This document shows positions 1-44,351 of a stretch of DNA of 44,351 bases, piece by piece; positions within the stretch are counted from its first letter, which is position 1; every line of letters begins with the position of its first letter. This stretch comes from Chiloscyllium plagiosum (lineage: Eukaryota): assembly GCF_004010195.1 (NCBI RefSeq), contig NC_057718.1:56867166-56911516 (forward strand). The letters run 5' to 3'. A model generated the notes under the pieces. That model ran no database searches. It was not told the DNA's origin and saw nothing but the letters and a program-made list of their open reading frames with translations. Position numbers and translations under genes: made by a program.

Positions 1-354
1 ACTAAATGACTGCGATTGTTGTTGGCACGGAGTTCTTCAGGAGGATTTCAAAACTGATATTTTGTGGCGCCTCATTATAAAACACACAGAATTCTCTGCT
101 CACCATTTATCAAGTGAAGATTGATTTTCGGTAACCTACAAAATTTAAGTTATAACTGTTCACCTGATGTGAATAACTACAAATTGATAACATGTAAAGC
201 ACACGTTAACATAGATGACTGCTGCTGCCTTCGAAAGGAATATAGCAAACTATAAAAAGGAAGAGTACTTTCAATACTATAACCAGAGGCTTCAGTTTGC
301 AATTAATAACGGCACATTTTGTTAAGCCAAGTGATATCACAATTCACACTTACT

Positions 355-720
355 CCTATTTCCAAGCGTGATCCACTTTTGAGAGGGCTTGACAGAATAA
401 ATGCTGAACGTTTGACTCCTTGTGGAGAGACTAGGACTGGAGGACATAATCTCAGAATAATGCGTCACCCATTTAAGGAAGAAATTAAATGGAATTTATG
501 GCAGTAAATTTGTGGCATTCGGGGTCGTTAAGCATATTCAAGGCTGACACAGTCAATTTTTTTTTTAAATCAGTAAGGGAATAGTGTGTTATGGAGATAA
601 GGCAGGAAAATGGAGTTGAAGATCATCAGATCAACCATCATCTAACTAAATGGGTGGAGTAGAACTGGTGGATGGAATGGGCTACTTCTGCTCCTACACA
701 TTATGACTATCTTATGATAT
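355..720 (+). mobile_element. Degraded CR1-clade LINE 3' end
   Basis: LRGLDRINAERL..GETRTGGHNLRI resembles the CR1 ORF2 C-terminus, followed by a tail-like 'gaatgggctacttctgctccta'. Boundaries approximate. Confidence 0.75.
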
Positions 721-1119
721 TACTGCTTTAGCCACTGATGAACTGAGACAGAGGTGATGCTGCGGAGGTGGAAATAGGTGGGCCTAGTTCATGGCATGAA
801 ATGAGGTCAAAAATAAGGTTCAAACGTGACATCAAGGTTGCAAACACTCTTGACACGGTCCTAACCAATGATGTACGATCAAGCAATTTTAATAGTTATG
901 GGGCAGTTGACAGGGCTGTTCCTTGTCACCATTGCTTTTCACACTAGTGATCAAACCTGCTGGTGAAGGCAATATGCAGGGATCCCAATTAACCACTCCA
1001 GAAGTGGGGACTTAGTCACATAAGATTGCACTGTATGAGGATGACATTCTCGTCTTCTTATCAACCCCAACAGTCTTAGTGCTACACCTAATACAATGTA
1101 TCAATCTATTTGGTGGCTT

Positions 1120-1364
1120 ATCAAGTCATAGAGATGTACAGCATGGAAACAGACCCTTCGGTCCAACCCGTCCAGGCCGACCAGATATCCCAACCCAATC
1201 TAGTCCCACCTGCCAGCACCCGGCCCATATCCCTCCAAATCCTTCCTATTCCATATACCCATCCAAATGCCTTTTAAATGTTGCAATTGTACCAGCCTCC
1301 ACCACTTCCTCTGGCAGCTCATTCCATACACGCACCACCCTCTACGTGAAAAAGTTGCCCCTTA
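1120..1364 (-). mobile_element. Short CR1/HER1-type LINE 3' tail inserted into L1
   Basis: Near-identical to 17236-17477. Candidate TSD GGCTT at 1115-1119 and 1365-1369. The L1 reading resumes after it. Confidence 0.88.
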
Positions 1365-1487
1365 GGCTTCTTGGGTTATAAGATCAGTTTTGCGAAGTCA
1401 GAGGCCATGCCCATGGGTGGTCTCCCGAGAGTGCCAGATCCTGAGGACGGATCTTGGTTCCCTTTTAGAGAGCTTTCTCCACTTATG

Positions 1488-1592
1488 ATTTGGAGATGCC
1501 ATTGTTGGACTGATGAAGGAGCGTCGCTCCGAAAGCTAGTGTACTTCCGATTAAACCTGTTGGACTATAACCTGTTGTTGTCTGATTTTTAA
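1488..1592 (+). mobile_element. Short Penelope-derived insert with hammerhead-like core
   Basis: 15-bp TSD CTTTCTCCAC(T/A)TATG at 1473-1487 and 1593-1607. CTGATGA-A-GGAGC-gtc-GCTCC-GAAA-GCTA at 1510-1538. Confidence 0.75.
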
Positions 1593-1894
1593 CTTTCTCC
1601 ACATATGTATATTTATTACTCCTATTTTTGATCGGCTATTTAAAACCAATTTTGCCCATTTATTCGATAGAATCAAGCAGGACCTTTGTAGATGGGTGGC
1701 ACTTCCGATCTCTTGTTTAGATCAGATAGCCCTCATCAAAATGAGTATTCTGCCCCACCTGTTGTATCCTATGCGAATGCTTCCTCTACTTTTTACTAAG
1801 CAAATATTTAGAAGACTTAGCAGCTGGTTTAATTCTTTTATCTGGTATTGCAAGTGGCCTCTAATTAAATTGACTAAATTGCAGTTACCTTACA

Positions 1895-1939
1895 CGAAGG
1901 GTCTGTTTCCATGCTGTACATCTCTATGACTCTATGACT
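1895..1939 (+). mobile_element. 45-nt extreme 3' tail of CR1/HER1 LINE
   Basis: cgaagggtctgtttccatgctgtacatctctatgactctatgact with the (CTATGACT)n tail, interrupting L1 ORF2. Confidence 0.8.
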
Positions 1940-3123
1940 GGGACAAATGGGCCTCCCAGATATAAAAAGCTACCAGTTAAGCTCGTTGCTATCTTATGTG
2001 AATGATTGAGCCCGGGGGGCCCTTACTCACTTTGGTTGGACATTGAAGCATCTCAGGCAGGATGCCCCCTTATTAGCGTGCTGTTCTTAGACAAAATATG
2101 AGAACAGTTAAGGAATATTGCCATAGCCCAATAGTCATCAATACTATCAAGGCATGGAGGGCAATGCGTCAGGGTGAGGGCAATATTGCCAAAACATTAT
2201 TTTTGATACCCATAGTTGGTATGAGGGCTTTCAGCCAAGGATGATGGACTCTAGGTTTAAACAATGGGCAGCTAGGGGTGTGTCTTGCCTGGGTGATTTA
2301 TTCAAAAGGGACATATCGATGTCCTCTGACCAGTTGGCTCAGAAATATGAGTTGCCCAGTAGGGACCTCTTTTGTTTTTTTCAAATTATAAACTTCATAC
2401 AAAAAGAGACCGCACTTCCAACTGACCCTTATTGGGCCGACACGGAGAAGAGGGTGTTGAGTGCTGAGGATACATTATCTGTTAGCAACGCTTATCATCT
2501 ATTGGGAGAGGGTCCCTCGGACAAGACCGAACAGCTCTAAGGTATGGGAGAGGGGTTGCACGTTGAGATTTCTTCTCAAATATGGGAGGATATCTGGGAA
2601 AATGCAAGAAGGATCTCAATTTGCAACAGGACCCACGCCTTGCAATTAAAGGTTCTTCACAGAGTCCATCTGATCCCAGACCGCCTCACTAAATTTAAAG
2701 TGAGAGCATCTCCAATGTGTCCTAAACGTAAAGTGAGCATGTGCACGCTTAACTCATTGTCTTTGATCCTGCCACAACAGCAGGCATTCTGGAATGCTGT
2801 GGTAGGCAAAATAGAGAAGGCCTTGGGGATGGAGGCAGAGATTGTCCCGTTTTCTCTTCTTCTGGGCTTTGTTAATTCACTTTCATTAGATACACATTTT
2901 AAAAAAAGGCTTTTCAGTATCCTCACTTTTTGTGCCAAAAGAACATTTTATTAGGGAGGTGTCGGAAAATTCCCTGAAGCTGGTCGGCTGGCGTAAGTTA
3001 GTCATGGAGCACATTCCCTTGGACTTTCTTATGAGTATGGTGCACCATAAAACTGAGAATTTCTATAAGATGTGACAGCCCTTTTTGGACTAACTGGGCA
3101 CAGATTTGTCAGCCATACTAATA

Positions 3124-3415
3124 AGAGCTGGAAATGTGATGCTGGAAAAGCGCAGCAGGTCAGGCAGCATCCAGGGAACAGGAGAATCGACGTTTCGGGC
3201 ATAAGCCCTTCTTCAGGAATGGGGAAAGTTTGTCCAGCAGGCTAAGATAAAAGGTAGGGAGGAGGGACTTGGGAGAGGGGCGTCGGAAATGTGATAGGTG
3301 GAAAGAGGTCAAGGTGAGGGTGATAGGTCAGACTGGGGTGGGGGCGGAGAGGTCGGGAAGAAGATCTCAGGTTAGGAAGGCGGTGCTAAATTTTTCCAGC
3401 AGGCTAAGATAAAAG
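3124..3415 (-). mobile_element. Penelope-like element terminal repeat fragment
   Basis: 3124-3220 is the reverse complement of 16088-16188 with a few changes. Contains a hammerhead core and a purine-rich tract. Confidence 0.8.
3189..3216 (-). ncRNA. Minimal type I hammerhead ribozyme core (Penelope-type)
   Basis: Minus strand reads CUGAAGA-A-GGGC-uuau-GCCC-GAAA-CGUC: conserved core, perfect 4-bp stem II, palindromic ACGU stem III, GUC cleavage triplet. Stem I is weak. Confidence 0.7.
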
Positions 3416-3682
3416 TATAGGCCACCAAATAATATCACATTGGGACGGACAACAAACACAGAAATAACTAATGCCTGTAAAAACAGTATGACTATTATCA
3501 TGGGGGATTTTAATTTATATGTAGGTTGGTTGAACCAGTTTGGTCAGGCAAGCCTTGAGGAGGATTTCATCGAGTGCACCCATGACAGTTTTCCTGAACA
3601 GTATGTAATGGAAGCAATGAGAGAGCAAGCCATCATTGATCTGGTCCTGTATAATGAGACAGGAATAATTAATGACCTCAAA
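3416..3682 (+). mobile_element. CR1 LINE endonuclease fragment
   Basis: YRPPN...TIIMGDFNL..W...EQYVME..REQAIIDLVL, APE-type motifs homologous to 42630-42880. Confidence 0.8.
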
Positions 3683-3684
3683 AT

Positions 3685-3753
3685 GGGGAGGGGAGGGTAC
3701 AGAATGCTGATAGGGGAGGGGAGGGTACGGAATGCTGATAGGGGAGGGGAGGG
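3685..3753. repeat. 28-bp G-rich minisatellite, ~2.5 copies
   Basis: GGGGAGGGGAGGGTAC(A/G)GAATGCTGATA at 3685-3712 and 3713-3740, partial copy at 3741-3753. Confidence 0.9.
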
Positions 3754-4379
3754 AGCCTCTATATGCCATGGCAATTCTATGTAATGAATCTGGTATCCAC
3801 AGGGGAGGAACTACAAACATACATAAAAACATTTGCACTCGATGATCAAGGGCTAATACTTTGTTTTGCTGAGCTGTGTTACACTTATTATCATTTTTAT
3901 TACTGTTAAGATATTTCTTTTTTAGCTGAGTTATTAGTTGATATTTATTTACGCAATTAGCAAGTTTTTTTAAATATTAATTTGAATTGTTTGGTTTTGT
4001 ATTTTTGTAATATTCAAAAACAATTTCCTTTTTTCGAATAAAAATATATTTTAAAAGAAAAGTTGCAAGTAAACAGGTTCCATTTCAGACAATTGCCAGG
4101 AGGGATAAAATTGGAAAGTTGATAGATAACAATAACTTTAGTTATTGCAATATATATTTTAAGGAAAGTTTTGCTCTTCAAATAAGCAGCCTGCTGCATC
4201 AGATGCAAAGAAAAGACTCCATTTACAAAACAAAATCTGTTCAACATATTGTCAACATATCTAGATTTGTTGCAAATATTTAATGGTAAGCTATGTATCT
4301 AAAAACAGCAAGCTTAACTTATGCAAGGCAGATAACATTTAAAAGAAAATTCATAGATTGAGGCATTGATGATTACGCC

Positions 4380-4661
4380 TGCCTTCGTTGCCTATCCTTA
4401 ATTGCTCACAGGGCAGTTAAGATTAGTCACATTGTTGTGGGTCTGAAGTGCATGTAGGCTTGACCAGGTGAGGGTGGAAGATTTCCTTTAGTGAACTGGA
4501 TCAATTTTCCCAACAGTTGTCAATGGTTTTATGGTCATCATTAGACTCGTAATTCCAGATTTTTATTGAAATCAAATCTGGATTTCAAGCCAGGTCCCAG
4601 AACATTACCTGGGTCTTGTAGTAACAGTCCAGTGATAATACCACTAGATCACTGCCTCCCC
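4380..4661 (-). mobile_element. Degraded tRNA-derived SINE
   Basis: Minus strand begins GGGGAGGCAGTGATCTAGTGGT (A-box-like) with a degenerate B box. Its tail resembles the LINE tail near 18170-18200. Confidence 0.6.
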
Positions 4662-4974
4662 TGAAATAGAGGCTTGTATCACAAGCCATGAGAATCTCCT
4701 AGGACTACTTTGCCTTTCTGGATTGGAGAAAAATGTCACGTTTCACTTTGTACACTCAGTGTACACTTGTCCCAAATTAGCTTGAGGAATTTAATTTGGA
4801 CTCTTTTAGGAGATAATATTAGAGCAGTGGGCTGAGGCAAAAAGGGGGTTAGATAGGTAAGCATGACAATATGTTGAAGTGTGTCAGTTTAACTGTCAGG
4901 ATGGAACTGTTTCAACAGTATTTTTATTGCCCTTTTTCTAAGTTCACACCATATTTCAATAACACATTTAATAC

Positions 4975-5159
4975 CTTTTTTTTAAGTCTCTGGTTTTCCT
5001 TTTCTAGCTCCAGGATCTTAAAATTACTGCCATCTGTGGAATCCATGACATTGCGAAGTTCATCCACAGTTTTGAGCAGAAATTGATTTTCTTTCTCCAT
5101 CTTAAGCAAACGACTTGAGGTCAACTCATTCACTTCCTGGCTCAGAGATTTGTGTGCCC
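4975..5159 (-). CDS. CCDC88A: CCDC88A coding exon (~exon 13), 185 nt
   Basis: tttgcag| acceptor and |gtatta donor. Phase-1 start, (G)AHKSLSQEVNELTSSRLLKMEKENQFLLKTVDELRNVMDSTDGSNFKILELEKENQRLKKK. EVNELTSSRLLK fits Girdin better than its paralog Daple as recalled. Confidence 0.95.
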
Positions 5160-5469
5160 CTGCAAACAATTAAAAACAAAATGGGGCAAAATTATGTATT
5201 CACATATCAATGAAGAATTGCCCATAGCTTTTACAGCCACAAAACAGTAATCCCAATATTAATAGTCTAATTTAGCTAATCAAAGTTAGTATACTAGAAA
5301 TGAATTTCAATTCAATCAACTGAATAAGTACTCTGACCATTAATCTTAAAACCTACATATATTCTAATTGTTTCAGTGTATATCGTATAAATAGTTCAAG
5401 TATCAGGCAATATCATTAAATGTTTTATCATTACTTTCCCTAAAGTAAATTTCTCCATTAAAGCACATA

Positions 5470-6600
5470 CGACTGTGAATAGCATAATGACATGGATAGA
5501 GAACTGGCCAGCAGACAAGAAATGAAGAGTAGGAAGAAACAGGTAATTTTCCAAGTGGCAGCTCGTGACAAGTGGGAGTACCACAGGGTTTATTGATTGG
5601 ACACAAGCTAATCACAATATGTATTAAATGGTATATTAATAATGAGGGAACTAAACACAATATCTCCAAGTCAGCAGAAAACAAAACTGGGTAGGAGGGT
5701 GAATTGAGAGGAGGATGCAGACATACTTCAATGTGATTTGGACAAGTTGAGTACAAGCAAATGCACGGTGGATGAAGTACAAGATGGATAAATGTGAGGT
5801 TATGCTCTTTAGTAGCACACACAGGAAGGGGGTCACTTATCTGAATGGGGATAGATTGGGAAAGGGGAGAGGTACAATGAGACCCGGGTGTCATTGTACA
5901 CCAGTCACTGAAAGCAAGCATAAAAGTGCAACGGGCAGTGAAGGCAGCAAACGGTATGTTGGCCTTCATAGTGAGAGAATTAGTACAGGAGCAGGAATAT
6001 CTTGCTGCAATTGCACATGATCTTGGTGAGACCACACCAGTGTAGTGTGTGCTGATACAGTCCCCTTATCAGAGGATGGATACTCTAGTTTGAGGGAGTG
6101 CAGCAAAGGTTTAGCAGACCGTTGAGGGATGGCAGGCCTATGTCTAATGAGAATCAGTTACACTTTTAGTTTGTGTGCGCGCACACGTGCGCGTGTGGGC
6201 GGTAATGCGTGCGCACGCACGAACACTTGCATATGAAATCTATAAATTTCCAACAGGACTGAACAGGGTTAATCCAGGAAGGAGTTCCTGATGACCAGAA
6301 TTACAGAACCAGGGTCACAAGCTAAGGGTATGGCATTAGGTCATTTAGGTCTGAATGAAGCGAAATTTCTTCTCCCAAACAGTGGTGAAATCTGTGGAAT
6401 TCACTACCACAAAAACGGGATTGAGGCCAAAACGAAATGTTTTCAAGGTGTTAGATATAGGTCTTAGAGCTAAGAGGATCAAAAAGGTACAGAGCAAAAG
6501 CAGGAACAGTATACGGAGTAAGGTGATCAGCCATGTTCATACGGAAAGGTAGAACAAGCTTGAAGGGTTAAATGGCCTACTACTGTTCTATGTTCTACAG
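5470..6600 (+). mobile_element. Degraded CR1 LINE 3' portion (RT to tail)
   Basis: VTSGVPQG-like and MKY.MDKCEVM.F motifs, MKRNFFSQ.VV, and a tail 'gaagggttaaatggcctactactgttctatgttcta'. Confidence 0.8.
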
Positions 6601-7719
6601 CTTTGATTGACAGCAAACTTGCTTCCACCAATTCGGCACTAAATCCAAATCACTGGAACCTGTGTAAGTGCCACCCAGAACCAAATTTCCATTTCTCCTT
6701 CACTGTTGTTTTTCTGTAGTCGGGTAGTTATAAATTGAGAACTGAATGGTCCAAGGGATCACTGACACAAGTGCATCAGTCTACGAAGTCATGAATTGCA
6801 TTCCAATGGACTACCCCATTGCAATCCTTGTTTCCTTCAATTTCTAATATTTAGGTAACGTATTCAAAAAGTAAATATTGCAAATGCTGGAAACGAAGCA
6901 AATCAGGCAGCATCTATGAAGAGAGAAACACAGTTAATATGATTCAGGAATCCTATTTAGTTCTAAGAAAGTAGTGAAGGGGTGAGTGCAAAAGCACAGA
7001 AATGGAACATGCACAGTCGAGAGCCTTGTCATCCACAAGGAAAGTAAAACATATTCATTGACAAAACAAATGAAGGCCTCAGTTAAAGAAAGATGGGGTA
7101 AGAAACAAAAGATGTTTGTAGAGTGTATGCTAATGGCAGAATCATTAAATAAAGCTGTGACCCAAAACAAAATAGGGACAAAGAAATAGTCTGAAATTCT
7201 TCAATTTAATGTTCAGTCCAAAAGTTTGTCAAATTCCTAATCAAAAAGAAGTGCTGCTCCTTTAACTTACAAGCAATAAAATGTCATCTGCTTTCACACA
7301 TTCACAAACACACTCCAAAGGTCTCAAAGCATTGGAGCTGCTCTCCTTTTACAGACAACTTTAAGTACTAGAGAACATGGACTTATATTGCTTAGGTGAT
7401 TTGCATGGTGGAGGCCAGGCAAAGCAAAAAGTTGGCCTGCCCCATTTATAATATCCCACTGCTCTTTGTGATATGGCTTGTGATACATACACCTGCAAAA
7501 GGTGCAATATGTCACAGATTCACATACAGAACATTGCCTTGCCGTACTTCTGAAAGGTCTCCATACCATAGCACATAGCCTATGGTAATGTTTCATTTCT
7601 CTTTTGTGCAACTGCTCAGGAATCCCATCACTGAAAGCTGCACTGTTTCTGATATTCTCCACATAGAATCAGTGTACATATTGCAAATGGATCCAGCAAT
7701 GACAGGTGCTACCACGATC

Positions 7720-10450
7720 ATCACTGTCGTAAATAAACAATGCAGAAGTCAGGAGTTAAAAAGGCATCAGCAAGCCTAGCATCTATACAGCCACCAGAGG
7801 GAGAAGCCTATCAGGATATTGAGGACGACAGCCAGAATATCCTATCCTCACTATAATTTCCTCCAATGACCAAAGTACACTGGAAGTGGAGGCTGAGGAT
7901 GTCCTGAGAATACTGTAATGAAACTCTGCCATTTGATGCAGCAGGACTTGTACTCTGAAGGAGAAAGAGGTTATCCCATCCTGATGGCGATAAAGGTAAC
8001 AGCAGCACTTAAGTTTAATGCTGGCTCGTTCAAAGGATCCTCCAGAGGTCTCTGCGGAACCTCCCAATTTTCAATCCACAGATGGATTAGGATGTTACAA
8101 ATGCACTTTGTCCAAGTTCTCTCATTGTCATCTGTTACTCGTGACAAGGTCAGTGTCCAAGTCCAGGCAGTTAATTTTTCCAATATCACTGCTTTCACAC
8201 AGAAGGTAACCCCATGATGTTGGCCATTAATAACTTGGTGCAAACGCACAAACACAGTCACTAGAGCAGCAGTTAGGTTTGTTGGGAGACACTGGATAGA
8301 CTGGATTGAAGGTTGGAGGAGTCAACCAACGTTATCAGTATTATGCGAGCTCTGGCATCTGACCATGGGCAGGGTGGTAGCTGCCATGCAAGTCCAATAG
8401 AGTGCTTAGTGGCTACTGAAAATGCTTACAGACCTGCACTCCAGCTACTGGTGCACAGCATCAATGGCAGGGCAAGAGGGGAACACTGAACGTTGACCTC
8501 ACTCACAGTGCCCTTCCGCTGAAAGAGAAAGTGGCAGCAGGTACCCGACAGAGGAGGAACTACAGGCAGGGGTCCTAAAAGGATTCAACTCAGGTCAGTC
8601 CGGATGTGCCTGGATTCTCTAACTCAATCCTGCCTGCAAACTTCAATCCCATGGAAGTTGCAGATGAGGGTGAGCCAGCATCTGAACAGGATACCCTCAG
8701 CAGATGTGGGCTCTTAGCCACAAACATACCCTGGACAGTCCACTCATATCTTTGAGGCTATTATAAAGGATGTTCCTTTCATGTAGTAGTGAGATGACAA
8801 GGAAAAAGAAAGGGATGTAACAGGTGCTTAGTCTTAGGCAGCCCTCTGAATGCCAGTGACCTGAGGCATTTCTCCTCGACCAGTTGCAGAGACATGCCAG
8901 TAATGCGTTCAACAGAATGTGCTCCTGAATTTAGAAAGCTCTGGGGTAGAAGTTTCTGAGCTGGCAGAGGGTGCAGGCAAAAACCTTGCCTGTGCATCCT
9001 CCGAGAGATCTGTGGTTTCTTCCTCAGAGGCAGAAGAGGATTTGATGGGTAAAGGACCTGTGCCCTCTGGACTGAAGGCTGTGTGGTGCTGCTGATCCTT
9101 GCATAAGAGAGACCATTTATTGTGTGGCAAGGGTGAAAGCTTGAATATCTTAAGAATATGTTGACAGTGGTGGTGGTAGGTGACAGCATGGCACAGAGCA
9201 ATAAAGCTGGTTTGATTGCCTAGATATGGAAATCATAACATTCCCACTTGAGCAGCCATAGTTCCCTCCAGGCATTTTGAAACATTCTCATCAAAGAGAC
9301 CGAATATTCTCCTGTTGCTCAGCCTGCCCTGGTGTACAACAGTTTGTCCTGCAATGCAACAAAAAAAAAAGAACTGTGTGGGATGTAAGTAGTTGGAAGA
9401 GCTCAGCAGTGGTGCAGGAGCAGGAAAGGTGAGTAGGACATATATTTTCAGAGGATAAGGTAATAACAGCCATTAGTGGTGATGCTACATGCAAAAGTTA
9501 GAGTTGTAATCCATTAGCCAAAATCTGTGCAGTGGCATGGTTAGAATAATGGTGAGGTAGCACAGAGAAGACTGTGGCACTTACCTTTGCAAAGCATTAA
9601 ACATTGTTAAACTTCCTGTGACACTGATGGGTTTCTCTTTTCACCCTGGAAACTACATTGACCACAGGCTATCTCCACTGAGGCTGGATGCATCTAGTGG
9701 TGTGGCCCCTTTTGGCAGTTTTTGGCCTTTGGAGGAAATAGCATTCCTCTACTGTAAACCACTAGGAGTACCTGTTGGAGAAACAAGGTGCCAGCTTCTC
9801 TTACTAGGCATGTGCTTAAGCAATGGTGTCTAAGCACCACAACATTGGGCGGCACGGTGGCCCAGTGGTTAGCACTGCTGCCTCACAGCGCCTGTAGACC
9901 CGGGTTCAATTCCCGACTCAGGCGACTGACTGTGTGGAGTTTGCACATTCTCCCCGTGTCTGCGTGGGTTTCCTCCGGGTGCTCCGGTTTCCTCCCACAG
10001 TCCAAAGATGTGCGGGTCAGGTGAATTGGCCATGCTAAATTGCCCGTAGTGTTAGGTTAAAGGGGTAAAGGTAGGGGTATGGGTGGGTTGCGCTTCGGCG
10101 GGTCGGTGTGGACTTGTTGGGCCGAAGGGCCTGTTTCCACACTGTAAGTAATCTAATCTAATCTAAACATGAAGGGCAGTTTCTGGCTTGCAGCATTTGA
10201 AATAGTGAGCAGCTGGTGTGTGTTAATATGATACCTGTGGGCTAAATGCTAAAAAGTCCCAGTAGTGGTGAGCACCTCCACTTCTGCTGCGACACGACTG
10301 AACAAGAATGAAACCACTGAACCCAGATGTATAATTAATGACGTGAACAGCAGATGATTGAAAAGGAAGAGTCAGTATGGACCATGGCTGTTAACCTTCC
10401 ATGAAACTCCCTGGAAAAATATTTAGCCAAATTATGAGAACATTCAGCCC
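7720..10450. mobile_element. Decayed PIF/Harbinger DNA transposon (transposase on +, Myb/SANT-like gene on -), split by an HE1 SINE
   Basis: LCHLMQQDL...AIKVTAALKFNAGSFKGSSRGLCGTSQFSIHRWIR (7918-8217) matches the HARBI1-type N-terminus. Minus strand ~9590-9700 gives EIA..VNVVSRVKRETHQCHRKFNN followed by a GTAAGT donor. Candidate terminus ...ACATTCAGCCC at 10450. Left boundary uncertain. Confidence 0.7.
9846..10165 (+). mobile_element. HE1-type tRNA-derived SINE (V-SINE), young
   Basis: A box TGGCCCAGTGG and B box GGTTCAATTCC, V-domain core (gtggagtttgcacattctccccgtgtctgcgtgggtttcctccgg), LINE-like tail, (AATCT)n end, candidate TSD AACAT at 9841-9845 and 10166-10170. Confidence 0.92.
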
Positions 10451-10704
10451 ATTAACTCGGTTTCTCTCTTAGGAACTTCTGCAAACCTTGCCAAATATTT
10501 CTAGCATTTTAAGTTAGTATTAGAATGCATGCTCATCCTAGTAACAGCATTGTTAGCAAACTAATATCAATGGAACAGTACAGAACCAAAGTCTCTGATA
10601 AAATGTTTCAAAACTTATTTTCTGGAATGGCTCCAATGAAGTGAACAAATATTACCTGGAAAAAGTATTAATCAACGTAACAAGTTTAACATAACTTCGC
10701 TTAC

Positions 10705-10849
10705 CCTCAGACACTTCAGTGGTCTTGGATAACTGCTCTAGTTCCCAACCCAAATGTAATGATTCATCCATGCTCTGTTTCTGAGCCATTTCAAGGGTGA
10801 GGTTTTCTTCCATTAACTCCTCAATACGCTTTCTATCTGTGTCACGCAC
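10705..10849 (-). CDS. CCDC88A: CCDC88A coding exon (~exon 12), 145 nt
   Basis: caattaag| acceptor and |gtaagc donor. [48 protein letters not shown](G), ending in phase 1. Confidence 0.96.
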
Positions 10850-11243
10850 CTTAATTGAAAAAGCAGACGTCAAACGAATCTAAGTAGCACTTTGTAGTTG
10901 AGGGATAGATTATGAACTAAATTAGAATGTAAAGATGTTTGTACAAAGACGCATTATATTTATAATTAATGAAATATCCATAATACATTTTACAATATGC
11001 ACTTCCTGTCTAGTTTATATATATTATACAGAACATATCCAATTTTTGAGTGGATGAAGTAAAGACACCAATGTGACTAAGATATTATTTTATTAGCAAA
11101 TATTTCATTTATACTACAAATTCATAGAACACACGCCTCTGGTTCAAAGAGGTTCAATTTGCTGACAGGAATTGTCCTTTTCCTGATATTTGTATAATGC
11201 TACTTACGTCACAGTCATCATGCTAGGATATTGTTTTTATTTA

Positions 11244-11450
11244 CAAGCATTTCCCAAGTTGCGAACAGGTTCCATTTTGGAGTCCATTCGCAAGTTGATT
11301 TGTACCCATACTGCAGCACAATGCAAAGCAAATATTCGTTAGTACAGGAAATGTTCATATGTTAAGTCTTTAAAATTACATTTTGTATGGGACCATGTTT
11401 AAAAACACGTGCTCTTAAGTCGAATGTTTGTCAGTCTAAACTTCCTTTAA
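11244..11450. mobile_element. Degenerate Tigger/pogo-like MITE
   Basis: Preceded by TA, with Tigger-like subterminal motifs (gttgcgaac, ttcgcaagtt, taagtcgaa). TIRs badly decayed. Confidence 0.35.
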
Positions 11451-11893
11451 TACAAACTGTAAGATCGTAAGACAAATAGGATAATAATAAATAAGAATAA
11501 TAGGCCATATGCTCAACCAATAAGTGCATGCCTGATCTGATTGTCACCGTACCTCTACTTTTTGCCTATTCCTCATAACCCTCGATTCCCCTTTCCCCTC
11601 TCCTACATTTCCATTATGAAATATTTAGTGGGAAAGGCAAGATTCTAGCTATGGGTGGAAAATAAGGGGAATAAATGGCCTAAGGGAACTTGGCAACAGA
11701 AATAAGTGAACAACAAAGCTCTGAGAGGAGAAAAATTATATAAAGTTCAAAGACTCATTAGAACTAAAAGTGAAGCATATTTAAGATTAAATTTCTAAAA
11801 CTGCAAAAAATTAAATAACATTTGATAAATAAATTAAAATAAAACTTGCCCACAGGCTCAAAGAATTACATTATAAATATGAAATTAATATAG

Positions 11894-12877
11894 TGTTACA
11901 ACATGGAAGGTCGAACCCCTCTGTTAATTAAACCAAACACCCAGAAAAGCTCACCTCACTTCGTAATCTGTTAAAATGTGAGTGATGGAAAACTCCGAAA
12001 TCCTACTATTTAAAGAATAAATTATCAATTTATTTTTCTAACTCAAATAGTGAACAATAAACAAAACTATTCACAACTCCAAGCCCCCTTTCTCTTAACT
12101 GCTTACTATCTGACTCCAACTCTATAACACGACGCTGTTCCAATTAGACACTTATTAAAATTATATTAACTTAATCTCAAAACCACAGTCTATCATCTTC
12201 TATGTCTCCACTTCCTGCTGCTGATCTTCCTGGATCATCTTCTTTCTTTTTACTGAGAGTATGTTTCACTTGAAAAGGTACCTTTGATAGAGAGAGTGTT
12301 TTCTCATTTCTTTGAGAACAAGATGTTAGATTGGCAGTTAGCTCTATGGTAGTTTTTTTTTCTCTCTCTCTCTCTCTCTCTGTGGCAGGTGCTGTCTGGC
12401 CAATTTTCAATATGGTCCATATTCTTATACCCCATCATCAGATTGTCTCATTGGTCCAATGTTGACAAAACAATAAATTCAAACTCGATTGGATTTTAGT
12501 ATCCTGGAGCATAATTTAAACTGATAGGTTAAATTCGAATTGTTGTCAAAACAGCAATCAAAGCACAGTTATGTATTTCACAGCCAAATGTTACATATTT
12601 TCAATTTTCCAGTGCATTCTGGGACGGCCATCTAGTCATACACAGAGGAAGCTCGATTATCCGAAGGACATGGGCAGGGAGTATTTCGTTCGGGTAATCA
12701 AATGTCAGATAAGATAGTTTAGCCAAGCAGTGGAACCTTGCGTTCTTGTCCGGACAATCCGAAATTCAAATAATTGAGGTTCCTTCTGTATACAGGTGTT
12801 TGTAATCTTTCAGTTCAGAACAGCACTCTCTCTCTCTCTCTTTTAAAGGTATAGTACATGCCTTCAATTTCACAACA
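11894..12877 (-). mobile_element. Solo LTR with 4-bp TSD
   Basis: TGTT...AACA termini flanked by ATAG (11890-11893, 12878-12881). On the minus strand CCAAT (12492, 12454), TATAAG (12429) and AATAAA (12034) fall in LTR order. Confidence 0.8.
12643..12788. mobile_element. Tc1/mariner/Tigger-type MITE nested in the solo LTR
   Basis: Imperfect ~23-bp TIRs (CAGAGGAAGCTCGATTATCCGAA versus reverse complement CAGAAGGAACCTCAATTATTTGAA). TA on the right flank. Confidence 0.7.
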
Positions 12878-13471
12878 ATAGATAGAACATGCCACCTAGA
12901 GAAAGGCCCATGAAAGTGGACAGAGACAAGTAGTAGTGATACCTAAACAGGAGTGTTTATTAACAGCCACAACTGGGTAACTACGCATGGGCGCTAATTC
13001 TGAAACAGGCAAGCATACAATTTCAAAGACAAAATGCATGCAATTTTGAAAGAGTGTTCATGAATGGAGATGGAGGAGGATGAGGAGGAATCATCCAGAG
13101 TGGGGACAGGGGTCAGCTTAGGACCCAGGAGCATCACCCCCACAACCCCCCTCCCGACTCTTCTATCCCTTTCTTCTAGCTCTTCCCCCCCCATCCCCAC
13201 CCCTCTACCAGGTGTCTATCTATCCCAGGTTCTGGGCTACATTGCACCCCACCCCACCGCCGCCCCAGAATTATATATGCATGCATGATTTAAAGTAGCA
13301 CATAGTGCACATGCACTGGCGTCAGCAAGCACAGACGATCTAAAACTGGAAGGCTTGAAAGATGGGTAAAAGGTCAAGTATAATGGCATCCGAGTTGAAA
13401 ATAATTTTCATTGAGAAGAGAATCAAGGTCAATTCCCTGAATGGTGGGACTATCTTACGCTGAAAGATTGG

Positions 13472-13900
13472 AGCACTGGGCTTGTATACGCTTAAGTTTA
13501 GAAGGCTGAGAGGGGATCTGATTGAGACGTATAAGATTATTAGAGGATTGGACACTCTGGAGGCAGGAAACATGTTTCCGCTGATGGGCGAGTCCCGAAC
13601 TAGAGGACACAGTTTAAAAATAAGGGGTAGGCCACTTAGAACAGAGTTGCGGAGAAACTACTTCACCCAGAGAGTGGTAGGTGTATGGCATACTCTGCCC
13701 TAGAAGGCTGTGGAGGCCAAGTCTCTGGATACTTTCAAGAAAGATTTGGATAGAGCTCTTAAGGATAGTGGAATCAAGGGTTACGGGGATAAGGCAGGAA
13801 CAGAATATTGATTGAGGATGATCAGCCATGATCATAATGAATGGTGATGCTGGCTCGAAGGGCAGAATGGCCTACTCCTGCATCTATTGTCGATTGTCTA
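13472..13900 (+). mobile_element. CR1 LINE 3' end
   Basis: YTLKFRRLRGDLIETYKIIRGLD...SRTRGHSLKIRG...NYFTQRVV, with a tail ending in (ATTGTC)n-like repeats. Confidence 0.9.
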
Positions 13901-14536
13901 TATTGACGAACCGACAAGGAAGTGAATGAAAGCCACATTCTTATTGAATAACAGTGTAGATTAATTAGGTCAAACGGTGTATTACTGCTCCTAATTCACT
14001 GATGATATCTGGTGAATTGTCAATTAAAAAAAAAAATCAGCATTCCTTGCTTTCTGCCTTTAGATTTCCTACTAGGACTTTGTCCCCTAAGCCTGAGGAT
14101 TGAGGATCTATCACCTTGATGTTCTGACCATCGCTATGACTTCAACCTTCTCAGTGCAACTGAGGCTTTGTGCCCACCATTTATTTAATACTTCTTATAA
14201 ACTCAACCCAATCCTAAATCATTTGCATTAATGAAGTATTTATGAAATGTATTTAGTTATACAATACAAGAAAGTTGGAGATGGGAAAGACTTACTGGGT
14301 AAAAGGAAGGATAATGGGGCATTGCTTTGTTGAAATGCCTTGCCTACTGGTCACATCCTAACTATGCTGTCCTTATTGAAAACTAAGCCAATTTGAAATC
14401 CATAGTAACATCCAAATCCCCTCTCACCTCTGTTACTGTGGCTGATAAAAAAAATTGGTAAAAAAGTAATATTTGGAAGTGAACATCCTATTCACACTGG
14501 TCATTTTGATGTATACCATGTCAGACCAATATGTCA

Positions 14537-14660
14537 TTCTGAAGATGGATCACTGGACTGAAGTGTGATTTCTCTTCACAATTGCTACCACACCTGCTGA
14601 GATTTTTCATCAATTTCTATTTTTGTTTCAGATTTCCAATATCTGTGGTTCTCTCAGCTT
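14537..14660 (+). mobile_element. Old Penelope-like terminal repeat remnant
   Basis: tctgaagatggatcactggactgaagtgt is a decayed hammerhead-like core. The downstream cacctgctgag...gatttccaatatctg resembles 16150-16188 and 25030-25095. Confidence 0.5.
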
Positions 14661-15357
14661 TTTGACTCAATTGCCAGTTTTGCTGTTTTTTGTCCTACTG
14701 GGTTATTCTGTGTACTGGCAACCATATATAACGTATGGGCATTTGATTCACCTCTTCACTTTTCCATCAAAAATTAAGCAACTCTCACTTCACAATATTG
14801 AAACCTTTTATCCACTGACAACTTTGCAAGTGTCTTCCTGTACTTTGGCATAGTCGTTCAGATATTCAGCTACACCCCAAGTTAGTGTCAGCTACAAATT
14901 TCAACAAGATTACCTCTGTTCTAGAGTTCAAATTATTACCATAAACGGAAAGCATTTATTCCAATAAGAGTTCCCATGTTCTGTCAGCCAGAGAAGTTTA
15001 ATATTGTGTAGAGTTTAATAAAACTGTAGATTTTATAATCTGTAGCTATCTTCCAATCTATCTTGTTATCTTGTCATTATTTCAAGGTCATGTGATAAGA
15101 TTATCATTTGGTTTGTATAATTCTATATACTGAGCACAATATCACCGAAATTCAAGTCATTCTCTATCGATTAAATCTACTAATCCTTTATTTTTTCGAT
15201 CTCATTTTTCCAAGAAGTTTAGCATCCACACACAAACAGAACACCACCACCAGAATTCTTTCTGTCAATCATGTGATCTGTCATAAGCAAGATCTCTTAA
15301 TACATACATGCAACTAATGCATATTTAACAAACAATCCTGCAAGAAATTACACCTAC

Positions 15358-15504
15358 CATCTCCATATCATGTAATTTAGCCATTAACTGCAGATTCTCT
15401 TTCTCGAATTCATGCAATTTGTCACAACGTGCTCGGGCTCCCTCAAGCTGGTCTTCCAACATTATTTTTGTCTCTAACAAGATTTTGTTATCTTCTTTTA
15501 ACTC
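15358..15504 (-). CDS. CCDC88A: CCDC88A coding exon (~exon 11), 147 nt
   Basis: tttcag| acceptor and |gtaggt donor. [49 protein letters not shown]. Confidence 0.96.
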
Positions 15505-15589
15505 CTGAAAGTTTTAAATACTAAAAATATTAAGATATTCTACTGCAGAAAGAAATATTAACTGGCATTTATTCTATAGCACAACATAC

Positions 15590-15748
15590 CTCAGTTCTTG
15601 CTTTGTAAAATTCTATGTCATGCAGTCGATCTTTGTACCGTATAACTTCACTTTCAAGCTTTTCAACTTTAATTGCTTTTTCACGCAATGAATCAAGTTC
15701 ATCCCGATATGCCCTAGCAGAACGAGCATCTGACTGAAGTTGCAGGTT
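15590..15748 (-). CDS. CCDC88A: CCDC88A coding exon (~exon 10), 159 nt
   Basis: ttcccag| acceptor and |gtatgt donor. [53 protein letters not shown]. Confidence 0.96.
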
Positions 15749-16027
15749 CTGGGAAGTAGATAGTTAATTTCAGAACACAGTAGTGAAAACAATTATTTTA
15801 TGCAAGTCATGAGCAAGTTTTCATAACATAAAGACTAAAGTGGCTAAATTAACAATAATCTATAGCCAGAAGGTTTCAATTTCATGTTTTAACGAGAAAT
15901 TTTAGTATACTATGACAAGATTGGGAAAATTTTAATTTCTGTTAAATAATGCTACACAGCAAAAGTACATGAATTTTGGAAACCGACAATTCATATTCCA
16001 AGAATACAATGCTTATACTAATTACAG

Positions 16028-16186
16028 GAGAAAGTGAGAACTGCAGATGCTGGAGATCAGAGCTGAAAATGTGTTGCTGGAAAAGCGCATTCCTGAAGAA
16101 GGGGTCATGCCCGAAACGTCGATTCTCCTGCTCCCTCCTGGATGCTGCCTGACCTGCTGCGCTTTTCCAGCAACACATTTTCAGCT
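16028..16186 (+). mobile_element. Penelope-derived hairpin insertion with hammerhead core and 16-bp TSD
   Basis: Perfect TSD CTTATACTAATTACAG at 16012-16027 and 16187-16202. Perfect 31-bp inverted repeat at 16059-16089 and 16158-16188. CTGAAGA-A-GGGG-tcat-GCCC-GAAACGTC at 16093-16120. Confidence 0.88.
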
Positions 16187-16258
16187 CTTATACTAATTAC
16201 AGTTCATTTACAGTGGCACACAGTTAATCTGGAAATTACATTTGTACCACATACACAC

Positions 16259-16340
16259 CTCTTGCTGAAGTCTTTTTACTTCAACTTCCATCTGTTCCAC
16301 CTCCTGTTTATAATCCAACAATTGCTCGGTTTTCTCCTCC
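16259..16340 (-). CDS. CCDC88A: CCDC88A coding exon (~exon 9), 82 nt
   Basis: ttttgag| acceptor and |gtgtgt donor. Phase-2 start (AT+G=Met), then EEKTEQLLDYKQEVEQMEVEVKRLQQE. Confidence 0.95.
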
Positions 16341-17233
16341 CTCAAAATAAAAGAATTTAAAACTTAAAACAAAATGAAGACTGCATTATTTATAAATGGT
16401 CACAGAACAGATTACAATGCTGATACATCTCCAACAAATCTGTAAAATTCTGTACATGAACATTGTAAAAATAAAAATGCCAAACATGTTTAACATATGC
16501 TTTCGTAACTGAACTGTGAAACAAAAATGGATTGTGTATTATGGACCATGAACTCCTTATAAGTTTTTTAAGCCACGTCTTTCTGCTCTCAATTGCTCTG
16601 AAGTGCACTGCCATTTTTTTCTATGTTCAATTTGCTTCATGTCCTTTTGACTTTGTAATATCCGAGTTCAGCAATACACCAACACACTGTTTCATGAGAA
16701 AGAAACTTTGATAACAGAAATAACAGCTTATTTCCCACAATATACTATAATTTAGAAAAGATTCTAACCAAAATAGATCAAATAACCTTTGTGTTCAACA
16801 ATATATTAGTGTTCAGCCTTATCTTGCATACAAGACTACATATTTGGCTGTTCAGTGAAAAGCTTAAATGTTTTTGTATGAAAATGGCCAATCCTCTCAA
16901 GAACAACAAAGGATGCCTTCAGTTGCCAACAGTAAGCTGAATTAAACTTTCAGGTCATCCAATGTTGGGTAGGTAGATGGTTAGAGACGAAACTGCCTCA
17001 GGGCTTGTGAAACAAGCAGAGATGGAATTAATTGTCAGTTGCGTACTTCCACCTGGACGAAACTGTCCCGGGTAACCTGTTTAAGGAAGAAGAATCGACA
17101 TCTGGGATATGAGACACAAAAAAAGCAGAAGCCATTTCAGACAAAGTAATGCATAAAATTTAAGTACTAGACATCATTATCATGAAGGCCCATTATAGAA
17201 GAAGACATTCAAGGCAGATGTAGAGATTGAAAT

Positions 17234-18156
17234 AGAGTCATAGAGATGTACATCATGGAAATAAACCCTTCAGTCCAACCCGTCCATGCCGACCAGATAT
17301 CCCAACCCAATCTAGTCCCACCTGCCAGCACCCGGCCCATATCCCTCCAAACCCTTCATATTCATATACGCATCCAAATGCCTCTTAAATGTTGCAATTG
17401 TACCAGACTCCACCATATCCTCTGGCAGCTCATTCCATACACTTATCACCCTCCGCGTGAAAAAGTTGCCCCTTAGGTCTCTTTTATATCTTTCCCCTCT
17501 CACCCTAAACCTATGACCTCTAGTTCTGGCCTCCCCGACCCCAGGGAAAAGACTTTGCCTATTTATCCTATCCATACCCCTCATAATTTTGTAAACCTCT
17601 ATAAGGTCACCCCTCAGCCTCCGACACTCCAGGGAAAACAGACCCAGCCTGTTAAGACTCTCCCCATAGCTCAAATCTTCCAACCCTGGCAACAACCTTG
17701 TAAATCTTTTCTGAACCCTTTCAAGTTTCACAACATCTTTCCGATTGGAAGGAGATCAGAATTGCAAGCAATATTCCAACAGTGGCCTAACCAATGTCCT
17801 GTACAGCCGCAACATGACTTCCCAACTCCTGTACTCAATACTCTGACCAATAAAACAAAGCATACCAAATGCCTTCCTCACTATCCTATCTACCTGCAAG
17901 TATACCAAATGTCACCTTCACTATTCTGTCTACCTGCAACTCCACTTTCAAGGAGCTATGAATCTGCACTCCAAGGTCTCTTTGTTCAGCAACACTCCCT
18001 AGGACCTTACCATTAAGTGTATAAGTCCTGCTAGGATTTGCTTTCCCAAAATGCAGCACCTCGCATTTATCTGAATTAAACTCCATCTGCCACTTCTCAG
18101 CCCATTGGCCCATCTGGTCCAGATCCTGTTGTAATCTGAGGTAACCCTCTTCACTG
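17234..18156 (-). mobile_element. 5'-truncated CR1/HER1-type LINE
   Basis: Nearly intact ORF2 C-terminus (SEEGYLRLQQDLDQMGQWAEKWQMEFN...; KLERVQKRFTRLLPGL...) and a CTATGACTCTA tail. Same family as 40350-44351. Confidence 0.93.
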
Positions 18157-18805
18157 CTAATAACAAAGTCAGCATTTATTGCCAAATCCCCTTGCCTGGG
18201 AAGGTGATGGTGAGCAGCATTCTTTAACTTAGAGCTGCCTGTTAAAGGTGTTCCCACAGTGCTATCAGAGGGAGTTTCAGGATTTTAACCCAGTGATTAT
18301 GAAGGAATAGCAATAGATTTTCAGTTCAGGATGATGGGGGACTTGGAGAGGAACTTGCAGGTACTGGTGTCTCCATGATCCTGCTGCCCTTGTTCTTACA
18401 GCAGGTAGAGGACATGCATTTGGAATGCGCTACCAAACTGAGACATGATGATTTGACACAATGCATCTTATAAATGCTACATACTGCTAATCAATTATGA
18501 GGTGGTGATGTAAGGTGAACTGATCAAGCAGGTTACTTCATCTTGCTTTGTGTCACGCCTCAAGTGCAGTTTGAAGCTGCACGTATTCCCTCACTCATTT
18601 GACTTCTATCTTGTAGATTGTGGAAAAACTTCAGTGGAGGTAAACGATAAGTCTCACCACAGGTCGGTGAATTTCTAACCTGTTTTGTCATCACAGCATG
18701 GATGTGGTTCGATCCAGTTTATGGTTAATAGTGACCCTCAGTATGTTGACTGAGGGAAATTGAATGATGGTAGTACTACTGAATGTTAAAGAAAGATGGT
18801 TGACG

Positions 18806-21800
18806 AAGCAAGATGGCGGAGATTTTGTAGAACTGCTGTGGACATCTCTGCCTAACAGCCAAGGCATACCGGTGCATTTTGCCATCCCTGGCCAACTTAT
18901 GTGGTGGAATTAATAGTTTAAAACCTTACAGAACACATATTTGTTAATATATGGGAGTGGAAAGGATGCCAAAGGGAAAAGGAGCAAACAAGCAGCAGCA
19001 GGGAGGACACTGCCCTGCAGCATCAGGCATTCCAGAGACTGCAGCAACAGCAACATCTCCTGAACCGCGCCCCCTCCCGGGGACCTGACAGACTCTCAGG
19101 AATTGGCTGTGGCGATGGAGAGACTTAGCTTGAAAGTTGCGGCTGCGATTGAGGAAATCCGTGAGGAGATTTGTGCCCAGGTCCAACCTATCACATCCAT
19201 GCTGCAGAAGCATGAGCAGGAGATCCAGGGCCTCGGTGAGAATGAAGGAGGTGGAGGGTCAAACCAAGGCCTCAAAAGCTGCGATGGAATCCTCATCCAG
19301 TCGGATCCAGGTGCTGGAGCGAGAGGTGCGGGCCTTGCGAAACCATATCGACGACCTTGAAAATCAAGGTTGGAGGATAAATCTCCAAATAGTCCGGCCC
19401 CCTGAAGGTGAGCAGCCACTCAGTTTCTTTGAAAGCTGGCTGCCAAAGGTTTTGGGCCTTCACACAGAGTCCAGCAGGCTTCAGATTGAAAGAGCATATC
19501 GGGTTACAGTGCACAGGTCAGGCCCAGTGCAGCGCCCCCGTTCTGTCCTTGTGCACTTCCAGTCACATAAGGACAAGTTAAAAAGTCATAGAAGCTTCTT
19601 GATCCCTGGGAAAAGATCTGCAGGCACTGCTGTACAAGGGGTCAAAAATCATGTTTTTCCAGGATTTTTCAACAGCTGTAATTCGAAAGAGGAAGTCCTT
19701 CGATGAAGTTAAAAAGAGGCTGAGGAACCTGAGCATCCAGTACTCCATGATATACCCCGCAGTACTTCGTTTCAGCCACAAGGACTCAGTTTATACATTT
19801 GAATCGGCAGATAAAAACTTTGTGGACACTTTAAAAATAGACGGATTGGCCTGAAGAATATGGTTAATGTTTGTTCTTTTTTCTATCTTTCCCCATGTTT
19901 TCCCTTTTTTTTTTATTCCTTTCTTTCTTCCTAATAATTTCCTTTTTGGAAAGGGGGAAAAAGAATTTGGAATAAGTTGTTCCTATTTTTTTTAATAACC
20001 GGATTTTCTGATGGGAAATTTTGTCGATGTTCTTTGGTGTCTCTCCCCCTCTTTATTTTTATTTGTTCTGCTTCTCTTTTGGTCACAAGTAGGGGTGACA
20101 TGAAGCCAGGGATGGGTGGAGTGCTCATTCTGACTTGGTCTTTTTTTTCTTGTTGAGTTAAGGATCATCTCCTTGTTTTTTTTTCTGGCCTAAGGCTGGG
20201 GCACAGTCCGGGTTTGAAGTAGCTGTGAAAGACAGGATGGGTAGGGTAAGTGCCCCCTATGGGCAGGGGGAAGAGTCTTCCATTCTAGGTTCTATAGTTG
20301 GTTTTATTTGTAGTTTTTTGGTAGTAATAGTTGTTTATAGTTATGATAGAGTAGTTTTTGTGTATATAGATTTTCAATTCTATGAGTTTATTTACTTATG
20401 CTCGACCCTTTGTAAGCAGGGTTCTCTCTCAGAGGGGTTCAAGGGTCTCTGAAAGGGGATATGGCTAAGTGTCTTATTAAATGGTGCACCTGGAACATTA
20501 AGGGAAGTCATTCACCTATTAAAAGGAAAAAAGTGCTTTCTAGCCTTGAGAGAAAGGGTTGATTTGCTTTGTGCAGGAAACCCATCTTGATGATGGGGAA
20601 CACCTGAAATTACAACAGGGGGGTTATGACCGGGTATTCTTTTCATCCTTTACTACTAAAAATAGGGGAGTGGCGGTACTTATCCAGAAAAATCTTCCAT
20701 TCACATTGTTAGAGCAGATGAATGATGAGCAGGGACGGTTTGTGATACTTAAAGCCCTGATACATGGGGAGAAATACGGCATTTTAAATGTCTACTGTCC
20801 TCCGGTGCATCCCCTCAAATTTTTGATTAGTGCTTTCTCTAAGTTGAGTGCTTTTGGAACACGGCACATTATTATAGGGGGGGATTTTAATTGTCTTTTG
20901 GATCCGACAGTGGACAGGATGTCTTGTGGGTCCCCAACTATTTCTTCGCAGGCCAAGCAGGTGGTTGACTTATGCGAGGAGTTGGGGCTGGTGGATATTT
21001 GGAGATGTCTTCACCCTACAGGCAGGGACTTCACCTTTTTTTCCAACCCACATAAATGTCACACGAGGATTGACCTCTTTCTGGCTCCCTCGGCCCTTCT
21101 GGATTCGATTATGAGTTGTAAAATTGGGAATATAGCTATCTCTGATCACGTGGCAGTATATTTGGAGGTTAAGGCCAAGAGTGAAGGGCTAGGTTTGCGA
21201 CACTGGCGTTTGGACCCTTTTCTCCTTAAGCATTCCAAATTTTGTGGAATACTTTTTGAAGGAGTTTCAGGAATTCTTGACTATCAACTCAGGCACGGCT
21301 AGTAGTCCGCCCATGCTATGGGAGACTGCTAAGGCCTTTGCTAGGGGATTAGCTATTTCCTATTTGACTAGCCAGAAATGACAGAAGGAGGAACAGCAGC
21401 GTCTACTTGAGACGCAGTTGAAAGCCGCGGAGGCAGCACATTTTGTGCGGCCTTCAGTGACTAAGCTACAGCGGATCACGGCTCTTTGGGCTGCCTTGAA
21501 TTCAATACTGACACAAAATGCAAAGAAAGAACTTGCTTTTGCTAGACAGAGGCTGTTCGAATATTGGGATAGGCCAGGGAAGTATTTAGCGTACCTGACT
21601 AGGAAAAAGCGTGCTCACCAATCCATTACTGCAATCAGAGACAGCACTGGGGTCCTTACATACGATGCTAAAAAGATTAATGGGGCTTTTCAGAGCTTTA
21701 CTCTAAATTGTATCAGTCTGAAGGCTGCAAAGATAGGAGGGCTAAAATGGAGACCTTTTTTTGAGAACCTGGACATCTCAGGGGTAACCTTGGAACAGGC

Positions 21801-24537
21801 CTCTCTCCTTAATGCCCCCTTAACAGTTCAGAAAATACAGGAGGCAGCTAGGCAACTTCAAAGTGGGAAAGCGCCTGGCCCTGATGGTCTAGTTTTATAT
21901 GGAGTTTATAGGGATTCTATCAGAGCAAATGTTGGAGATGTACAGTCACGCCTATATGCATGAATGCCTACCACCATCTTTGAGAGAAGCTAATATTTCC
22001 TTAATTCTTAAGAAGGGGAAGCTTCCTGAGGATTGTGCCTCATACAGGCCCATTTCTCTATTAAATTCAGATTTTAAGATTCTGTCCAAGATCCTGGCGC
22101 TGAGATTGGAAAGGGTGTTGCCTAATATTGTTAAAGAGGACCAGACAGGCTTTATAAGGGGCCATAGGTCCTCTAATAATATTAGAAAGTTGCTGAATGT
22201 GGTCCAAGTTTGTCAGCAACGATCGATTCAGGGGTTGGTGATTTCCTTAGATGCAGAGAAGCATTTGACCGGGTTGAATGGCCACATCTTTATGTCTTAG
22301 AACAGTTTGGGGTGGGTGGAGGTTTTATATCGCCACCCTCTGGCCATGTTCATCACCAACTGGGTGAAGTCTGGGAACTTTACGATTGGTGGGGTAGTCG
22401 GCAAGGCTGCCCCCTCTCACCGCTGTTGTTTACATTGGTGATTGGCCTTTGTTGGAGGTTCTTTCATCAGAATATCCATATAACCACTCCGGAAGTGGGA
22501 TCAAAGACACACAAGATTACACTGTATGCGGATGATGTCCTTCTGTTTTTATTGAACCCAATGACCTCTGTACTCTATTTGATACAATGTATCTATTCAT
22601 TTGGGGCTATTTCAGGATATAAGATTAATTTTGCAAAATCAGAGGCTATGCCTTTGGGGAACCTTAAGGATGTGCCAGAAGTTGAAGGTGGCCCTAAGTT
22701 CCCTTTTAAGTGGTCACGGGCAAGATTCTGGTACCTAGGCATTTTTATTACCCCTAAGTTTGATCTGTTATTTCGGACTGAATTTGTTCACTTGCTCGAT
22801 AATATTAGGTGAGATCTCCAGAGATGGGAGGCTCTTCCAATTTCATGGCTGGGCCGAATATCTCTCATTAAGAAGAATGTTGTTCCTCATTTGCTTTATC
22901 CTATGCTCCCTATAATTTCCCCGGTCAACCCTGCGGAAGCTTATGGGTTGGTTTGGTTCCTTGGTCTGGCATCGTGGGCGGCGCCTCATCTAAATCATTA
23001 AATTGCAGTTGCCTCAAGGAGGGGGAGGAGTTGATTTCCCAGACATCAGAAGGTATCAATTGAGTTCCCTGCTGTCCTTTGTCTGCAGTTGGGTAGGTAA
23101 CAATCCAGGCTCAATATGGCCGGATATTGAGGCCTCCCAAGCAAAGTGCCCTCTTATTAACCGGTTGTTCATGGATAAGATGAGGACAGTTTTGGACCAC
23201 TGCCAGAACCCCATTGTCATTAGTACAGTCAGGGCTTGGAGGGCGATACATCAGAGTAAGGGTTGTTTATCCAAGACTTCGCCACTTACACCTATAGTTG
23301 GCATGCCAGGGTTCCGACCAGGGATGACGGACTCAGGGTTCAAACTATGGGCAGCGAGAGGAGTTTCTAATTTGGGAGACTTGTTTGAGGGGGAGGTTAC
23401 GATGTCTTCTGAGCAACTGAGGTGCAAATACGGGTTACCCAGCAGAGATCTTTTCCGTTTTTTTCAGGTTAGGGATTTCATCAGAAGATGACTACGCTTC
23501 TCACTAAGCCCTATAAGCCCGATACAGAGAGGTTGTTGCTACGTTCCACAAGCACCCTTTCGTTTAGTGCCCGCTATCGTCTGCTGGGTGGCAGGGCCTG
23601 GCAGGATATTAACCAGTTATGTGAGCTCTGGGAGCAAGAGCTAGGAGTTGAGATCTCTTCTGAAACATGGGAGAACATATGTGAGAATGCTTGAAAGATC
23701 TCAATCTATAACAGGACATGCGCTACGCAGTTTAAAGTGCTGCACAGTGTTCATCTGGCACCAGACCGTCTGGCAAAGTTTAAAAAAGGGCATCTTCTGT
23801 GTGCCCCAAATGTAAAATAAGTTTAGGTACTCTTACCCATTGCTTCTGGACATGCGACAGGCTCCGTGTTTACCGGAGCGCTGTGGCGGGAGAGAGGGTA
23901 TTGAGGACTGAAGTCAAAGTAGATCCGGTATCTCTCCTCTTAGGTCTACCGAATTTACCATCTTTAGATAGGCATGGGAAGAAACTATTTAATATTCTTG
24001 CCTACTGTGCACGAAAAAGTATTCTGATGAATTGGGTGTCTGAGAACCCGCTGGGATGGCAGAAGTTAATTATGGAACACATTCCCTTGGACGTTTTTAC
24101 AAACATGGTGCACCACAAAACAGACCATTTTTATAAAGACATGGCAGCCCTACTGGAGTTATTTGGAAACAGATTTGTCAGTTGTCTTAACTAGGGCATT
24201 GGTTTAACCAGGATGGTTAGATTTGTCAAGCTCTGGGCCCTAGAGGGGTCGCCTGAGTTAATACGGGTATATATACAATGCTTCCGTTCCTCTGTTTGGG
24301 AGCTTTACACCGAGCATAGCTGTTCTGTAATTTGTTTTTTTTTGCTTTTCTTTGCACAGTGTTCGGGTTTGTTTTGTATTAGAGGGTAGGTTAATACTTA
24401 GGAGACAGTAGTTGTATTGTTTTTGAGTTTGTTTTCTTTTTATTATACTGGTATTTGTTATTGATTGTATTTTTCAATAATTTTATATGTTTGTAAAGTT
24501 TAAAAAAATTTGCTAATAAGTATATTTACAAAAAAAA
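18806..24537 (+). mobile_element. Full-length, inactivated L1-clade LINE (~5.7 kb)
   Basis: ORF1 remnants at 18966-19854 (coiled coil, DDLEN...NLQIV, IERAYR, FFQDFS, YPAVLR). ORF2 from ATG 20461 with APE (WNIKG, QETH, GGDFN, SDH), RT (YRPISLLN, RQGCPLSP, YADD) and a CPKC...HCFWTC knuckle. T-rich 3'UTR, short polyA and TSD AAAGATGGTT(T)GACG at 18792-18805 and 24535-24549. Many frameshifts and stops. Confidence 0.95.
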
Positions 24538-24981
24538 GATGGTTTGACGTTATCTTCCTAGAGATGATCATAACCTAGTAACCGTGTAACATCAAAATTA
24601 CTTATTGCTCATCAGCCTAAGCCCAAATATTGTCCAAGTCTTGCTGTAATTGACCACTTTCGTCCTCATCAACTGAAGCATAAATGGAATACAACGTTGA
24701 AAATGTTAAGAAAGTGCGCTAATGACTGCATATTAATGACTTTATCTGAGATAATTGGCAAACATCTGCAAGAGTTGGGCTTCAGACCCTGTTTTGAAGA
24801 AGTCCTGAGTCTGATATCATTGTGCTCCACCGTTCAAAATCATCTTTATTTTTCTTAGGTTTAACTGTAGCCATTTCAGAGTAACCAGTGACTGCTATTG
24901 ACTTTAATTCAATGAAGGCTTCTATCGGTCTTGATCAGAAAAATTCTGCACTGATGCCAACAACAGTCACTCCCATCTTAA

Positions 24982-25114
24982 ACAAAAACAGAAATAACTG
25001 GACGTGAAACATTAACTGTGCATTGTCTCCACAGATGCTGTCTGTTAAGTTTTTCCAGCAATTTCAGTTCTTGTTTTGGATTTCCAGCATCTGCATTTTT
25101 TTGTTTAGTGTTTA
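24982..25114 (+). mobile_element. Old short Penelope-derived insert with 13-bp TSD
   Basis: ACTC(C/T)CATCTTAA at 24969-24981 and 25115-25127. Body gaaacattaactgtg...ctccacagatgctg...gatttccagcatctgca resembles the other Penelope-type ends. Confidence 0.65.
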
Positions 25115-25299
25115 ACTCTCATCTTAACCTTTGAATTCAGCTCTCTTGCACCTTGGCTATAAGTAAGGTCTGGAGCTAACTGGCCCCATTGAAACCCAAA
25201 CATTGGAGACTAAGTTATTGACAAGAAAACACTGCTATCACTTTGCATATTTCTAACCTTAAGGCTAACATAAAAATACATTCATGTATGCACAAAAGC

Positions 25300-26165
25300 C
25301 TAGTAAGGGCTTTAAACCTGGCTAAAGATTAAATTGATTAAAGGAAGAAATGTATAAAGTGGCAAAAAAGAAAAGTCTGAGGATTTTGGACCATCTTAAA
25401 ATTCTGCAAAGGAGAATCAAAACAAAAACAAGTCATTAAAAATGAGCTGTAAATGTTACTAGATTGCAAAAAGGAAAAGATTAATAAAAACAAATGAGAG
25501 CCCATTACAAGAGCAATGAAGAGAATGTACAAAAGCAAATAAGGAAATGGCAGAGAAACTAAGCAAATATTGTCTGTCTGTCTTCATGGGTGAGAATACT
25601 AAAAGCTCCCAAAAATAATGGAATACCTAGACATTAATGTGCTTGAGGAGTCATAAGTAAATAAATGTACTAGAGAAATTAATGGGACTTAAAACTGATA
25701 AATCCTCAAACTATTTTCCAGAGTGTTGAAAAAGGTGGTTGTGAAAATTGGTGATCAAATTGCAAAATTGTACAGACTTTTAACTAGCCACTGCAAATTG
25801 GAAGATGTCAAATATAACACCACTATAAATACATTAGCTTCATATCAAACATTGGGAAATGCAAGGATTTATAACAAAGGATGTGATAACAGAACTTTTC
25901 AAAAATAATAGTGGGATTTGCAGGGTCATTATGGATTTCTGAACAGGAAATCATGTTTAATAAATCTTGGAATTTTTTGAAAAGATGACCAGCAGAGTAG
26001 GTAAAGTGAATTAGTGATTGTGGTTGATTTAGATTGTCAGGAAACGTTTGATAAGATCCCACACAAATGGTTAGTAAACAAAAATTAGAGCACATTAAAT
26101 TGGGGAGAACATACTGATACATTTTGAGATCTGGTTAACGGACAAAAAGCAGAGAATAGGTGTCA
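25300..26165 (+). mobile_element. Heavily degraded internal CR1 ORF2 fragment
   Basis: Residual motifs AEKLSKY, GLKTDKS, RKSCLINLG.F, FDK.PH. Confidence 0.6.
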
Positions 26166-27094
26166 TGTTTTGTCTTACATCAAATATGGAATATACATTT
26201 AAGAGACAGCATGATGTCATTACCATACCATCATTTCTGACCTATTGGAATAAAGGTTTCTGTCTCCCATCTTACAGAGCTCTGTCCTCTTGCACACTAA
26301 TGTATGACAAGAATTTTACTATAGTACATGTGAATTGCTTAGCTTGACGCCAGATACACAAAGTGCCTGTGATTCTAATGATACTAAGTGCTGTAGTTAA
26401 AGTTCACTGAATTCCTCAGCACAACATGGTCAATGTCTCAATCGTATACAGTATTAAGGTAGTTAACATAAGCATCACATCATGATAAATGAAGACCATC
26501 AGTTATCACACCTCATGTCATGATAGCAGCAAGCAACAGAACTACTTATAAAAGAATCCTCATTGAAGATTAAGAAGTCCTGGATCAAAGCATTCAGATG
26601 ACCAACAAAAGGTCCTCTACAACTTCAAGAAAGAAATGTTTCAGCCAGCTTCCTGACATGAAAGTTAAGATACAGCAGTTAAAAGAAAACAAAATTAGTA
26701 GCTAAAAGGGTTCCTACTGACTGAAAAGCAACCATGGCAGTTACAGGACACTGTCAGTTTAACAACTGAGCCCTCCCGTTTTAAAAAAAAACATTTTTAA
26801 AGCATTAAAAAAGTGAAGTTCTAACCCTAGTGAAGCTTCCATCTATGCAGTGGCCAGTTGCTTCTACAGTTTTTTTACTTTAATGCCACGCCAGTGCTGG
26901 TGTGACATCATCCATATTTGGCGCAAAATCCCTCTAGCGGCTGAAACCTGCTACTACAGGTCTTTATCCCAAAGCTACAGCGCAACACTCACCAAAACTA
27001 TTATTGAGGACACAAACATGAAATAAAATAGAAGGAAATGAAATAATAAAAGGACATAACAGCAAACAAAATAAAAGCAAGGAATAAACAAATC

Positions 27095-27908
27095 CTCAGA
27101 GTACAACGGGATCCTGATCAGATGGGCCAATGGACCGAGGAGTGGCAGATGGGCGTTTAATTTAGACAAATGTGAGGTACCACATTTTGGAAAGGCAAAT
27201 CAGGGCAGGACTTATACACTAAATAATAAGGTCCTGGGGAGTGTTGCTGACAAATACTTAGAGTGCAGATTCATAGTTCCTTGAAAGTGGTGTCCACAGG
27301 ATAGTGAAAGTGGTGTTTGGTATGCTCGCCTTTATTGGTCAGTGCATTGAGTACAGGAGTTGCAGCTGAATAGGACATTGGTTAGGCCACTTTTAGAATA
27401 CTGCCTATAATTCTGGTCTCCCTGCTATACGAAGGATGTTTTGAAAGTTGACGGTTCAGAAAGATTTACAAGGATGTTGCCAAGGTTGGATGGTTTGAAC
27501 TATAGGGAAAGGCTGAATAGGCGGAGGCTGTTTTCCCTGAAGCAGAGGCTCAGGGGTGTCCATACAAAAGTTTATAAAATCATGAAGGGCATGAATAGGG
27601 TGAATAGACAGGGTTGGGGAGTCCAAAACTAGAGGGCACAGGTTTAGGGCAAGAGGGGAAAGATTTTAAAGGGACTAAAGGAACAACGTTTTTACGCAGA
27701 GGGTGGTGCGTGTATAGAATGAGCTGCCAAACGAAGTGGTGGAAGCTGGTACAATTGCCACATTAAAAATACATTTGGATGGGTATATGAATAGGAAGTA
27801 TTCCTATCAAATTTGAGCAAATGGGACTAGATTAATTTAGGACATCTGGTGAGCATGGATGAGTTGGAGCGAAGGGTCTGTTTCATGCTATACGGCTCTA
27901 TGACTCTA
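27095..27908 (+). mobile_element. 5'-truncated CR1/HER1-type LINE
   Basis: Homologous to the reverse complement of 17234-18150, with a CTATGACTCTA tail. Possible TSD AAATC. Confidence 0.9.
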
Positions 27909-27922
27909 AATCTGCGCTCCAC

Positions 27923-28534
27923 TGTTATGGATTAGGCCAGACCCCCTCAAAACATTTAAAGAAAGTAGCCTAACTTTGCTCATTGTTTTAAGCAGGTGTA
28001 AGGCGGATGTCCCAGGAGTGATGCAGCTGGCCCAACCACTTAGTTTTAAACAAAACAAAAGTTATTTGCAAGAGTACCAAATGAAACACAAACAGGACAG
28101 AACAGAATACAGAATAACTGAACCTATCCGAAAACCCAATACAGTCTTCCAACTTAATTATGCTGTTCTAAATACTTGCAACAATCCCCATAAATACCCC
28201 TTTACAAAAAAAAAGGACAAATCCAACAGTGTCTTACAGGAGAGATGCCAAAGAGGGAGGATCAGCATGGACCTGCCTCTTTGGGTCCAGCAGTTTCACG
28301 ACTGACTGACTGCTTTCAGTGAACAGCCATACTGCTAAAATCCAAACCAAAGTAAAGCTGAGCTGGCAGAACTGGCCACTCCCCTTTCATTGTACAAGTG
28401 TTTTTTGTCTGTTAGCTATCATCAATTAAGCCCTAATACCCTTCAAACCAAGACTTTTCAGAATCACTGATTTTACGATCTCTGAAAAAAAGCCAAGAAC
28501 AGCATAGCCTTGTTAAAGGAGCAGCATCGTCACA
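27923..28534. mobile_element. Probable solo LTR
   Basis: TGTTATG...CGTCACA imperfect inverted termini, 612 bp, non-coding. No clean TSD. Confidence 0.55.
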
Positions 28535-28539
28535 ACTCC

Positions 28540-30120
28540 AATAAAACAATACACCTTCAACAGGAAATGGATAACAAAATTTTGATCATGGATTTGGCAA
28601 GAGTGACATCTGCATTGATCGAGCTATTTAAACAGAACTGCAGCTTTACTTCACAGATCAAGCCACAAATTATCCTGACGGGAGAGCTCTGAAAATCGTA
28701 CAAGGCGGGACTTCACAGAATAATTCTATCTGAATATGTTAAAAAATATCCAGCAAAAGTGCAGATAATACTCTTGTTCTGACTCATGCAGTCAGTTCTG
28801 ACTCATGCAGTTTGCCCACCTACAAAGAAGTTATCTGGTGTTTCTTCACATCTGCAAATCACATGGCACCAATAGGACACTGGGCACACACATGCACACA
28901 GGAAGTCTGGTTTCAAACTCAAACTCACAACAAAACCAGCATGATTCCACAACGTTGGCAACACAAAGTCATCCAAATGTATAAAAACATAATAAAGTCA
29001 GCAGCCAACGAGCCAAAAATCAACTTTTCATATGGTCAACCTCACACACCACATTGATGGTAAAAGACAGTTAATAGTTTTTACTACAAGCATGCTACGG
29101 TCCCAAAAGACAGGTCAACACACCCTGAAAGCCAGAATTGATACAGGAGCTAGTCCAAACATGTTATCATTACACATCCTAAAAGACATGTACTTCAACA
29201 AGTGGTGCCCAAAGTACAATTACACTGCAGCGCTAACACGCTTAGATTTCCAAAATATTCTGCTGTCCAGATGTGGTAAGAATAACAGTATGTACAGAAC
29301 TCAGCATTGTAACTATTCATCAGATTCAAAGCACACCCATAAAAAGGTAGAACAGACTAAGTTTGACAACTGAATCGACCAATGATCTCAAACATTGAAC
29401 TAAGACCATCTTAACACAATCGGCAATTCGAATTTAAGTTTCATACAACATTGCATCTCAAGGACAATGCAAACTCATTTATTGATGCTCCAGGGTGCAC
29501 ATTCAGGAGAAGCTTGAAGTGAAACTGAATGAGATGGGGCCAGGTGATATCACTCAGAAGGTTGACTATCACACGCACCGGTTAGCTCCATCGCTAGTTT
29601 TAAAGAAATATGGCACCATAAAAATTATGTCTAGATCTGTTGGCTCAATTTCTCACATAAAATAACAACCACTGTAAGAATTACATTCTGAGATTTCCAG
29701 CACCAGTTTTAAAACTAGGTGCAAAGCATGGTTATTAGTCTATCCTTCCAGCAGAAATCTTCCAATGCTGTTTCCAATGATTACCATTTGGACAATTAGT
29801 AGGCCAAGACATATTCCAAAAGCAAATGGACAGGATTATTGAAAATGTATCTGGTTGTGTTTGCATCACTGACAATATCATGGTCGAGGGTCAGACAAAG
29901 ACAGAACATGATCACCTTTTGAGGACAGCAGTGTATCAACATGTTGTGTCAGGTTAATATCAGCCAGATAAATCTTTTCTGGTCAATTTATTCTGCTCAG
30001 AGTCTGAGCCAATCCAAACAACAAACATCGAGGATATTAAACAAATGCCACCATACAGAATAAGGAGGTTCTGCAATGTTGCTTTGGATTTTACAATTTC
30101 CTTTTGCCATATACTTCTAA
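28540..30120 (+). mobile_element. Decayed Ty3/Gypsy pol remnant (protease-RT)
   Basis: LKARIDTGASPNML aspartic protease motif (~29125-29165). KLGAKHGY.S and VCITDNIMV are degenerate RT motifs. Confidence 0.65.
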
Positions 30121-30900
30121 GCGAGTTTTGAGAACATTTGGAGCTCAGGTTGAGGTTTTGGATGTAAGTTTGCTCGCTGAGCTGGAAAGTTCATTTTCAG
30201 ACTTTTTGTCACCATACTAGGTAACATCAGTGAGCCTCCAGTGAAGCAGCGGTGGTATGGCCACTTTTTATTTGTGTGTTCAGGTTTCTAGGGTTGGTGA
30301 TGTAACTTCCTATGGTGATGGCATTTCCTGTTCTTTTTCTCAGGGAGTGGAAAATGGGATCCAAGTCAATGTGTTTGTTGATAAGAGTTCCAGTTGGAAT
30401 ACCATGTTTCTAGGAAATTTTGTGCATGTTTGTTGTTGTTTTCCTCTTTTGTGAATTTTATGCTGGTAAGGATATTATGGATGGTCTTGAAGGTTTCCTC
30501 TAATTTATTTCATTTATTGATGACAAAGGTGTCATCCAAGTAGTGGACCCAAAGTTTGGGTTGGATGGTTGGCAGAGCTGTTTGTTCAAGTCTCTGCATT
30601 ACTACCTTTGCTTAGAACCCCGATATATCAGAGATCCCATGGGTATTCTGTTGGTTTGTCTGTAGGGTTTGTTATTGAAATGAAGTGAGTAGTAAAGCAT
30701 AGGTCCACTAGCTTGACGATGTTGACTTTGTTCAAGAAGTTGGTGATGTTTGCTGTATGTGTCTTTGGTTCTTTGGTGTAATCAGTGTTTCTTTGGCCAG
30801 GTTGATGTTGATGAATGTAAACAGGGCTGTTATGTCAAAGAAAACCATTACTTCATCCTCTATCTTGGCGTCTTTGATGGTGTTCAGCAATTCTCGCAAG
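30121..30900 (-). mobile_element. Internally deleted Penelope-like retroelement
   Basis: Minus strand: MVFFDITALFTFIN, YRQTNRIPMGS, VMQRLEQTALPTIQPKLWVHYLDDTFVI, then the C-terminal FLETWYS...INKHIDLDPI, then a terminal repeat with a decayed hammerhead core. Confidence 0.85.
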
Positions 30901-31476
30901 ACCACCTAACACACTAGCAAGGTTCTGCTTGCATCCTGAATTGCAAAGACAATCCTCTCGCGGTAAACACTTTCTTACATTTCTCTCCCATCTCCTCAAC
31001 CTTCACTTCCAACAATAAGTGCAGAAATGTTTAAAATTCCTTCTCCACCATCATCCTACCAGGCCAAACTTTCTCTAAAGTTTGCATCTTCTCACGTCAC
31101 TCTCATTTTTTCCCAAGTCCATTCTGTGTTCATCTTGTCCATGAAACTCATCTCTTGATCTTTTGTTCCTATTCGTAGAAAATTGTTTATCTAGTACTTA
31201 GATGAAATACCATCTTTGTGGGAACATCCTCGCCCAGAAGATCAATGAATAGAATTTAGTCAAGTGACACAAGAGCAAAGAGGCAGTTAACATGACCTTG
31301 AAAAAGGTCCTAACAGATAAATAAACTGGAAATATCATAACTTGTAGTCAAATAAAAAGAAGTGGCTGAGAAAATAGATCAAGTTTTTAGGGAATGAACA
31401 GAGGAAAGGAAGATTTTGATTAAAAGGAGAGTGTAGTGGAACGAAGCAAGATGCTTAAAGGAGGAATTCAAAATGG

Positions 31477-32135
31477 TGTTATGCTTCAGGACTGACAGTT
31501 GGTTAGTGTTCAATTGGTAACTAAAGGGAGGACTAGTGCTGGCCAGCCAACTGGAGAGAAACTGGGAAAAAATAGAGAAACAAAGTGAACTGGCTTTGAC
31601 TGGACAGATTGCAGTTTTGTTTTCAAAGCTGCTGGACTGAGAGCTGTCTTTTGGTTTTGCTCTCTCTAGTTATTCTCCAATTAGCAACTTCTTGCAAGTT
31701 CTGAGAAAAGAATCCCAACCATAAGAAGTAAATGTCTCAAGGATCTGTGGAAATTGTTTGCATTGACCAATTACTTCAGAATTCAAGCAAGATACATAGT
31801 CCTACATGCCTGTAAAACCACCCCAAAGAATTTCATAAAGACCTGGTATTCATCATTGAAACAGTTACTGAACTGGTGAATTATGATTTTAAAAATTGTT
31901 TCCCTTAATTCTGTCTGTAGGTACGAGTGGAAGGCTGATGATCAAAGAGTGGGCTTAAGTATTAATTAGATTACCTTGTTAGTCATCTGTATTCTGCTAA
32001 GGCTACATTATTAATAATAAAATGTTAATTTTTGTCCAAGGTCTGTTATTTGCAAAGTCTGGTTAGGAACAATTGAACAATTTTGAGGATCACTGAATAT
32101 TTTCATTCTGTTATTTTATGAATTCAGTGATAATA
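31477..32135 (+). mobile_element. Possible old solo LTR
   Basis: Starts TGTTATG and has AATAAA near 32015. The right terminus is not clean. Confidence 0.3.
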
Positions 32136-32595
32136 AGGCTGATTTGGTTTGGCTTGCTAAAGTTGCTAAGCTGCAAGAGAAGTAAGCATGTTTGCTTGAC
32201 AAGTCATCTTTGGCTTCTCACTTTAAATAACAGAGTATTACCCATTTTTCAAAAGCACAAAATCGGGAAAATGTTAGTTGCTAAATGCTGCTCTTCAGGA
32301 TACTTTGGCTGCTGGACAGTGCTAAAATTGCAGGCAATTGTACAGAAAATAATATAGAAAAATGCTCAACAATTTGAACATATGACAATAAATAAGGAGG
32401 AAGACAACAATCATGGGACTCAAAAAAATACCAATGCAGAGTTATTCCAGTTTCACATAACAATGAAGTTGACTAGCAAGAAACTGCATTCTTGACATAG
32501 ATTGACTACTGCCCCTCAAAAGCACAAATCTTCTTACAGCCTTCTGAATCCTTCTGCATCTGGTTTCTGCAACGTCATTCAAAAGCCAGCTGTAA

Positions 32596-33000
32596 CTAGA
32601 CCACAAGAAATAGGAGATAATGGTAAATTTGATAATTTACTCCACTTTCTTGCCTTTTCTCCATAAATCTGATTCCCTAACTAATTAAAAATGTGTTCCA
32701 AGCTTGAATATGCCTACTAGCCCAGCTGCTACAGCTCTCTGCAGTAAAATATTTCACATATCCACTACCTCAGAAAAAACTTCCTTCTCATCTGTCATAA
32801 CTGAGTGACGCCTTACTCTTTGTTTGTCTTCTGGTCTGAAAATGTCCCACAAGGGAAAATAATCTTTCGGCATCTATCCTGTCAAAGTACAAAGAATATT
32901 GTCCAGTTCAGCAAGGTCACTTCTCATTCTTCTAAACACCATTGAGTACAGACCTAATCTACTCAATCACTCCTAATAAGAATATCCTTCCTTTATATCT
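32596..33000 (-). mobile_element. Degraded CR1 3' end
   Basis: Weak reverse-complement similarity to 13480-13900. Confidence 0.6.
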
Positions 33001-35455
33001 CCTATGGCCCTCTATCCAAAGCACATGGCCCTTCATAACCTTCCACACCAACTCGTCCTTTCCCCTTTGCCAAGCATCGATATAAAACAATGCACACAGA
33101 AGCAAAAATAAAGTTCAATCACTTTAACATCTATATTGCAGGGTACAATCTATTGAGAAAGACATGCTCATTTATAAAAAATACTTCTTGACAGATATTG
33201 ACTGCATCTGAAGGTCCTGCCAGGAGCAACTTCCACTACTGAAACAAAGTACTCACAGCACCCATTGTTACTCACTCGGCTTATTCCAAAAACAAATGCA
33301 TCTCACCTGAAGGCTCACAAAATTGAGATTAAGAAGAGAGCTTGAAATTAAGTGCTACATATGAACAAGAAAAAGGTAGCAGAGGAGCGATATGAAAACA
33401 AACTACTGAGCAGAATCATTGAGGCCATTCAAGATATTGTGATAATGGAAGAGTACACTACCTGCATCAATGTAGGAAAGCTTTTAAGCAACTGAGTCTA
33501 CGGATTTTTCTACAGTGTGTTCCCCTTGTTTGGAATACTATATGTAGTGAGACTAATTCATTCATTTCAGTTTCAATAATATTTGCATCTAGATGATTCC
33601 ACGATGGAGGTCTTAACTAATCTCAAGGTTGCTTTAGATCTGTTACCATTCAGATTAATAATAATGATTGCAGCATGCCCAGGACCAAGGAAAAGACTAA
33701 ATTACGCACACCAAAGCTCTCAACTTAATGACATACTCAACCCATCAAATATCCTTGCTCAAAAAGTAGGTACTACAGGAACAATCACCAAGGTAGAACA
33801 AGGTCCAAGGCTAGTTCATTTTCTTGCAGTTAACATCAACCTTGGGAGATTCGCCTTGGTTCTCGGCAGTCAAACACCTTGATTATTCCTGAAGCTGGAA
33901 AAACATCTACAAGGAGCACCGTATACATTCTAGAAGATACATACTCTCACAATCATGAAGGAAAGCAGCAAGCTTTAAAAAAAAACATGAGGCAGGTTGC
34001 CTCTGCTACAGGTAAATTTCACTGTCATACTTTCTTTCTTATTCTTATTCCCACAATTTTTTAAAAAAGTACAACTAAAAGCTACTTCCACTTCTGATGC
34101 CAGAGTTATGAATGCTTAATACACGTTCAGTGCAATTCCATTTTTCAGATCGAGATATTACCTGAAACTATTATCAATAGCAGTCAGGTGAAGCTGTTCC
34201 GAACCGTTTGGATGCTAGAAAAAGGCATGCTCTTAATGAACTAGTTGGTACAATGAAGCACATTGAAAAAAATCAGTCCCTCAGAATCTCAAACCCCACT
34301 AGGTCAAATGCTCAGTCAGCACTGTGCAATATTTTAAACAGGTCCTTTTGTTGAAAATTATATAACTTTTATTATATCAGTTTCTCCTTTCTGGGTGATG
34401 AATATATAAATGGATTTAGTAAACAAATTATAGATAGTTCTAAGAAGCAGGAAATAGACAGTTTCAGAAGCAGTTTACAAATGTTTCTTCTCATCTATCC
34501 AATATGTGTTACATAATGTAAGTTTTAAATTAATAATATGCACCAGTATTTTATTTACTAACTTACATAATCAGAATCATCCTAACTGGACATAAAAGTG
34601 ACCAGCATAGAATTAACAGCATTGTCGTTGGTCAACATAAAACACTACTTAAATAAACTTAAAAAAAAGTTTTGTTTAGAACTGACAATCATGCAAATAT
34701 TTATTGTACCATCATTATTTCAAAACAACATGCTCCAATATTCTTTCGTAATGATTAGCAAATATGGCATCATAAATAAGCAATTTTCATTTCTTTCCAA
34801 GTGCATTAGTGCCATGTGGCCAATTTACTGGGGTACAAAGTAAGGGAAATATTATTAGGGGCAACCGTTAATGGACAACAGTTGATTTCATTTGGCTATT
34901 CTTATACTTTAACTTAAATATTTAAAGAATTAATTCTTTTCCAGTTGCATTGAATAACAGGTCGCAGGTTAATAATAAACTGTACCCTCACAGCAAGTAA
35001 GCAATTTTTGAAACAGATTTTGGATTTTTCATTTCTTTTGCGTTTATAGTGGAGTTTGTCACTCATAATCGATTGAAGAAATATGAAATCAATTTCCTTA
35101 TCCATTGCCAATTCTGGTCTTAGATGATGACCCTTAACATTATAAAGTAGCTAAGCTCAGGAATAACCGAGCTCTGATTTTCAGACATCAACGCAACTTA
35201 GTCTTGATATTCACAAACTCATTGTTTTTGGTTTGAATGATGTTATTTCGTTTGTAAAAGCAACATAAATCTATTTGTTTCGTACTTCTTCAGATTCAGT
35301 GCAATAACAAGTCATATGGCTCATCTATTTAAGAACTAGAGAAGTTTCCAACTTCCACAGGTACAGTTTTTTGTTAAAATTCTGCCCCAAACCACTTTTC
35401 TAAAATTCAATGTTCATTTCCTTGATCTTAGCGTAGTTCTGATCTACGTACTTAC

Positions 35456-35622
35456 ATTTCTTGTCTGATCCTTCTGAGCTTTGCTTTTGTGTCTGCCAGT
35501 TCAACAGACAAATGCTGTCGGCTCTCAGTTCGCTGCATGCCTGGGGATCCAGTAGGTGACTGAACTGTTCCATGGACTGGAGATTGATTACAGTCACGTT
35601 CTTGTGCAAGATGTAACATGAT
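35456..35622 (-). CDS. CCDC88A: CCDC88A/Girdin coding exon (~human exon 8), 167 nt
   Basis: ttgtag| acceptor and |gtaagt donor. Translates IMLHLAQERDCNQSPVHGTVQSPTGSPGMQRTESRQHLSVELADTKAKLRRIRQE(M), matching recalled Girdin ...QSPCGSPGMKRTESRQHLSVELADAKAKIRRLRQEL. Ends in phase 2, fitting the next exon. Confidence 0.95.
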
Positions 35623-36761
35623 CTACAAACAATAATGAATAGATGCATTTAATTTTATTGCACTAAATACACAGTCCAAATCAAGTTCATTTCATTTTTC
35701 CTGGTATCAAAATGTCAAGAAAAGTTAGGTAAGCCGCATTTTCAGTTGATGTTTAAAACACCTTTACAATTGAAAAATATTTCTAGAGATCAATGATACA
35801 CCATGTCACAAATGTGTAGTTAAAAATCACACATTTTGTTAGAAACTGTAATCTACTTTTAAAAATGAACACAAAGCAAGCTAACATGGCTCCCAAGTCA
35901 CCTGATTATCTTTCAGACTGAACTGCAATTGGAACCAGACCGTACGATCTCAAGAATAATCACAAAAGATGCTTGAAATTATTTAAATGCTTCCAAGAAT
36001 AAATGGAACTCATTGACATTGGTCTCTTTGGAGGAGAGTTGCATTTCCTATCCCAATATAATCTGAAAGAATGACAGCCATTCAGGTGTATGATTTAGAC
36101 AACTAAAAAGTCAATGACCTTGGCTAAAAGACAATGAATGGGAGTATGCTCTGGACCTGAACTAACACAATACACAACGTGAAAGCATAATTCAACAGAA
36201 TGAAATAGCAACTTTCAAAGTTTTTAAACTGTGTAAACATCAGGCTGGACACTACCATTTCATCTAAATTCTCAAAGAAATTCAAGACCATAGCTCCAAC
36301 CAACACTCTTCTCTGAACTGTGAGCAACATATGAGATTGGATTTTCACTCTAAAATCAGGGGTTACAGAGAAAGGATACAAGAAATCTTCTCTGTTCTAT
36401 TGAAAAGGAATCCAGGCATTACCAACCGTCATTCCAGCAGAACCAGTAAGAAAAAGGGGCATTCATTCATTTTCTGGGGTTGCTGTACCTATGGAGTCAA
36501 TATACAAAGGGCAAAGTCTGACTCTTCAATTATAAGGCTGAATTTCACCAGAAATCAATGCTAGTGCCATTTTTGGAGAGATCCACGAAGGGCTTTTCTC
36601 TGGTGAGTTTTCTCACACTATCTTCCCAAATTTGCCTTATTACCTATACTTCACACCCCTACAGCAACCTGCTTATTGTATACGTTCAGGTGCTATGGCA
36701 TCACTAAAGGCCAGCCATGGACCCAGTCAAGCACGAGCGGTCTGCAGCTGCTTTGTATTTA

Positions 36762-37750
36762 AACACAGAAATATAGGAGCAGAAGTAGGCCATTCAGCCC
36801 TTAGGTCTACGCCACCATTCAATATGATGATATCTGATCATCCAACTCCTGATAGATGCTTCTTTCGCCCCATATCCTTTGGCCTCTTTAGTCCTAAGGA
36901 AGACACCCACATCTTTCTTGAAAGTCTTAAAATATTTTGGTCTCAATAGTTTCCTGTGGCAGAGAATTCCACAGGCTCATCATTCTCTGATGAAAAAGTT
37001 CTCATTTCTGTCCTAAAAGACCTATCCCTTACTCTTAAACTGTGACCCCAGATATGGACTCTATGGTAATCGAGTACTTCATTCTTGCTTCTACCTGGTC
37101 TAATTCTGTTTTAAACTTATACATACCTATTAAATTCTATGAAATCTCTCCTCATTCTGTGAATATTGTCCGAACTGATTCAGTCTCTACTGTACTTCAG
37201 TTCCACCATCTCAGAAATCAGTCTGGTAAACCTTCCATATTCTCCCTTAATAGCCAGTACATCCTTTGAGAGGAGACAAGAACTGCATACAATACTCCAG
37301 GAGTGGTCTATAGTTGCAGCACGACATCCCTGCTCCTGCACGTGAAGCCACTTGCCATGAAAACTTATGCACCATAGGCCTTCTTTACCGCCTGTTGCGC
37401 CAACATGCTTACTTTCAGTGACTGGTGTACAAGAACACCAAGATTTCATTGTACCTTCATCTTTCCCAATCTATCCCTCTTCAGGAAATAGTCTGCCCAC
37501 CTGTTTTAGCTACCAAAATGGGTAACCTCACATTTATTCACATTAATTTTGTATTTGCTATGTTCGTACCTATTTACTTTTGTCCAAACCACACAAACAT
37601 CTCTGCATCCTCCTCCTAACACACCATCCCACCTAGCTTTGTGTCATCTGCCAACTTAGAGAAGTTATAATATATTGTTCTTATCTATATCATTAATATA
37701 TAATCAGAATAGCTGGGGTCCAAGCACTGATCCCAACACTACCACAATAG
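36762..37750 (-). mobile_element. Degraded CR1 LINE 3' portion
   Basis: Reverse-complement similarity to 5600-6600 (CTPVTESKH; tail aggagcagaagtaggccattcagccctt). Confidence 0.8.
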
Positions 37751-38076
37751 TCATAGGAAAGTTGGCAAACTAGGAACCTGGAGACAAGGGTCATGTGTAG
37801 TCACTGCCCATGGAGTAAGTCCCAAGATGCAGATGCCTGGTGTCTAAGATAGAAATTAGATGGTGACAATGGGAGTTGCATAACAATATATCTGGATGCA
37901 TGCAATTAGGCCTCTCACTGTTCACTAGTGAGAATCTCATCTCCCAGGTCAATGCATGGTTGGAAGATGCGATTTTTAGCTCTCACATCAGTGACATCAT
38001 CCTCATTGCTGATCTCACTTGACGCCTTTGGCAATGTGATTCAAGGGCTCGGAAGATTCTGATCTCCACTTAGAAC

Positions 38077-38465
38077 AATTCACAAGAATACCAATAAAAG
38101 GATAAACTAACCTTTACACTGTTTGAGTAGAAAGTGCTGATGGGTTATCAAGTGGACTCTGATTGGTAGAGTCATTGGAAGTACAACAGCTAATAATGTT
38201 TCAACTCAACAAAACATGTATCAACCATTTGTTATTTTGTTTCTCAGGGCACTGCCATAATCAACTGGAGTCATGTTGTCTGGTTTGAAATATATAGGTC
38301 TGGCAGTTGACAGCCAAGCATTAACACTTGCATTCTCCATGACAATACTTCTAACAATCAGATCAATCAACATTCCCTCTCCTTCTGTCTAAATGTTAGT
38401 TTTCTCTTACATGGACATTCTTGTGAATTATCCTGAGACGTGCAAGACAAAACACTTCCACAAAT
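38077..38465 (+). mobile_element. Imperfect palindromic repeat ending in a decayed hammerhead-like motif
   Basis: 13-bp perfect inverted repeat at 38077-38089 and 38417-38429, an inner imperfect inverted repeat at ~38157-38171 and ~38348-38362, followed by cCTGAGACGTGCAAGACAAAA. Confidence 0.45.
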
Positions 38466-38679
38466 GAGTGCCTTCTTTCAGCAATATCCAACTTCTATAC
38501 TACTAGGTTACATGCATTTCTGAACTCATATGATTGACACAGGGATGTCTGGAAAAATGTTTGCGTGCATTTGAACAAGGCCTTAAAATTAACAAAGTGA
38601 ATAGTTCAGAGTTTTAACAAAGGATAAAATAGAGGAATAAAATGGGTTACCCCTAACACAGACAAAACAAAAGTCAACT

Positions 38680-39510
38680 CTTGAGTCATACAGCATAGAA
38701 ACAGACCCTTGGGTCCAACCAGACCATGTTGTCCATGTTCCCAAACTAAGCTAGTCCCACCTGCCTGTGTTTGGCCCATATCCCTCAAATCCTTTCCTAT
38801 TCATGTACTTATTCAAGTGTCTCTTAGACATTGTAACTGTACCTACATCCACCGCCTTCTCTGGCAGTTCATTCTACACACAAACCACCCTCTGTATGAA
38901 AAGGTTGTTTCTCACATCCTTTTTAAATCTTCCTCCTCTCAACTTAAAAATATGTCCCATAGTCTTGGACTCCCCACCCGAGGGAAAAGACTATTATCTA
39001 TGCCCCTCAATATTTTATAAATCTCTAAGGTCACCCCCTCAACCTCCTACGATCGAGCCCTGCCTGTAGAGTCTATTCTTATATCTCAAACCCTCCAATC
39101 CCAGAAACATCTTGGTAATCTTTTCTGAGCCCTCGCCAGTTTAATAATATCCTTCCTATAACAGGGCAACCAGTACTCCACACAGTACGCCGGAAGAGGT
39201 CTCTCCAACATCCTGTACAACCTCAACATGATGTTCCAACTCCTGTACTCAAAGATCTAAGCAATGTAGGCAAGCATGGTAAATGCCTTCTTAACCACAT
39301 TATTTGTGACACAAATTTCAAAGAATAACCTGAACCTTTAAGTCTCTCTGCTGTACAACACTACCTTCCCAGTAATTGTATAAGTACTGTCTTTGTTTGC
39401 ATTACCTAACATTTACCCCAATCAAACTCTATCTACCACCCCTCAGCCCATTGATCCAATTGATCAAGATCTCTCTGTAATCTTAGATTACTGTCTTCAC
39501 TGTGAATTCA
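38680..39510 (-). mobile_element. 5'-truncated CR1/HER1-type LINE, more diverged
   Basis: Collinear with 17234-18150 (gagtcatacagcatagaaacagaccctt...). Confidence 0.88.
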
Positions 39511-39894
39511 TGAATTTTTCTAGAGATGAGCATGTTGTTGTGAAGCATATTACACAGATTAAACTTTCAGTAATGGTTTTGACTGCAGTAAAACTTCCAG
39601 GAAATAGAAAAGAGTGTCACCCAGTTTCCACTTTATAAAGTTTCTTTCTCAGCAGCATGGCTATAGTTGGTTTCTTTTGGCAAAACGTCTACATTCAGTT
39701 GATGATATCTTTACTTTTCTGAGGATTCCTTGGGTATTCACAATACAATACAATAAAAGCCTCCCATTTATTTTCCAGCAATTAGGTTAAGCTTTCCACT
39801 TTTATTACAACGGAATCATATTAGCTTCTTTATGTCACTTTTAATATATAGAAATGGAAAATAAAGTGGGTATTAACAATGTAGCAAAGATACA

Positions 39895-40300
39895 GGTAGA
39901 GTGTGTTTCATTAAAAGGTAGAGGAATCAGCAGAACAGTAAAAATAATTCTTCCTAGATTAATGCTGAAGGGAGCCAGACCATTGAGTGTTGGTATTTCA
40001 AAGGGAGAGGTATTTCCTCAATCATCTAATCATGGAAACAAACCAAACCAATACCGAGGGGCACTGGGACAAGCCAATTTCTAACGCTGTGTGAGTGATG
40101 AAATATGTCTTCCAGAGGACCTCATGAAGCAAAGAAATATGAACTGGAGGTAGACAGACATTACAAATTGATCCCATTATATAGAGTTGGATTAAAATGT
40201 ACTTAGTAAATAGAGAAGTTGTACTTTTAGTAGTACAGACTCCCAATACAAGGGATTGATTTTATCTTGGGAAATGATCTGATTTGATCAAAAGCATTGC
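39895..40300 (+). mobile_element. Decayed Gypsy gag-protease-region fragment
   Basis: Frameshifted IPLYRVGLK...VVLLVV...PIQGIDFILGNDL, resembling the protease C-terminal ILGND motif. Confidence 0.5.
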
Positions 40301-40544
40301 TCTCACTGAGGGTGTTACAACCACTAGAAGTAAAAGGAACTGACATTAATAGGATGGAGGACGGGAAAAATTTCTGGCTGTAAGAGCTGCTCCTTTTTTG
40401 AGGTATTTTAGGTGCTGGAGGTGATTTCTTCAAATTCCAGGAGCAGCAATTACTGTTTTGGGACTTTTGGGAAAAAAAAGTCGAAACAACAGCAGTTTTA
40501 AAAGGGAAAGGAACAGACAAAGGAGCACATGGCGAGGTCATTGC

Positions 40545-40546
<2 letters not shown>

Positions 40547-40598
<52 letters not shown>
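40547..40598. repeat. (GA)26 microsatellite
   Basis: Uninterrupted GA run of 52 nt. Confidence 0.97.
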
Positions 40599-40601
<3 letters not shown>

Positions 40602-40852
40602 ATTGAAATTAATCTATTGCTGGATATCGGTGTGCGTCTGGGAAAATTAACAAACAGTGAAATTCACAACTGGTCTTGGAGAAACTGTTGGGCGATGTTC
40701 ACAGCACAGAATCAGATAAGTTAATCATTGTTTTTAAGTGTGGCCGACAGAGAATCTGCAGTAGTGAGTAGAGTGGGTTCTTCCTTGATTATATGTTTTT
40801 GGAGATATGTCTCTTGATTAAACTTCAAATATAAGCCATATCTATTAATTTG

Positions 40853-41175
40853 TGGGCGGCACGGTGGCCCAGTGGTTAGCACTGCTGCCTCACAGCGCCT
40901 GTAGACCCGGGTTCAATTCCCGACTCAGGCGACTGACTGTGTGGAGTTTGCACATTCTCCCAGTGTCTGCGTGGGTTTCCTCCGGGTGCTCCGGTTTCCT
41001 CCCACAGTCCAAAGATGTGCGGGTCAGGTGAATTGGCCATGCTAAATTGCCCGTAGTGTTAGGTTAAAGGGGTGGATGTAGGGGTATGGGTGGGTTGCGC
41101 TTCGGCGGGTCGGTGTGGACTTGTTGGGCCGAAGGGCCTGTTTCCACACTGTAAGTAATCTAATAAAAAAAAAAT
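40853..41175 (+). mobile_element. HE1-type SINE, young, nested upstream of CR1 ORF1
   Basis: About 4 mismatches from the copy at 9846-10165. Tail AATCTAAT(A)n. Confidence 0.92.
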
Positions 41176-44100
41176 CTAACCTGGGGCAGTGTTTGTAGAG
41201 GAATAAGACGGTGTTATTTTCTGGGTCTGTAGATTGTGAAGGAGCAAAAATGGCCTTTAATAGTGTGATATGCACTTCTTGTCAGATGTGGGAGTTTAAA
41301 GAGAGTTTAAGGGTTACTGCAGATTATATCTGCCATAAACGCTGTTGGCTGTGAATCTTATCAGATCGAATGGATCGGTTGGAGAGACAGTTAGAAGCAA
41401 TGAGGAATTTGCAACAGCAATAGTATGTGATGGATGGCAGTTATAGGAAGGGGGGAAAGTCTCATACAGTCAAGATGGGTTAACTCCAGGAAGGGTAAGA
41501 GAGGTAGGCAGCTAGTGCAGGAGTCTTTTGTGGATAAACCCATTTCAAACAAGTATGCTGTTTTGGAAAATGTAGGGGATGATGGATTCTCAGGGGAACG
41601 TAGCACGAACAGCCAAGGTTCTGGTATTGAGACTGGCTGTAATGCAATGAGGGGTACGTTGGGTTCAAAGAGATCAATTGTGTTAGGGGATTCTCTAGTC
41701 CGAGGTACAGACAGACGTTTCGGTGGCCAGCAGTGAAAAAGCAGAATGGTGGGTTGCTTCCCTGGTGCCAGGATCAAAGATGTCTCAGAGAGGGTGCAGA
41801 ATGTTCTCAAGGGTGAGATGGGCCAGCAAGGGGTCATTGTCCACATTAGAACCAACGACATAGGAAGGGAAAAGGTTGAGACTCTGAAGGGAGATTACAG
41901 AGAGTTAGGCAGAGATTTAAAAAGGAGGTCCTCGAGAGTAGTATTACCTGGATTACTCCTGGTGCTGCAAGCTAGTGAGGGGGCAGGAATAGGAGGATAG
42001 AGCAGATGAATGCATGGCTGAGGAGCTGCAGTATGGGCGAAGGATTCACATTTTTGGATCATTAGAATCTTTTTTGGGGTAGAAGTGACCTGTACAAGAA
42101 GGACGGATTGTACCTAAATTGAAAGGGGACTAACATACTGGCAGGGAAATTTGCCAGAGCTGCTCGGGAGGATTTAAACTAGTAAGGTGGTGGGACGGGG
42201 GGGGGTGGGACCCAGGGAGATAGTGAAGAAAGAGATCAATCTAAGACTGGTACAGTTGACAACAGAAGCAAGTCAACCAGCCAGGGCAGGCAGGGACAAC
42301 ACGGACTAATAAATTAAATTGCATTTATTTCAATGCAAGGGGCCTAACAGGGAAGACAGATTAACTCAGGGCATGGTTAGGAACATGGGACTGGGATATC
42401 ATAGCAATTACAGAAACATGGCTCAGGGATGGCCAGGACTGGCAGCTGAATGTTCTAGGATACAAATACTACAAGAAGGATAGAAAGAGAGGCAAGAGAG
42501 GAGGGGGAGTGGCATTTCTGATAAGAGATATCATTACAGCTGTATTGAGGGAGGATATTCCCGGAATTACACCCAGGGAAGTTATTTGGGTGGAACAGAG
42601 ATAAGAAAGGGATGATAACCTTGGGATTGTATTTATAGACCCCCTAATAGTCAGAGGGAAATTGAGAAACAAACTTGTAAGGAGATCTCAGCTGTCTGTA
42701 AGAATGATAGGGTGGTTATGGCAGGGGATTTTAATTTTCCAAACATAGACTGGGACTGCCATAGTGTTAAGGGTTTAGATGGAGGGGAATTTCTTAAGTG
42801 AGTACAAGAAAATTTTCTGATTCAGCACGTGGATGTACCTACTAAAGAAGGTGCAAAACTTGACCTACTCTTGGGAAATAAGGCAGGGCAGGTGACTGAG
42901 ATGTCAGTGGGGGAGCACTTTGGGGCCAGCGACCATAATTCTATTAGTTTTAAAATAGTGATAGAAAAGCATAGACCAGATCTAAAAGTTGAAGTTCTAA
43001 ATTGGAGAAAGGCCAATTTTGACGGTATTAGGCAAGAACTTTCAAAAGTTGATTGGGGGCAGATGTTTGCAGGTAAAGGGACGGCTAGAAAATGGGAAGC
43101 CTTCAGAAATGAGATAACGAGAATCCAGAGAAACTATATTCCTGTTAGGGTGTAAGGAAAGGCTGGTAGATATAGGAAATGCTGGATGACTAAAAAAATT
43201 GAGGGTTTGATTAAGTAAAAACAGGAAGCATATGTCAGGTATAGACAGGAGAGATCGAGTGAATCCTTAGAAGAGTATAAAGGAAGTAGGAGTATACTTA
43301 AGAAGGAAAACAGGAGGGCAAAAAGGGGACATGACATAGCTTTGGCAAATACAATTAGAGAGAATCCAAAGCGTTTTTACAAATACAAAGGACAAAAAGG
43401 TAACTGGAGAGAGAATAGGGCCCCTCAAAGATCAGCAAGGTAGCCTTTGTGTGGGGCCACTGAAATTGGGGGAGATACTAAACGAGTATTTTGCATCAAT
43501 ACTTACTGTGGAAAAGGATATGGAAGATATAGATTGTCGGGAAATAGATGGTGACATCTTGCAAAATGTCCATATTACAGAGGAGGAAGTGCTGGATGTC
43601 TTGAAACGGGTAAAGGTGGATAAATCCCGAGGACCTGATCAGGTGTACCCTAGAGCTCTGTGGGAAGCTAGGGAAGTGATTGCTGGGCCTCTTGATGAGA
43701 TATTTGTATTATCGGTAGTCACAGGTGAGGTGCTGGAAGATTGGAGGTTGGCTAACGTGGTGCCACTGTTTAAAGAAGGGTGGTAAGGACAAGCCGGGGA
43801 ACTATACACCAGTGAGCCTGATGTCGGTAGTGGGCAAGTTGCTAGAGGGAATCCTAAGTAGTTGGAAAGGCAAGGACTGATTGGGGTAGTCAACTTGGCT
43901 TTGTGAGTGGGAAATCATGTCTCACAAACTTGATTGAGTTTTTTGAGGAAGTAACAGAGGATTGATGAGGGCAGAGCGGTAGATGTGATCTATATGGACA
44001 TCAGTAAGGTGTTCGACAAGGTTCCCCATGGGAGACTGATTAGCAAGGTTAGATCTCATGGAATACAGGCAGAATTAGCCATTTGGATACAGAACTGGCT

Positions 44101-44351
44101 CAAAGGTAGAAGACAGAGGGTGGTGGTGGAGGGTTGTTTTTCAGACTGGAGGCCTGTGACCAGTGAAGTGCCACAAGGATTGCTGCTGGGTCCTCTACTT
44201 TTTGTCATTTACATAAATGATTTGGATGTAAGCATAAGAGGTACAATTAGTAAGTTTGCAGATGACACCAAAATTGGAGGTGTAGTGGACAGTGAAGAGG
44301 GTTACCTCAGATTACAACAAGATCTTGACCAGATGGGCCAATGGGCTGAGA

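Follow-up and report, generated by a model that had tools for sequence, protein, structure and literature searches.

A minimal hammerhead motif in a girdin intron of Chiloscyllium plagiosum lies in a young Penelope-like element copy and is likely a neutral passenger

The window considered here, i.e., the whole stretch of DNA that was analysed (44,351 nucleotides from Chiloscyllium plagiosum), carries on its minus strand an exon of girdin (CCDC88A) whose 61 amino acids are 100% identical to a girdin-like protein of the same species. Mapping of this protein onto 244 kb around the window yielded an exon layout in which the next girdin exon starts ~7.7 kb to the left of the window, giving an intron of ~12.7 kb. 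The hammerhead motif (Table 1) is situated on the sense strand of this intron, with the GT of the splice donor beginning 1,758 nt upstream of hammerhead C3, so that its predicted placement (sense in a CCDC88A intron, ~1.76 kb past the donor at 4974) was borne out by protein mapping. To the left of the window, the same intron contains an older inverted pair with arms of ~260–310 nt (G000:C9:56861371-56862220), which is predicted to form a long double-stranded RNA in the girdin pre-mRNA.

Table 1. Features of the window, in window coordinates; descending ranges are read along the minus strand.
Feature	Position	Strand	Basis or remark
Minimal type I hammerhead core	3189..3216	minus	pattern and structure scan; numbering per hammerhead convention (PMC4209133, available part)
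C3-A9	3216-3210	minus	conserved hammerhead core
Extra A between positions 9 and 10.1	3209	minus	
Stem II, 4 bp with 4-nt loop, G10.1-C11.1 pair present	3208-3197	minus	
Palindromic A15.1-C-G-U16.1 (ACGU), after G12-A14	3193-3190	minus	
C17	3189	minus	predicted cut between 3189 and 3188
Core plus stem I	3185..3220	minus	stem I 5′ strand 3220-3217, 3′ strand 3188-3185
5′-truncated Neptune-type Penelope-like element copy, 273 nt	3121..3393	minus	comparison with longer copies
Tandem 27-nt extra piece of the same pLTR at the 5′ junction	3395..3421	minus	sequence comparison
LINE fragment, frame with YRPPN...IMGDFN	3416..3660	plus	translation
Girdin (CCDC88A) exon 5160-4975 and splice donor 4974	4974..5160	minus	protein match
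Old piece from the same family (79% identity), lacking the 5′ part of the core	6885..6935	minus	
Inverted pair of the same Penelope-like family	16026..16191	both	sequence comparison
Inverted-pair plus arm, core at 16093, antisense to girdin	16088-16191	plus	
Inverted-pair minus arm, without core	16089-16026	minus	

Read along the minus strand from 3216 to 3189, the motif consists of CUGAAGA, one extra A, a stem II of GGGC-uuau-GCCC, GAAA and CGUC. All positions conserved in minimal hammerheads (i.e., C3-A9, G12-A14, A15.1, U16.1 and H17) are present and the palindromic 15.1-16.1 segment ACGU stands in for helix III, as the original prediction of an intact minimal core with a palindromic stem III had stated. 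By the measures of a canonical type I hammerhead it falls short: an Rfam scan returned no hammerhead family for the motif at E ≤ 10, and the monomer has no helix III. Stem I, described beforehand as weak, does contain the expected pairs (C-G, U-A, U.U and A-U, i.e., three standard pairs and one U.U in a short helix I) and is predicted to be unstable alone. Among 56 sampled cores, a perfect 4-bp stem I occurred in 7, belonging to a sister subfamily, and the U.U in 28.

The loose core pattern by itself matched 12 times in the window (5.2 expected), and filtering for structure left three sites, at minus 3216, plus 16093 and plus 1510. The motif at minus 3216-3189 is nevertheless more than a chance match, since its 28-mer occurs genome-wide 33,157 times without a mismatch (16,670 forward and 16,487 reverse), versus 0 for the reversed control. 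The site on the plus strand (1510-1538, antisense to girdin) represents a second hammerhead-like family with a 5-bp stem II, the palindrome AGCU and an A at H17, in which stem I is not obvious. The segment from G12 across the cut site (minus 3196-3184) is an imperfect palindrome for which a local hairpin or an inactive dimer is possible; the ribozyme might in this way carry a lock of its own.

Comparison with longer copies placed the core within an element copy comprising 177 nt of pLTR followed by the core and by a 3′ region of 68 nt that terminates in the shorter of two 3′-end classes. This copy (3393-3121) shares 96–99% identity with 30 longer copies (L031-L060) and 98.5% identity over its full 273 nt with three of them. 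Longer family copies carry a frame for a reverse transcriptase (RT) and a GIY-YIG endonuclease directly upstream of the core. Specifically, profile searches gave an RT match in L041 and a weak GIY-YIG match in L054, and L125 contained a 754-aa frame with RVT_1 (E 9e-8, above the cut-off), a DKG motif and GIY-YIG (E 2.5e-4; 21.7 bits, just below the 22.6 cut-off), followed by the exact 28-mer, in agreement with the earlier attribution to a Penelope-like element (PLE). Moreover, a cysteine linker (Cx4CxxC) separated RT and endonuclease in the frames of L125, L106 and L126, and cores near-identical to the 28-mer were found in L054, L106, L126 and L146. None of the 8 long loci held a complete pLTR-ORF-pLTR unit.

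These features suggest that the carrier is a Neptune-type, endonuclease-bearing (EN+) PLE, with the linker and the vertebrate host favoring Neptune over Nematis. Neptune-type EN+ PLEs, in the available part of their description (10.1101/2021.04.23.441226), likewise have an RT with DKG, a cysteine (Zn-finger) linker and GIY-YIG at the C-terminus, and show 5′ truncation, inverted partners and an optional 30–40-bp tail. The latter fits the 3′ ends of 100 young pieces, which fell into two classes (41 and 46 pieces) ~40 nt apart. No target-site duplication was evident by eye for the copy at 3393-3121, which sits between two different LINE fragments, and the X11 and X14 contigs showed no joint cleanly skipping this insertion, a result that is uninformative on polymorphism. 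The two flanking LINE-like fragments (~1620-3120 and 3416-3660) are both on the plus strand; the left one has 4 letters in common with the element's 3′ end, and the frame of the right one reads like what we take to be an AP-endonuclease. Just beyond, window positions 3680-3755 form a short tandem duplication of a G-rich ~30-nt unit with high depth in DNA contigs.

The girdin motif resembles the metazoan PLE minimal hammerheads of Cervera and De la Pena (2014), as far as that source is available (PMC4209133), in being of type I with no true helix III and a palindromic 15.2-16.2 segment, in the extra base between 9 and 10.1, the G10.1-C11.1 pair and the short helix I, and in occurring mostly as single truncated copies and opposite-strand pairs. 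Such dispersed copies and pairs of pLTR minimal hammerheads are thus known, and the same text records them in Neptune, Poseidon and Xena elements of fishes. It differs in its short helix II of 4 bp and in its host, since sharks are not named in the available part of that paper, and in number: the exact shark 28-mer alone has 33,157 copies, compared with the ~4,000 (coelacanth) and ~9,000 (Xenopus) motifs given there. The girdin-intron hammerhead is, in short, an ordinary copy of a known kind, one of more than 33,000 identical ones.

Many of its relatives have decayed. The core contains three CpGs, one of them at G12, and these CpG positions were altered in 17–24% of 155 copies, compared with 1–9% for the remaining fixed core positions; 56 of 180 core-covering pieces retained an intact core. 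Decay of the three CpGs after insertion would switch the core off, and the copy at 3393-3121 is probably intact because it is young.

Whether the core could cut girdin pre-mRNA depends on what it can pair with. Single minimal hammerheads did not cleave and their dimers cleaved little according to the available text of PMC4209133, and the core of an anole element is described as cleaved only with its protein (PMC11167929, available part). A second sense core is present in the same girdin intron, 8.9 kb downstream, with a stem III palindrome altered by CpG decay; a 4-bp stem III with one G.U could still form with it. Ahead of this second core, 8.1 kb downstream, lies an antisense copy that may pair with the copy at 3393-3121 over ~208 bp. 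The closest sense core that is fully intact belongs to the next girdin intron, at a distance of 20,956 nt; across the gene as a whole there are 4 intact cores in sense and 2 in antisense orientation. In a nearest-neighbour model, to which tertiary contacts and proteins are external, the double-hammerhead fold reached −10.5 kcal/mol, which falls short of the stability of two free monomers by 8.1 kcal/mol; an inactive dimer that competes with it, self-complementary across the cut site, reached −24.1 kcal/mol. Pair probabilities in context were 0.92–1.0 for stem II and at most 0.01 for stem I. The active hammerhead dimer is therefore predicted to be unfavourable.

RNA reads were taken from X15, a raw single-cell poly(A)-selected run that was read at ~2% and is blind to cyclic-phosphate ends. 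On window positions 2400-5300 it yielded 423 reads, 94% of which run on into unlike sequence (most likely the flanks of other family copies), and there was no place in this interval where many molecules begin or end. Depth on the girdin exon was at most 1, so that this run is silent on the locus itself; X16 gave 0 reads on the same interval. On a longer family copy, X15 gave 2,654 reads from both strands, with depths before, across and after the cut site of 468/658, 516/749 and 512/797. These family reads showed neither a depth step nor a pile-up of ends at the cut site, in a library that does not see cyclic-phosphate ends.

It is highly probable that the motif is the pLTR hammerhead of a young 5′-truncated Neptune-type Penelope-like copy in the girdin intron, likely a neutral passenger that rarely if ever cuts the pre-mRNA. 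Element identity, copy number, equal numbers of intact cores per strand (see below) and the lack of a close intact partner are established. On this reading, activity of the core would be confined to RNA of the element itself and would require dimerisation or assistance from the element's protein. What weighs against this reading, namely a core intact at every conserved position and family RNA on both strands in X15, so that trans partners exist, equally feeds the alternative that survives best: that the core occasionally cuts girdin pre-mRNA through a cis or trans family partner or an element protein, harmlessly, with the exons tethered and spliced. Cleavage of the anole PLE is protein-assisted (available part of PMC11167929), splicing survives slow hammerhead cleavage within an intron (available part of PMC2995048), and such occasional cutting would likewise leave no strand bias; because a cut intron can still be spliced, the lack of visible selection does not prove a lack of cleavage. 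We nevertheless regard it as improbable, since the dimer is unfavourable and faces the self-complementary register across the cut site, the antisense copy 8.1 kb downstream could pair with the copy that carries the motif, and no ends occur at the cut site in the family reads, nor, in the available part of PMC11167929, in anole reads. The proposal of a repeat-driven intronic cleavage mechanism consequently found little to stand on, given the flat strand ratio, a same-intron sense partner with a changed stem III and an active dimer predicted to be unfavourable by 8 kcal/mol; rare cleavage is still compatible with these results.

It is still less probable that the motif is merely hammerhead-like and that its sequence is kept for another job of the element, e.g., as a promoter or for protein binding. 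Conservation 3′ of the core is on a par with that of the core itself, the core overlaps the putative start region of the element RNA (see below), and insertion of the anole element in vitro was unaffected by hammerhead mutants, as reported in the available part of PMC11167929. The pattern of change nonetheless follows what a hammerhead permits: subfamily variation is concentrated at N7 (47%) and in loop II (7–39%), positions that are free in hammerheads, with stem II pairing preserved, and the same core type cleaves in vitro in the accounts of PMC4209133 and PMC11167929, as far as these are available.

Consequences of cleavage for host genes were examined as a strand bias within 21 intervals totalling 1,727,581 bases (1.73 Mb, of which 57,430 are N), consisting of the part of girdin that lies between mapped exons and of 20 further intervals, delimited by hits to spectrin, fn3 or LDL-a domains on the same strand; the latter 20 are selected intron-rich clusters and count as putative genes by those hits. 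In 18 of the 21 intervals, the strand assumed to be sense had more T than A. Family pieces as a whole were evenly divided (127 sense, 130 antisense), and so were intact cores (28 on either strand; sense share with a 95% interval of 0.36–0.64) and solo intact cores (13 and 12; interval 0.31–0.72). A structure-based scan gave 28 sense versus 24 antisense, the exact 28-mer 12 versus 9, and the second hammerhead family 5 cores on either strand. Thus, the shortage of intact sense cores in introns that had been offered as a check was not seen, and neither depletion nor enrichment was apparent across the 21 intervals, in a test whose power excludes only a depletion of ~1.75-fold or more and is compatible with a mild one. 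An inverted partner lay within 400 bp for 135 of the 257 family pieces, and of the 56 intact cores 31 belong to inverted pairs, which forces the ratio towards 1:1. Two copies, in the girdin and C10:87.4 Mb intervals, represent a third type of core in which stem II is longer and the stem III segment is not palindromic.

That repeat-driven intronic cleavage matters for host transcripts, those of girdin or of other genes, whether it burdens them or has been co-opted to control them, is accordingly the least credible reading and very hard to sustain: the sense orientation 1.8 kb from the donor, the conserved intronic hammerheads of amniotes (PMC6155905, available part) and the under-representation of related retrozymes in Xenopus introns (preprint 10.64898/2026.07.22.740005, available part) speak for it, but sense cores are neither depleted nor enriched, gene sequence tolerates intact sense cores at a density of ~16 per Mb (28 in 1.73 Mb), the copy shares 98.5% identity with sisters scattered elsewhere and so inserted recently, with no sign of a history of its own, and the full stems of the amniote intronic hammerheads are absent. 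Those hammerheads (RECK and others) are likewise of type I and reside in host introns; they are described, in the available part of PMC6155905, as single and deeply conserved with tertiary contacts, whereas the girdin motif belongs to a recently inserted repeat and lacks helix III. Intron cutting by repeats, were it a working system, would be of great weight, and the evidence points away from it. As given, the girdin hammerhead carries little weight, being one passenger among tens of thousands, and the flat ratio is a useful negative, in that numerous intact minimal hammerhead cores are tolerated in the pre-mRNAs of a vertebrate.

With the motif read as a passenger copy, the ends of its relatives inform on how such copies arise, and this start-site and cap signature is the part of the work worth following. 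Among 100 pieces at ≥88% identity, the 5′ ends of 61 fell between 10 nt before and 3 nt after C3; 85 crossed the cut site and 1 started within 2 nt of it. Genome-wide, a purine directly preceded the post-cut 26-mer in 286 matches, which include point changes or small deletions in full copies, compared with ~22,000 copies of the 26-mer (an estimate scaled from 14 local copies). On these two counts we rejected the idea that past cleavage has left an accumulation of family 5′ ends at the cut site. The counts suggest instead that the RNA copied into the genome is uncut and that cut RNA hardly ever serves as the template. Reverse transcription would start at two sites, ~60 and ~100 nt past the cut site, on uncut RNA.

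Genome copies that match as far as the A four bases before C3 and then stop numbered 7,327, compared with 7,692 matching to three bases before C3, 3,684 to two, and 18,446 to at least five (with a first pattern letter other than G). The base preceding this A was G in 4,426 of the 7,327 (60%, versus 26% expected from base content), and G preceded the neighbouring 5′-end classes in 16 of 100 and 17 of 100 among the matches listed. In the girdin copy, the A corresponds to position 3220, the inferred start position of the family, in a pyrimidine-rich, initiator-like context. Such a context fits the initiator consensus, and cap copying by reverse transcriptase is a feature of other retroelements. 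When 25 G junctions (20 in list order and 5 from earlier loci) were inspected by eye, the G was clearly untemplated in 5 and probably so in 3; in 13 it was shared with a target duplication or an inverted partner, and 4 were ambiguous. An artefact of inverted partners was rejected as the source of the extra G, accounting for 6 of the 25 junctions and not for the excess. A target-site preference could explain part of the G excess but not the untemplated cases. From these junctions we infer that the extra G may be the cap copied by reverse transcriptase, which then pairs with a target G or stays extra.

Transcription of the element RNA thus likely starts at the A opening stem I, four bases before the core, and the 5′ ends at this A together with the untemplated G suggest that the hammerhead forms the capped 5′ tip of the element RNA. 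For the short copies, reverse transcription would run to the capped RNA start 4 nt before the core; for the copy at 3393-3121, it would have continued further up a read-through RNA. We tentatively raise the possibility, which we consider rather doubtful, that the hammerhead comprises the first 36 nt of the capped RNA, that cleavage would remove the cap with 32 nt, and that the ribozyme is a hypothetical self-decapping off-switch tripped by copy dimerisation or by the element's protein, the tens of thousands of short copies being cap-marked run-off products of RNA that escaped it. A start site at the edge of the ribozyme bears on the open question of what the hammerhead does in endonuclease-bearing PLEs, and a decapping role is directly testable.

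Related elements offer partial parallels. In Penelope of D. virilis, transcription starts 46 nt before the intron in the pLTR (PMC2377424, available part), and the end of that pLTR intron abuts helix I (PMC4209133, available part). The Poseidon element PAc of the green anole, in the available part of PMC11167929, likewise has two 3′-end classes past the hammerhead, with two start sites and a "tail", uses uncut RNA as template and has no RNA-seq ends at the cut site. Unlike the shark element, PAc belongs to a different clade and its ORF begins in stem II, and the available part of its account gives no cap signature or start site at the hammerhead edge. Literature searches for a cap or start-site signature in PLEs and for shark PLE hammerheads returned nothing specific, and the supplements of PMC4209133 and PMC11167929 may bear on both. 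Finally, one short piece in the genome (L025, G000:C1:1850240), of a rare kind, has its start precisely at the predicted cut site and follows a longer copy at a distance of ~110 nt.
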